NCBI GenBank assembly: GCA_054600435.1
Contig: BAAIJX010000043.1
Span: 1-64,000 of the forward strand
Direction: 5' to 3'
From: Neophaeotheca triangularis
Taxonomy: Eukaryota
Length of the DNA stretch: 64,000 bases
The number at the start of each line of letters is the position of its first letter. Within the stretch, counting starts at the first letter, position 1. The notes under the pieces are model-generated. The model was given only the letters and a program-made list of their open reading frames with translations. It was not told the DNA's origin and did no database searches. The position numbers were made by a program, and so were the translations under genes. This document shows positions 1-64,000 of the stretch, piece by piece.

Positions 1-276
1 CCCCCTCCCCCAGCACTACGCTTGCGCTTGGAACATCGTGCACGTGAATGGTATATGTGGTCGTGTTGGATGCGTATGTATGCTGCTGGAACTATTGCGC
101 GTGGCGGAGCGGGGAACCTTTCCTCCACCTCACTACACCCAAGGTTCTCACTTGGGGGTGGTCGTCGAAGAGGCCAAAGCTTTACCCTACCCCTCCGCAC
201 CGCCGCAATTCTACTACTTCCTTGCCGCATCCGCACCTTCCAACCTTCCTTTCCTTCACGCACTCCAACCAGCACG

Positions 277-3200
277 ATGCCACGCCGCAAGCTCCCGCTC
301 GACAACGACATCGACTATCAAACCGATCTTGCGTACAAAGACGTGTTGATCGGCTTGGCAAACCTGACCATCGACATGGCAAACCTAACCAACAAAACAC
401 GCAGACTCGCCACGCCAGGAAAGAAAACCGGCCTCAGCTCGCGCTCTCAGTCACCCACCAAACCGAACCGCCCCAGTGCCGCACCCAACAACAACAATAA
501 TCAGGCTCCTCAGTCCACGTCATTTGTTCCTCCAGGATCTTCGTTCAGCTTCGGCGGCAACGACGACGCGAATAACCCTTTCGCAATGAGTAGCTCGGCT
601 CCTTCTTTTTCAGGTCAGCAACAGCCTTCGCCACAAGTGAACTTCGGCCAGATCGCAGGATTCAACGCCAACGGTACTGCTTCGCGCTTCGACAACGGCT
701 CTGAGAGACTACCCGAAACGCCCGTCAACTACACTCTTACCTTCGCCCAGCAAAAGGAGATTACCGAAAAGCGACTTGCAGTACAACGCTTGGGAACTCT
801 CAAGAATCCCTACCGCAATCATTCTTCCAGCGATGAGGAACCTGGTGAAAAGCGTAAGCTTGCCGCAGGCCAGTCGTCCGGCAATAGCGAGAGTGTCTTC
901 GCACAAATGCAAAACAACAGCACCAACGGGCCAAGGCCCTCCATCGACTTCCGCAACCCTTCTTCATTTGATCAGTCCCAGCAGAGCGCGCAGAACTCCA
1001 ACAGCGGCTTCGGCGGCTTCGGACAGAATCAGAACCAGTCTCAAGCTAGCAACAGCTTCGGCGGCTTCGGACAGAACCAGAACCAACCTCAAGCCAGCAA
1101 CAGCTTCGGAGGGTCTTTCGGTGGCAACAACAACGGCAGCTTTGGCGGATTCGGACAGAACCAGAACCAAGATCAGAACCAATCGCAAGCTAGCAACAAC
1201 AATGGCGGCTTTAGCGGCTTCGGACACAATCAGAACCAGAACCAAACCCAAGCCAGCAACAGCTTCGGTGGGACTTTTGGCAATAACTCCAACAACTTCG
1301 GCGGCTTTGGGCAGGACCAGGCCAGCAACGGAAACTTCAGCGGCTTTGGACAGAACCAAGCTCAACCAAGCAACGGCTTCGGTGGATCTTTCAACAACGG
1401 CAATCAGAATGCCTCAACGGGCTTCAGCTTCCTCGGAGCAGCTCAGAATCAACAGCAACAGCAACCCAACGCGAACTCAGGATTCGCATTCGGGCAAAAT
1501 GCTACTCAAGAATTTTCGAACAACACATTCGGCGGCGAACAAGGTCAAGGCAACGGGCAGCAACAGCAGCAGGAAGAGGAGCCTGTGAACCCCAATGCGG
1601 GCAAGTCGCTGTTCGATCGCATCACCTATGACCCTCCGAAGTCCAGCCAAGGGTCTAGTCAAGGCTTCGTGCCTTCGAACACAACGACTTCTGCACCACA
1701 GAGCGTCTTCTCTGGCGCCACATCAGCCACCGGCGATGCCTTCGGCGCAGCAGTCTCCACCGCGAACTCGAACAGTTTCATCCCAACATCCACCATCGGC
1801 GGCAACCTTTTCGGTGCGACACCAGTTACTGCGAATACGGGCGGTTTCACTCCACCAGCTCCTATCGGCGGCAACCTTTTCGGCGCCACACCGATCACTG
1901 CAAAACCAAGCGGTTTTGGCCAGCAGCCGACTACCGCAGTTTCCGCCCCCTCGAGTAACGTCTTTGGCGCATCTACCACTCAATCCTCTCCACAAAGCAA
2001 CGTTTTTGGCGGATCATCAGCTCCTACACAGCTCAGTGATTCTGGCAACACATTGTCCAATACCCAGACTGCTCCTGCAAGCAATATGTTCGGCGCTTCA
2101 TCGACCCCAGCAAAGACCAGTGACTCTGGCAACACATCGTCTAATACTCAGGGTGCTCCTGCAAGCAACCCTTTCGGCGCTTCATCGACCCCAGCAAAGA
2201 CCAGTGACTCTGGCAACACATCGTCTAATACTCAGGGTGCTCCTGCAAGCAACCCTTTCGGCGCTTCATCGACGCCAGCAGAGACCAGTGACTCTGGCAG
2301 TACATCATCTAATACTCATGCTGCTCCAAGCAACTTTTTCGGCGCACCTTCGACGTCTGCAAAGACCAGTGATTCTGGCAACACGAGCTCTACTACTCAG
2401 GCTAGCAATATATTCGGCGCACCAGCGACCGCAAAGACCAGTGATTCTGGCAACACGAGCTCTACTACTCAGGCTAGCAATATATTCGGCGCATCAGCGA
2501 CCGCAAAGACCAGTGATTCTGGCAACTCCTCCACTACTACTACCCAATCCGACCCTTCACGCAACATGCTCGGCGCATCGACAGCCTTTAAGACCAGCGA
2601 TTCTGGCAAGGCCCCAGCGACCTCAGATACATCTTCTACTACCTCGCAAACAAAGGACTTTGCGACAAAAGTACCTCAGCAAGCTGCATCGACAGCACCG
2701 CCATCAGAAGCAAGCAGACCGAAGTCTCCTCAGCCTGCAGCGACCAACGCGCTTGTCCCCACCACAGCTGCCAATCACCCTCCTCATTCCAACGGTCTCA
2801 TGACATTGCAACAGTTCAACGATGGCTTTGTGGACCACATTAAGACGCTGGATCGATCGAACGACTTCTCAGCACTGATGCTCTGGTACTTGCAGCAAGT
2901 TGGTCGCGTGAAGAGTGGCGCCATGCCAGGTTTCCCCAGCGCGGACTCCTCAACCTCAGCAACAGGTGGCACTGAACAGGGACCTCCTTCTGCAAACGAA
3001 AGCAACTCGCACCCTTCGCCCGCGCCTCCGTCCAACGGCTCATCTGGTGCGCAGACACCGAACACGAGTGCCTCCAAGCCAGCATCCGACTCCGAGTCGA
3101 GAGACACTGCGCCGTCACAGAATATGTTCGGCGCGCAGACCCCAGCACCGCCAAAGACAACCAACTTCTTCAGCGCGCAACCACAGCAAGCACCGGCTAC

Positions 3201-5529
3201 CGCGCCAGTGTCGACGAAACGACCTGCAGACGATCAGATTACCAAGGACGGCGCCAATGCCGGCACTGACAGCACGGACAAGAGGTCCAAGCTTCAGAGC
3301 TTCCTGAGCAGCTCTGATCCGGCTACGACACAAGGATCGGCCACTTCGCAGGCACAGACTCCCACCTCTGCGTCCAGCAACATCTTCGGCGCGCAAGCCA
3401 GTCAGCAGACTCCGGCTTCGCCAAGCAACATCTTCGGTGCGCAGTCCAAGCAGCAAGCCCCAGCTTCATCCAGCAACATGTTTGGCGGGCAGACCCAGCA
3501 GAAGACTCCAGCCTCGTCCAGCAATACGTTCGGCTCTCAGACTCAGCAACAGACTCCGGCCCCGCCCAGCAATACGTTCGGCTCGCAGACTCAGCAACAG
3601 ACTCCGGCCCCGCCCAGCAATACGTTCGGCTCGCAGACTCAGCAGCAGACTCCAGCCCCGCCCAGCAATACGTTCGGCTCGCAGGCTCAGCAGCAGACTC
3701 CGGCCCCGCTCAGCAATACGTTCGGCTCGCAGGCTCAGCAGCAGACTCCGGCCCCGCTCAGCAATACGTTCGGCTCGCAGACTCAGCAACAGACACCAGC
3801 CCTGTCTAGCAATACATTCGGTGCACAGTCCCCGCAGCAGCCCCCATCAAATTTCGGACGACAGTCACAGCAGCCATCAGCGACCGCTTTCGGGTCAAAG
3901 AAACGCTCCGCAGACGAGCCTATCACTCGCGAAAAGCCAGCTGGCAGCCCCGCTAGCGACAAACGCCAACGTTCAGACGGCGCTGGTGCCCTTCCCAAGC
4001 CTTCTTCCGGCTCACAGCTATCAAAGCTCAATTTCAAGAGGTCCTATAAGCCGGTTAAGAAGAGCCCTCTCTCAGAGAGTATGATCGCAGGCGCAGATTC
4101 GCCCTCAACAGGCGACGACGCCCACTCCGTCATGATGAGATCCAGGGACGAGTACAAGAACCTCAGTTTCAAGGAGTTCACGGACGAAGATAGTACACTT
4201 ACGTACGACGAATACAACGTCGCACTCGCGTCCGTCGCGCAGTTAATAAGCTCGAAAAAGCAAACTGCATATACCCTTGCCGCGCAAAAGCAAGGTCTCA
4301 ACCAGGTCATGTGGAACATGATCCTCAACGTCGGGGCTCTTAGGGAGGGCCTCGACGAAGAGGCTGATAAGGAAGCATTTGAGGCCAAACAGAAGCGCAA
4401 GGCCAAGAGAGCCTCAGAAGTTCGCGCCAAAGCTGAGGCCAAGCTCGAAAGACGAGCAGATGGCGAGTCGAGCGAGGGGGAGTCGAGCTCAGAGGAGTTG
4501 AGCTCAGAGGAGGAAGAAGAGAGCTCCGAGGAGAGCAGCGGGGATGACAACCCGCGCGACAACCCGGACGACGACGATGACGATGGAGACGAAGACGGCG
4601 ACAACGAGGAAGAACAGCCGCTGGACGAGACCGATCTGGGAACCTCGCCGAAGTGGACCTTCGAGTGGAAGCCGGGTCAAAGGCCCTCATCAGGGGGTTC
4701 CCCTGCGACTGCTGCGTCTGGGGGCGTCAAGTCCAGTGGGTTCGTGCCATCCGCTTCCTCCTCCCAGGCCAAGGGGCAGGAGAAGCCCAAGTCCACCACG
4801 CCGCCCGGCTCGCCTGCCAAGCCCTCCGAGCCCGCTGCCGCCGCTCCGAGCAACTTGTTCGGCGCCAAGCCTGCTGCGACTACGGCCTTCGGCGGTTCAG
4901 CCTTCGGCGGCTCGTCCTTCGGCGGCTCGTCCTTCGGCCGCTCGTCCTTCGGGGGTTCGGCTTTCGGGACTCTCACCGGTGGTTTCGGAAGTGCCTCGTC
5001 TGGAGGGTTTTCGTTCGCGTCCGCTCCTGCCGCCTCCGCCGCGCCTGCTGCCAGCGTGGAGGAGACTGGGGAAGAGGCAGGGGATGGAGATGGCGACTCC
5101 GCCCCTGCCGAACCCCAGCAAGAGGACGTCACGGCGCTTCTGGACTCGGAGAGGGAAGGCAACGACGTGGTTCTCCACGTCGACCTTGCAAAGGCGAGCA
5201 AGTCGCTGCCGAAGGAGTCGGGGGCTGGCTTTGCCTGGGTTGGAGTGGGGAAGGGTCCCCTTTGGGTCTTGAGGAGCAAGACCACTGGACAACGCCGTGT
5301 TGTCATGAAGGCCGCGCCCTTGGGCAAGGTCGTCATGAACTTCGCGGCGTTGTCCGGGGCCGAGTACCTGGTCGGGGGTGCCGGCGGCAAGGGGGTTCGG
5401 GGGCCCTTTGTCGACCACCTCGATGCAAAGAGGGCGACCGGGAAACCGGTCCCCTTCTTCATCCAGTGCAGGAGCGAGGCGGATGCGAAGAGCATCGCTG
5501 ACGCCCTGCAGGGGGCTGGCTCGCAGTAG
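277..5529 (+). CDS. FG-repeat nucleoporin with C-terminal Ran-binding (RanBD1-like) domain, Nup2/Nup152-like
   Basis: First true ATG of the long ORF is at 277. Many FG/FGG/SNxFG repeats, N/Q-rich FGGFGQNQNQ block, short central helical segment (LQQFNDGFVDHIKTLDRSNDFSALMLWY), acidic tract, and C-terminal GKGPLWVLRSKTTGQRRVVMKA..GKVVMNF typical of RanBD. A weak-donor 72-nt in-frame intron at 333-404 is possible. Confidence 0.85.
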   Translation: MPRRKLPLDNDIDYQTDLAYKDVLIGLANLTIDMANLTNKTRRLATPGKKTGLSSRSQSPTKPNRPSAAPNNNNNQAPQSTSFVPPGSSFSFGGNDDANNPFAMSSSAPSFSGQQQPSPQVNFGQIAGFNANGTASRFDNGSERLPETPVNYTLTFAQQKEITEKRLAVQRLGTLKNPYRNHSSSDEEPGEKRKLAAGQSSGNSESVFAQMQNNSTNGPRPSIDFRNPSSFDQSQQSAQNSNSGFGGFGQNQNQSQASNSFGGFGQNQNQPQASNSFGGSFGGNNNGSFGGFGQNQNQDQNQSQASNNNGGFSGFGHNQNQNQTQASNSFGGTFGNNSNNFGGFGQDQASNGNFSGFGQNQAQPSNGFGGSFNNGNQNASTGFSFLGAAQNQQQQQPNANSGFAFGQNATQEFSNNTFGGEQGQGNGQQQQQEEEPVNPNAGKSLFDRITYDPPKSSQGSSQGFVPSNTTTSAPQSVFSGATSATGDAFGAAVSTANSNSFIPTSTIGGNLFGATPVTANTGGFTPPAPIGGNLFGATPITAKPSGFGQQPTTAVSAPSSNVFGASTTQSSPQSNVFGGSSAPTQLSDSGNTLSNTQTAPASNMFGASSTPAKTSDSGNTSSNTQGAPASNPFGASSTPAKTSDSGNTSSNTQGAPASNPFGASSTPAETSDSGSTSSNTHAAPSNFFGAPSTSAKTSDSGNTSSTTQASNIFGAPATAKTSDSGNTSSTTQASNIFGASATAKTSDSGNSSTTTTQSDPSRNMLGASTAFKTSDSGKAPATSDTSSTTSQTKDFATKVPQQAASTAPPSEASRPKSPQPAATNALVPTTAANHPPHSNGLMTLQQFNDGFVDHIKTLDRSNDFSALMLWYLQQVGRVKSGAMPGFPSADSSTSATGGTEQGPPSANESNSHPSPAPPSNGSSGAQTPNTSASKPASDSESRDTAPSQNMFGAQTPAPPKTTNFFSAQPQQAPATAPVSTKRPADDQITKDGANAGTDSTDKRSKLQSFLSSSDPATTQGSATSQAQTPTSASSNIFGAQASQQTPASPSNIFGAQSKQQAPASSSNMFGGQTQQKTPASSSNTFGSQTQQQTPAPPSNTFGSQTQQQTPAPPSNTFGSQTQQQTPAPPSNTFGSQAQQQTPAPLSNTFGSQAQQQTPAPLSNTFGSQTQQQTPALSSNTFGAQSPQQPPSNFGRQSQQPSATAFGSKKRSADEPITREKPAGSPASDKRQRSDGAGALPKPSSGSQLSKLNFKRSYKPVKKSPLSESMIAGADSPSTGDDAHSVMMRSRDEYKNLSFKEFTDEDSTLTYDEYNVALASVAQLISSKKQTAYTLAAQKQGLNQVMWNMILNVGALREGLDEEADKEAFEAKQKRKAKRASEVRAKAEAKLERRADGESSEGESSSEELSSEEEEESSEESSGDDNPRDNPDDDDDDGDEDGDNEEEQPLDETDLGTSPKWTFEWKPGQRPSSGGSPATAASGGVKSSGFVPSASSSQAKGQEKPKSTTPPGSPAKPSEPAAAAPSNLFGAKPAATTAFGGSAFGGSSFGGSSFGRSSFGGSAFGTLTGGFGSASSGGFSFASAPAASAAPAASVEETGEEAGDGDGDSAPAEPQQEDVTALLDSEREGNDVVLHVDLAKASKSLPKESGAGFAWVGVGKGPLWVLRSKTTGQRRVVMKAAPLGKVVMNFAALSGAEYLVGGAGGKGVRGPFVDHLDAKRATGKPVPFFIQCRSEADAKSIADALQGAGSQ
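2071..2610 (+). repeat. Coding tandem repeat (TSDSGN/SNxFG units) in the nucleoporin
   Basis: 84-nt units start at 2071, 2155 and 2239 (APASNPFGASSTPAKTSDSGNTSSNTQG). They are followed by 72-nt units starting at 2359, 2431 and 2503. Confidence 0.9.
3376..3830 (+). repeat. 48-nt coding tandem repeat (SNTFGSQTQQQTPAPP) in the nucleoporin
   Basis: AGCAA(T/C)A unit starts at 3376, 3424, 3472, 3520, 3568, 3616, 3664, 3712, 3760 and 3808. The six units from 3520 to 3807 are nearly identical. Confidence 0.95.
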
Positions 5530-6349
5530 GCGAGCGGTCCTTGTGGTGCGACGGGGTGTGCGGGAGGAGGAGGAGGACGAGGGGGGAGATGGGTTTTTTG
5601 CGTTGGTTTCTGTGCTGCGCGAGGGGTGACGGCGCTTTGGCGCGACCCACAGGGGGCGGTTGGTGGAGGTTGAGCGCGAACCGGCAGGGATTTTTCCACT
5701 AACTTCTCTCCTTGGGGAGACACAGTTCTACGGGGTTGCACTGACGGATACACTCCCTTCGTTTATAATGGGGGAGTTGTCTCGACGTGTCGGTGCGAAA
5801 GTCGACTACCTTAAGGCTTATAGCCGGGCTTATAGCCGGGGTAGTTTGGCGATTAGTGCTGTCGTATGGGCGTCTCCGATGATAATTAGAGGCGTACCGC
5901 GTAACCTTTACGTAGACTGTGCCCCTTGGTACTTGAAGTGGTGGGGTTTGAACTGTCGGGGGTCGCTACGTTGTTTTTAGAATAGGCGAGAGAAAAGCAT
6001 TTTTGCACCAATTGTCGGGCCGAGTGTTCGTCTCATTATGACTATGATCTGTTGTGGTAAACTACCTCCTGTGCCCACTGACCGCCTTGCGCATCGCCTG
6101 TCAACACGCTGTAGTCCTCTAATCGTCAACTCCGCTAACCATACCCGCCAGCCGCCAGCCGCCTCGCAAGACCACTTGTGTCGCTTGTTCTACATACGAG
6201 TGGAGAGATATGGCTGGAAGTAATGACAGCTTCGCTATGTACGCTCGAGTTCGACATTCCGGCCGCGCTGCTAGACTAAAAAGAACCCGTAAACAAGAGG
6301 CACTGTAATTTAGTGATGCCGTCCGATGCTAGATAGCTTGACTTCGAAA

Positions 6350-7596
6350 CTATCTTGCGGTCCGGAGTAACCAGCTTGTCCATTCTTCCTCTCCCAAGAT
6401 CGCACGAGCGCGAGCCTCCAGCCACTCTGTGTTTCCCCAAAAGCCTAGATCACGCAACGATTAGTTTCGAATCAGGCCCTATAGCCCAAAAACTCTGAAT
6501 ACTCACCCCAACTCGCTTGAAACCTTAACCAATCTATAAGCGCAGTATTCCAGTGCAAGACGAGAAGCTGCCAAGGATAAGCAAGGCCAGAAACCTCTTC
6601 CAAGCTCCTGTGGTATTGCCTTAACAGAGCCTCTTCGCCCTCGTCCATTTGCAGCTTTTCATCGCTGCTCGATCCCAGATCAGCGGCGGTCAACGACGTC
6701 TGCAATACCGAGCAAGTCATAAATTTCGCCAGATCGCTCACCCCTAAGCCAATGCCTACGTACTGGAAGTCGAAAAAGGCAACCCTGTCGTGTGCAGCAG
6801 TCGTGAAGAGGTTCTCGGACTTGACGTCGCCGTGGATTAACGTCTGGTAGGGCGAGGTCTCCTCGAGCTTCTGTGCGGGGGATAGAATGTAGGCCACGAG
6901 CTCTGCTATACTTTTGCCTGATGGCGAGTATGGCCGGCAGAGCTTTTGCGACCATTCAGAGTCTGCGTCTGCTTGGAGGGAGGCATACTCATTCTGGCGG
7001 GTGGCGAGGTAGGAATACCCGCCATTGAGCCAGACGCTTCCTGCTGTGGCTCCGTCGTTTCTCGATTTGCGAGCTTCCTCGAGCGGAGGTAATCGCAGCG
7101 TCGAGTTATCCAATGAGTCCCTTCGCTTCCACCAAAATCCGTGAAAGCGTGCCAGCCAGTCCAGAGCGGCATGTGCTTGTTTGTCGCTCAGCTCTGTCCG
7201 TTTCTCTCCAGCGACAGGGAAAGCCTCACGCAGATCCATCAACATCATTGACATGGTGGTCTGGCCGCCAAAACGATGGGTCGAAGTTCCTAAGCATCGC
7301 GAGACCCCAATATCTTCAGGCATCACTGCTGCCAGCTCGGAGTAGAAGTGTTGCTCGACCTCGTATGAAATGAGTTTCCGCAAGTACCCTTCATCTTGTC
7401 GACTTTTAGCTGGCGGCGTGACGCACTTCATTATCAGGGGTATAATTGTGCCATTGCCGTTGGCTAGAATCTCTGAGATGGTTCCATAGCCGGCCCAAAG
7501 ATTTTGCGCGACTTTGCAGGATGTCTCAATGGCGCGTAGACCTTTTGGCTCGAGTATACCATTCGCGATCTTCAGCAGATCTTCGGTCTGATGCAT
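6350..7596 (-). CDS. APH/choline-kinase-like (EcKinase-like) phosphotransferase
   Basis: Brenner-type HGDVKSEN and DFQYVG motifs. Likely ATG at 7596 (MHQTEDLL). Intron 6445-6506 (GTGAGT...CTAAT...TAG) gives the C-terminus WGFWGNTEWLEARARAILGEEEWTSWLLRTAR*. Confidence 0.8.
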
Positions 7597-8976
7597 AGCA
7601 GTGACAAGAAGGTCTTGAAGTGTCGAGGTGATAGTAACGACGCTGTCCGGCAAACTCCCAAGCAATCGAGGCCATTCAATTCACCCCACATCAAACCCCA
7701 CGACAATCACCACCACCACCACAACTCCCTCCGTACTACCTAAGCATGCAATGCTGTACCTTCACTCACATCTCCTCAACACCATCGGAATGGACTGCTC
7801 TCTTTTGCAAGGCCGGCTTCCTATACTCCGAGAAGAACTTCAAAGGGGTAGATGCATAGAGAGTGCGCAGGGCCTCGAGAGGGATATCCACCGCCAGGTG
7901 ACAAGGTATGGACTCACCGGACCAGTATCAGAGGATCAATGGTGTCAGCGGGTCTTTATCTAAGTGTTGTTCTCGCCTTCTCCTACGTGCCGACGAGTAC
8001 GGATTCAGATAATCGTTTCCGGACGATTGCTGCGTGAAATACAGTATTTCGGCGAGCGTCTCGCAGTGGTAGGTGCCTTCCATACCGAGCATAAGAGGAT
8101 TAAAAAGGCGGTTAGGAGGTGGTTTGGTGGTGTCGGTCGGCCTATCAAGTATTTTGGGGCGGAGATGGCTCTGTAGAAGAGCAAGTTCGTCTCTGAAGAC
8201 ATGGATTCTGACGACCAGGACACCAATGAGATCTGACCATAGTACGAATAGTCTTGTAGTGACAGAAGTAACAGAACACTTTCACACCCAGCGATATCAT
8301 CATGTGACCCATCCACCAACTGATTCCCTTAACAGCGACCCAATTCCCTATTCGCGCCAGAGGGTATCTTTTGGCGGCGTGTCGATGGAAATCAAGACAA
8401 GTAAAATTGGCAAACCAACATACCTCACTCAACAATCGGCTCGCCTCTCTTATCTGTCCGCCACCATTGAGTGTCCTAACCACCTGCTCCGCGAAACACA
8501 TCGGCTGACCACCGCCGCAGTGTCTCGATTCTATCTCTTATCTGCGATCAAGCCACCACAATCTTTCTTAACCAGTGGTTACGCTCAACACCTGTCAACA
8601 GCAGTCTTTCATCAAGCATCACTCCTACTACCGGACGACCGCAGGCTCTCACCTCGCCAATCTCAGGGGAAACTTATCCGCCGACCGAGCTTATAAACAA
8701 ACCGAGGATGAGACCAAGGATATGGGGGACGGTGAAGAGGCTAGGGGTGGGGCCGGGGATCTGGGCGACAGTGGAGAGAGCAACGAAGACCAGGAAGATA
8801 AGGGGTACGGTGGGCCAGGGCCTTTCGTGCCGCTTAGCAAGGCGAGGTGCAAGACAATCTTGACAATAAATGGTGTGCTCGCCAAACTCGACCTCGAGCA
8901 AAAATGACACCAGACGCCGCGCTAGCCAAAGGGTATCTGTAACAGAAGCAACAGAAGAAACGATGTCCACCCAATC

Positions 8977-11466
8977 TCAAAGTTCGTCCTCTACTCGGTG
9001 TCCGTAGACACTCACAAGCCTCACATCCGCCCATGTCTTGCCATCCTTACCTAGAGCTGCGGCCCATGCTTGTTGCCTTGCTGAGAATCTCTCTTCGTCG
9101 AAGTCTGGCTGATTTTGTCTCGGTGTTGTTTTCTGTAGCGAAACCGTTGGACTATCGTTGGAAAGAGGTGCTGGCATCGTCGCACTTGGTAGAGCCGCAG
9201 GTACAAAGTCGTCCTCTTTAGATACGTTCGGGACCTAGAGAGAATCAGTACGTAGAACAAAGCCGGTTCATCTATCCGAGGATGTCGGCACGGACCTGCG
9301 TTGTAGCGTGGTCTCGCGCCCCATATTCGAAGCTCTCCATTTCTACGTTGCGCGTACGACACACGACCGGGGACGGGGTATCGGAGTTGATCACAATCAC
9401 CTCCCGGTCCGACTGCGGGATCGTTTGCCTTTGTTGCCGCTCCCTGTCGGATGGCTGCTGTCTCCAGCCAGCCAACGGGTTGGATATCGGTTGCGAAGCG
9501 GGGACGGCCAATTGCTCCATCGGGGGCGGCGACGGGTGGTTTTGTCCTTCCGCAAAGGGCTCCCGAGATGCGAAGTTTACTTCAGATACATGTGGGCGAT
9601 GGCTCTCAGTTGGGCCGATCATTGGATCCTGCCGGACAGGACCATCCGCCTCGGCACTGCTCCCATGATCTTGTAAAGGCTCGTGGTGCGAAGTTCGGCG
9701 TTTTTTCTTATGCCGGCCTTCACCCTCTTCATCGGATGCATCAGACGGTGAGCTCGACCTCGACCTTTGTGCCTGCGCGGGCTTTGCATTGTATCTATGT
9801 AGCATCATTTGATCATGAGTAAAGCTCTGGTTCGATCCGTAGATGTCTGCAAACAAGAACTCCATGGAAGCTGCAGGTGTCCAATTGGCGCCGTCGACTG
9901 TGCACGGGTGGATGTTCTTGGGCTTAAAAGCATCCACCAAATGACACAGCTCGCTGTAAGAGGCATGACGCGAATAGGGAAAAGTCTGTCAAACAGTCAG
10001 AAAACGGACATGTACAGCAATGGGGAGTTGCTTACAACCTGCTGAGGCAGGCCATCAGCTCGTTGGGGTAATTGAGCTTTCGATTGCACTGCCTTGTTGT
10101 CTTGCTTCTTCTCGGCCATTTCTTTCGTTTTGGAGGCAACATTCAGAAGGGCAGGCAAGAGCTTGTCAATCGATAGGTCCTCCAGCTCATCCTGTTGAAT
10201 ATGATGATCGGGCTCATTCGCAGCGTTGGCTGTATCCCGTGGAGCGAAGAGCGAAGCGTCGAGCTGAAGAGCATGTCGTTGCCCGCTGACTGCAGACATC
10301 AGAAGTTGCATAACGTCCTTGTACTCGGGGTGCGCATGCATCTCAGCCGCACAAAGTGTAAGTAGCTGAGTAACGAGCATGGGATCCCAAGTCTCGAGTT
10401 CGTGCTTTTGGTTAAGATCGCCTTGCCCGCCACCGGCACCAAGCTCAGCCATGTCCATACCGTTGTGACGAGAGATTATAGGCGTGATGCGGACGAAATC
10501 TAGGGTTGAAGAGTTGTCAGTGGAATCTCGCGACAAGACAGCCCGCGAGTGCTTACCCTTCTTGAAGACCGGACAGCCTGTGCCCTTTTCGCAGCTATGT
10601 ATCCGAGCCTGCTTGTCCGTCAAATAGCCAGGGATGAAATGGTTGCCACAGTGATACCCTATCATCTTGACAGTCTCAGGAGCCTTTGGCTCAGAGCCGT
10701 TGAAAAGTGCCCTGTACAATCCCAGTCGATAGTCATCGACGTGTATCGGAGAGCGAAGGAAGGTGGCTAAAGCCTGCCACACATCCTCGTAACCAAATGT
10801 CCACGAGTCAACGTAGAAGATAGTGTCGGCCGGATACTGCGATACTTTCTCCAGCAACTCTGTGATGCCGTCCGCTTTGGAGGGGAAGTCGCGGTAAGGG
10901 TCGGCTTTGGTTGCGAAAGTTGTATCAAGGTATACATTGTCTAGCCTTCGAAGAGGTGTGCGACCGGGAGAGAAGACGTATGGAATAAAAATTGGATTCC
11001 TCGTGATTGCGTTGACCCACCATGCCTCTGAGCGGATATCGCCCGTGTAGAGTATTGCGTTGTGTTCGTCTTCGATCAGAAACATCACAGCACCAACGCA
11101 GTGGTTTGCATCGAACAGTGTGACACGTATCGATCTGCCGGGCGACAGCTCAAGCGTGGTTGGAGTCTCGAGCGGGATCGGTTTCAGCAACTTCTTCAAA
11201 TGCCGGTAGGTCTGCTTTCTCGTCTCGAGTATGCCCTTGGCAAAATTCATGCGATGGGGAAACTTCTCCAAGCGCAACAAGATCTCGCGTGTCGCCGGAG
11301 AGCAGTAGATCAGAGGCGACTTGCATGATTCCAGACCAGTAAGATGATCCGAATGTACGTGGCTGAGGAAGTAGGCAAGCGGGGGCCGTCCACCTGGACC
11401 GCCTGGACGGAAGAAGTCAACTCTGATGTCGGGAAATTCCCCGACCACGCCGTCGAAGGTCGACAT
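8977..11466 (-). CDS. Artemis/SNM1 (DCLRE1C-like) metallo-beta-lactamase beta-CASP nuclease
   Basis: Motifs SHVHSDH, DANHCVGAVMF, YTGDIR, LDTT and, after splicing, TFPYSRHASYSEL. Introns 10500-10556, 9986-10035 and 9235-9295 join ORFs 9997-11481, 9272-9940 and 8977-9177 in frame. Confidence 0.88.
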
Positions 11467-12676
11467 GTTGGTCTGGTCCAACGATGTCTTTCATTGATAC
11501 CTCGTAGACAGTGAGACTGTGACGGTGCAAGTGTGAAGATGTGAAGTTGAGTCCAGGCGGCGAACGCGCTTTGTCCGCGCGTTGAGCGTGGGGCAAGAGC
11601 GCGAAGTCACGTGCTGATCATCACAGTAACCTCACCTGGGCACCATTAGAAAACGGTGGCAACTGCACTATGCCACTCGCTGTGATATGAGATGAAACAT
11701 GACTAGGGAATCGGATACCGACATTGCTATGGACGAGTAAAAACATTGGCCCATGTCTGGGACCTCACTCGCTTCAAAGTGGCCTGTACCGTACGTCTTT
11801 TCAAAGTATTGCTGCAGAACCTCGGCCTTCGACAAAGAACAAACGGTTCCGCGGACCTTGAAGCCTCTGGCGATGAGCTGATTGCAAATATGGCTTCGAA
11901 TGGAACCGTTTGAGAGCAGGTGACTAGCACTCTAGAGCCTGGGAGTACGACAGACATCCTGGAGGTAGGCGAGTTGCACTTAATTGGAGTTATCAGTAGC
12001 TTTGGACTGGAGATTGTGGCATTTCTTTCGAGCATGTCCAACGAAGGCATTCCAGGCACAACCAACGCGCAATATATTGATGAGTGCCCGACTTAGCTTG
12101 TTCGGCTCTCTGCTTACATTACACTCTACTTTGCGCCCCGGGTCAGGTGCAGATGTGCAGATCCGTCCCGCAGAGCTGAGCTATACTTTACGAAGTTCGA
12201 AGGATACGAGAGCGAAAGCAAGACATGATCTCGCGAGAGTTCATGGTAGTCCAATGCTGACCCATGTTCCTAGGTATGAGTTGCCTTGGTGGCGTTCGAA
12301 ACTCAAGTAATCAACAGAACTTCGTCAATCGTCGAGGTTTTCAGAGGCGTCCGAGTATCACCTTAGCGTTTCATTATCAGGATTCGAGTTCTTTGTCAGA
12401 TATGTAAGGTCCGGGTACTGTCCAGCTCAAAATTCTTGTACTTTTTGCTGACGTTGAGCTGAAGCTTGGACCTTCACTTGCCGCCAAGACTTTGTTATGC
12501 TCTCGGGAATGCGACTGTACCGCATCCTACACGACCGCTACCACATCGACTCAGCATTCCCACGAACAATCCAACGAATCTCCGTTAATCTAGATCGATT
12601 TCCGACGCTCTAGCCACCAAACTCAACCCCCGAAACCAAAACCTACCCAAACACTCCCCTCCTCTACACCTCCAAC

Positions 12677-13027
12677 ATGTCCTTCCTCGGCATGGGACGC
12701 CCCCAGCCCTCTTCGGAGCAGAAGATCGCGGCCGCCGAAAGCGAAATCGAAATGGTGAGCAACATGTTCAACCAGTAAGTAACCCCACTAAACCCTTGGG
12801 GGAAAATGTCAAAGGCTCCTGTGCCCGAAGAGACTGACTTTTCCACCCCAAGGCTCGTGGACACTTGCACCAAGAAGTGCATCCCAAAGGATTACCGCGA
12901 AGCCGACCTCAACAAGGGCGAGTCCGTCTGCCTCGACCGCTGCGTGGCGAAGTTTTTCGATGTGAACGTCAAGGTTTCGGAGAAGATGCAGGGAGAGGCG
13001 TCTAGGAAGAGTGGGATGAGCGTTTAA
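12677..13027 (+). CDS. TIM10: Mitochondrial intermembrane-space small Tim chaperone Tim10
   Basis: [33 protein letters not shown], intron 12775-12852 (GTAAGT...CTGAC...AAG), then LVDTCTKKC...[14 protein letters not shown], a twin CX3C motif. Confidence 0.93.
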
Positions 13028-13332
13028 GAGGGGAGTATGGGGGGTCGCTAGGGCGGGAGATGTGCTTCAGAGCTCAGTGTCCGAGATGGCGTGTTCATGC
13101 TGATGGCGGGGAAGGAGGTGAAGCCGCGATACCGCGATGTAAGATTATGGGGAAAGGCTGCGTATACTGGCGCCGAGAATGCGTTTCTACGCCTCGTGGA
13201 GAACTGAGGGTTGTTGAGGGGTGTACATTACGGTCATCATGATATTCGTCTCTTAATCGAGCTTGTATCTTCACGGCGAGAATCTCATGGGGCTCCCAAA
13301 CGCCAGACTCTGTACAAAAGCGACACGAAACC

Positions 13333-15047
13333 TCAAAAATGCTCTTTCCAGAACTTGAACCGCACATTCCCGGTTGTGGCCTCCTTGCAAGCCTGCTTTA
13401 TATCTCGCGCTGCCACGTTCGGCCCGCAAAAGTACACACCCACGTCAGTCCTACCTCCCTTATCGAGCCCAGCCATGTAGCTTTGGTTCATGATGCCTTC
13501 TCGCATGGCCACCAGCAAGCGATTGAAGTCCGGTCTCCCAAAGTTGGTTCGACTGCTCAGCTCAGTCAGGGGGTCTTTATCAGTGCCGACAGAATTAAGC
13601 ACGATATTCTGCGCGGTGTCGGCGTCCATTCGCTGGGTGAGGTATGTATGTATTCGGAGAAATTCCGACGCCGAGCCAGCGCCCGTCATGCTTAAACTTT
13701 GCGCTTCGAGCGAGGAGAGCAGCGCTTGGAACCATTCGAAGGAGGTCGTGTCCTTGCAGACCCAGATAAACTCTACTCTGCGGAGTCGGCGCGGTGGGTT
13801 GGGGCTCAGACGCATGTGCCAGATGTTCTTCAGAATGCTTGCCCAGGGCGTTACACCGATGCCAGTGCCGATGAGAACAGCGACTTCGTTTTCGAAAACG
13901 TCTTCCGCGGGTGCTCCGTAGGGTCCATCGATGCGCAGTTTCGGCATCTCTTGTCCGTTCTGTAGAGCCACTTCGTACATGCCCATGGGGTCGAGCTCGT
14001 CGTATAGCTTTTGTTGCTCTGGACCTGCGCCTAGTGCCGATGCCAGGGAGCGGGTGAAATCGCCGACTTGACGTACATGCACGCTGATATAAGGGTCGAA
14101 AGGGCAGGAGGTGATCGTGAAGGGATGCCATTGTGTGGCACTGACCGAAGGAACGTTGAGGAACAGCCACTGGCCGGCTTTGTATCGCATCGAGGGCTTG
14201 CGAAACTGGATTTCAACGGCATCTTAAAGATGTTAGTACGGACTGGTGAGTAAACGGTGCGCTCGAGCTTACCATATGGATGCCTCACGACCTTGATGAT
14301 TTGCGTCTGCCTTCGAGCCCGGATTTCGCGGTACAGTCTCTCGCATAGGTAAAGCCCGCCTCCGACAAGCTCCCATCTCCAACCCTGATACCCTATGCAA
14401 TGATTCCAGAACATTTCCCCCGCGAAAGGCGAGTAAGGTGGTACTGTGTCCCGGACAAAGCACCCAGTCGCATGCGTGTACATTCCCAACAAGAACGGGA
14501 TGAACAAGTGGTGCGTGTACCAGAAAGTCTCATAGCTCTGTTGCCGAATCTTGGAATGCGCTGTGGTATACATGAGCAGCATGCAGAGAAGCATGACGTG
14601 CCCAGTTATACCACCGGCTTGCGCATAGTGTATTTCCACCGCTGCCTCTGCTCTTACTTGACTCCTCTCCACATTGAAGAAGTTTACGTAGTGGCTTGCC
14701 ACGTGCACTATAGTCCAGAAGAGCATCGTGTAGGCGACTTGTCGATGAAACCATTGGCTTTCGTCGAGCGGCAGGAAGCGCATTTTCGGTCGAATGTAGC
14801 GCAGTAGATTCCGGCACATTGGCAGCATGATAATCATGGTGTCGACCGAAAGACATAGTCCTGCTCCGCGCGAGAACCAAACGCTGAATTCCAGAGTATT
14901 GAGTGGCGCCAGGCGTTCATCGGATACTTGCTTGTACCATCCGTAGATGAAAAGGAAAAGGTGTAGGCCGTGGAAGAGGGTATAGAAGATTATCTTTCGG
15001 AGCGTGAACTGTGAGGCGATCCATGACCGCTGCTGAGCCACTGCCAT
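13333..15047 (-). CDS. noxA: NADPH oxidase NoxA/Nox1 (gp91phox homologue)
   Basis: Ferric-reductase-like TM domain with heme His residues (WFHRQVAY, VHVASHY, FWYTHHLF, YTHATG), FAD motif HPFTITS, NADPH motifs GPYG and IGTGIGVTP, and C-terminal FKFWKEHF. Intron 14223-14272. It lacks the long N-terminal extension of NoxB and the EF hands of NoxC. Confidence 0.95.
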
Positions 15048-16265
15048 GGTGGACACAAGCGCAGTGTCCAGCAATAATTTCGTGATGCCTAGCTATTGCG
15101 GCATTGCCTTTGGAATATATGTCGCACGAGCTTCGTCTATGATAGCCGGATGGCGCAGGAATTTGACAGTCTTCTTTTGTACTTGTGTGATGGCACAGAA
15201 TGCGGAAATTGAAACGGAGGTAACAGAGCGAAGACTGACGTTAAGTCAGATACCTACCTTCACACTTAAGAAGAGGAAGAATGCCAGCACGCTATCCAGG
15301 TACTCTTCCCGACCACCAAGACCTCACAAGCACGCCTCTCTCGCATGCGAGCACTTCCAGACGCAGGTCGAAGGCTATGTGACCAGCCTCTCAGAGGTCG
15401 GTGAGCAGGCGCTGGAGGACGAGTGGTCGTTGTACAGGCGCCGGTACAGCTGGCGCCCTGCATGGAGATCTGACGGGGTGTCCCGCGAAGATGAGTTGAC
15501 GCCCTTGGCGTGAAGTGAGATGATGATTGGAGCGCTTTCTTGATATACCTGAGCTGGACGCTGAAATCTCTTCCTTCCAGGCAACTTGACTTGGTAGTCT
15601 CAACTGGCCTGGTAACCCAAATTTAGTCATGATTGCCAGGTGGTCATCTCTGTACACTTCTATGCGATCGTCAAGCCTGGGGAGGCCCGGAGGTGTCAAG
15701 GGAGAGGGATCGTCTCAACTTCACGTCGGGATGCAGTCGATGCGGAAGTAGTGGGGGCCGTCGCTCAAGCCAATCGGCGTCGTTGGAATCACATTAAAGC
15801 GGGCCCTTGCATACGGAGACCCTGCGGCTTCAGTGATTCGCCTTCTTCAGCGCTTACAGCACCTCTCGGCCATGCATATTGCACACCTCACGCTTTCGCC
15901 CACCGCAGGGCACACCGTCCCCAAGAGTACCAGGTGCCTTATGGAGTATGGAAGTGTGCTCGTAATATGCAGACCAAGCTAGATAGAGTGCGTGACTGGC
16001 CAGGCAAGTTATGTAGGTCTACAGCAGTTCTTCTGTCGCATCCAGTGGCTTCAACCTCTTCGGTATCACCTCGCAGAAGTTGGCATTTTCTTGGTCTGCA
16101 AAGTCACCGTTTCTTCGACCTCGTCCGCACAGTCCTACGTCTTGAGGTTTTTGAACCTCCATCGAATGCTGGACTCACAGACTGACGATAGCCACGCAAC
16201 CTCAATCATCCCGATATCGTTAAAAAAGCAGCCTTGCCTGATCGAAGCTACGCTCAGTCGCAAAA

Positions 16266-16830
16266 ATGGGGAAACTGATCAAGAACCACTGGGCCAGGCT
16301 GATAGTCCTAACAGCAGCAGCATGTTCGACACCCGCGAATCTCAAACCCTCGAAACCAAGCATCCAAACTAACAAAGCCCTACAGACCAAATCGCCGCCG
16401 CGATAGAGGGTTTCTTCTGGCCCAAGATCTTCTTCGACTTTCTCACCAAGAACCTCGACGGCGCTGTCAAGCCCGCCCCGATATTACAAGTTTTCAACCT
16501 CGTCTTCGGAATCCTCACCTTCGCGTACGAATGGCCGCTGAAGTATGTTGCCGGCACGGCGATACATGGGAGCATGGAAGTGCGCTTGATGTGGTTGCCG
16601 CTCACGTGCTTGTCTAGCGTGCTGTTGTACCAGGCGACGAATGCGGCGTTGTACTATTTCATTGGGTGCGTGGTCTACTTTTGGGCGTATAGCGAGGGCG
16701 AGGTATGTTGAGATTTATTCAAAGTTTAGATCGAGCCTTGCGTGCTGACTCTGCTTTTTAGATCATCTGTGCTGTACCTTGGACTCTACCGAAGCGATCA
16801 GATAGACCGAGACCGGCGGAGAAGGCTTGA
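16266..16830 (+). CDS. noxD: NoxD/Pro41/HAM-6 family membrane protein (fungal p22phox counterpart), 147 aa
   Basis: Not in the ORF track. Exons 16266-16323, 16386-16702 and 16762-16830 give MGKLIKNHWARLIVLTAAAYQIAAAIEGFFWPKIFFDFLTKNLDGAVKPAPILQVFNLVFGILTFAYEWPLKYVAGTAIHGSMEVRL...YYFIGCVVYFWAYSEGEIICAVPWTLPKR, which matches the Pro41/NoxD sequence as I recall it. Confidence 0.88.
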
Positions 16831-16935
16831 AGGAGCTGCATTTTTACAGTGTTCGCAATGGTAGATTAACATGACGAGCTGCTAGGCCACTGATCTGAAC
16901 CCAATGGATTTTTTTGACTTCTGAAACGACTACCT

Positions 16936-18073
16936 TTACTCCGGTCCCTGAATCAGCGTCTTGATGCCTTTGGCCGCCTTGACCTCCTCAAAAGCCCTCT
17001 CCGCATCCTTGAAGTTCACACTGCCCGTGATAAGCTCCTTTACGCTAACCCTGCCAGCTGAGACCAAACCGACCGCGAGGTCGTAGTCTCCAGACTGGTA
17101 GCGGAAGCTTCCCTTAACATGGAGCTCCTTGCTTCCCAACGCGCCGATTGGGAAAGTAATGTCCGATTTGCCCATACCGCCCTGAACATATGTACCGCCT
17201 GTCCTGGCAACGTGAATGCCAGCTTGAATGCAAGGCTCCGCGCCAGTCGCATCAATGACTACATCAGCGCCCTTGCCCAAGTCGCACTCATCAATCATCC
17301 TCTTCGCAGTTGCCTCCGCCGACTCCTTCTTCGAGACGAAGGCGTGCGTAGCAGCGTATTTCTTCGCAAAAGCCAATCTCTCCTCGTTGATGTCCACGCT
17401 CACAATTTTGTTCGAGCCGAATGCCTTTGCAACAGCACAGCACAGCAGACCCACGGGTCCAGCACCAAACACGACAACACTCTGCCCAGGCTTGATGTCC
17501 CCCTGTCTCGAGATGTGCACACCTACAGCTAGCGGCTCCATCAAAGCACCCTCCTCCAAGCTCATGCTCTCTGGCAATTTGTAGCACAGATCATCGGGCA
17601 GGGTGTAGTACTTGGCGAGGGTGCCGTCGATCGGGGGCGTCGCGGCGAACCTCATGTCGAAGCAGAGGTTGTATTTGCCCTCCTTGCAGCGCACGCAGCG
17701 TCTGCACGGCTTGCCGGGTTCCATGCATACCCTGTCGCCGGGTTTGACGGTAGTAACATTGGCACCGACTTGGTGGACTATGCCGGAGGATTCGTGGCCG
17801 AGGACCATGGGCGACTTGACGACGAAGTCACCGATAGCGCCATGGCTCCAGTAGTGGACGTCGGAGCCACAGATGCCTGTGAACTTGACGCCAACGATGA
17901 CATCGTTCGGGTCTTGGATCTCTGGTACTGGACGATCTTCGAATTTGACGCTGCCGGCCTTTTCGAGCACGAAGGAGAGGTTCTGCAGGGAGTCCTTGTG
18001 GTCAGCAATGCCCTTGTTTATACCTTGGTGGGGAGGATGCGGGGCACCATGATAGGCCTACCTTGTCGCCCAT
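16936..18073 (-). CDS. Xylitol/sorbitol dehydrogenase (Zn-dependent MDR family)
   Basis: TGICGSDVH, GHE, structural Zn cysteines CRRCVRC...C, GAGPVG and GSFRY motifs. Exon 1 encodes MGDK, followed by intron 17983-18061. Confidence 0.92.
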
Positions 18074-18348
18074 TATGTTGATTGTGCTTTTCCGGAAGAA
18101 GTGGGAAAATATGCAAGTGGTGAGAGTTGTAGAAGGTGTTTGACTTAACTGGTCGGTCAGAGAACAGAGGTGACCTTTTTTTCTCTAGAGTCAAGGCCTC
18201 CGTCGGTGAGGTTCTACATGATTTTGGCTGCTAATGGTTTTGGTGGACACGATGGCCTCAAAGGGTCCCACGTCAAGGTTGGGTCACCGTCAGGCCAGCG
18301 AATGGCAGACACATGCTGCCGGCTTCCACCTGCAACCTTTCCTGTGCT

Positions 18349-18355
18349 TTTAGCC
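18349..18355 (-). promoter_or_regulatory. Candidate XlnR-type site GGCTAAA upstream of the xylitol dehydrogenase gene
   Basis: TTTAGCC on the + strand, about 280 nt upstream of the ATG. It is a single short motif and could be chance. Confidence 0.35.
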
Positions 18356-18680
18356 TGATTAGCAGCGCTGTCACGTGAGTCGAGCGCACGTGCGACTGAC
18401 AACAGACGCCACAGACCGCTGTTCTCAAACCTTTGTAGAGACAACAACATCATACCTACTTGTACCTCAAGGTAGAGGTACTACTTAGGTACTCTGCTAT
18501 TACCTCTTCATGAGAGAGGCGACGAGACAGCAGGAACATCACCGCGTATAGATGGACTGTACCGATATCTTGCTGCATTGTAATACGCATGACTATCACT
18601 GATAGTTGGCTGATATCCACTTGCGCCTTTTGACTAAAGCCTATCAAAATGCTCGCCTAACAGCTGCACAGCACGAGGAC

Positions 18681-18961
18681 CTTATCAGCGCGCGCCGCCG
18701 GCCGTCTACCAGCCATGCGTGCCATGGACGCCATATCTCGAACATCTCCATCTGTTAATGCTGGGCGCCACGTGGATAACCGTTGTCCAGGGCCCATCGT
18801 AGGGTTGCGAGCCATTGATGATTGCTCTAGAAGAGCGCCCTTATCGATGCCTATCAGCGACCGTGGATGGATACAGGACGATAATGACCAAAATGTGTCA
18901 GTTTCACCGTCCCACGCCCTCTGGTTGCGATATCGCGAAGGTAGGCCGGGGTTTGGATAAA
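18681..18961. promoter_or_regulatory. Cluster of GATA sites (AreA/NIT2-type) upstream of the urea transporter
   Basis: CTTATC at 18681, GATAAC 18775, CTTATC 18840, CTATCA 18851, GATAAT 18880 and GATAAA 18956, all within 400 nt of the DUR3 ATG. Confidence 0.6.
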
Positions 18962-19078
18962 TACATATAGGTGAAAATGATCGCTTTCATTCACGTCTGT
19001 CGCGTCTCTCAGTTTCTCAAACATTTTCTTCAAGACCCCGCGACCGAGCAATAGCTGGCGATTTTCCTCGGCACAATA

Positions 19079-21525
19079 ATGTCTACGCCACAACCCCCCC
19101 TTGGCGCTGGAGCTGGCTATGGTGTGGTTATCGGGGTGGGCGGGCTATTCGCAGTCAGCATGATGGCCATCACCTTCATGCTGAGAAGATACAACAATGA
19201 ATTGCAGACTTCCGAAGTCTTCTCGACTGCTGGAAGGAGTGTCAAGACTGGTCTTGTTGCTTCGGCTGTCGTTTCATCATGGACATGGGCTGGTGGGTTC
19301 TTTTTCGTCAACCAGCGAGACCAGACAATCGATCCTAACATGCTTTAGCTACATTACTTCAATCCACTGCCGTTTCCTACCGTTATGGAGTTTCAGGAGG
19401 CTTTTGGTATGCCTCTGGAGCTACAGTACAGATTATTCTCTTTGCAACTCTAGCCATTGAGCTCAAACGAAAAGCTCCCAATGCGCATACGTTTCTTGAA
19501 GCCGTTCGCGCTCGATATGGAACAAGTACACATCTTGTGTAAGTCTCCCGGCTTTCTCTGACTGAAGCACAAATGGCTCATACTGTTTCAGATTCGTGGT
19601 CTTTGGCTTGATGACCAACATACTCGTGACCGCTCAACTGCTCACGGTACGTATTCCGGCCAGGAAGACGACGCTGCCACCAAACTGACTTTTGATAGGG
19701 CGGGAGTGCAACAATCACTAGCATCACGGGAATGAATTCTGTCGCCGGTTGCTTCCTGATTCCAGTAGGTGTTGTGGCCTTCACAATGTTTGGTGGCATC
19801 AAAGCCACGTTCCTCACCGACTGGGCGAACGCTGCCATGGTGAACATCATCATTCTTATCTTCGCCTTCGTTGCTTTTGCAAAAGGCGCTGAGTTGGGGA
19901 GCCCGAGGGCAGTGTACGATTTGCTCGTAGAAGCCGGGAACCGTCATCCTGTCGATGGTAACCAGGATGGGTCGTATCTCACCATGAGTTCTCGGGAGGG
20001 AGGCATCTTCTTCGTCATAAATGTAAGTCTTTGCCTGTCAAGATTACTCTGCCAGTTCATTGCTAACGTTCATAGCTTGTGGGAAAGTGAGTCGTTACAA
20101 TTAGATACCCCTTCTCCGGTACATTGCTAACCTCATCAAGCTTCGGAACCGTTTTCCTCGACAACGGCTATTACAACAAGGCCATTGCTGCAAGCCCAGT
20201 CAACGCTCTGCCAGGCTATGTCATGGGTGGTCTCTCCTGGTTCGCAGTCCCATGGCTGTGCGCGACAACGCTTGGTCTCTCCGCGCTGGCACTGGAGAAC
20301 AGCCCTGTCTTCCCAACCTACCCTAACCGCATGCCGGAAGCCGACGTCTCAGCAGGACTCGTTCTACCGTACGGTGCTACAGCGCTGTTGGGTTCGGGTG
20401 GTGCTGCTGCTGCGTTGCTGTGAGTATCAGCCCGAATCGTGCTCGCCGTTCTTTCTGACTTACCTTTTTACAGACTCGTTTTCTTCGCCGTCATCTCTGC
20501 GCTATCTTCGGAGTTGATTGCCGTTTCGTCTATCTGGACGTACGATATCTATCAGACGTACATCAACCCGCAAGCCACAGGCAAACGCTTGGTATACATG
20601 AGTCACGCAAGCGTCGCTGTCTTCTCCATGTTGATGGCGGCATTTAGTGTTGGCCTTTACTACGCTGGCATCTCCATGGGATACCTCTATCTACTGATGG
20701 GAGTGATCATTTCCGCGGCAGTAAGTTTAAATTCCATGTCTGATGACACGGCATCACCTCTAACATCGGTCGCAGGTATTCCCGTCAGCCATGACGTTGA
20801 TTTGGAATCGTCAGTCTTGGGCGGCTGCTACCTTTGCGCCGCCATTGGGACTCGCATGCTCCTTGACAGCATGGCTCGTGACCTCCTCGAAACTTGGGGG
20901 AAACCTGTCCATCGCGGTTACTGGCAGTAACAACCCAATGTTGGCTGGCAACGTAACGGCGCTCCTATCGCCCCTGGTCTTCGTCCCACTCTTCTCTCTG
21001 ATCTTCCCTTCCAAAAAATACGACTGGATGTCTATGAGAAACATCAAAAAGGGCGACGACTCCGACCTAGCGAATGAAGCCCATGTCGATCTCGAGCTGA
21101 TCCCGGGCGAGACCACCATGACTGAGCAAGAGCAGAGGAATGAGGCGCGCAAACTCAAGCGCAACGCCATCTTCGCGCGATGCTTGACGGTGGCTATGAC
21201 AATCTGCTTCCTAATTCTCTGGCCGATGCCGATGTTCGGCTCGGGCTACATTTTCAGCGAAAACTTCTTCACCGGCTGGATCAGCGTGGCTATGCTTTGG
21301 CTGTTCCTCAGTTCTTTCGCCATCATCCTCTATCCGGTCTGGGAAGGCCGGAAGACTATCGCTCGGACTGCGAAGGCTATCTTCCTGGACGTCACTGGCA
21401 AGCAGAAGCCGGTTCTTCACGGCAGAGCCACCGTTGCTGAGACTGCCGACCTCGAGGAGAAGGCAGACGAGAAGAAGGGCATGCAAACGCCGCCTGATGA
21501 GGAAGCCCAGACGCCTTCGCGATGA
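19079..21525 (+). CDS. DUR3: Urea active transporter DUR3/UreA (sodium:solute symporter family)
   Basis: [46 protein letters not shown] and [13 protein letters not shown] motifs. Seven introns: 19293-19348, 19539-19591, 19647-19698, 20023-20075, 20087-20140, 20420-20473 and 20721-20775. Confidence 0.93.
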
Positions 21526-21616
21526 TACACGCGTCGTTTCCGCACCTTCTTTAGTTTAACGCATAGATACCCAACCGCACATTTTGTCACAGAATCACCA
21601 AGTCTAGCCAACTCCG

Positions 21617-22934
21617 TTACTCAACAATCGCCCTCCACATCTTCCGCCCTTTGAAATTATTCACCCCATCATCCTCCATAACCTCATCCGCCGACCGCCC
21701 CGTCACAACACTCCTCTCACAATCCCGTCCTAGCACAAAGAATGCCTCCCATGGCCCCTGCCACTGCCCTCGCTCAGGGCCCGTCCGCACTTTACGAAAA
21801 CCTGAGAGTTGCCGATCGAGTGTCAGAAACCAGTGGCGTTGGTGTGTCGAGCCTATGCTATTCTCGGCTCCAGCGTAAGCGTTGTTGGCGCGAATGCTGG
21901 CATTTTCGTCTTCGCCACCCGAGGCTTCGGCTGCCGCTACTGCCGTGGTATCGACTGCTTCGTCCACGGCGGTTCCGGCCTTGGCTCGTGCTAAGACGGT
22001 CTCGCTCTCAGAGTCTGTTTCCAGCTGGGATGGCTCGCTTGGTTTGCGGCGACTCTTGGGGTCCAGTCCTCGACGTTTCCGCTTCGGCCTTTGCTGTTGC
22101 GAGTCGCGGTTGTTCGCCGAAGGAAGTCGGAGGGAAACGGTGTAGCCTGCCGGTAGTTTAGAGCCGTGGAGTCGTAACTTGATATGTCGTGTTTGGAACG
22201 CGGCGAATAGTTTCTGGCTCTCTGTCATTGAATGCATGGTTTGACGTGTCTCGTCGTCTGAATGCTCGTCTTCGGTTACGGGCTCCTCGGCCTGTTTCTC
22301 AACGATCTCGTACTCTCCTGTGTCCCATATGAGGAGGGATCCGATGGCATGCGAAGCTGATTCGATGAGGTTGTTCCAGATGCAGTGGACTCTAGTTTCG
22401 ATCGCCAGACGGTTGGGTCTTAGAGAGTTGGGGTTGCCTGGCAGGCCGTAAGGCACAGCGAAGGAGATGGAGCTGGAGTCGGAGAATTGGAGCCGTAGGT
22501 CATAGTGAACGCCTTTGGAGATCAGCGGATGTTTTCGGTTGCAATTCAGCGCACGAATGGTTACCTGAGACGGGATGATCGTGTTGAGTGACTACAAAAT
22601 GGCGACCGTTTTGATGGCTATTCCGTTGGTACAGCTCGCTGAAGTCTTTGATGGAGATACGTGGAATCCCAGTCGCTGTGAATCTGGAGCAGGCCTTGTG
22701 ACGGTTGGCGAAAAACATTAGATGATCGGTAATCTGAACCTGACCGGCTTCTATATCGGCGGCATGGGGCGCTGTCTCGGGTGGAGATGCATTGTTGGAC
22801 GCTTTTGGCCCGGAGATCGGGCCTGTAGTGGTTTTGCGCGATGGCGGTGGCGATATGTCCTTGGCGAGCGATGGAGGTTGCCGAATCATCTGTATCCGTT
22901 GTTCTGGAGTTATGCTTGCTCTTGCCGTAGGCAT
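21617..22934 (-). CDS. Stand-alone DNA ligase D 3'-phosphoesterase (LigD PE/LigD_N) domain protein
   Basis: Intron 22513-22564 joins FVVTQHDHPVSG to VHYDLRLQFS. Downstream are RLAIETRVH, GSLLIWDTGEY and LRLHGSKL, matching LigD PE motifs. The start codon (22934) is uncertain. Confidence 0.82.
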
Positions 22935-23604
22935 GCCAACTGTTCCGAGAGATGCAATACCCAAGCCAAGGCACGCTTCTTGCGTCGCGAGACGGTCTTG
23001 GCGTGCATCTGTTGGAGTTGAAGTCAAAGTTGCGTGTTCTCCCGAATCGAGAACAGCAAACAAGGTCTATCATGGCGAAGAAGATATTTTCAACAAGACG
23101 ATAGAATTGTCCTCATCACTACTGTAGACAATACAAAGACTTCAGCGTTCCAATCATGTCAAGTAAACACACCCCGCTACCTGTCAAGTTGACTGCCACC
23201 TGGGGTCTAATCCTAACCCTAGCCGTGCCTTGACGTTGCGTACGTAGAGGAAACAGCTGTGGAACTTCCGCCGAGCAATTGAACGCATCCTTGTTGACGT
23301 TAGCTCTAGGGCTCAGGAAACGTTCTTTAGTGTCCGCACCCAGAAGCATTCAGCTTGCTTCGAGCTAGCGCATCTTCTCGACGATCGCGAAGGAGCAATG
23401 AGGACCGATGGACGAAATGCTTGCCACGGCGCTCGAGAGGTGATTGGCGCCGCCCAAGTCTCGAGCACCAAGGGACATATTGGGCATCCACATCGCAGAA
23501 TCACGCATGTTGCTTTCAATCTGCTTTTCTGTTTTGAGCCAAAAGAACCTCCTGAAATAGCTGCATTACACTGCTCGTCATTAACTTCCCGAGTTCATTG
23601 ACAA

Positions 23605-24755
23605 TTACCCTGAGCGTATTTCTCCCTCTTGGGTCAGCTCGGCTTCCACACCACCGTTCCTCCGTCTCATCAAGACTCGTCCCACTGCTTTCGCGACCTC
23701 AGGATCGTTACGATAGGAGTTCTGCACGAGCCAATCCTTCATCCGGCCCTTGACATCCTTCATCGTCTCCCGTTCTGTGGCATAAGGCGCCATCTCCATG
23801 GCCGATAGACGTCCGACTTCCTGATCAGCCTGCTTGCCTACCGCCTGGACACGCTGCAACAGCTGTGGAGGAATGCCCTCGCCTTCCGGTACCTCTTCAT
23901 GTGGTCCTTGCAGCAAAGGCCCAAGTTGCGAAAGCGCGATGAAGAAGGTAATGGAGAGCTTGCGGAGAAGCGATAGCATCTGGTAGGGTAAGTAGGCTGT
24001 CCTCAACCCAGTGCGCGTCAGCAGAGGATTGAGAACACTGCTCAAGATGGTGGGGAAGTTCGGTCTCGTCACGAAGTAAAGCTCGATAATGTAGAGAGCG
24101 GCCATCGCGAAGTAGCGCCAAAACATGCCGTGACGGAGATATCCCAGCATGCCTAGCAGAATCAGTACCAGGCCACTGACGGCATAGTAACCCGTCGTTT
24201 GCTGTACGCCGCGAAAAACGTAGTCGCGTATCGTCTTCATGTTGCGCCATTGCAAGACCTCTGGGCCAAAACGGTCGTAAGCGAATCGTCTCGCAGGATC
24301 GGCCAGAGTGTCGCGAGCAAGCTTTAATTGTACATAGATGGCCTCAACTCTGGGCCTGTCTGCGCCGGAGACTTTATCAGGGTGGAACTGGACAGTCAGT
24401 CTCCGAAACCTCGACTGGATGCCCTTCTCAGCGACATCATGGGCCACGCCTAGAGATTGGTAGAAGTCACCCGCTTGTCTCAGTTGGAAGTCGGCTTCGT
24501 ATATCGTATAGAGTAGATACACGACAATCACGGCAAAGTGGATGTTTCTCCGGTCACGGTTGAAGCGTGGCGATCCTGGTTGAGGTTTTGGGTCGCCGGC
24601 TCGAATGAGGATTGCGTACAAGGCTGATTGAACATATCCGGTGACAAACTATCATGCGTATTAGCTGCAGTTCACTTTCACTTATCGTATTATAGATAGG
24701 GACCTACGTTTGGTAAGAAGTACCAGCCGCCAATGGATAGTAGATTGCTGGCCAT
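23605..24755 (-). CDS. Membrane-associated DnaJ-domain protein
   Basis: J domain DFYQSLGV...RRLTVQFHPDK...RFAYDRFG flanked by hydrophobic segments. Exon 1 encodes MASNLLSIGGWYFLPN, followed by intron 24649-24707. Confidence 0.88.
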
Positions 24756-25065
24756 GTTGACGAGGAGAAGATGTGATCCGACGTTGAAGTCCAGGCGCTA
24801 TCAGTGAAAAGCTCCTAGCACTTGGTTCATCACATTAGAGAAGTCATGTTAATGAGTAGTGCAGTGTGTTGTCAGGACACCTTTTGATGGTAAACGCCAA
24901 GAGATGCGGTCAGCCAATCGACCTCGGCATCCGAACTGACAGAAGTCGAGGTTTCGGAGATCTTTTCTGGCAATAATCTTCGACAAGCCTGATAAACTTT
25001 TCGATTGGTCGCATTCAACACCTGATCATTACACGTTGCCCGCCGCATTGAACAACCAAGCAATC

Positions 25066-26151
25066 ATGTCGACCGAGACTGCAAGCCCGAAGCTGGAGAA
25101 GAAGAGCAAGAGCAAAGATGGCTCGGAAAAGAAATCGAAAAAGCGAAAGCACCAAAGCGACGAAGCTGCGACCGATGTAGCGGCCGAGCAAGTCTCTACG
25201 AAGAAGCAGAAGAAAAGCAAACATGATCGCAAAAGCGACGCAGCGCCGGTGTCGCAAGAGCAGGGCGAGGCCAATGGAGCAACTTCACCAAAGAAGTCTG
25301 AATCGCAATGGGCGCTAAAAGCAACCACGAAAAAGACCAAGAGGAAGCAAAGAGAGAGTAACACCGAGGATGGAGATACTGCACCAACGCAACCGCAGTC
25401 CTCAAGTGCAGGAGCCAGTGTAGCACATGTCGAGTCCGATATTACTGAAGAAAATCTCGAAAAGCACACCCCTTTCGTGCAACAAACTGCATCGCTCTAC
25501 CTCCCTATCTCACCAATGGCGCACAATTTCCCCATAGCAGGACTTTGCGGCGAACACATATCACCGCACCTACTGAGCTATTACGCTCCTCTCAAAGCCG
25601 TCATGCTCTCCTACAGCAATCCTCGACTCTCTGAAACCGCCGAAGAAGCCGAAGAGCGCAGTCGCAATTCCACAGAGTCCGGGAGAACCATACTGGCGAG
25701 GAGTATTGACGAATACGCCGTCACTTTCGTGTGGCTTACGGCAGAGTACTTGCTATTCAGGCCGCGCAAAGGGACGGTGATGGAGGGGTATATTAATGTA
25801 CAGAATGAGAGTGTATTGGGGTTGGTGTGTTACAACTATTTTAATGCGGGCATAGAGCGGCAGAGAATGCCGGAAGACTGGAAGTGGGTTGGTGGTGAGC
25901 GGCAGGGAAAGAAGGAGGGTGAGGAGGCCGTGGAGGGGTGCTATGTTGATGGGGAAGGGAAGAAGGTTGAGGGTCGGGTCGTGTTTAGGGTGGTTGACTT
26001 TCAGGCCAATGGAGGGTCTGAGCTGGGTGGTGGGAGTATTGATATAGTGGGTAGTTTGTTGCCAAAGGAGGAAGACGCAAAGATGGAGGAGCAGAGTCGG
26101 CGAGACATGACTGAGAATGACGGAAACGGTGGGAGGAGGTTGGGTCGTTAG
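25066..26151 (+). CDS. RPA43: RNA polymerase I subunit A43
   Basis: Lys-rich N-terminus, then SLYLPISP, HISPHLLSYYAPLKAVMLSYSN, FVWLTAEYLLFRP, EGYINVQNESVLGLVCYNYFNAGI and IDIVGSL, consistent with the Rpa43 tip and OB domains. Confidence 0.85.
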   Translation: MSTETASPKLEKKSKSKDGSEKKSKKRKHQSDEAATDVAAEQVSTKKQKKSKHDRKSDAAPVSQEQGEANGATSPKKSESQWALKATTKKTKRKQRESNTEDGDTAPTQPQSSSAGASVAHVESDITEENLEKHTPFVQQTASLYLPISPMAHNFPIAGLCGEHISPHLLSYYAPLKAVMLSYSNPRLSETAEEAEERSRNSTESGRTILARSIDEYAVTFVWLTAEYLLFRPRKGTVMEGYINVQNESVLGLVCYNYFNAGIERQRMPEDWKWVGGERQGKKEGEEAVEGCYVDGEGKKVEGRVVFRVVDFQANGGSELGGGSIDIVGSLLPKEEDAKMEEQSRRDMTENDGNGGRRLGR

Positions 26152-26519
26152 GCTGTACAAAAATGTCGCGACGCGCTTGCTGGCTCGATGGGGTCAAGTA
26201 TCGACATGTGTCAGGACAACGTTGTTCTGATCTTCTAAAAGGCGTTTACCAGTAAAGGCATGGTGTTAGGAGGTATAGGCGTGATCATAGAGTGTATGTA
26301 TTGTCAAAAGTAGAGGTTCTCGCCAGACTTCTTCCAGCCCTCAACCATGACAGACAATGGAGACCCGCTTATCCTTCCAAACGACAGACAGTACGCGAGA
26401 TGCGATGCGATGCGATGCATTCCAGGTTATATGAAAGGTAGCTCATGTATGATTTGGACTTTGCAGCCAGTCAATGGCGGCTTTTGTATGCGACCACTTA
26501 GACGGCCAGGAGCTCCAGT

Positions 26520-26552
26520 CTTATCTCATCTTATCTTCATCTCATCTTATCT
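26520..26552 (+). repeat. Imperfect CTTATCT/CATCT repeat (three GATAAG motifs on the minus strand) in the promoter of the coilin-like gene
   Basis: cttatctcatcttatcttcatctcatcttatct. A (TGCGA)3 run lies nearby at about 26401-26415. Confidence 0.6.
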
Positions 26553-26716
26553 GCTAGCGCGTCGTTGCCTTCTCCCGAGTCTTTTGTCACTTGCGCTTTC
26601 GAGGTGACTTCAAACGCGACAGCCTCCACCACCTCCCTCCTTTGTATGTGAGCAAATACCACATCTTTCCACTACCACCATCCTCCTTCCTGCTTGAACA
26701 CGACAAATACTCAGAC

Positions 26717-29516
26717 ATGGCGTCTTTACGCCTTCGTCTCCGCATTGAGCGCAACGAGCTGCCTCCAGTCTGCACTCTCTGGCCAGTCGCTCCTGCACAG
26801 CTGAAGTCTACCATCGCCCAACTACTGGAAAACGTCAATCGCACCTTCCCGCTCGAGAGTCCGGACTGGGGCTACGAAGATTACGCTGTGCTCATTGCAG
26901 GCTACGAGTGTCTGCATTACCACACCATCGAAGCGGTTTGTAAGGATGAAGACGAGATCACCATTCGCCCGCTGCAGTATGTGGATCTTCGAGCTAGGAC
27001 TATGACTGGAAGGGATCAAATCACGAGAGATGGCAGGCATTTGTTGGACGGTGTACCTTTCGGTCGCCCGGCTCTTAGGGGTCCCGTGAGGCCGGAGGTG
27101 AATATTCCCGCGAGGAAGAGGAAAAGGGTTGAGCTAGAGGAGCAGGATGCGCAGGATGAGCGTGCGGCTCTTCCGTACGGGGCATTGGCTCAGGATCTGT
27201 GGGCGAACAGTGGAGACGAGCGGGGAGAAGGTCAGACCCAAGGTATGCTTCCGAATGGCTTTCCTGTAGGGTTTGCGAACCGAAGCTTTGCTACCGAAGC
27301 TGCCACGCGTTTCTACATAGTTCATAGAATGAAGACTGATATTATCATCGCAGAGGATGAGCCACCAGAGCTGTTGCAGATTGACGCACCTCCTGGCAAG
27401 AAGCAGAAGCAGAAGGGCGGTTTCCAACGTGAGAGGCTTACTGATCATGAGCTTGATTCGATCAACAACGGGCTCAGTACGCTAAACGATGGAATAGGTG
27501 CTTCGTTGCACGGCAGCGCGAAGCGTCATATCCAGACTGGTAGCGATGGTGCAAAGCGCCGTCAGCTTCTACAAGCATACCATGAGGATGAAGACGATGA
27601 AAGTGATGACGACTTCGATCCCGACGCTGGCGATTCTGACGATACCTCCGCATCCTCTTCTAGTGATGCAAAGGACGCGGTGTATTTCGAGAAGGGAAAA
27701 GGCGTTTCCGACCATGATAGCTCAGACGCCTCTGACTCGGAAGACGAAGCATTCGAGGGTTTCCCAATTAGTGCCCCGCCAACTCCCAGACCCGGTGCTC
27801 GACCTCACCTCACGATGGCGTCTGAGTCATCAGAATTATCAAGCGACAGCTCGGATTCCGACGCAGACTCGTCCTCACTGAGCTCCGATTCTGAAAGTTC
27901 CTCAGACAGCTCCCCAGACAGCTTCTCGGACAGTTCCTCGGACACGTCCTCAGTTGCTGGAACAAATGACAAGGCCCAGTCTGGAACCGCCAACGAGCCT
28001 GTCAAGCGCGTAGAGTCCAACGCCGCACCCAAACAAGTCGGCGTACCTTATACAGGTAAACAGACCACCAAGTCACGCAACGCCAGGCGCCGCGACGCGA
28101 GAGAGCTCCAGTTCCTCAAAAATTCCAACGTCCTGCCACCCAACGCTGATCTCGCGTCACTTGCTACTTACAAAACCAGCCTGAGCAACAACAATAACAA
28201 CAACAACGACAAGATGATGACTGATGGGCAGAATGGAGGTGCATCTGGAGAGCCTGTTGCTGACATGTCAGCGGGCGCTAGGGCGAGTGAAGAGGCTTCC
28301 TCGACTACGCTAGACCACGTCGCAGCGGCTCCCAACGCGTCTACTGCGGCCTCGATAGAGCTGGAGAAGCGACGTGAAGAACTCCTTGCTGCCATTAAGA
28401 ACGGTGGCGTGGATGTCACGGAGCATCTTGCGCAAAAAGCTCCTACGAAATCTGCTGCAGAAGTAGATGAAGATGGACCACCAGAGGAAATTCGAAACCC
28501 GCCAGCGCCCGAAATCGATGGAGATGCTGCAATGGCCGACACGCCTGAGCAACAGACTCGCAAGAAACGCGACATGACAGCAACTCAGCGTCTGATCTTC
28601 GGTTCGCTAGGGGTACGCAATCCGAAAAGCAAAGAGGATCGCGAGAAGGTCCAAAAGAAACTACAAGATCGCAATCAGAAGTATAGCAAAATCGAGGGGG
28701 AGGTGCTTGCCGCTTCCAAGGACGACCAGCAGCTAGCAGAGAAGAAGACAGTGGATTGGCGCGACGTGCTCGATCTCAGAGCTGTCGAGTGCACCGACCC
28801 AAGCATCAAGCTCAGTACACCACCATTCCCGTTCCGGCAGCGCTGGGACCCACAGCAGCAGCTGAACCGCAAGAAGAACAAGCGTGGAAACGAGAACGTT
28901 TATTCTGCTGGAGGCAAGAAGAGTAGGAAGCTGAACGACAGGTCCCCTGAGAGCTACGACAAGTACAACACCAATGGCGAGGGCGATGTCCTAGACTACG
29001 GCGATGAGGAAGTCACGGAAGGCGTTGATCCCGCCGCCGCGCAATTGCAAGGTGAGGCCGCTGCAGGTGCCGTCGAGGACGACTTCCCTCCCCTCCCTGT
29101 CGACCTTGTCACCCTTGCACCACTGAATGAGACCGATGCCAGCGTCGACGACGTCATCACCTCGACCAAGCTCGCCTGCGACGCCACGACTGAGTGGGCT
29201 CCGGCCATGAAAACCACCACGCTGAAGCTTCTCGGCAAACCCTCAATCGGGGGCAGCCAGTGGAAGCTACAGCTCGCCGCCCGCGACGTGCCCGAGAAGG
29301 TCTACGACGAGCACGGTGAACGCGTGTATGGCAAGTTCGAGGCGGCCGGGTTCGACGACGACGAGGAGGATGAGCAGTTCAAGCAGCTGGCTTGGGCGGA
29401 TCTGGGGGAGGTGCGCTTGTTGTTGCGTGGTCGTGAGTATGCTCCTGCCGCAAGTTTTGCACAGAGAAACCAGAAGCTAACGGATGAGTTGGGCAGAACA
29501 ATCGCCGACCGCTTAA
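26717..29516 (+). CDS. Coilin-like protein (N-terminal ubiquitin-like self-association domain, acidic/Ser-rich disordered middle, C-terminal Tudor-like domain)
   Basis: ATG at 26717. A terminal intron 29433-29496 (GTGAGT...GCTAAC...CAG) gives the ending LLLRGQQSPTA*; the unspliced ORF ends at 29569. The gene itself is well supported; the coilin identity is by-eye motif similarity (see findings). Confidence 0.65.
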
Positions 29517-30932
29517 GCTTCGACTTTGAGCTGGCCAGACTGGCGTCTAAGCGTCTCTCCGGGCGGTAAGGTGGTGTTGTTGCTGGTGGTCGGCCTTGCG
29601 TGCGGTGATCACCGTGTGTACTGTTGTTGCTGTCGCTGTGATGGCGGTGTTGAGACAGCGAGCCTCGCTCTGCTGCAAGTGCTCGATGAAGCTTAGCTAG
29701 CGGTTTGTAATTTTGCATGTAATATACATATGTGCACCAACGCGTTCTTCTTAGGCCTCCTGCCATGCGATGCGCTGTGTCTGAAGGCTAAGCAACGAGC
29801 TCCGAGCGAATCGTGAATCAATCCCCTCGCAGTCCTCGGTGAGAAGCTAACGAGTATTACAGGTCAATGGCAGCGTACGCCTATCGTCGTGCTTACAAGA
29901 ACCAGCACCGACAGCACCGAGGGTCGGTGCTGATGGCATATGTCCATAGCTCCTTCAGGAATAGCCAGCTCCCATCTCGTCGGGCACTGGAGTCACAGAT
30001 TACAATAACACCAGATCACTGATCCGACGCTCTACTCCGGGCGAGTCTCTGCAGGCTCCACCGCTACCTTCAGCTCGCTAGATAGTGCGCTGACAACGAA
30101 GAGGCGGCCACGGTCTACCGAGCGACTCGGGACACTACAAGCTCTGTCGAGCCGCGATGCTTTGCTTTCTATCTCCTTGAGTCGCTTGCAAACCAAACAT
30201 GGCGGTCTGTACCAGCTCTTCCACTGCCTCTAGCCGACCAGGTATGTTACCGACAACGACTAAGTAGCCGCGGTGTGCAGGCGCATTTATAGGAGGTACC
30301 GTTCCGATCGAGCCGTAATGATCTCTGTCTTGCCAGGCACCTCGAGCCAGTCGCGGCCATTTCGGCTTGCTTGTCTGAGCATCGAATCACTTATTGGGAG
30401 AGAGTGACCTATTAGCCAGCGGCATGGTGCTGACAACTTCGCGGCAGCCCGATAGGCGCCTTTGGAACACACAGCCACAAAGCACGAAACATCGCTGAAG
30501 TTCCCTTAAACGCCGTCATTTCTTCAGACGGCTATAATAAGAACGGCTATGCACAATACTGACCCTAGCATGTCTGTCAACCCACAACGTAGCATCTGAT
30601 GAAGGGTTCAGGATGCTAGGCATCGAGGCTTTCTATTGTAAGGAAGCGCCAAGCGGTTCCAGCTGCAAGTACGGCGCTTAATCTTTGGCCAGCGAAGACG
30701 CTTCATATTTGTCGCCATCTTCTCGGCATGAGATACAGACAACTAAGTTGCGGGCTCGAGATTCGAGGCGTGTTGCTCCCATGCAGCCTCAGAAACTGCC
30801 TGTGCCGTGAAGATGCGATGTGCCTTCCTGGATACCGTGAAAAAGGCTATAAAGGCGCCGCACGACATCCTCGATAGAATGCAACTCAGAATGCAAGGAG
30901 CTTCTTTTCGTTGAGAGTCATAATATACCGCT

Positions 30933-33329
30933 ATGGAACATTTGCCGCTTGGTGAAAACGCCAACATCATAACCGTTCCCTACATCGCAAATACTACTTA
31001 CGACGACGGAGACTTCTATTCGTACCCAACCCGGCAAGACTACGAGTTCTGGGAGCTGGCCAAGCGCTCGGACGCTGAAGGATCCCATGGAACCCTCGCG
31101 GCTCTGACTAGAGGCCGTACTCTTGACAATCTTGCGGCGTTCATTCAAAGCTGGTTGTTTTTTGGACTGCTTCGCAGTTGCGTGGAACCAAAGCCGGAAA
31201 GTAAAAATTACGTCCTGCAGTCACCAGTCATAACCACGGAGCACCTTGGCCGCGATCTTCTGGTATGGAAACAGCATGTCTATGCGAAACGAGACATAGA
31301 TAGGGCCGCCAACGCCAACACTACCCGGGACTGCATCGACAAGGCTATCATCGCCGTCGCCATCCTGGATGAGATCGCCAGCCGCGGAGCAGCGCGTACT
31401 TCTGATCAGGAGGGGCTTAACAAGGTTTGGGAGCAGCTGTTCCTATGCGAGTCCCTGATCTCAGCTCTTGCGAACGCACAGAGCAAAATTTTTGGGGCGG
31501 GACATCCGTCCACCATCACGCAAACGGCATCGATTATTGGCCGCATGCCAAGTTGGCTGGGGAACAAGTTCAGGGAAAGCGGCTGGTGTCCTCACACTGT
31601 CAGCTACCTCAAGGCGTACTTTCGCGTGGATCTTCAGATGTACGCTTACGGTCTAGGAACCGAGCGCTCCCGCAAAGACCATCGCAAGTGCTCTGTTGGG
31701 CACTGCGATCCAGTCGACCTTGAGAACGCGAAGACGCCACGGCATACTGCGACGTGTAGGGGCTGCAAAAGCGTCGGGCCTCCATTGGACGACCTTGTGC
31801 GAGTGCTTTCCAGCGGACAGATTCCCATCATATCGTTGGGGACGACTTCAGACGATGATAGCTGCTTGAAGCTTCAAGTCGACAGAGCGAGACCGGAAGA
31901 CGATTACGTCGCGATATCGCATGTCTGGTCTGACGGGATGGCAAACTCGCATGCCAACGAACTGCCAATTTGTCAGTTGCTGGAGCTTCGCAAGACCCTG
32001 CTGCAGGTCGGTTCCAAACTGTCGATCCAATACCAGTTAAAGAGGACACTACTGCCCGTTTGGTTCGACGCCCTATGCATCCCCGCCGACGAGAAGTACC
32101 AAGCCTTGCGGAACTTTTCTATCAACAGCATGTTTCGTATATACAAGGATGCCTTAGCCGTCCTCATTTTTGATCCCGACCTGCGGAAGTTGCAAAGCAA
32201 CACACCTCCCCTAGAAATCATGGCGAGGACACTTTTCTGCGGCTGGAGTGGGAGGCTGTGGACCTTCCAAGAAGGTTCGGGGCGAAAGAAAGAGAAGTTC
32301 CTAGCAGCGGCAAACACAGTCTTCGATCTTGACGATGTAATGTTGCGCGGCCGCGTGGCTGAACAGAGCGGTCGGCCTGAAGCGCTCCAGTACAGTTTCA
32401 GCGGAACTCTGGAGCAGCAGCTATTCCAGCGCGTTTATCTGGACCCAAACTATATCACAGAGCTAGGCAGCCAACAGCTACTGGCGGCCATTTCCCATCG
32501 CATCACTAGTCGTACGGAGGACGAGCCGATCGTGATTGCTAGCTTTTTGCAACTCGATGTGTCCCCAATTGAGGCCGAGACTCTGCGCGAGAAACGAATG
32601 ACAAGGCTCTTGCAATCCATGACTTGGGTTCCGCGGAATATTCTCTTTGCCACAGGCCCCAGACTGAACACACCTTCGAGTCCGCCGGGATTCGCCTGGG
32701 CGCCTCGAACTCTTTTGGCTCCATACGGGGTCGGAGACCATGTCGTTGACCATGTCGTTCAATCTAGGTACGATGACCAGACAGTTGCAGGTGCCGAGAA
32801 CCCAACGGCAGCCACCACGCGAAGAGGTAGACGAAGAAAATCAGAGAGTCTGTGCCTGTTCCAAGCAAAGCAAGCTGCCTTCAAAACAGATGTTGCCGCT
32901 TCTCTGCAGCTCTGTTATCTGCATCCGAGTCCTTGGTTTGGCCTTGCTGCCTTCTTCCCAGGGATCAACATCGACAGACCAGTAGATGTTAGTAGTGGCC
33001 ACTTCACTCTGAGAACGCAGACCAATGATCACTTCGCGGTTCGGACTTCTGGCGAAGGTCGGCAGCCGCGCCAAAAGTCGGAACCACCCTTGGCGCTCAT
33101 ATTGAGCATGATCAGCCCCGATGGGATATGGAGTCCAGCCCTGTTAGTCACAGTCCACGGAACTGTAGCTAGCGACCCAGCCAACCCCGATCGAGAATTT
33201 AGCATGGCTCGATCGTTACAAAGAGTGACCGCTTGCTCTTTCGATCCGAGAAACACCAAGTTCCTGTTGAAGATGCCAGCCAAGGCCAGTTATTTCAAAC
33301 CTCGTTGGTGGCTTGTTGACCCGGTCTAG
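30933..33329 (+). CDS. HET (heterokaryon-incompatibility) domain protein
   Basis: Single 798-aa ORF with HET motifs YVAISHVWSDG, WFDALCIP, MFRIYKDALAVL and WSGRLWTFQEG. The N-terminal region carries QSWLFFGLL, GWCP and His/Cys clusters. Confidence 0.88.
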   Translation: MEHLPLGENANIITVPYIANTTYDDGDFYSYPTRQDYEFWELAKRSDAEGSHGTLAALTRGRTLDNLAAFIQSWLFFGLLRSCVEPKPESKNYVLQSPVITTEHLGRDLLVWKQHVYAKRDIDRAANANTTRDCIDKAIIAVAILDEIASRGAARTSDQEGLNKVWEQLFLCESLISALANAQSKIFGAGHPSTITQTASIIGRMPSWLGNKFRESGWCPHTVSYLKAYFRVDLQMYAYGLGTERSRKDHRKCSVGHCDPVDLENAKTPRHTATCRGCKSVGPPLDDLVRVLSSGQIPIISLGTTSDDDSCLKLQVDRARPEDDYVAISHVWSDGMANSHANELPICQLLELRKTLLQVGSKLSIQYQLKRTLLPVWFDALCIPADEKYQALRNFSINSMFRIYKDALAVLIFDPDLRKLQSNTPPLEIMARTLFCGWSGRLWTFQEGSGRKKEKFLAAANTVFDLDDVMLRGRVAEQSGRPEALQYSFSGTLEQQLFQRVYLDPNYITELGSQQLLAAISHRITSRTEDEPIVIASFLQLDVSPIEAETLREKRMTRLLQSMTWVPRNILFATGPRLNTPSSPPGFAWAPRTLLAPYGVGDHVVDHVVQSRYDDQTVAGAENPTAATTRRGRRRKSESLCLFQAKQAAFKTDVAASLQLCYLHPSPWFGLAAFFPGINIDRPVDVSSGHFTLRTQTNDHFAVRTSGEGRQPRQKSEPPLALILSMISPDGIWSPALLVTVHGTVASDPANPDREFSMARSLQRVTACSFDPRNTKFLLKMPAKASYFKPRWWLVDPV

Positions 33330-33340
33330 AAGCAATTGTA

Positions 33341-34057
33341 TCATACTTCCCTAGTTTTCTTAAAGCCGATATTTCCCTCTTCTTTCAAGCCCCATTTATT
33401 AAGCTCCTGAGTCTCTACGATCCTTCTCTTGAGATTCACCTCAACCATGCTGCGCCGATTTCTGGAGGCTTCCAACCCATCGTCGTTCATATCAAAATAC
33501 AGAGCCCACCCGCCGCTCGGCTCGCGAACAGCAGCGAAGCCTTCCCATTTGTCGAAAGTAACATAGGAATCCCTTGGATCTTCTTGCGTCCAGTCATAAT
33601 CGCCTACATGGTGGGCGATACTGTTTGTCCGATTTTCGTACTTCACTTCGAAGGTGTCCTTGTCGATGTAAATCCAGTTCAGAACTGGCGGGTCTTTGCT
33701 GATCGTGCTCACAAGCCCCATGGTGGGCATTCGTTCATCGTCAGGGTACGCGATGTAGAAGCCCGTGAATGGATGGTTTCCACTGACGGCATGGCCTGTC
33801 TCAGGATCCTTGTCTTCGATCCACAACTTCTGGTCGTGTAGTGTCACAACCCCGTTACGCAGATTTGGCCCTACTGCTCCCGGCTGATCGTCGTCGGCGT
33901 AAGCGTCCAAATGGAACTTGAGCATGCGCGAAGACTGCTCGGCATTTTGTCTCTTCTGCTCGCTAACACCCTGGGCAACTCCTGTGACGGTTGCGATGCT
34001 GGGTGCTGTAACTATGGGCAGCGCCGTGCCGAGGCCAAGTATAACGTCGACGAACAT
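33341..34057 (-). CDS. Conserved fungal hypothetical protein with hydrophobic N-terminus
   Basis: 238-aa ORF from ATG 34057 with protein-like motifs (HPFTGFYIAYPD, GLVSTISKDPPVLNWIYIDKDT, WEGFAAV, WALYFD). Function unknown. Confidence 0.75.
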   Translation of the reverse strand: MFVDVILGLGTALPIVTAPSIATVTGVAQGVSEQKRQNAEQSSRMLKFHLDAYADDDQPGAVGPNLRNGVVTLHDQKLWIEDKDPETGHAVSGNHPFTGFYIAYPDDERMPTMGLVSTISKDPPVLNWIYIDKDTFEVKYENRTNSIAHHVGDYDWTQEDPRDSYVTFDKWEGFAAVREPSGGWALYFDMNDDGLEASRNRRSMVEVNLKRRIVETQELNKWGLKEEGNIGFKKTREV

Positions 34058-35200
34058 TTTGACGGGGTGAGAAGGTCGATGAAATGGGTGTGCAGTAAGA
34101 GGCAGAATCGAATGGACAATCATACACTGGATTGAAGGATGGCAAACCGCAAGATGAGAAACTGGGCAGCTCCGGGCCTACGAGTTTTAAATTGTCTTGG
34201 TCGTCGTCGAAGCGAAGCCGTTGACGTCGGTCCCCGCTTTCGCACAAACTCTGACCCTAAGGTAACCTACATGATATTAAGTGAGACATGCGGGTAGACA
34301 AGCAAAGAACAGTCTAGGCCACCAAGGTACATGTCTATGGAGCAGCACCTTAGCAAATGTGGTTGTCAGCGTAAGAGCAACGGTATCACTGTATCAGAAC
34401 AGAACGAATCGAAGGCGAATGCCGGTATGCTTTATTTGGCAATGCTCTTACGGCTGGATTTGACGACAAGATAGACAGGCCCTCGGTGCAGCAACGCAGT
34501 CAAAGGCAACCAAGCTCGGAAGACATCTTGAGAGAGCTGACACGGTGCAAATTTCTTATGCCGTGCTATCTACGGCAGGCGTGCTCGTGGTGACAGAATT
34601 AAGGCTCTTGTTAGTTTACACCGCAATAGTCTAGTCAAACGTTGAGCTGGCGATCAAACGAGTCTCGCGCCTGCCTGTACACTACTAGACAGCAGCAGCG
34701 TATGTTCAGAGATGATGGCTACCCGGGTGACAGAAGGATTGAGACAGTATGGGTGCTCACCTCCGCATAACTGTCCTTTCCTGCTTGTCACCCTGGAACT
34801 GGCAAACCTGCATAGAAATGGGATCACGGATTCTGGTGCTAACATATGCAAAGACCACCTGCAAGACCATCAGCCTGGGACCGCAGATTAGACAACTCGT
34901 GAGAGCGGTGCTGGCCCGCGAGGCTGCAAGTGTGCGTGGCGCTATATAGTGGCGCTCCGCTACATCAAGAACTTTCCATTGTGTCTCATGTGTAGATACT
35001 CTTGTTATGTGATCGACCTGCGAATGGATAGATAGGAGGAGAGCGCGAAGAAGATACGTCAACAACTTCATGGTGAACGAGGTATGTCTTGAGGCACGCA
35101 AAGAATATACTACACATTCCCAAGGGCGGTGCAAAATGCCATTCAGTCCAGAACACCCTAAGCGCCTCTCGCTATTTACAGAGAAAAACCCAAAGACCAC

Positions 35201-38200
35201 CTAGACGGCCTCGTAGCTATCCAAAGCAACATACGCACCCCTCTCGCCCTCCATCTCCCTCCTCTTCCTCCCAGTCAAGCGATCCCTGACCCCACCCAGC
35301 ACCCTCCAAAACCCAATCTTCTGCTCCCCCGCAATCTCCAACGCAACCTGCTCCTCATCGACCATCCAGTTCGGCCGCGACCACCACTTCAGAAGCAGCG
35401 AGCTGACGACAACGGTGACGCTGGAACAAGCCATAGCGGCGCCGGCAGCCATGGGCGGTAGCGAGATGCCCCAAGGCAAGAGGAAACCCATGGCGATAGG
35501 CAGGCCGATAGCATTGTAGAAGCAGCTGAGCAGCAGGTTGTATTTGATGCGGCGGAAGATAGTGCGGCTGAGGTGCAGCGACGCGGGAATGTCGAGCAGC
35601 TGGGTGGGTTTCATGAGGACGATGTCGGCGGCTTCGACGGCCACGTCGGTGCCGGAGGCTAGACTGATGCCTACGTCTGCGGTTGCGAGAGCGGGTGAGT
35701 CGTTGATGCCGTCGCCGACCATGGCAACAATTTCGCCGCGGCTTTGGAGCGAGGTGATGATGTCTTGTTTGCCGCTGGGTAGGACGCCGGCGTGAACATT
35801 TTGGGGGGAGATACCGACGAGGGAGGCGACGTGAGCGGCTGTGCTTGCTTGGTCGCCCGTCACGATGGAGGTGCCGATACGCATGCGGTTCAGGGCTGCT
35901 ATGGCGGCGCGGGCCGAGGGTTTGAGAGTGTCGGAGAGGTGGAGGCGGCCGGTGTAGGTGCCGTCGATGGCCGTGTGTATGGTCGTTGTGCCGGCTTGTT
36001 GGTTGAAAGATTTGGAGCTGGAGGGTTCGTCGAGAGACTGCCGGCTAGGTGTTGGTTGCTCATAGGAGGCAGTCATGGTGATGCCGCGGTTGCGAAGATA
36101 GGAAGCGTTGCCGATGAGAACGTTGTAGCGTTTGTTGCGCTCTGGCGAGTTGTGGGCTTGAACGGAGGCTGATATGCCTTTCCCAACAGTAGGCTCAAAC
36201 TCGCCAACGCTGCCATCGAGGGTGACGTCTGCACCCATACCCAAGCTTTCCTTTGCCCCGATGAGAATTGCCCGTGCTATGGGATGCTCACTGTTCATCT
36301 CGGCAAGGCCAACAAGTGTCCACCAAAGGTCTCTCCGCTCAGGGGTGTCCTGCCACCCTCCGTCAAGCTCAGACCCTGAAACGCTCATCTTACCCATTGT
36401 AAGCGTGCCGGTCTTGTCGAGCACAATGTGCGTAATCTTCGTTGCCGTCTCCAGCGCAGCTCCACCTTTTACCAAGATTCCTTGTTCAGCGCCAACGCCA
36501 GTGCCCACCATCACAGCAGTCGGAGTAGCAAGACCAAGCGCGCAAGGGCAGGCAAAGACGATGACCGAGATACAGAGCTTGACGCATACCATGACGGTGC
36601 CTCCGCTGCTCTCGCTGACGAATATTTGCGGCGGGTGAGGCAGAATGTGACTCAGTACCATCCAACCCACGAACGTGGACAAGCCCAGTGTGATGATAAT
36701 AGGCACGAAATAGCCAGCGACCATGTCAGCCATGCGCTGAATAGGCGCGCGACTGGTTTGCGCCTCCTGCACCAAACGCACAATCTGGCTGAGTTGCGTA
36801 TCACGACCAGCTCTCGTGACCCTGAAGTCCAGCCGTCCAGCAGCGTTGACGGTACCCGCCATGAGCAGCGAGCCCTTCTTCTTCAAGATAGGCATGGCCT
36901 CGCCAGTAACCATACTCTCATCAATGTAACTTTCGCCTCGAGTCACTGTCCCATCGGCCGGTATCTTGTCGCCGGGTTTCAAGATGACAATATCACCAAC
37001 CTCGATAAGCTCGGTGGGTACAGTCTTCTCTTCGATCGCAGAAGACTGGGGCTCTTTCTCGCTCGCTGCCTTCTCGCTTTGATCTTGCATCTCGGTGGCC
37101 CATCCTTCGGTGGCTTTCACAGCTGCGATAGGATCGGCGTAGATGACAGCAGTCGAAGGAGCTAAACTCATAAGTCGGGAGAGAGCTCGTGAGGTCTGTC
37201 CTTTGGCTCTGTTTTCCAAAAAGCGGCCCAGCAGGATGAATGTTATCAGCATCGTGCTCGTATCGAAAGTGGTCGCAGGCCTTGAATGTGGCGGTATTAT
37301 CATAGAGACCAACATGGCGGCACAGCTGAAGAAGAACGCAGCCGATGTACCGAGAACAACCAGTACGTCCATAGTCGGTGATTTATGCCTCAAAGAGCGG
37401 AAGGCAGAAACGTAGAACCTCTTCCCAATCCCAAATTGGACCGGGATAGTCAATATGAGGCACACTACGTCGCCCAGCCATAGCCCTGGAATTATGGGAA
37501 GCTTGATACTGCCGTAATCCAGAAATGGGAGGAACATCGGCAAGAACATGCTGGTCAAGAAGACCGGAATAGCAAAAGCCAGGGAAACTTTGAAAGCGCG
37601 TTTCCATTCCTGAATCTCTTTCGTCTTCGCCAAGGATTCCAATTGCGCATTGTTATCGTCGGCATCGGCTACCAGTGCGTTGTATCCTGATTTCTCCACG
37701 GCCTCAACAATCGCCCGCAGGCCGGTTTTCGCTGGAGAGTATGTGATTGCAGCCCGAGTGGTCCCAAAGTTGATGTTCACTGATAATACCCCAGGCATAG
37801 CATTCAGTCTCGCCTGCAAATCCGCTGCTGCTTCAGGGCTGGGCAAGCCGTATATTTTGAGTTGAGTGTTGGCATTGGCATTAGAAGCCTGCACTCCCTC
37901 CTCTACGCTGGACAGGATCGTAGCGTCGAAACCTCTATCCTCTACCGCTTCCACAATTTGATCCGTACTTAGCTTTTCCGAATCGTGCAAAATCACGGCC
38001 CTCTCCGCGAGTAAGCTTATGTTGAACTGCACCAGACCAGGAATATCTGCGAATCCGGTTTCCACAGCAGAAGTGCAAGCCCCGCAGGTCATGCCCTCGA
38101 TCGCCACGGTGGTCGTCATAAGTGTCCTTGTCTGCACACTTCGCCGCTTCTTCCTCGTCGGGTGTGTAGGTATCGGTTCCGCAGCCACAGTCTCTGTCAG

Positions 38201-38809
38201 CTCAGCATCGAAGCCTACATCATCAATCATCTCCACCAGCTTTTCCGGTGCAAGCATCTTCGGATCATGTTCTATCACCGCTCTCTCAGCTAGCAGCGAT
38301 ATACTGAAACTCTTGACACCCGGAACATCCCTGAAAGCGCCCTCTACCGCAGAAGTGCATGCACCACAAGTCATACCACCAACCCGTATAGTACTGGTAG
38401 AGAAGCCCTGGCCCACACCCAGCGCATCCTCCTCTTCATCGTCGTCTACCGCATCCTCCTCTCCAATATCAAAGAGCGGCTCCTCCGGTCGATCCGAACT
38501 CAGCACTTCAGCATCGAACCCGCGATCCTCAATGATGTCTCGTAACTCCTCTGCGCTGATTCTAGTTCCGTCGTGAGTTATGACCGCGCGCTCCATGACC
38601 AAACTGACGGAAACGCTACCCACGGCTTCCACCTCCGCAAAGCCAGCTTCGACGGACGAGGTGCAGGCACCGCAGGTCATGCCCTCTACTTTCAACGTGG
38701 TAGTAGTCATGTGCGCGGCGTTGGAGGGCTTTCGAGAGGTCGTCGGTGGTGCGAAGGTCGACAATAGGGGGGCGGCATCTTGGCCGGTCGGCAAGGATAA
38801 AGGCGCCAT
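35201..38809 (-). CDS. CCC2: Copper-transporting P1B-type ATPase Ccc2 (ATP7-like)
   Basis: Three GMTCGAC HMA motifs plus a fourth degenerate HMA (GLPSPEAA), TGE, CPC, DKTGT, SEHP, GDGIND, YN and MACSS motifs. Single ORF. Confidence 0.95.
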   Translation of the reverse strand: MAPLSLPTGQDAAPLLSTFAPPTTSRKPSNAAHMTTTTLKVEGMTCGACTSSVEAGFAEVEAVGSVSVSLVMERAVITHDGTRISAEELRDIIEDRGFDAEVLSSDRPEEPLFDIGEEDAVDDDEEEDALGVGQGFSTSTIRVGGMTCGACTSAVEGAFRDVPGVKSFSISLLAERAVIEHDPKMLAPEKLVEMIDDVGFDAELTETVAAEPIPTHPTRKKRRSVQTRTLMTTTVAIEGMTCGACTSAVETGFADIPGLVQFNISLLAERAVILHDSEKLSTDQIVEAVEDRGFDATILSSVEEGVQASNANANTQLKIYGLPSPEAAADLQARLNAMPGVLSVNINFGTTRAAITYSPAKTGLRAIVEAVEKSGYNALVADADDNNAQLESLAKTKEIQEWKRAFKVSLAFAIPVFLTSMFLPMFLPFLDYGSIKLPIIPGLWLGDVVCLILTIPVQFGIGKRFYVSAFRSLRHKSPTMDVLVVLGTSAAFFFSCAAMLVSMIIPPHSRPATTFDTSTMLITFILLGRFLENRAKGQTSRALSRLMSLAPSTAVIYADPIAAVKATEGWATEMQDQSEKAASEKEPQSSAIEEKTVPTELIEVGDIVILKPGDKIPADGTVTRGESYIDESMVTGEAMPILKKKGSLLMAGTVNAAGRLDFRVTRAGRDTQLSQIVRLVQEAQTSRAPIQRMADMVAGYFVPIIITLGLSTFVGWMVLSHILPHPPQIFVSESSGGTVMVCVKLCISVIVFACPCALGLATPTAVMVGTGVGAEQGILVKGGAALETATKITHIVLDKTGTLTMGKMSVSGSELDGGWQDTPERRDLWWTLVGLAEMNSEHPIARAILIGAKESLGMGADVTLDGSVGEFEPTVGKGISASVQAHNSPERNKRYNVLIGNASYLRNRGITMTASYEQPTPSRQSLDEPSSSKSFNQQAGTTTIHTAIDGTYTGRLHLSDTLKPSARAAIAALNRMRIGTSIVTGDQASTAAHVASLVGISPQNVHAGVLPSGKQDIITSLQSRGEIVAMVGDGINDSPALATADVGISLASGTDVAVEAADIVLMKPTQLLDIPASLHLSRTIFRRIKYNLLLSCFYNAIGLPIAMGFLLPWGISLPPMAAGAAMACSSVTVVVSSLLLKWWSRPNWMVDEEQVALEIAGEQKIGFWRVLGGVRDRLTGRKRREMEGERGAYVALDSYEAV

Positions 38810-41657
38810 GGCGCCGGAGTGTGCGCGAGGTCAAGCGCAAACGGGGCGGGCGAGTTCCTGGTTATTTGTGTGGAACTCGTACAGTATTCGCGTGAGATAG
38901 ATGTCCAAAGTACCTCGTAGGTGGCCTGATCCGCCACACTCTTATCTAAGGAGCCGAGCTCCGCTAAGGCCGTTAATGTGCGGTATGCGCCGTCGCCAAG
39001 GAACAAAGGGAAGAATAGGTATTCGGCAATTGGTGACTGTTGAAGCGACCACTGCGATGTGAGTGACTGCGTCGAGTAAAGTGAGTAGGAAAAGGCACAA
39101 AGGAAAAGGGACGGCCAGGATGCTGACAAAAGGGAGCCGTCTCAGACAGACTTTCGGACGAAACACGATGCCTTACCTACATGAGGTGGTACTTTCGTGT
39201 GGTGCAGCTCAAGATAGAAACGTCGGCTACAACAAGCCGAAGATGCAAGCCAATCGCAGGTGCTCCGACCCCAGCCCCATGCAACTCAATCGCTTCGAAA
39301 CTCTATTTCAAAAATCAAAGCAGGATACCTCTGGACGATGAAAAGTGACTTTCAATAGGTAGCCTACAATGACGTGGCTGCAGTTCTACATTCCACGGGC
39401 ATTCTATTGCGCATTACTGTCCAGCACGTGGTGCCTTGTCTCATAGCTCTCTCGAATTTCAGCTTCCACATAGGTCGTACTGGGCTTTCGATACGTAAAT
39501 CGAATTTCAGCCTTCCTACACCTCATGGGTGTGGCCAGCAGCAGGTAAGAAGACCTCCGACGAGAAGATACGACATGTTCAAGCAAATATTGATTCAGAT
39601 GGCGCTTTGGGTTGATCAGGAACCTTAGTCAGATGCCGCCCCTGGCTTCATACATGACGCGACTTTTCGGAGTACTAATCGTAGACGCCGCCGAAGAAGC
39701 CATCTCAGTGACGAAGGCAGGCAAGGTGAGGACAGCAAAACGCGGCACAGAAGCGTGCCAAGACCGTTTGCAACCTGACTCTTTCGGCGCGTTACTATCG
39801 AGGATATAAGGCACGAAGCTGTTAATTCGTGGTCGTTAATGTCGATAGAGTCTATTAATAAGGCGGTAGATAGTATGCGAGCGCGTATGTATAGTGTAAT
39901 AGAAAATTAAAGGCCAAAAGACGCCTTTCTGAAGTTCAAATTCTATACCGCGTTTTGCTGTCCTGTGGATGGCAGGCAGGCGGCGAAGGTAACAAGATTG
40001 GACCCAGCTAGCAGGGCGACGCCAACAAGATGACGGTTGGATGGCAGATTGGATGCCTCGAAAGAAGGCATTCTAGCGTTGCGCCACAAAGCCCCGGCGT
40101 AGGTAAGTAGAGAAGACGCAAGAGAATTGAGCAACGCTTGATGGTAGCAACGGGAATTCATTATTGCGCACTGTCGGGTGTACACCAGCGCTGAGTGGTA
40201 CTCGGCACCGTGGCTGGAGAGGTGCCGCCTCGTCGTGTGAAGGATCCGCTTATATACCATGCTCGCGATAGCGTGTCGGACCAGGTGATTCGTGAAAGTC
40301 GAAAAAGTGCAGACCGTTGTCGAGCGGGTGTTGACATGTTCGCAGCTGAAACATGGCCCTAGCTTTGTTTGTACTTCCATGTGTAGACTGAAGACGGCGA
40401 GACGGAGAAAAGAAACGCTTCCATGGCAGTTACCGACCGTACCGAGTCGACCGTAAGGTAGCCATCGTGCAGTACCATGGGAGGTTGCTGGGCGGTTCAA
40501 ACTCTGCCCGCTATCTTTCCTAGTCGCCGCCTTGTCGGGTCGGCTCATTCTTTTCATCCCTACCTACTACCGTCCTTGGTACCTACCTACTCCTAGGTAT
40601 CGGTGTTGAAGTCGGTTTCAGGTCGTGGGGTTCTGGTTTTTAAGAACTACTTGTAGCTACAGCCTAAAAAGATACATTACCGGCGTGTGTCACGTGTGTG
40701 TACCCAGCGGCAACAAGCCTGCTGCCTGACAAGGTCATACTACTATGTACTCCTCGGGCTTCGGGAGACTCGAGGGCACACGCCGGGCCGTTGCGTGTAA
40801 GAGGAGAGGGCATCCAATGGATCCATGGATATCATATCTTCCAGGTTGTTAGAATAGAGGCAAAGAGCAAGCTGCAAATACTAACAAGTAATGTTAATCA
40901 AGCTGGTGGCTGGGAAATTGCAGCGACCCAGGCTAAGCGGCTAGGTCGAAGTCAGTCGCCTTCAAAGTTGCTCGCCCGGCCAAGCGAGCTGGGTCTACTG
41001 GTTTACCGCTCCGCCCGCGACTATCTTCACCCTACCTTGCCATTACTACTACCGCGCTACTTGCTACCTGACTACTACATGCTACCTTCTCTCTTGCTTC
41101 AATCTTCTACTTCGCCTACCTCACCTCCACCTCCTCCGCCCTCCGCCCTCCGCCATCCGCCCCCCCTCGATTCCCTCCCTCTGCTGCCTCCGTGATAGCG
41201 GAAGGTTGCACCTGCACGAGCGCCGTCAAACGAAGCCCTTGCACGTGCAGGAGCATATGCTGCGCGCTTAGCCCGGCGCCGCTTTCCGTCTTCTCTCCCT
41301 TGACTACACACGTCGTCGACCAACAATCGGGAAGGTCGAGCGTTGATCTGCTTGTGATAGCCCGCTCGCTCTTTTGTACCCCATCACAACCACAACCGTA
41401 CAACAGGTCCTACTCCTCTTCCCTCCCACCGCATCACCGCATTCGCTTGGCTACCCTACCTTGTGCGACTGCCTGCCCCCTCAACAGCCTGGAGAACCGC
41501 AGGAAGACAGGACGTGCAAAGGAGATCCCGTACAAGCGACCTTTGGACTCGCCTAGCACGGGTTCTATCAACAAGGACGTTTCCACCGCGAAAAGGGTCC
41601 ATTCAAACCTTGAACCTGCGCGGACAAGGGACGTTCGGTCGACCAAGGCAGCAGAGA

Positions 41658-44600
41658 ATGTCTTCGGCTGCTGTTCAGCAGAACACGCCTCAACGATATC
41701 AGCAGCCGCAGCAGGGCTCCAGTTCCCAGGGCCGCGACAGATACGGCGCCAACACTGCCGCCAACTTCTCCTCGAGCCCACCAACGTCGCGGCGTAATAC
41801 CACAAGCAGGCACAACAGTGGAAATGCCTCCGTCTCGTCCGCTCCACAACAAGCACAGTACAGCTCCCCAGCTGTGTCAAGCCCAGCCATGGCTTCCTCG
41901 CGTGGCCAACACATGCCCGCTTCGACGCCATCCGATCAAGTGATGCCATCCACAGTTCAGCAATACTATCCGGAGCAGCTGGTATCTTTTTCCAGCCAAC
42001 CAACAACGCTGCCCGTCCGTAGCTCACATCAACCGCAGGCATTAAGCAGTCCAACATCCGCACCACAAGACAGCAGAGCATACAGCGCTAGTCGCTCACA
42101 ACAACAAGGCTATGGAAGTGAGAGCGAGAGAGAAAAAGCAAGTGACAATGAAAAGAGGCGGAGGCAGCCTCCAACCTCACCCGCTAATCGCGAACCTCCG
42201 CCTCAGTCTGGATCTGGTCGAAGCCAACGTACGCGTAACGCACCGCAACAGTCTCGATCAGCAACGGCCGTTGGCCAGACGCCCATTGATACTTCGCTTC
42301 CGCGCGAAAATAGCGCAATTATCAATCATATAGTAGTGGACGATCCGAACGCAGATATTGCCCGTGAAAAGGCTCGAGTCGCCGAATCCCGGCCTACAGG
42401 TGACGGCATGACCTCCAGTGACAAGGAAGACAGCCAGCGGAACTCGACGAGCACTCGGAGTCGCCAAGAGCACCTCAAGCAGGCCACCCATCGGAAGGAG
42501 GTGCGATTCGGCGACTACATTCTCGGCCAGACCCTAGGGGAGGGTGAGTTCGGCAAAGTCAAGATGGGTTGGAAGAAAGATGGCGGGGTGCAAGTGGCCA
42601 TTAAGCTCATCCGAAAGGAATCTTTGGCTGGCAATTCGACGCGACTGCCCAAGATCTACCGCGAGATTGCCATTCTTCGAGAATTGCAGCACCCGAATAT
42701 CGTTCGTTTGCATGAGTTCGTCGAGACTGAGCGCCACATGGGAATCATACTCGAGTACGCGTCTGGTGGGGAGCTGTTCGACTACATTCTGAACCACCGC
42801 TATTTGAAGGATCCCGCTGCTCGTCGACTTTTCGCGCAGCTTGTTAGTGGTGTAGGGTACTTGCATACTAAAGGTATAGTGCACCGCGATCTGAAGCTTG
42901 AAAATCTGCTACTCGACAGAAACAAGAACATTATCATCACGGACTTCGGTTTCGCGAATACCTTCAATCCGCGCGACGAGCTTGGTGAGGATCTTGAGCG
43001 AAGGATTGGCGACAAGGAATACGTCAAGAGGGAGGGTCTCGATCAAATAGGCAAGGATGGGCACCGAAAAGGCGATCTCATGCAAACGAGCTGCGGAAGC
43101 CCTTGTTACGCCGCGCCTGAGCTGGTGGTGAGCGACGGACTTTACACCGGCAGGAAGGTAGATGTCTGGAGTACCGGTGTAATCTTGGTAAGTTCTCTCC
43201 AAGTAGCATTCTTATTTGGAGAATTCCGCTGACAGTAGTAGTACGCAATGCTCGCAGGGTATCTCCCCTTCGACGACGACCCAGCAAATCCCGAAGGTGA
43301 CAACATCAATTTGTTGTACAAGTACATCGTGTCGACCCCGCTCACCTTTCCTGAATACGTCACGCCGCACGCTCGCGACCTGCTGCGAAGAATACTGGTA
43401 CCAGACCCCCGGAGACGAGCGGACCTATTCGAAGTCGCGCGGCACAGCTGGCTCAGCGACTATAGTCACGTGGTGGGTTTCATTGGCAGCAGTGCAAAAA
43501 GCGACAGGGATATTGCTTCCTCGGCTGCTCGACAAGATTCAGAATCTCATCTCGGCAGAAGTGCCTCCGTCAGAGAGCCGTCGACCAGGTCCCCCGATGC
43601 TGGAACTGGTGGCGTGCAGAAACCGGCGCCTGCCGCGGGTGATGATGCCGGCGACGGCAGGAACAAACAGCGCGACGCTAAGAGACGGACTGTGCAGGTC
43701 GAATACGTTGCCCCGAACGCTTCGCACCAGCGCGGCGAGACTTCGTCGATGGCGACGCAACAGACAGTGCCCTTATCTGCGGGTAGTGGCAAAACGAGAG
43801 CAAGAGCAGAGAGTCAAGGACCAGTGGAGGTTACGCCAGGACTGGGTAGTAGAGGCCAGCAGATTCCCAGGAAAGAAGTCGCCGGCTCGCAGCCAATGCC
43901 ACCACCTACCAGACCTGGCAGGGACCAAATCAGAGCAACTTCCGATTCGACCGGACTCAGTGGGCACCCTCCCGTACCCTCTTCGCGACCTGGTAGCAGC
44001 CATCTTGGTGGAGCCAGGTTGCCGTCTCGAGGCAATTCCTACGGTACACCAGTCGCGGCTGCATCTACACCAATGAACGCTCAAGGTCGCTTCTCTCAGC
44101 CAAAGTCCAACTCTGGTTACATTATATCTGGACCGATGCCAACTGACCCCAACAACAATAACGAGAGCCGTCCACAAAGTCAGCAGAACCTGCAGCAATT
44201 CCAAAACCAGCAGCAACAGGCCCCGCCGCGAGGTCACAAGAGGAGTAGTACACTTGGCAGCATTACAGACAGGGTGCTGGGCCGGACCAACTCTCGCCGG
44301 CAGTCGCAGCAAATGTCTCCCGCAGCACAAGAGAAGCGCGACAGGAAGTATCCGCCTGTCAGCATGAAGAATGCCATTCCAAACAATAACGAGGACGCCA
44401 CGCCTAGACAGTCCACGGAAAGCAGTAGGCGCACCAGCTTTGGGTTTAGCAGGAAAAACAGCGAGGCGCCTTCGCAAAAGTCATCAAGGCGCTTCTCATT
44501 TCTTCCGAGTAGCTTCAGCATGAACAGCTTCGGCGGCAAGAAGGACCAACCCAACGATTCCGCATCCGGGGACGGCCAGGATGACGCTCAACGAAACAAC

Positions 44601-45245
44601 CGGCCTGATAGTAGGGGGATGGCTTTCGGTCGTGGCGCATCGCGCAGCCCCAGCATGGGCACTAGCAACAGCTCGATTCCGCTTTACTACGATGCCGACC
44701 GCGAGAACCAGCGCCAGGCCCGCCGAACGGGAATGCCTCCTGGCAGCGAAAGTCGTTACGAAAAGGCTTTGCCGACCCAGCCTCCCCAGCAGGCCGCTCA
44801 AGCCCAGCAACCATCATCGAACCAGTACCCGACTGCACCGCCAGCTCAACGCAAGCAGTACCGAGATGATGGCTACAGCCGTCCGGACGGCGGTAGCAGT
44901 AGCAGACAGCCCCCGAATACGCCCTCGCAGCAATCACAACAACAGCAGCAAGACCCTCCAGAGCGCTTCTACACGCCGCAAACTGATCCTCATGTCTCGC
45001 AAAATTCACAGCCCATGGACCCGCGTTCGCAGTTTCCCATCAACGAGGGGCCTGCCTACCAGTCGAATGCATACGATCGGACTGCCCCTTTGAGCCCCAC
45101 CGAGTCAAAGCAGGCCCAACATATCCGGCCGCAGCAGAGGAAATTTGGCGATGCTTACGAGCAAGGGCATGGTGGAAGCAGCAGTGGTGCCAGACGTGTC
45201 ATGGACTTTTTCCGCAGGCGGGGCAAGGAGCGTGGGCAATCTTGA
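41658..45245 (+). CDS. Kin4/Ppk1-like Ser/Thr protein kinase (CAMK group)
   Basis: GEGEFGKV, VAIK, HRDLKLEN, DFG followed by a long insert, TSCGSPCYAAPE, and LPFDDDPANPEGDNINLLYKYI. Intron 43188-43241. C-terminal ARRVMDFFRRR. Start taken at MSSAAVQQ. Confidence 0.9.
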
Positions 45246-45824
45246 GGGAGATCTTAGCGCTGCGCAAGGTGTCAGTCTACTTTTGGAATTAGGAAAACCC
45301 AGTACATGTGGCAGGAGGGATAGGGCAGAGGCGTGGCATAGGCGAGGAGCAGCAGCTACAGGTGTCGGTTGCGAGGCCATGAGTGAAGGGTAAAGGGCGT
45401 ATACTTGAAGTCTCCGGCATCGCCGAGGGGTATCCTTCGCTAGTACCCGTCTACAAACGCGAGTGCTGTATCGTCGGAACAAGTTGCCAGCATGGAGTGG
45501 GCGCTGGAGCTTCGCGGGTTTCTGATTGAGTCTTTTTCTTACTTTGGGCGAACTGCAAGCGAGGCGTTCGGAGGACCCGTCGCAAGTGGCCGCGTGTTAG
45601 TCGCCCGAAAGCCACTGCGCGGGTTGTAATTAGGTTTTGTTTCGGCGTAGTCGGGAGATCAAGGTATTCTATAGAATGCAGGCTGGGCGGGAGAGACACC
45701 GTGGCCAAATGGGACACGCATGCAAAACAATACATTCACCACACCCATCGCTCGAACATTTACAAACGTCAAATATTTCGTGTCTCATTAGCTAGTTCAC
45801 GTGGACGCAAGCAACCACATGATT

Positions 45825-46511
45825 TCAAACCTTCCCACCATCCTCGCCCATCCCATCCTCCTCTCCCCACCTTCTCTCCGCCTCTTTCTTCAAGTCCATA
45901 ACCCAAAGCTGTAACCTCCCCTCCAAAAACTTCCCATACATCCACTTAACCGCGTGCGCCAAAACACCGCTCTGACACTCCCAAGTCCTAACCTCGCAAC
46001 TCTCCTCACCCGTTGGGATAATCTCATGGAACCTCTCAGCCTGCAAACCGCGACTCATCATCTCATCACCCCTCTCACGCCAAGAGATACGATAACTGGC
46101 TCTAGCATCATAGGTGGAATCCGCATCAACCGTCTCCCGGGTCACGTAATCCCCCGGGTCACTCCTATCCGGCGTCATAATGGACGAGACCCTTAGCGTC
46201 GTGGGCGTGTATGCGTCGGGTTTGGATGGTTTCATGCGAACTTGGAAGGTAAAGGCTGTGTTGAGGTGGAAAGTGTGTTTGGCTTCTGGGGAAGTTGTCG
46301 CGCCGGGCGGTTGGGAGTCGATCTCGCATATTGGGATCCAGGTGTTCCAGTGCGGCCAGCTGGGGGTGTCGTTGAGGGTTTTCCAGACGGTGGAGGCGGG
46401 AGCGGAGACGGGAGTGGCGGCGTGTATGGTCAGGATTGAGGCTTTAGACGGGACATGAGGGGTGTTGAGGCCGGCTGAAGGGGGCCAGGAAGGGACTTGC
46501 TGGTCTGACAT
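45825..46511 (-). CDS. SRPBCC/polyketide-cyclase-like (START-fold) protein
   Basis: PVSAPASTVWKTLNDTPSWPHWNTWIP, AERFHEI, CEVRTWE and C-terminal helix DLKKEAE. Start at MSDQQ. Confidence 0.75.
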   Translation of the reverse strand: MSDQQVPSWPPSAGLNTPHVPSKASILTIHAATPVSAPASTVWKTLNDTPSWPHWNTWIPICEIDSQPPGATTSPEAKHTFHLNTAFTFQVRMKPSKPDAYTPTTLRVSSIMTPDRSDPGDYVTRETVDADSTYDARASYRISWRERGDEMMSRGLQAERFHEIIPTGEESCEVRTWECQSGVLAHAVKWMYGKFLEGRLQLWVMDLKKEAERRWGEEDGMGEDGGKV

Positions 46512-47048
46512 TGTGCAGGGGTTTGGTGGAGGCTTGGGTTGAGAGCTGTTGAGGCGGCTGGCGGTGGCGTTGGCTTTTTGATCAGGAAGGGAAGATCTTG
46601 GGTTCAGATAATGACGGAGGGTTGATATTTCTTGAGTAGTTTTTGAGCTCGCCGGAACATTCAAGAGAGCTGCTTGTGCGTTAGAAAGATGTACATACTT
46701 GAAAAGGCGAGGTAGCTGAGTCTGGTAAGGCTCTGTGATTACATGGGTGCTGGCTGAGGGTACTCACCGCCTCTGGTGCTTGGATCAAGATAGTGCACAG
46801 CTAGATCGATTGTCGTTGGATGCCTTGATGTTGATGCGGCGAAGTCTTGAAGTCGATGTCGGCACGAGTCATGTGTGTGTAGATAAGCTTCCAGCTTACC
46901 GGAGCTCCCTTATCTGGAGGACGTCACTTCTCACTCTACCGGGCTTCCTACAGCTGCTACCTAAACACTTCAACTAGACCCATCTCCAACGAACTCGCAG
47001 TACGAGGCGCCACAACTAACGGGGTACATTGAATCATACAGCTTCACC

Positions 47049-47979
47049 ATGGATCAGTCGCGAGCTCTCAACGCCCTGGCTCCGTTCATGGCCCTCGCCA
47101 AATCAGCCAACTCGCCTCGTGCTGCCTCGGACCTCATCACTCAGGCCACTTCAGCGCCAAACACTTATGTCTTCGCCGAGCTACTTCAGCAACCAAACAT
47201 TCGCAGTTTAAAGGGGAACGATCAGCATGGCAGCTTTTACACACTACTTGAGCTCTTCGCCTGGGGCACTTGGGAAGACTACAAAGGTCAGCCATTGTGT
47301 TAAGCCACCCCAACCAGTTCCTTGCTAACGATACACTCCAGCAACCACAGGTCTCCCTTCTCTCGGTGACGCTCAAGTTCTAAAACTCCGCCTCCTCTCC
47401 CTCCTTACCTATGCTTCCACCCAACCCACCGCTTCCTCTGCCGCCGAGACCAACCTCAGCTATACCTCTCTCTGCGACCGTCTTGACCTCACCTCAACCG
47501 TCGACCTGGAACACCTCGTCACTCAAGCAATCTATTCCGAGCTGGTGAACGCCACCCTCAACCCCGAAAACCAAACCGTCGTCATCACCTCTACAGCGCC
47601 CCTTCGCGATCTTGCACCCGGGAGCCTGAAGAACATGTGCGCAGAGTTAGAAGCCTGGTCAGGGAGGTGTGACTCGGTACTTGCATCTTTGGAGGGCGAG
47701 ATGCGGAAAGTAAGGTTTGATGCCGTGCAGAGGGCGAGGAGGGAGCAGAGAGCTGAGAAGCAGATCAAGAGTGTGATGGAGGCTAGTGGGATGGGAGATG
47801 GCGGGGCTAGTGGGGAGTCGAAAGGAAGATCTTTCAGGGGTGCTGCGAAGAAGAAATTGGCCAGGCAAGAACCGGAGAGTGATGACGATGCTATGGATGT
47901 GGATAGTAATGGGACTGGGGGCGCAGGCAGTAAGAGAGGGGGTTCGTTCGCAGGGAAAGGGCAGAGGGTTGGAGATTGA
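47049..47979 (+). CDS. CSN7: COP9 signalosome subunit 7 (PCI domain)
   Basis: ATSAPNTYVFAELL and LLELFAWGTWEDY, then intron 47287-47341, then LPSLGDAQVLKLRLLSLL, DLEHLVTQAIYSELV and APLRDL. Confidence 0.88.
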
Positions 47980-49827
47980 GCTCCAATAAGAAAGGAGAGG
48001 AGAAGCGGGGATGGCTCGCTTGCTAGCTCTGCGTAGCTACAGCTTGCTTTCACGATGCCATGAAGGCTACAGATCTACCCAAGCGCCCAAGACGACGTTG
48101 CGAATAGCATGGCTAAAAGGCGCTAAGGCATATATACCCACTTCTTGTTCATACAAGACGAAACGAGTTCAAATTGCAAAAGAGAAACAATGATTAGAAG
48201 CCATATGATCCATAACGATTACGAGATCACTCAAGCCGATCGATGCAATAGCCGCGTACGATATCATGCAACCAACTCAGGAGGCGTAGCGATTCGAGGG
48301 AGCGTGTCCCGCACGATCTCCTCTTCAACCTCGAAACGGCAGGAACACATGAGACTACAACCGTAGGTCAATGACGGACCTGAGGGCTCTGCGGCACATC
48401 GTGTACGACGATCGATCTCAATGAGCATCAACGAAGCCGTTGACGGAGCTGCTGGTGGGCAGCTCCTCTTTGTAGTAGTTATCGAAAATGCAAGCGCCGA
48501 GAGACCGCCGTCACCGTGTGAGCAGCGGCTATTAAGGAGCCTGCTGGGGACGTTCACCTGCTCCGAGGTTTCCTATCTGGGCGGTGAAACACCACGACGG
48601 CCTAAGGTAGCATTCGGAGCGTGAATAATTGAATTCGGATTCTTTCATAAGCTCCGACAGGGCCATCTCGTCCCTTTCAACCTTAGCATGGGCCAAGAAG
48701 CGCAATTCGATTGACGCGTGGAAAGCATTATGAGAGAACGTGACCTCTCTACAAGCTAAGAGATACCCTGAATATAATCTAGATGCAATCAGAACAATTG
48801 CAACGCCACTTGGTATTATCGAGGCAAGATAGATTTTCTGAACAGAATTGCAACTGCATGAACCAAGGTACTTACTAGTAAAAACCCTCCAGCACAATTC
48901 CACGAGCACAATGTTGTAAACTATAGAGTGACTTGACGGACGACCGACATCCTTTACATCAAGCTGCTGATTGCTGCTAATTGGAAGCAGAGCCTTTCAT
49001 ATGGGGGGCTGCCGGGTCTTATGATGCTCCAGAACGTACCGCGTCCATTCGCTTAGCTAAAGTCCAATTGCTCAATTGTTACGAACCCCTCTTGTCGCAA
49101 CAGGAATGCATGTACTTGTAAAGCTTGTCAATCAACTACGGCATCACATGTTTCAGAGACATTACCTGGTTCAGTGGGGGTTCTACCATGGGTCTGTATC
49201 AACGGAGTGTGCTTTCCAGCAGGTAGCCACAATAAATTTATGCGCATTGTCTAGTGGCTACCTAGCAGCGTGTTGCCCAAGCCTGCAAATGACTAGACAA
49301 AGCCGGTGGGTTCGGGGTTCTTGCGCACTGCCAGTGCGGCCGGGACTTCTAAATTGCGCGCTTACGCCGCTGAAGCTTACAATGTCTGTGACTACGCGCC
49401 GCTTTCGTGCTTCTCAAGAGGCCGTTGCATCATTTGGTATGAGGTCTTAGAGACCCATGGGAAGAGGTGTAAATCTGAAGGGAAGCATCGGTGTTCCGCA
49501 AGAGAGGATGCATAGCAACAGTTCGAGGGCCGGGGCAAGCAGGGGAGCAATGGAGCTGGAGCATGTCTCCGAGAATAGAGCCGCATAAGATCTACATCTC
49601 ATCTTTAGATACTGTAACCACGTTGAAAGACTCTGGTCCGTCGAACGGGCTCAACGCCTGCTCTCCATGAGCCGAAGGCTTCTGCACGCATCGAATGATG
49701 GCAGTCACACCCTTTCTACTCATTGATCGGTCTCCTAGGTATAACATCTTCCTCCACGCCTTAATCGTTTACTCTCGACGCAGACTGCGTGCTCACAATC
49801 CTCAATGCACCGCAGCCCTGGATCCGT

Positions 49828-50897
49828 CTAACGGTCCTTGGAAGATTCCTGGTTTTGCTTCTCCGCCATTTGGTCGCCGAGCTTCTGATATTCGTTGCTC
49901 AAGTTCTCACTCTGCTTCTTCAAGGTCTCAATGTCGCGGTCCTTCTGCTCGAGCTTCCTCTTGAGGGTTCCGATCTCGCCCAACTCGCCAGCCTCACCAA
50001 GCTTGCTAGAGTTCTTGTCCGACTTGGGGTCGCCCTTGTAGTGCCTGACCTCCTCCTCGAGACGAAGGACGTCAAGGATCATGGTGTAGGTGCGGTTGAG
50101 AATGAGCGACAGGAAGAGCGTGAAGCCGCAGAGGTACATATTGCGTTGCGAGTAGAACTTGCGGGCTTGGACCTCCATGCGCTCGCTACCAGCGACAGCA
50201 CTTTTTTCGTGTTAGCAGGGCATAGAGTAGGGCACTGAAGGACACAGCACGTACCTGGCAGCACCGCCAGCCTCCTTGGCCATCTGCAGCTCAACCTGGA
50301 CGCGGTAGACGCGATTCACGCTGTCGATGAACAGAATCAGGATGAAGATGAATGTAATCTGCGAATACGTGGTCAACATGAATACCCCAAGTGCTGTATC
50401 GCTGTGTCAATGCCTACCTTCATGCCATACTGGAGCTTGGCGACTATGGGGCTTTCGCTTATGAAGGTGAATAGGCCACGCTTCCAGGTGAAGGGCAAGG
50501 GCACGATGAGCGACATGAAGACAGTCATCTCAAACATGAGGAGGGCAAAGACCTGTCAGCAAGGTGGTTAGCTGGCTGTTTCCTTGGAGTTCCAAGGTTG
50601 TACGAGCGATGTACGGGAGCGTAGATTAAGCTGGGCATCTTTGCGGTTGGTTGGTGGGCGGTGGGATGGGAGGCAGATAGGAAGTGTAAGGGGATGGGGC
50701 AGAAGGTGTCGAGACGAGGAGGAGGAGGGCGGCGGTGGATAGAAGAGTGTTTGTTGTATGTAGGTGTGGTGTAGCAGTAGTACTGACAAGAGAGTAGTAG
50801 AGACTGGGCGAGGAAGTTAGCAAAAGCGTTCGGACCAGCTTTCAACCAGGGCAGCCCGTGGAGGGACGGGACTGAGGTGGATGGCTACTCACGTCAT
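49828..50897 (-). CDS. BAP31/BAP29 (Yet3-like) ER membrane protein
   Basis: Exons 50893-50897, 50788-50803, 50418-50552, 50255-50358 and 49828-50200 give MTLYYSLVFALLMFEM...LILFIDSVNRVYRVQ...RKFYSQRNMYLCGFTLFLSLIL, followed by a coiled coil. Confidence 0.9.
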
Positions 50898-51426
50898 ATT
50901 GGCGGCACGGCGGGGCAAGAGATGGATGGTTGACAAGAGCTGCGGAGGGAGCTTTGCTGGCTGACCGTTTCGTCTCTGGCGCTCATGCGACGGCGAAGGG
51001 GAGAGATGAAGGTGGGGTTTGTTGACGAGGAAGAGGAAAAGGAAGTTGTCGTTGGTTGTTGAGAATAAGGTATGGTAAGGTAAGGTAGGTAGGTAAGCTG
51101 GTGAGGGTGAGGTGTTGTGACGAAAAGGGTTGTGGAGGCAGATCGAATGAGGACACGCACCGTGTTTGTCACTACCTACCTACTAGTAGGTACTGTGGGA
51201 CACCGTGGACCTCACCTGCAGCCTGCAGCTGGACCGCAAGAAGAACGACCCCACGTCATCGTTCTCGGCCAGAGATAAGGAAGCGCATCTAATCTAATCG
51301 ATAACAACATCAATTGTGGATACCATAAATTTCCACAATCACTCACAACGACGACCACCAGTGCAAGCCACCTAGTCAAGAGACTTAATAGTCACACCGT
51401 CACTCTTCCCTTATACCGCGCTCAAA

Positions 51427-53820
51427 ATGCCGACCAACGGCGACGACACGCCCAACGGCAACCCGCTGCCACCAACCGACCCATTGAAGCCTGCTGAAAC
51501 GCCCATTCCAGAGACCAAGCTTCATCCTCAAACCGAAATCAAACCTGGCGATTCAGCGACTACCAAGGCCGAGAAGATTGAACGCCATGGAGCTGTTGAC
51601 GGTGACGACAAGACAGATGACAATGACAACAACGATGAACCTAGGAAGAGAGTGAAGCTCGACGGGGACTCGACCTTGACAGCCGCTGAGCCTTCGAGTG
51701 AGCAGCCCGGCCGTGTCAAGGGCGTAGCTCCGATCAAGAAGGAATTTCTGGTCGACGTGAGCAAGACCTCGCAGCCAGATGCCCACGACGACGACGCTTC
51801 CGAGGCTCGAGGCAAGGTCGACAGCCGGGACCAGCCTCGCGAACAACAGGCCAGCAGCGGAAGAGGTGGCAAGAAGACACAAGGCGGCCAGAACCACGGC
51901 AGGCAATTTGGTTCTTCCAAAGATACACTACAGCTGTGCAAGTCGGTCGCGCGCTTCAACGAATTCGGTGGCGAAGAATGCAAATTTGGCGAAAAGTGCA
52001 AATTCGTCCACGATGTGCGAAAGTACCTAAAGGAAGGCAAGCGCGAGGATCTTGACACATTCAACGGAAAATGCCCCATTTTCGAGGTCAGGGGGAAGTG
52101 CAATGCTGGGTGGAAGTGTCGGTTCGCGGGGAGCCACTCGAAAGAAGTCGAACACGAAGATGGGCGTAAAGAGCTTGTTTTGATCGACAACACCAAGGGC
52201 GGGTCGAGCGGCGAAGACAAGGAAGATGCAGAAGACGAAGGCGTTGGGGCGGTCAACTTGGTTAGCATCGGCGACAAAATCACGCTGCGGAAGAAAAAAC
52301 ACCCGACGCCCAAATCGGACCAGTATCTCAAGTACCTGAACGATATACCGCGTGATCAGGATGGCGCACGAAAGGACAGAGATGCCGACGGTGCACTACA
52401 AGAAGGCCGAGCTAAATACACAGAGTCTCCCTTGCGGCCGTCTGAGAAGCGCCGTTTGTACTACGGCCCCGAAACTCCGGTCCTTGCTCCGTTGACCACA
52501 CAAGGCAATCTGCCTTACCGCCGCCTATGTGTCTCGCTGGGTGCACAGGTGACGTGGTCAGAGATGGCAATGGGTCTTCCTCTGCTCCAGGGTGAAAAGG
52601 GAGAGTGGGCGCTAATGAAGGCACACGAGTCCGAGACGAAGCCCCCACGATACACCCCGAATAACATTGTGACCGACTACGACAACAACAAGGACCTCAA
52701 GTTCGGTGTGCAAATTGCTGCAAACAAACCATGGTTGGCGCTGAAGACTACCGAGGTCCTCACAGCGCTGTGCCCCCACCTTCGCGCCATCGATTTGAAC
52801 TGCGGCTGCCCTATCGACCTCGTATGCCGTCAAGGAGCGGGCTCGGCATTGTTGGATGCCCATGGCAAGCTCGAGAAGACACTTCGGGGAATGAACTACG
52901 TTTCCGGCGAAACCCCCATCACCGTCAAGATCCGTATGGGTACAAAAGACAAGCATCCAACCTCAGAGAAGCTCTGCTCGCGTTTAGTCTTGGGTAGTCA
53001 GGACGCGCAGGATGCCGGTGAAGGGCCAGCTGGCGTTGCTGCGATTACACTGCACGGCCGTTCAAAGCAACAGCGATACACAAGAAGCGCTGACTGGGAG
53101 TACATTGCTGAGTGCGCCAGTCTGGTCAAGAAGTGCAAAGCCGAGCAAGCCGCTCAACAGGACACGGTAAAAGAAGCTGATGCGAGGGACATGGCTCCAA
53201 CGAAAGGTGGCCTGCCGTACTTCATCGGCAATGGAGACGTGCTCTCCCACGTCGATTACAACCAGCACATTGAGGAGGCGGGCGTCGACTCGTGTATGGT
53301 CGCTCGCGGTGCTCTCATCAAGCCGTGGATCTTCGAGGAAATCGAACAGAACCAATACCTCGACAAGTCAGCCGAAGAGCGCTTGCGTTACATCGAGCAG
53401 TTCGTACGCAATGGCTTGGAATACTGGGGCTCTGACGAGATCGGCGTGGGTACGACTAGGCGCTTTCTCCTTGAGTGGCTGTCCTTCTCTTGCCGTTACA
53501 TCCCCGTCGGGCTCTTGGAGTACCTTCCGCCCAAGTTCGGAGACCGGCCGCCTGCCTTCCGGGGAAGAAGTGAGCTCGAGACACTCCTTTCGAGCGCCAA
53601 CTACAAGGACTGGATCAAAATCAGGTATGTCATTTATTACCCCACGTTAAACAAACTTCGGAAGCTACCGAAGTGGCGTTGGCGGTTTCCTTTTTCGATC
53701 GCAAAGTTACTGACTGCATGCTCTCTTATCAGTGAAATGTTCTTGGGACCTGCACACAAGGACTTTAACTTTCAGCCGAAACACAAGAGCAACTCATACG
53801 AAATCGAGGCTGAGGGTTGA
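51427..53820 (+). CDS. DUS3: tRNA-dihydrouridine(47) synthase Dus3
   Basis: Two CCCH-type zinc fingers, then [36 protein letters not shown] and [14 protein letters not shown], ending [10 protein letters not shown]. Intron 53625-53732. Confidence 0.95.
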
Positions 53821-54060
53821 AGGAGGTGGGGTGTATCCTGAAGGTTTGGAAGGGGGAGGGCTTGCAGCCGACAGGCTGAGCAGTGAGCGTTAAATCAAAG
53901 AATTAAGAATCGCCCGCTTCGGGGAGCGACCCGGCGAGCGACCCGGTGACTTGCAAGCCTGGTGGAAGCGAACCTTGCAGTTAATAATGCCATTGCGCAT
54001 GGATGCGTAACGTTAGACGTTAGGGGATAGCTTGCCTGCATTGCTCTAGCCGGCCACATC

Positions 54061-54091
<31 letters not shown>
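54061..54091 (+). repeat. (ATCA)n microsatellite
   Basis: Seven perfect ATCA units plus ATC downstream of DUS3. Confidence 0.95.
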
Positions 54092-57000
54092 CCCGATGCG
54101 AGATTCGCGTGCAGCGTCATCCTCTCGCTACACAAAACTGGACCCTGCAGCCCGCAGCACTCGTAGACCTCAAGATCATTGCCTGGGCAGAGACTCTAAG
54201 TTAGAGATTGGAGGAAGTAACAGTCCCTTGCTGCAGCCTCTCAAACACACCTGCCTTTTGCCAATAACTCGCCGGCGCACTCTGCACGTGTCGAAGCCGC
54301 TCGTGCTTTCGTCGTCCTGGTCCTTCCGCCTACCTAGGTATGCACACGGCACCCTGACTCATGCCCTTATACCATTGTGACGCTGAAAGTGAATTATATC
54401 GCAAGCACCACGGAGCACTTGGCCCCATTGTTCAGTCGTGGGGGGCGACTGCACGCTTGTACTGTTGCGGTACATTGGCGCTGATATGACTGTCAACAGA
54501 TCCCAGGGCCTAATCAAAAAGTAAACGGTGCTCTACCCAGGTCAGGCAGTTGTTCATGAGAGTTTGTACGTTTCCTAGGTAGTCTCGGGTCAGACGGACG
54601 ACTCGACGTCTCCAGTTGGCGTGTTGATGATGCCTTGTCGATCGTTCGGGAAGCCGCAAGGCCGTCACCACGAGCTGTCGGCTGGTGTTGGTGATCACCG
54701 TGTGAAGACGCTGTTGTTCGCTTGCTGGTTCTTTAAAGTTGCGCGAAATACATCACATGGACATTTCAGGGTAGCCGGTATGGGGCAAGTGGTGATTATG
54801 GGTCTCGTTCCTTGTCGGCGGGCTACTTTAATGAGCTACACTCGCGCGGGTTCGCCGGCACGTCGGGGATATGGGATGGTTTGGAGATGCTCATCTGGGA
54901 GGCGGCGCAGATGGAGTAGGATGCGGGAGTTTGTGCGGATCAAAGCGGAGAGAAGGTTACCGAGAATGTGCCAGAGAGACGGACGCTGGGAAGCAATTGG
55001 TGCGCGTGCAGAGGGTAGGCGAGCTGTTGGGTTGCGCCTTCGAAACTCTACGATAGTATCGTGGATTCGTGAATTATGATAGCCCCTCGAAACATTCGAT
55101 GAGATACGGCAATGATAGGTCGACGTGCGAGAGGTACCGGTCATCGACTCGTCAAGCAGGTACTTCTACTACTATGTGTCGTGTTGCGGTATTCGTGACA
55201 TCTCTTTAGACTTCGAAGACCCTCGGGGACTTGGGCAACTCGTGAGCCAGTAGTAAGTAGTAGGACCACCGACGATGTTCGTTCTCATAGGCGGATACCA
55301 GATGGCGCAACAGGGGCTGCCAGGTATGCGGGCAGTCACGAAACGACGAGTCTGTTCATGGAGTGCATTATACCCAACGATACCTCCTAGCAAAGGTTCG
55401 TTATCAAAGGTTTCCTTGAACGCACCGAAGCTACGCGCAATGTTCGTTGTTGCTGTCCTCGCTCGAAACGTTAATGCTACTGATGTCGGCTTCTTGTTCA
55501 ACAATACAAGTACTGGCATCCGAAACAGGCTGACAGTGGAATGGCACGCTCATTCAGAAGGTTCCCAATAACAAGGCCGTCGCTGTTGATGACCTGCTTC
55601 CGAGATGGGTTAAAGATAGGTTCGCTCTCGGCAGCAATGATATCAATGAGCATGGATGGGCTGCGTGCTGTTGGTGCTACTGCTGCAGCTTTCTGAGTTC
55701 TGAGTTCTGAGTTCCAACGCTCGAGGTTCGTGCCAGAAAGTAACGACGAAACTCCGAATTGGCGTAATCTTCTTTTGCCCTTGAACGCTTACACACTTAC
55801 ACGTGCTAAAATCGACGACCATGCAGGCCAGGTATGACTATGAATATCAGTCAAGTTACGGGGAAGCGGTCGTAGCATATTCGGAGCAATGCGGCGGCGG
55901 CGTCATGGTATGGCGAATCTGGACCTCTCGTTTGGGTCGAAGGATAGGTAGATACACAGGTACATAACGGTACCAACGATGATCAGCTACCGAGTCGTGG
56001 CACGCTCAACGTCTAGATCCCAGGTACCTACCTACAAGTATACCTTGCCTTGCGAAGCCCAAGACTGAGACTGAGAGCAGCTGCGACGTGAAACTTTGCA
56101 TTACCAGCCTGCATCTAGCTGACGATGTGGGGGTAGTGTTGAGTTACTGGACCTTACTCGAGGGCCAGTTCCAATCCATACCTACAGCTTAACTACAGCC
56201 TACAGCGTAACAGCGTAACAGGCGACAGGCGAGAGAGAGGCAGATGAAATTATTCTTGTTGAACCGTACCTAATTACTACCTAACTTACAGTACTACCCA
56301 TTGTGGGAGCGAAGCCCGAGCCGCTTCTTCGCGTGCTGTTAGAAACCTCCGGAGAGAGACTGTAGCCGTTCCGATAAATTATTACAACTGTAAGGTATCT
56401 CAAGTTCCAATTAGCGCTTCGCCAAAGAAAACCTCGAGCCCGCATGTTGCTGCAGGGCTGAATATATGATATTGGACCATTGGTATGTAGTTGGTGGTTG
56501 GTAGTCGGGACCAAGTCACACTTTCCGCCCGGGCAGCCGTGCACAGTGCACGGTAGTGCAGCTGGACGACTAATAACATGGGCGGTCCACGGCGGTCAAT
56601 ACTAGTAATATTTAATATGTCGAATGGAACTCGAAGGAAATCGACATGAGCCGTGCTGAGTATGTCTTCAAGACTCAAGCATTAGTTATTATTGCTCGTC
56701 TGTGCTGGTGCGGCCTCGTTGTCGACCAGTCAGCCGTGGTGGAAAGATGGGGTTGGTTCAGCGAGTAGTGACAATCGGGTAAATGCTCTTGGAGCGTCAA
56801 TGCCAATCGTCTCTAGGAGGTACTCTCTACCTGGGTACTCGTGGACTTGATTCGTGATTGAAGATACCCGCATACCTGGTTTGTCTTGATCGAGTGGTGT
56901 GACTGCATCTTGTGCTAGGTGAACGGTACCTTCCATCAGCTAGACGTACGTCTTGTGCTCAGCAAGGAGACATGCATGATGACTTGTGGCATTTTGAATA

Positions 57001-59035
57001 CTACTTTAAGTTGATAGCCGCATCGTCCGCGCACTTGGACGACAGCAAAGGAGCAAGAGCGCGACATACTAGTCGTATATTGAGTGTATCGTACCGACTG
57101 GGTAGAGGCCGTTTAAGTCTTGACCGGTAGTACGCCGAGTCATTGAACGGTTGTGCGTAGCCGTCCAAACCGTACCCTTCACTCCGCCATTAGCAAATGC
57201 CAAACCCCAAACAGTACCCGACTACTAAAGTACTACTACTACTAACCACGAGTCCACGACGCACGTCGCGGGGCGGTCGCCTTTGGCTCGTCCCGAGACA
57301 GGCGAGTTCTCTCCGATTGATGGAACATCAACACTGATCTTCATTTGGGCCCCTTTCACTCGGCTCAAGCAGCATTGTTGATTGCAGAGATGGAGGCGAG
57401 TGGCACATCAGCTTCGCGAGAGCGTGCCCACGCAATTCTACTTACTTCCTTCAGCGTAATGAATAATAATATGTAACTAGGTAGCCTTATGCCAGGTCGC
57501 AGTACCTACCTTGGGCGGTAGTAGTGGGGGTTATAGTAGTGCGGCTCGCCATGTGCGTGCTGTCGTTTCAGCTCCACCAGGGACAAGAGTCGGGGCTGCT
57601 CGGGCGCAAGGCATGGTGGTTGTCGTGCTGCGGTGCACAAATTTTAAAAGTTTCCAGAAGGCGTGCCGCAACGACGAACCACATTATTTCGATCCAAGGA
57701 ACAAGGCTGGCGGTAGTGGGCCTACTAACTTCTCTTAAGACGCTGGAATAATGGGTACCTTGTTAGTACTGCCGAACGATGGTAGATGCCGCACACGGCA
57801 CACAGAAGAAACTGTACACACACACGGTACACCGTCCCAGTCAACGCCCACCGCGATGCGGCCGTGAGGCGACGCACTCACCAGTGACCACCTCACGGTA
57901 CAATAGTAGTCATGTTTCCTTCCCTCACACCGTTGTCGCCCGCAGTCCTGCCGGCAACGGTGCAGTAGTCCGAGAGAGTGGCTTACTACTAGCCAAAAGT
58001 CAAGACTTAAAGTGCACCTGGGCAGTGGGCGTGTCGACGTGACCTCGGCGCGCCGTTTGCCTGCCGAGATTTGGGCATATGCCAGCAGCCGATGGCAGAA
58101 CCGAAGGTGCAGACCTATCGCCGTCGTTTGCCTCTGGCCTTTGCGCTGCGCTCGCTCGGAAGGTCAGCACACCTCCATACCCGGCTAGTCTTGTTGAATA
58201 CCTAGCCACTCGGTACGCCATGACCATACGAGCCGGGGCTGTTGGTCGACCTCGTTTGTCCTGGGGCATTTATCATGTCATGACGCTACAGCGTGCCTTG
58301 CAGCGATCACCACAAGTTGCGCGTCGTTGCACTGTAATCGAAAGGGATCGATAGGGATGGTGAACGAGGGCAAAGTATCCGACGAGCGGGCGCTCATCAT
58401 GACGGGGCGCTGCTGCAGAAGCAGTTACATGATAATCATCACGCTGCGAGTGCAAGTAATGTTCCGGCATGTATTCTATACATACGAGGCCAGGCAGGGG
58501 TGCCCCCAGCGGTACGGCGGCGTTAGGGGGAGGTAGTAGACTAGCTATGGTAGTGCGTCGCCGGACCATCGCCCAGCAATAACCTTGTTTGATCGTGCAG
58601 GCATAGGGGTGGCATCACGTCAAGCCAGCAAGACTACCTCACCCACTACTAGGAACCTGGCCTAGCTAAGGTTTTGGCCGTGCGAGGGAGCAGCGAGCGT
58701 CGGTATCATGTATGGTAGGTATTAGTATGTCGCCGCATGTAGCGCAAGCAAGCATGCATGCTTGTAGACATGTATCCAAGTACTGTATGACTTGACTTGA
58801 CCAGCTCCATCACCGCTTGTTGCCATCACTCCTACCTGATACCTATCTTATTAACGTTATTCGAGAGAGAGTTACTCGAGTAGCACAACTACTACCACTT
58901 ACCCCAAATCGTCGTTGATATATATCAAGCAGACTCCTTCAACACCCACCTCCCCTCCCCCCTCGTCCTTTTCTTGGAAGCTTAGCATCCCTTTGGCAAC
59001 GCGTTGGAAGTCCATCCAGCGCCTGTACATACAGT

Positions 59036-61228
59036 ATGTCAGCACAAACCAATCAGTTCCCCACAGCCGCCCAGCGAGCTCTCTCACCGTCTCCACCGAC
59101 TTACGATCCGTCGCAAAGTCCCCCTTCGCTCTACAATTCCTCGCAGTCGACGTCGTCGTCTTCTGAAGACCGCGCATCTGTCAGCAGCCTCTACACCCCG
59201 CCAGTCGCCGCTTCTCCCGACCAGCAGCGCCTTCTTCAACTCTCCCAACAACAACGCCCAAGCCTACCGCCCAGTACCGGTAGCCCCTTCCGCCGACCGC
59301 CGGCAGCAACCACTCCACCCGCTCTATCTTGCCACACGCCCGACTACGACAGCTTCCTTCACAACCACCACTACTACGACGACGACGACGACAACGACGA
59401 CGGTGGCGACGACTTGCTCTTTGCCTGCGACGACGCACAACCTCCGCCCAAAGACTCGACCCTTCCTCTCGCTCCGAACCCGCCTTCTTCCACACCCGCA
59501 GCAGTCGCCATGCCAGGCACTCCCATAGACATTGCCGGCTCGAGGCAGAATTCACACTCACCGAGCCGCGCTCAGCAATCCAATCTCACTTCGCAACTGC
59601 AACGTCCCAGAATCGACATCCAACAAAGCACAGACATGGACGGCGCCTCCGAGCAGCTCAAGGCCCGCCAGGACTCGTTCAGCGGCATGCTGGGCACCAC
59701 CCCATATGGCGCTCGATCGATCCCAGTGAGAGGCGATCAGCCTCGCAGGGAAAGCGTCATGCTGTCCGGCAGCTATATGAACGGCATGAGTTGGGGTGGC
59801 ATCTCCATGGGCAGCTTCATCCGCGACGAGTACGCATCTCACGACATCATTTCCACCTACGTTCCCATAGCTAATCCTCCAAACAGTGTGATGACAGGCA
59901 CTTCTCCCTACAACTTCCAATCGCCGTCGTTCCACTCTTCCTCGTACCTGCCAAAGATGGAGGCCAACTACATGAAAGATTACGTGTGCTGCGACATCCG
60001 ACTCGACTCGATGCACGAACTGCTACAACACTACGAAGAGGCCCACGCCCAGCAACCGAACCAAACCATGGGTCGAACGCCCACCGACCAACAATACCCC
60101 AGCAGTCGCGCCGCCAACGCCACAAGTACAGCTCAAGCAGTACAGCAGCAGGCGCATGCCTCCCAGAACACCACCCCACAGCAGTCGCAGGCTCAGCCCG
60201 TGCAAAACAACACCTCTCCACTATTCGCCGGCCAGCAAATGCCGGAGCAATTTGACAACCTTGACGACATGGAGATGGAGGATGCAGGACCACCACAAGC
60301 ACAACAGTCGCAAGGGAACCAGTTCCAGCCCCAACCCACATTCGGCCGTCAACAGCCTAGGGCGCAGACCGTCAACGTCAACATCGCCAACGCTTTCCAA
60401 GGCCAAGGCCTACGCTCCTCCACACCGACCACTCCCCAAGCAAGTCAACAGAACTTCGGTGGCTTCCCGAACAACCCAACAGTCTCTTCCGTCAACACGC
60501 CCACGCTAGGTACTCAGACCACCTCTCAAAAAACAAGCTCACCCGAGACATCGATGCCCGGCACGCCTGCCGAGCTCGACATGGACTATGGTGGACTCGG
60601 CAATATCAACTGCGACTACAGTCAACTCTCGATGCCTGGAAACTTCGATTTCAGCCAGCTCAACGGCCAGAACGGTGGCTCCGGCACCATCGACGATCCT
60701 GCGAAACGACTCCTCAGTAAGCAAGGCTACGGCAACAAGGGCTTCCCTAACCCTGCCCTGGCAAACAACAGCGAACTGGCTAAGCGCCTACGTGAGCAGC
60801 AGTTGCTAAACGGTCTTGCTGGCGTCGGCGGTTTCGTCGGTGAAGAGATCAAGCCTTTCAAGTGTCCCGTCATTGGATGCGAAAAGGCATATAAAAACCA
60901 GAACGGGTTGAAGTACCACAAGCAGCACGGCCACCAAAATCAGCAACTCAAGGAGAACCCGGATGGTACCTTTTCGATCGTGGACCCCGCGACTAGCATC
61001 CCATACCCCGGCACAGTGGGTATGGAGAAGGAGAAGCCTTACCGGTGCGACGTCTGCGGAAAGCGTTACAAAAACCTCAACGGCCTTAAATATCACCGCC
61101 AGCACTCGCCCCCCTGCAATCCAGAGCTCAAGCTCAATGCCGGTACTATGCCTGGTAACTTGCAGAGCATGAACGCCAACGTTGCTGGCGCCGGACTCAT
61201 GGGTCTTAGCGATGGCGTTGGCTATTGA
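59036..61228 (+). CDS. SFP1: Split C2H2 zinc-finger transcription factor Sfp1
   Basis: SSSYLPKMEANYMKDYVCC...HELLQHYEEAH, KPFKCPVIGCEKAYKNQNGLKYH, HQNQQLKENPDGTFSIVDP and EKEKPYRCDVCGKRYKNLNGLKYHRQH. Intron 59830-59886. The start codon is uncertain. Confidence 0.93.
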   Translation: MSAQTNQFPTAAQRALSPSPPTYDPSQSPPSLYNSSQSTSSSSEDRASVSSLYTPPVAASPDQQRLLQLSQQQRPSLPPSTGSPFRRPPAATTPPALSCHTPDYDSFLHNHHYYDDDDDNDDGGDDLLFACDDAQPPPKDSTLPLAPNPPSSTPAAVAMPGTPIDIAGSRQNSHSPSRAQQSNLTSQLQRPRIDIQQSTDMDGASEQLKARQDSFSGMLGTTPYGARSIPVRGDQPRRESVMLSGSYMNGMSWGGISMGSFIRDEYASHDIISTYVPIANPPNSVMTGTSPYNFQSPSFHSSSYLPKMEANYMKDYVCCDIRLDSMHELLQHYEEAHAQQPNQTMGRTPTDQQYPSSRAANATSTAQAVQQQAHASQNTTPQQSQAQPVQNNTSPLFAGQQMPEQFDNLDDMEMEDAGPPQAQQSQGNQFQPQPTFGRQQPRAQTVNVNIANAFQGQGLRSSTPTTPQASQQNFGGFPNNPTVSSVNTPTLGTQTTSQKTSSPETSMPGTPAELDMDYGGLGNINCDYSQLSMPGNFDFSQLNGQNGGSGTIDDPAKRLLSKQGYGNKGFPNPALANNSELAKRLREQQLLNGLAGVGGFVGEEIKPFKCPVIGCEKAYKNQNGLKYHKQHGHQNQQLKENPDGTFSIVDPATSIPYPGTVGMEKEKPYRCDVCGKRYKNLNGLKYHRQHSPPCNPELKLNAGTMPGNLQSMNANVAGAGLMGLSDGVGY

Positions 61229-62179
61229 ACGCTCGCTTACTTCTGGCCTTCGAGCCGAACGAGCCGAACGGTCAGGTTTCATGACCACCTTCCTGGTCAC
61301 GACCATCGTTCCAGGTTATTGCTTTCAGCAGTACACACAAAAGTCATTATTTTTATCACACGGTTATTGGCCTCGGGTGACGCTCAATCACGCTACCCCA
61401 TCTTGAGAGGCTTCAAGATACTGTTTAGCGAGGAGTTCTGGAGTTTCTGGGAAGCAACCACGCTGCTGGTGGCTGCCTTGTCATGAGGAAAGGTTAACCC
61501 TTCGCTTCTCATTGTCATTACACCTACTTGGGTCGCACACGGGTGGCAGTAAAGTCCCTTCATTGCTTCCTATACCCCAATGTCGTCGGCGTTTCAATTT
61601 TGGGCGGGGTTTGCAGCAAGTTCTGCGTGGGTTCAAGAATGGAAGAATGTTATGTTACACGCTGGTGTTGAGAGGGAAAATATGTGTCGGCAGACATGTT
61701 GCCCTAAACGGGTTTATAGAGATATGCAATGCTAGACAACAAATGCTACACACTTGTTCAATCACTCCCTCTCAAAAACGTCCCTCGACTGTGATTTCTT
61801 CATTCAAGTAAAGGCAAGGCAGGCATGTTCTTGGCAAGCTTGAGCCTCTAACCTCACCTCCCGATTGTCGAAGAAGCGACCTGTCCGGTTGGCAGCTGTC
61901 TGGGAGGTAACAACACATTTTGAGCATGTATATACAGACAAAATCCAGACAATCAGTGATATGTATCACTCAAGGTCTCTCGACAATACCACAAAGACAA
62001 CAAACATCCTATCGTAGGTCATGGCGCAAACGGCGGTTTGCTCGCCTCGGCTTCCGAGGCTGCCCGATGTCGTCGTTGGAGAGCTGGCGAACACGTTGAA
62101 TTGAGAGGGGCCTTCTCCGCGACATTGACGGTCAACTCGAGTGAATAGTCCAATTCAAAGGCGCCTATCTTGGAAAACC

Positions 62180-64000
62180 ATGCGACAATACGGTCGGCCG
62201 AATGCTAAGCGGCACGAGCTGCCCTACAAGGAAGCGCCGCCGCCAGCGAACCCAGTCCTTCGAGGTCTGCCACTGTACTATCTCGCCAAATTGTAAGAAT
62301 ACCAGGCATCTGGCTACGGACCTCGAGCAATTTGCCTGGATGCTAATTGACTGTTTCAAAGCGTCTCGAATGTGCCGTTGGTGCAGGACTTGTTGTGGAA
62401 CAATTCTGGCTTTGGGGCCCTTCGCAATACACCCGGACTGGCAGACGTGGAGCCCAGATACGATCCGACCGTGGTCATATCTGGACCGGAAAACGTTCAG
62501 AATCATCGCAAGTTGCTCGACGAAGATTGGGAATCGAAGAAACCGTCCGGCACAGCTTTCAAATCTGCCCTGGACTTCCACGAAGCCTACAAATCTGGCA
62601 AGGTTACTCCTTCATCGGTCGCCAAAGCTCTGCTGCCCCTCATTCGCAGAGATGTTGCAAACCCCTCTAAGCACAGCACAGCATTCCTCGAGTCACGAGC
62701 AGACCTTGTACTCCAAGCCGCCATCGAAAGTACAGCACGATACCACGACGGCAAACCGCTCTCGGTGCTTGATGGCGTGCCCGTTTGCGTCAAAGACGAA
62801 GTGGCTCTGAAGGGCTACAGAAAATGTTTGGGTTCAAAACACGACTATATCGATGCCAATGATAGCACGAGCTTTTGCGTGCAGCAATGGCTTGACGCAG
62901 GCGCCATCATCATCGGCAAGACTAACATGCACGAGCTCGGGCTGGCGACGACGAACAACAATCCCAACTTTGGCACGCCGTTGAATCCTTACAATGACCG
63001 CTACTACTGTGGTGGCAGCTCGGGGGGGGGCGCATACGCCGCAGGCGCGGGCTCGACTCCAATTGCTCTCGGGGCTGATGGCGGTGGGAGCATCAGGATT
63101 CCAGCGGCTTACTGCGGTGGTTTCGGTCTCAAGACCTCGCACGGGAGGGTCAGTGGAAGGCCGACGCCTAGTCTGGCCTTGAGCACAGGCGTTCTCGGAC
63201 CCATTGCCGCGAACATGGTGGACCTCGAGATAAGCTACCGCATCATGGCTGAGCCGGATCCCCTCCACGACACTTCCTCGCTCATGTCGGCACCAGGCTC
63301 AATCGACATGAACGGAGATGGCAAAAAGGTTCTGGGAATACCCAAGCGATGGTTCGATCAAGCTGATGCCGCGGTGCAGAAGACCTGCTACAACGCAATA
63401 GACTTCTTGACTTCCGAGGTGGGCTACACAACCATCGACATAGACCTACCGATGCTCCACGAAGGACAAATGGCCCACGCAATGACAATCCTCGCAGAGA
63501 TCAGCTCCGGAGTTTCATCGACCAAAGATCTAACAGCTCAAAACCAAATCCTAGTCTCAGTCGGCAGCAGAACACCAGCCATAGACTTCCTCCAAGCGCA
63601 AAAAGTTCGCAACCTGCTGATGCAGCACCTCTCCCACCTATACTCGTCGCACCCGGGCCTTGTCATTGTAACTCCCACCACTCCAAACGCCGGCTGGAGC
63701 ATCGCACATCCGGGCGATTTGACCTACGGCTGCAGCGACGAGAACAACAGCATCAGATCCATGACTTACGTCTGGCTAGCGAATTTCAGCGGCTGCCCTG
63801 CCATTTCGGCGCCAGTCGGCTATGCAGATGCCGTTGCGGGCGAGGGCAGGGTTCCCGTGGGTTTGATGGGCATGGGGGAGTGGTGCGCGGAGACTGCGTT
63901 GCTGCGGTTTGGGTATGATGTCGAGGCGTTTCTGACCGCTCGGTCGGATGCCGGGAGGGCTAGGCCTGCGGGTTGGGTCGACGTGTTGCAGCTGGCGGGG
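62180..64000 (+). CDS. Amidase-signature family protein (fatty-acid amide hydrolase-like), 3'-truncated by the window edge
   Basis: Not in the ORF track because there is no stop inside the window. ATG at 62180, intron 62293-62361, then LDGVPVCVKDE, GKTNMHELG, GGSSGG and GADGGGSIRIPA (Lys-Ser-Ser triad motifs). Confidence 0.9.

Follow-up and report, generated by a model that had tools for sequence, protein, structure and literature searches.

The N-terminal domain of coilin is described as having a predicted ubiquitin-like fold and as self-associating through R8 and D79 (PMC9556525), and its Tudor-like C-terminus is reported to bind Sm proteins and snRNPs (PMC10494742). Between distant lineages, coilins are described as sharing only very small regions of identity, located at the termini, and the same paper of 2022 states that no coilin homologue was found in yeast (PMC9530788). 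In the papers of 2022-2024 on Mug174, fission yeast is then presented as the first unicellular case (PMC9666668, PMC11347179). According to these papers, Mug174 resembles coilin weakly and at its N- and C-terminal domains only, with a disordered middle between them, and its N-terminus is needed for localisation and binds Tgs1. A further S. pombe protein, Eas1 (SPAC18G6.13), is described as related to Mug174 in its N-terminal domain and as working with Tgs1 (PMC13473130).

Here we analysed a gene located in a 64,000-nucleotide stretch of Neophaeotheca triangularis DNA (the window), which the first-pass annotation had read as a coilin orthologue. This reading was supported by our data, since both terminal folds were as predicted and a Tudor_Coilin profile link was found via relatives. 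The gene is therefore likely to encode a nuclear scaffold protein that corresponds, in Pezizomycotina, to coilin and to Mug174 of S. pombe. A literature search returned no published description of this gene.

A conserved and spliced gene

The features of the locus are given below. All amino acid positions refer to the unspliced 950-aa ORF (P0001), whose reading frame from 26717 (+) is open as far as 29569.

25066..26151, +, RPA43-like ORF (RNA polymerase I subunit), outside the gene and given for context only; RPA43_OB, E 3.4e-22
26717..29516, +, whole gene from ATG to TAA, based on the ORF; three exons, spliced product of ~874 aa
26717..27242, +, exon 1, from the sequence; the donor GTATGC begins at 27243
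26726..27115, +, DUF7357 domain, aa 4-133 (Pfam PF24054, E 3.1e-52)
26972..27121, +, extension after the ubiquitin-like (UBL) core, aa 86-135, with invariant columns in 121 sequences
27113..27127, +, basic cluster RKRKR, NLS-like, aa 133-137; K134 nearly invariant
27243..27353, +, intron 1 (probable), stop-free and in frame, 111 nt (GTATGC...ACTGAT...CAG)
27354..29432, +, exon 2
27587..28036, +, acidic S/D-rich low-complexity region, aa 291-440 (27% S, 19% D)
28037..28132, +, basic block with conserved residues, aa 441-472; contains KSRNARRR (28070-28093)
28553..28882, +, two conserved mid-region blocks without matches to known families
29072..29431, +, Tudor_Coilin-type beta-barrel, aa 786-905
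29433..29496, +, intron 2, 64 nt, RNA-supported (GTGAGT...GCTAAC...CAG)
29497..29516, +, exon 3, including the TAA stop at 29514-29516

Among the candidates scored we found 175 homologues, and homologues start with MRLRL at the same position as the window gene. The previously proposed gene end at 29516 was borne out by intron 2. A metatranscriptome RNA contig matches 29006-29432, and its next 17 letters are those of 29497-29513, so the transcript jumps from 29432 to 29497 and is spliced exactly at this intron. The RNA stems from one run with part of the gene (share 0.09) and spans the 3′ part at 29006-29432 only. In agreement with this model, the closest homologue, P0002, stops just past the matching ...VRLL motif. 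The stretch 27243..27353 is probably an intron as well, judged by its splice signals and its poor alignment. Its translation (aa 176-212) is a hydrophobic stretch, and these positions were paired with residues in a mean of only 12.8 of 120 homologues.

Relatives of the protein carry 'hypothetical protein' labels, as might also be seen if the ORF had arisen by chance or if the gene were mis-annotated and without function. Such a reading is, however, ruled out to near certainty. The profile search with the N-domain matched 583 representative clusters at E<=0.001 (198 at E<=1e-30), of which the best 150 were listed and were all close family members. Moreover, residues are invariant across 121 sequences, AlphaFold2 gave confident folds for both terminal domains, and the 3′ part is covered by the spliced RNA contig. 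Thus, 26717..29516 is a genuine, conserved and spliced gene.

ORFs on the opposite strand inside the gene (e.g. 28168-28575, minus) lie opposite the conserved coding frame and are without support, and Rfam and tRNA scans of the whole window gave no matches. An RPA43 gene had been placed directly upstream, which agrees with the RPA43_OB match of the neighbouring ORF.

The N-terminal domain

As predicted by the first-pass annotation, the fold at the N-terminus is ubiquitin-like. The AlphaFold2 model of aa 1-90 (mean pLDDT ~90) has the order strand-strand-helix-strand-strand-helix-strand, and a helix at aa 88-97 comes directly after the beta-grasp core at aa 1-87. The N-terminal block quoted for the comparison with coilin, LRLRLRIE...VCKDEDEITIRPL, is present at aa 4-86 of the translation. 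When the domain was searched with Foldseek and VIA, the structure matches were SUMO, ISG15 and ubiquitin, and the 91 Foldseek matches at E<=0.001 were headed by SUMO and UBL domains. A PDB sequence search with the N-domain gave chance-level rows only (E>=0.34). Since the ubiquitin-like fold is very common, it is necessary for coilin membership, but not specific for it.

The window protein is a full-length member of Pfam DUF7357, as P0001 matched positions 1-131 of the 131 in the PF24054 model with 176.5 bits, above the 27-bit cutoff. The same domain was found in every homologue scanned (46/46 and 118/118). DUF7357 was named in no paper in a full-text search, and the family is without assigned function. 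The conservation peak of the protein is formed by the extension at aa 86-135 and three mid-region motifs, rather than by the ubiquitin-like core. All ten N-domain residues that are invariant in 121 sequences (L86, R94, G98, R99, Q101, G106, D111, G112, G116 and P126) are located in this extension, which is mostly predicted to be disordered, with pLDDT <50 over aa 106-119. An invariant 50-residue extension after the ubiquitin-like core is not mentioned in the published descriptions of coilin that we drew on.

The Coilin_N model (PF15862) found no match at E<=10 in the window's own protein. The same was true for 46 relatives at E<=1, for 64 relatives at E<=10 for which every family was listed, and for seven N-domain-only pieces at E<=10. 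For 54 further relatives (E<=10), Coilin_N was not among the matches listed, which comprised 25 of 39 families. A missed match to this model would be expected, because distant coilins are described as sharing very small terminal identity (PMC9530788). In the language-model atlas, when DUF7357 clusters were excluded, Coilin_N clusters appeared at ranks 2 and 3 of the named clusters (0.82 and 0.78); this is a weak lead, with scores <0.9, agreement of 3 of the 10 best and a tool rating of 'probably wrong'. The link of the N-domain to coilin therefore rests on its fold, its position and this weak language-model lead, because the family gave no Coilin_N match among the matches listed.

The C-terminal domain

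The C-terminal fold had been predicted to be Tudor-like, and the confident AlphaFold2 model of the domain is indeed a small Tudor/SH3-like barrel. The quoted block LAPL...VDDVI...WAP...GKF...LAWADLGEVRLL was recovered at aa 800-902. The window's own C-domain gave no direct match to Tudor_Coilin (PF23086) at E<=10, and its link to this family is therefore transitive. Among the relatives scanned, 54 of 164 matched Tudor_Coilin, with a best score of 56.7 bits at a cutoff of 27 bits. Per batch, these were 4 of 8, 9 of 38 at E<=1 (six of which reach 27 bits) and 41 of 118 at E<=10. The best scores belong to the relatives P0235 (56.7 bits, E 3.3e-15) and P0227 (44.8 bits), and the window C-domain aligns to the Tudor_Coilin segments of both (827-939, E 1e-4, and 803-920, E 4e-4, respectively). 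It also aligns to residues 748-877 of P0088 (phmmer, E 2.5e-17), the same segment as the Tudor_Coilin match of that protein. When window-type C-domains were compared to Tudor_Coilin-positive segments with hhalign, the probability was 99.9% (E 5.2e-33, 100 columns). In addition, each of the 83 closest stored relatives (P0002-P0084) carries a match to the C-domain, at i-E<1e-10. These sequence comparisons through relatives and hhalign establish homology between the C-domain and Pfam Tudor_Coilin.

In the language-model atlas, the nearest cluster to the C-domain was an ascomycete one with Tudor_Coilin (0.91; 9 of the 10 best agree), and a cluster of chordate COIL fragments was found at rank 3 (0.81). 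PDB sequence searches returned no rows for the C-domain and none for P0121, and coilin was absent among the matches listed in the structure searches. When the Tudor region of P0235 was compared with shorter proteins, one fragment was obtained among 49 candidates.

The profile link to coilin that the first-pass annotation had proposed as a check is present for the C-domain, via relatives and hhalign; for the N-domain, no Coilin_N match was found in the members listed in full. The description of the gene as hidden behind a hypothetical label has to be qualified, since relatives already carry PF23086 in precomputed annotation, and the Tudor_Coilin model already marks about one third of the family.

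The Tudor domain also bears on whether the gene might instead correspond to Eas1, the second member of a Tgs1-Eas1-Mug174 assembly, rather than to Mug174 and coilin. S. pombe is reported to have two proteins with a Mug174-type N-terminus (PMC13473130), and Pfam assigns the N-domain of the window protein to a family distinct from Coilin_N, as might be the case for a counterpart of Eas1. However, homology of Eas1 is described at the amino terminus only (PMC13473130), whereas the window protein adds a coilin-type Tudor domain. Moreover, a search for short N-domain-only relatives gave three proteins among 87 candidates, all fragment-like. We therefore consider correspondence to Eas1 very improbable. 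The architecture of a ubiquitin-like domain, a disordered region and a Tudor_Coilin domain is the layout of coilin and Mug174, unlike that of Eas1. It is conserved as a whole in the family, which spans 583 representative clusters.

The middle region and the relation to coilin

Pfam found no domain between the two terminal ends. The KSRNARRR motif reported near 28070 was located at aa 452-459, in a basic block (aa 441-472) in which P444, N455 and R457 are invariant and G447, T451 and R454 nearly invariant. The two following blocks, at aa 613-654 (containing ..RLIFGSLGVRNPK..) and aa 675-722 (containing ..AVEC..STPPFPFRQRWDPQ..), gave no Pfam match and carry the invariant residues R625, W681, E691, P705, W710 and D711. 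The basic clusters RKRKR (133), RRR (457) and RKKR (615) are putative NLSs, and from its composition RKRKR (aa 133-137) may act as a nuclear-import signal. Full-length profile matches in the PDB (CWC22, DEK) covered S/D/E-rich low-complexity stretches only and were discounted.

In vertebrate-type coilin, an RG box is located between the middle and the Tudor domain, a feature that is specific to some lineages. As already noted in the first-pass annotation, no such box occurs in the window protein; RGG is absent and only four RG dipeptides are present in 950 aa.

Compared through Pfam models and descriptions, the window protein shares several traits with animal and plant coilin, which consists of Coilin_N (PF15862) and Tudor_Coilin. 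These are the ubiquitin-like N-terminal domain, whose fold in coilin is a prediction (PMC9556525), a disordered middle that carries basic clusters, and the C-terminal Tudor-like domain, assigned to the same Pfam family via relatives and hhalign. It differs in that it does not match the Coilin_N model, is without an RG box and has an acidic, S/D-rich middle. By its published description, Mug174 also comes from an ascomycete and has a folded domain at either end with a disordered region in between, and it, too, resembles animal coilin only weakly. In contrast to Mug174, the family of the window protein has extra conserved mid-region blocks and, in many species, a long extension C-terminal to the Tudor domain.

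These differences could also be accounted for if the protein were a nuclear or nucleolar one specific to fungi, with nothing but the Tudor_Coilin domain in common with coilin, owing to domain shuffling or deep paralogy, and neither orthologous nor functionally equivalent to it. DUF7357 and the mid-region motifs would then have another role, e.g. in ribosome biogenesis or chromatin reading. The missing Coilin_N match among members whose families were listed in full, the separate Pfam status of DUF7357 and Coilin_N, and the conserved blocks at aa 86-135, 441-472, 613-654 and 675-722 without known family all fit this explanation. The same applies to the many relatives of 1200-1800 aa with a long post-Tudor tail, unlike coilin. 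On the other hand, the ubiquitin-like domain at the extreme N-terminus, the disordered middle and Tudor_Coilin follow the order described for coilin and Mug174 (PMC9666668, PMC11347179), and the atlas ranks of the Coilin_N clusters point in the same direction. Weighing both sides, we regard a relationship restricted to the Tudor domain as rather unlikely, and the gene as a probable counterpart of coilin and Mug174.

By analogy to the described systems, the ubiquitin-like domain of such a counterpart would self-associate and recruit partners, which are Tgs1 in S. pombe and Nopp140 in mammals. The disordered middle would give multivalency and nuclear import, and the Tudor-like domain would contact Sm proteins and snRNPs. 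Together these parts might assemble foci resembling Cajal bodies, which would assist in the trimethylation of snRNA caps and in snRNP maturation, and we infer a Cajal-body-like function of the window protein on this basis. A more speculative idea, which we put forward tentatively, is that DUF7357 is an unrecognised fungal coilin N-terminal domain, in which case coilin would be ancestral to Ascomycota and kept throughout Pezizomycotina. The extension at aa 86-135 and the three mid-region motifs may then dock Tgs1, Sm proteins or a Nopp140 homologue and could replace the RG box, resulting in a differently wired Cajal-body-like condensate in moulds.

The gain is incremental, as proteins of this type had been described before and Tudor_Coilin already annotates part of the family. 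Nevertheless, our results suggest that filamentous fungi kept a coilin-type scaffold long thought to be missing from fungi. If a coilin-type protein is conserved across Pezizomycotina, the scaffold would be widespread in ascomycete moulds. Family members are present in Neurospora and Aspergillus, and these genetically tractable fungi could serve for work on Cajal-body-like condensates, on the trimethylation of snRNA caps and on quiescence.

Gene structure and genomic setting

The gene lies in an open frame at 26717..29569 (+) that encodes 950 aa (P0001, unspliced; residue numbers refer to it) without interruption. Its translation contains all of the strings quoted in the first-pass annotation, each in its place, with KSRNARRR from 28070. 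The gene and its neighbours, which include the RPA43 gene already named as lying upstream, have the following features:

25066..26151 (+), upstream ORF with an RPA43_OB domain (E 3.4e-22) and an N-terminal tail rich in lysine and serine
27243..27353 (+), probable intron 1, 111 nt, in frame; GTATGC, ACTGAT, CAG
29433..29496 (+), intron 2, 64 nt, RNA-supported; GTGAGT, GCTAAC branch site, CAG
30933..33329 (+), downstream ORF of 798 aa with a HET (heterokaryon incompatibility) domain (E 3.8e-8)

Scans of the 64,000-nt window found no tRNA genes or Rfam families.

The gene end at 29516 proposed in the first-pass annotation requires the intron at 29433..29496, which RNA supports. One public run, a marine metatranscriptome (share 0.09), contained part of the gene. 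A 451-nt contig from this run matches 29006-29432, differing at 6 of 427 letters; the 17 letters that come next in it are identical to 29497-29513. The contig is thus spliced at the predicted site, and its few differences indicate that a very close relative of the fungus transcribes the gene in that sample. A second intron at 27243..27353 is probable from its splice signals and the alignment: when translated, the stretch is hydrophobic amid an acidic region, and its residues are aligned in a mean of 12.8 of 120 homologues. Removal of both introns would leave a product of about 874 aa. P0002, the nearest homologue at 879 aa, ends just past the same ...VRLL motif.

A ubiquitin-like domain and a Tudor domain

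Residues 4-133 match DUF7357 (PF24054; E 3.1e-52), the sole notable Pfam assignment of the protein. An AlphaFold2 model of this domain, built from 120 aligned sequences, has a mean pLDDT of 77.5 (about 90 over aa 1-90) and the order strand-strand-helix-strand-strand-helix-strand, followed by one further helix. Foldseek matched it to 91 PDB chains at E ≤ 0.001; ubiquitin-like domains head the list, SUMO1 first (6uyo_C, E 5.7e-5). Model and matches therefore agree with the ubiquitin-like N-terminal fold predicted at first pass. R5 and D79 are near-invariant across the family and may correspond to coilin R8 and D79, at nearly equal numbering. According to the excerpted text of PMC9556525, the coilin N-terminal domain is likewise predicted to be ubiquitin-like, self-associates via R8 and D79 and binds Nopp140 via R36. 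The ubiquitin-like fold is common, and coilin is not identified by fold alone.

At the C-terminus, aa 771-905 have no Pfam match of their own at E ≤ 10. Relatives do match PF23086, Tudor_Coilin ('Coilin, C-terminal Tudor domain'), for which the cutoff is 27 bits: it was found in 4 of 8 proteins of a first set, in 9 of 38 at E ≤ 1, of which six score no lower than this cutoff, and in 41 of 118 further proteins at E ≤ 10. The best scores are those of the homologues P0235 (56.7 bits, E 3.3e-15) and P0227 (44.8 bits). The segments to which our C-terminal domain aligns are exactly those that match Tudor_Coilin: residues 748-877 of the homologue P0088 (E 2.5e-17; Pfam match 772-879), 827-939 of P0235 (E 1e-4) and 803-920 of P0227 (E 4e-4). 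When a profile of this domain and its counterparts from all 83 closest relatives was compared by hhalign with a second profile, made from 15 segments reaching the Tudor_Coilin cutoff in Pfam, the probability was 99.9% (E 5.2e-33, 100 columns). AlphaFold2 models the domain as a barrel of five strands whose loops are long (mean pLDDT 81.4); Foldseek gave no match for it at E ≤ 0.001. A language-model atlas is in line with the Tudor_Coilin reading: the nearest cluster (0.91) is ascomycete and 31% of its members carry Tudor_Coilin, a cluster of chordate COIL fragments stands at rank 3 (0.81), and 9 of the 10 best matches agree.

The coilin N-terminal family, Coilin_N (PF15862), was matched neither by the protein itself nor by seven pieces holding the N-terminal domain only. 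Nor did it turn up in 46 relatives scanned at E ≤ 1 or in 64 scanned at E ≤ 10, for which every family was listed; it was also absent from the 25 of 39 families listed for 54 further relatives. The profile link to coilin expected at first pass therefore holds for the C-terminal domain, through the relatives, but not as a Coilin_N match for the N-terminal domain among the proteins scanned. When DUF7357 clusters were left out of the atlas, Coilin_N clusters took ranks 2 (0.82) and 3 (0.78); 3 of the 10 best matches agree, and at that level of agreement the tool's calibration allows no more than a lead. The main alternative is a fungus-specific protein that has the Tudor domain alone in common with coilin, and we regard it as unlikely.

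Conservation across the family

Among 8000 candidates scored, 175 homologues were found at E ≤ 0.001. Of those with names, Dothideomycetes (Recurvomyces, Hortaea, Cladosporium, Cercospora) stand nearest, and farther ones come from Eurotiomycetes, Sordariomycetes and one lichen-forming species. An N-terminal profile built from three sequences and searched against 1.84 billion representatives matched 583 clusters at E ≤ 0.001, 422 at E ≤ 1e-10 and 198 at E ≤ 1e-30. The best 150 of the 583 are all close family members. In Eurotiomycetes and Sordariomycetes relatives of 1200-1800 aa (P0088, P0109, P0235 and others), Tudor_Coilin lies mid-protein and is followed by a long additional tail (for instance, domain 772-879 of 1260 aa). 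In our protein and in Dothideomycete relatives of 700-900 aa, this domain forms the protein end.

Conservation is concentrated in the N-terminal domain (aa 1-144), in aa 441-472, a basic block whose P444, N455 and R457 are invariant, in the C-terminal domain (aa 786-887) and in four short blocks of the middle region (aa 549-568, 613-654, 675-722 and 743-771). The blocks at aa 613-654 (..RLIFGSLGVRNPK..) and aa 675-722 (..AVEC..STPPFPFRQRWDPQ..), at 28553-28882, are strongly conserved; R625, W681, E691, P705, W710 and D711 are invariant, and no Pfam match was found for aa 613-722. Across 121 sequences, the N-terminal domain has ten invariant residues, and every one of them falls within aa 86-126, just past the folded core. 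The stretch aa 86-135 (26972-27121) is mostly disordered in the model, with pLDDT below 50 for aa 106-119, and looks like a candidate conserved linear docking motif. No RG box was found in the protein sequence, as noted at first pass. The disordered middle also carries a seven-asparagine run at 28205-28225 (aa 497-503), with a repeat at 28178-28222.

A probable coilin counterpart in Pezizomycotina

A ubiquitin-like domain stands at the very start of the protein and a Tudor domain of the coilin type at its C-terminus; the long disordered middle between them carries basic clusters. Coilin and its S. pombe orthologue Mug174 are described with the same three-part architecture in excerpts of PMC9666668, PMC11347179 and PMC10494742, and the likeness is drawn from these descriptions. 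A second S. pombe protein, Eas1, has homology to Mug174 confined to the amino terminus, as an excerpt of PMC13473130 states. Unlike Eas1, the protein described here additionally has a Tudor domain and therefore corresponds to Mug174/coilin. We consider it likely to be the Pezizomycotina coilin counterpart.

A full-text literature search found no paper on DUF7357, and, judged by titles and abstract starts, none of the papers listed on Mug174 and coilin, or on fungal coilin orthologues in work published from 2022, deals with filamentous fungi. The authors of the Mug174 work take up budding yeast and Caenorhabditis in the excerpted text, with no mention of moulds. PF23086 is already placed on many relatives in precomputed annotation, so that the coilin link was latent in the databases.

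By analogy with the coilin and Mug174 papers, the ubiquitin-like domain would mediate self-association, the disordered middle would provide multivalency and nuclear import, and the Tudor domain would contact Sm proteins or snRNPs. The resulting nuclear foci may then serve as a scaffold for cap trimethylation dependent on Tgs1, the partner of Mug174 and Eas1.
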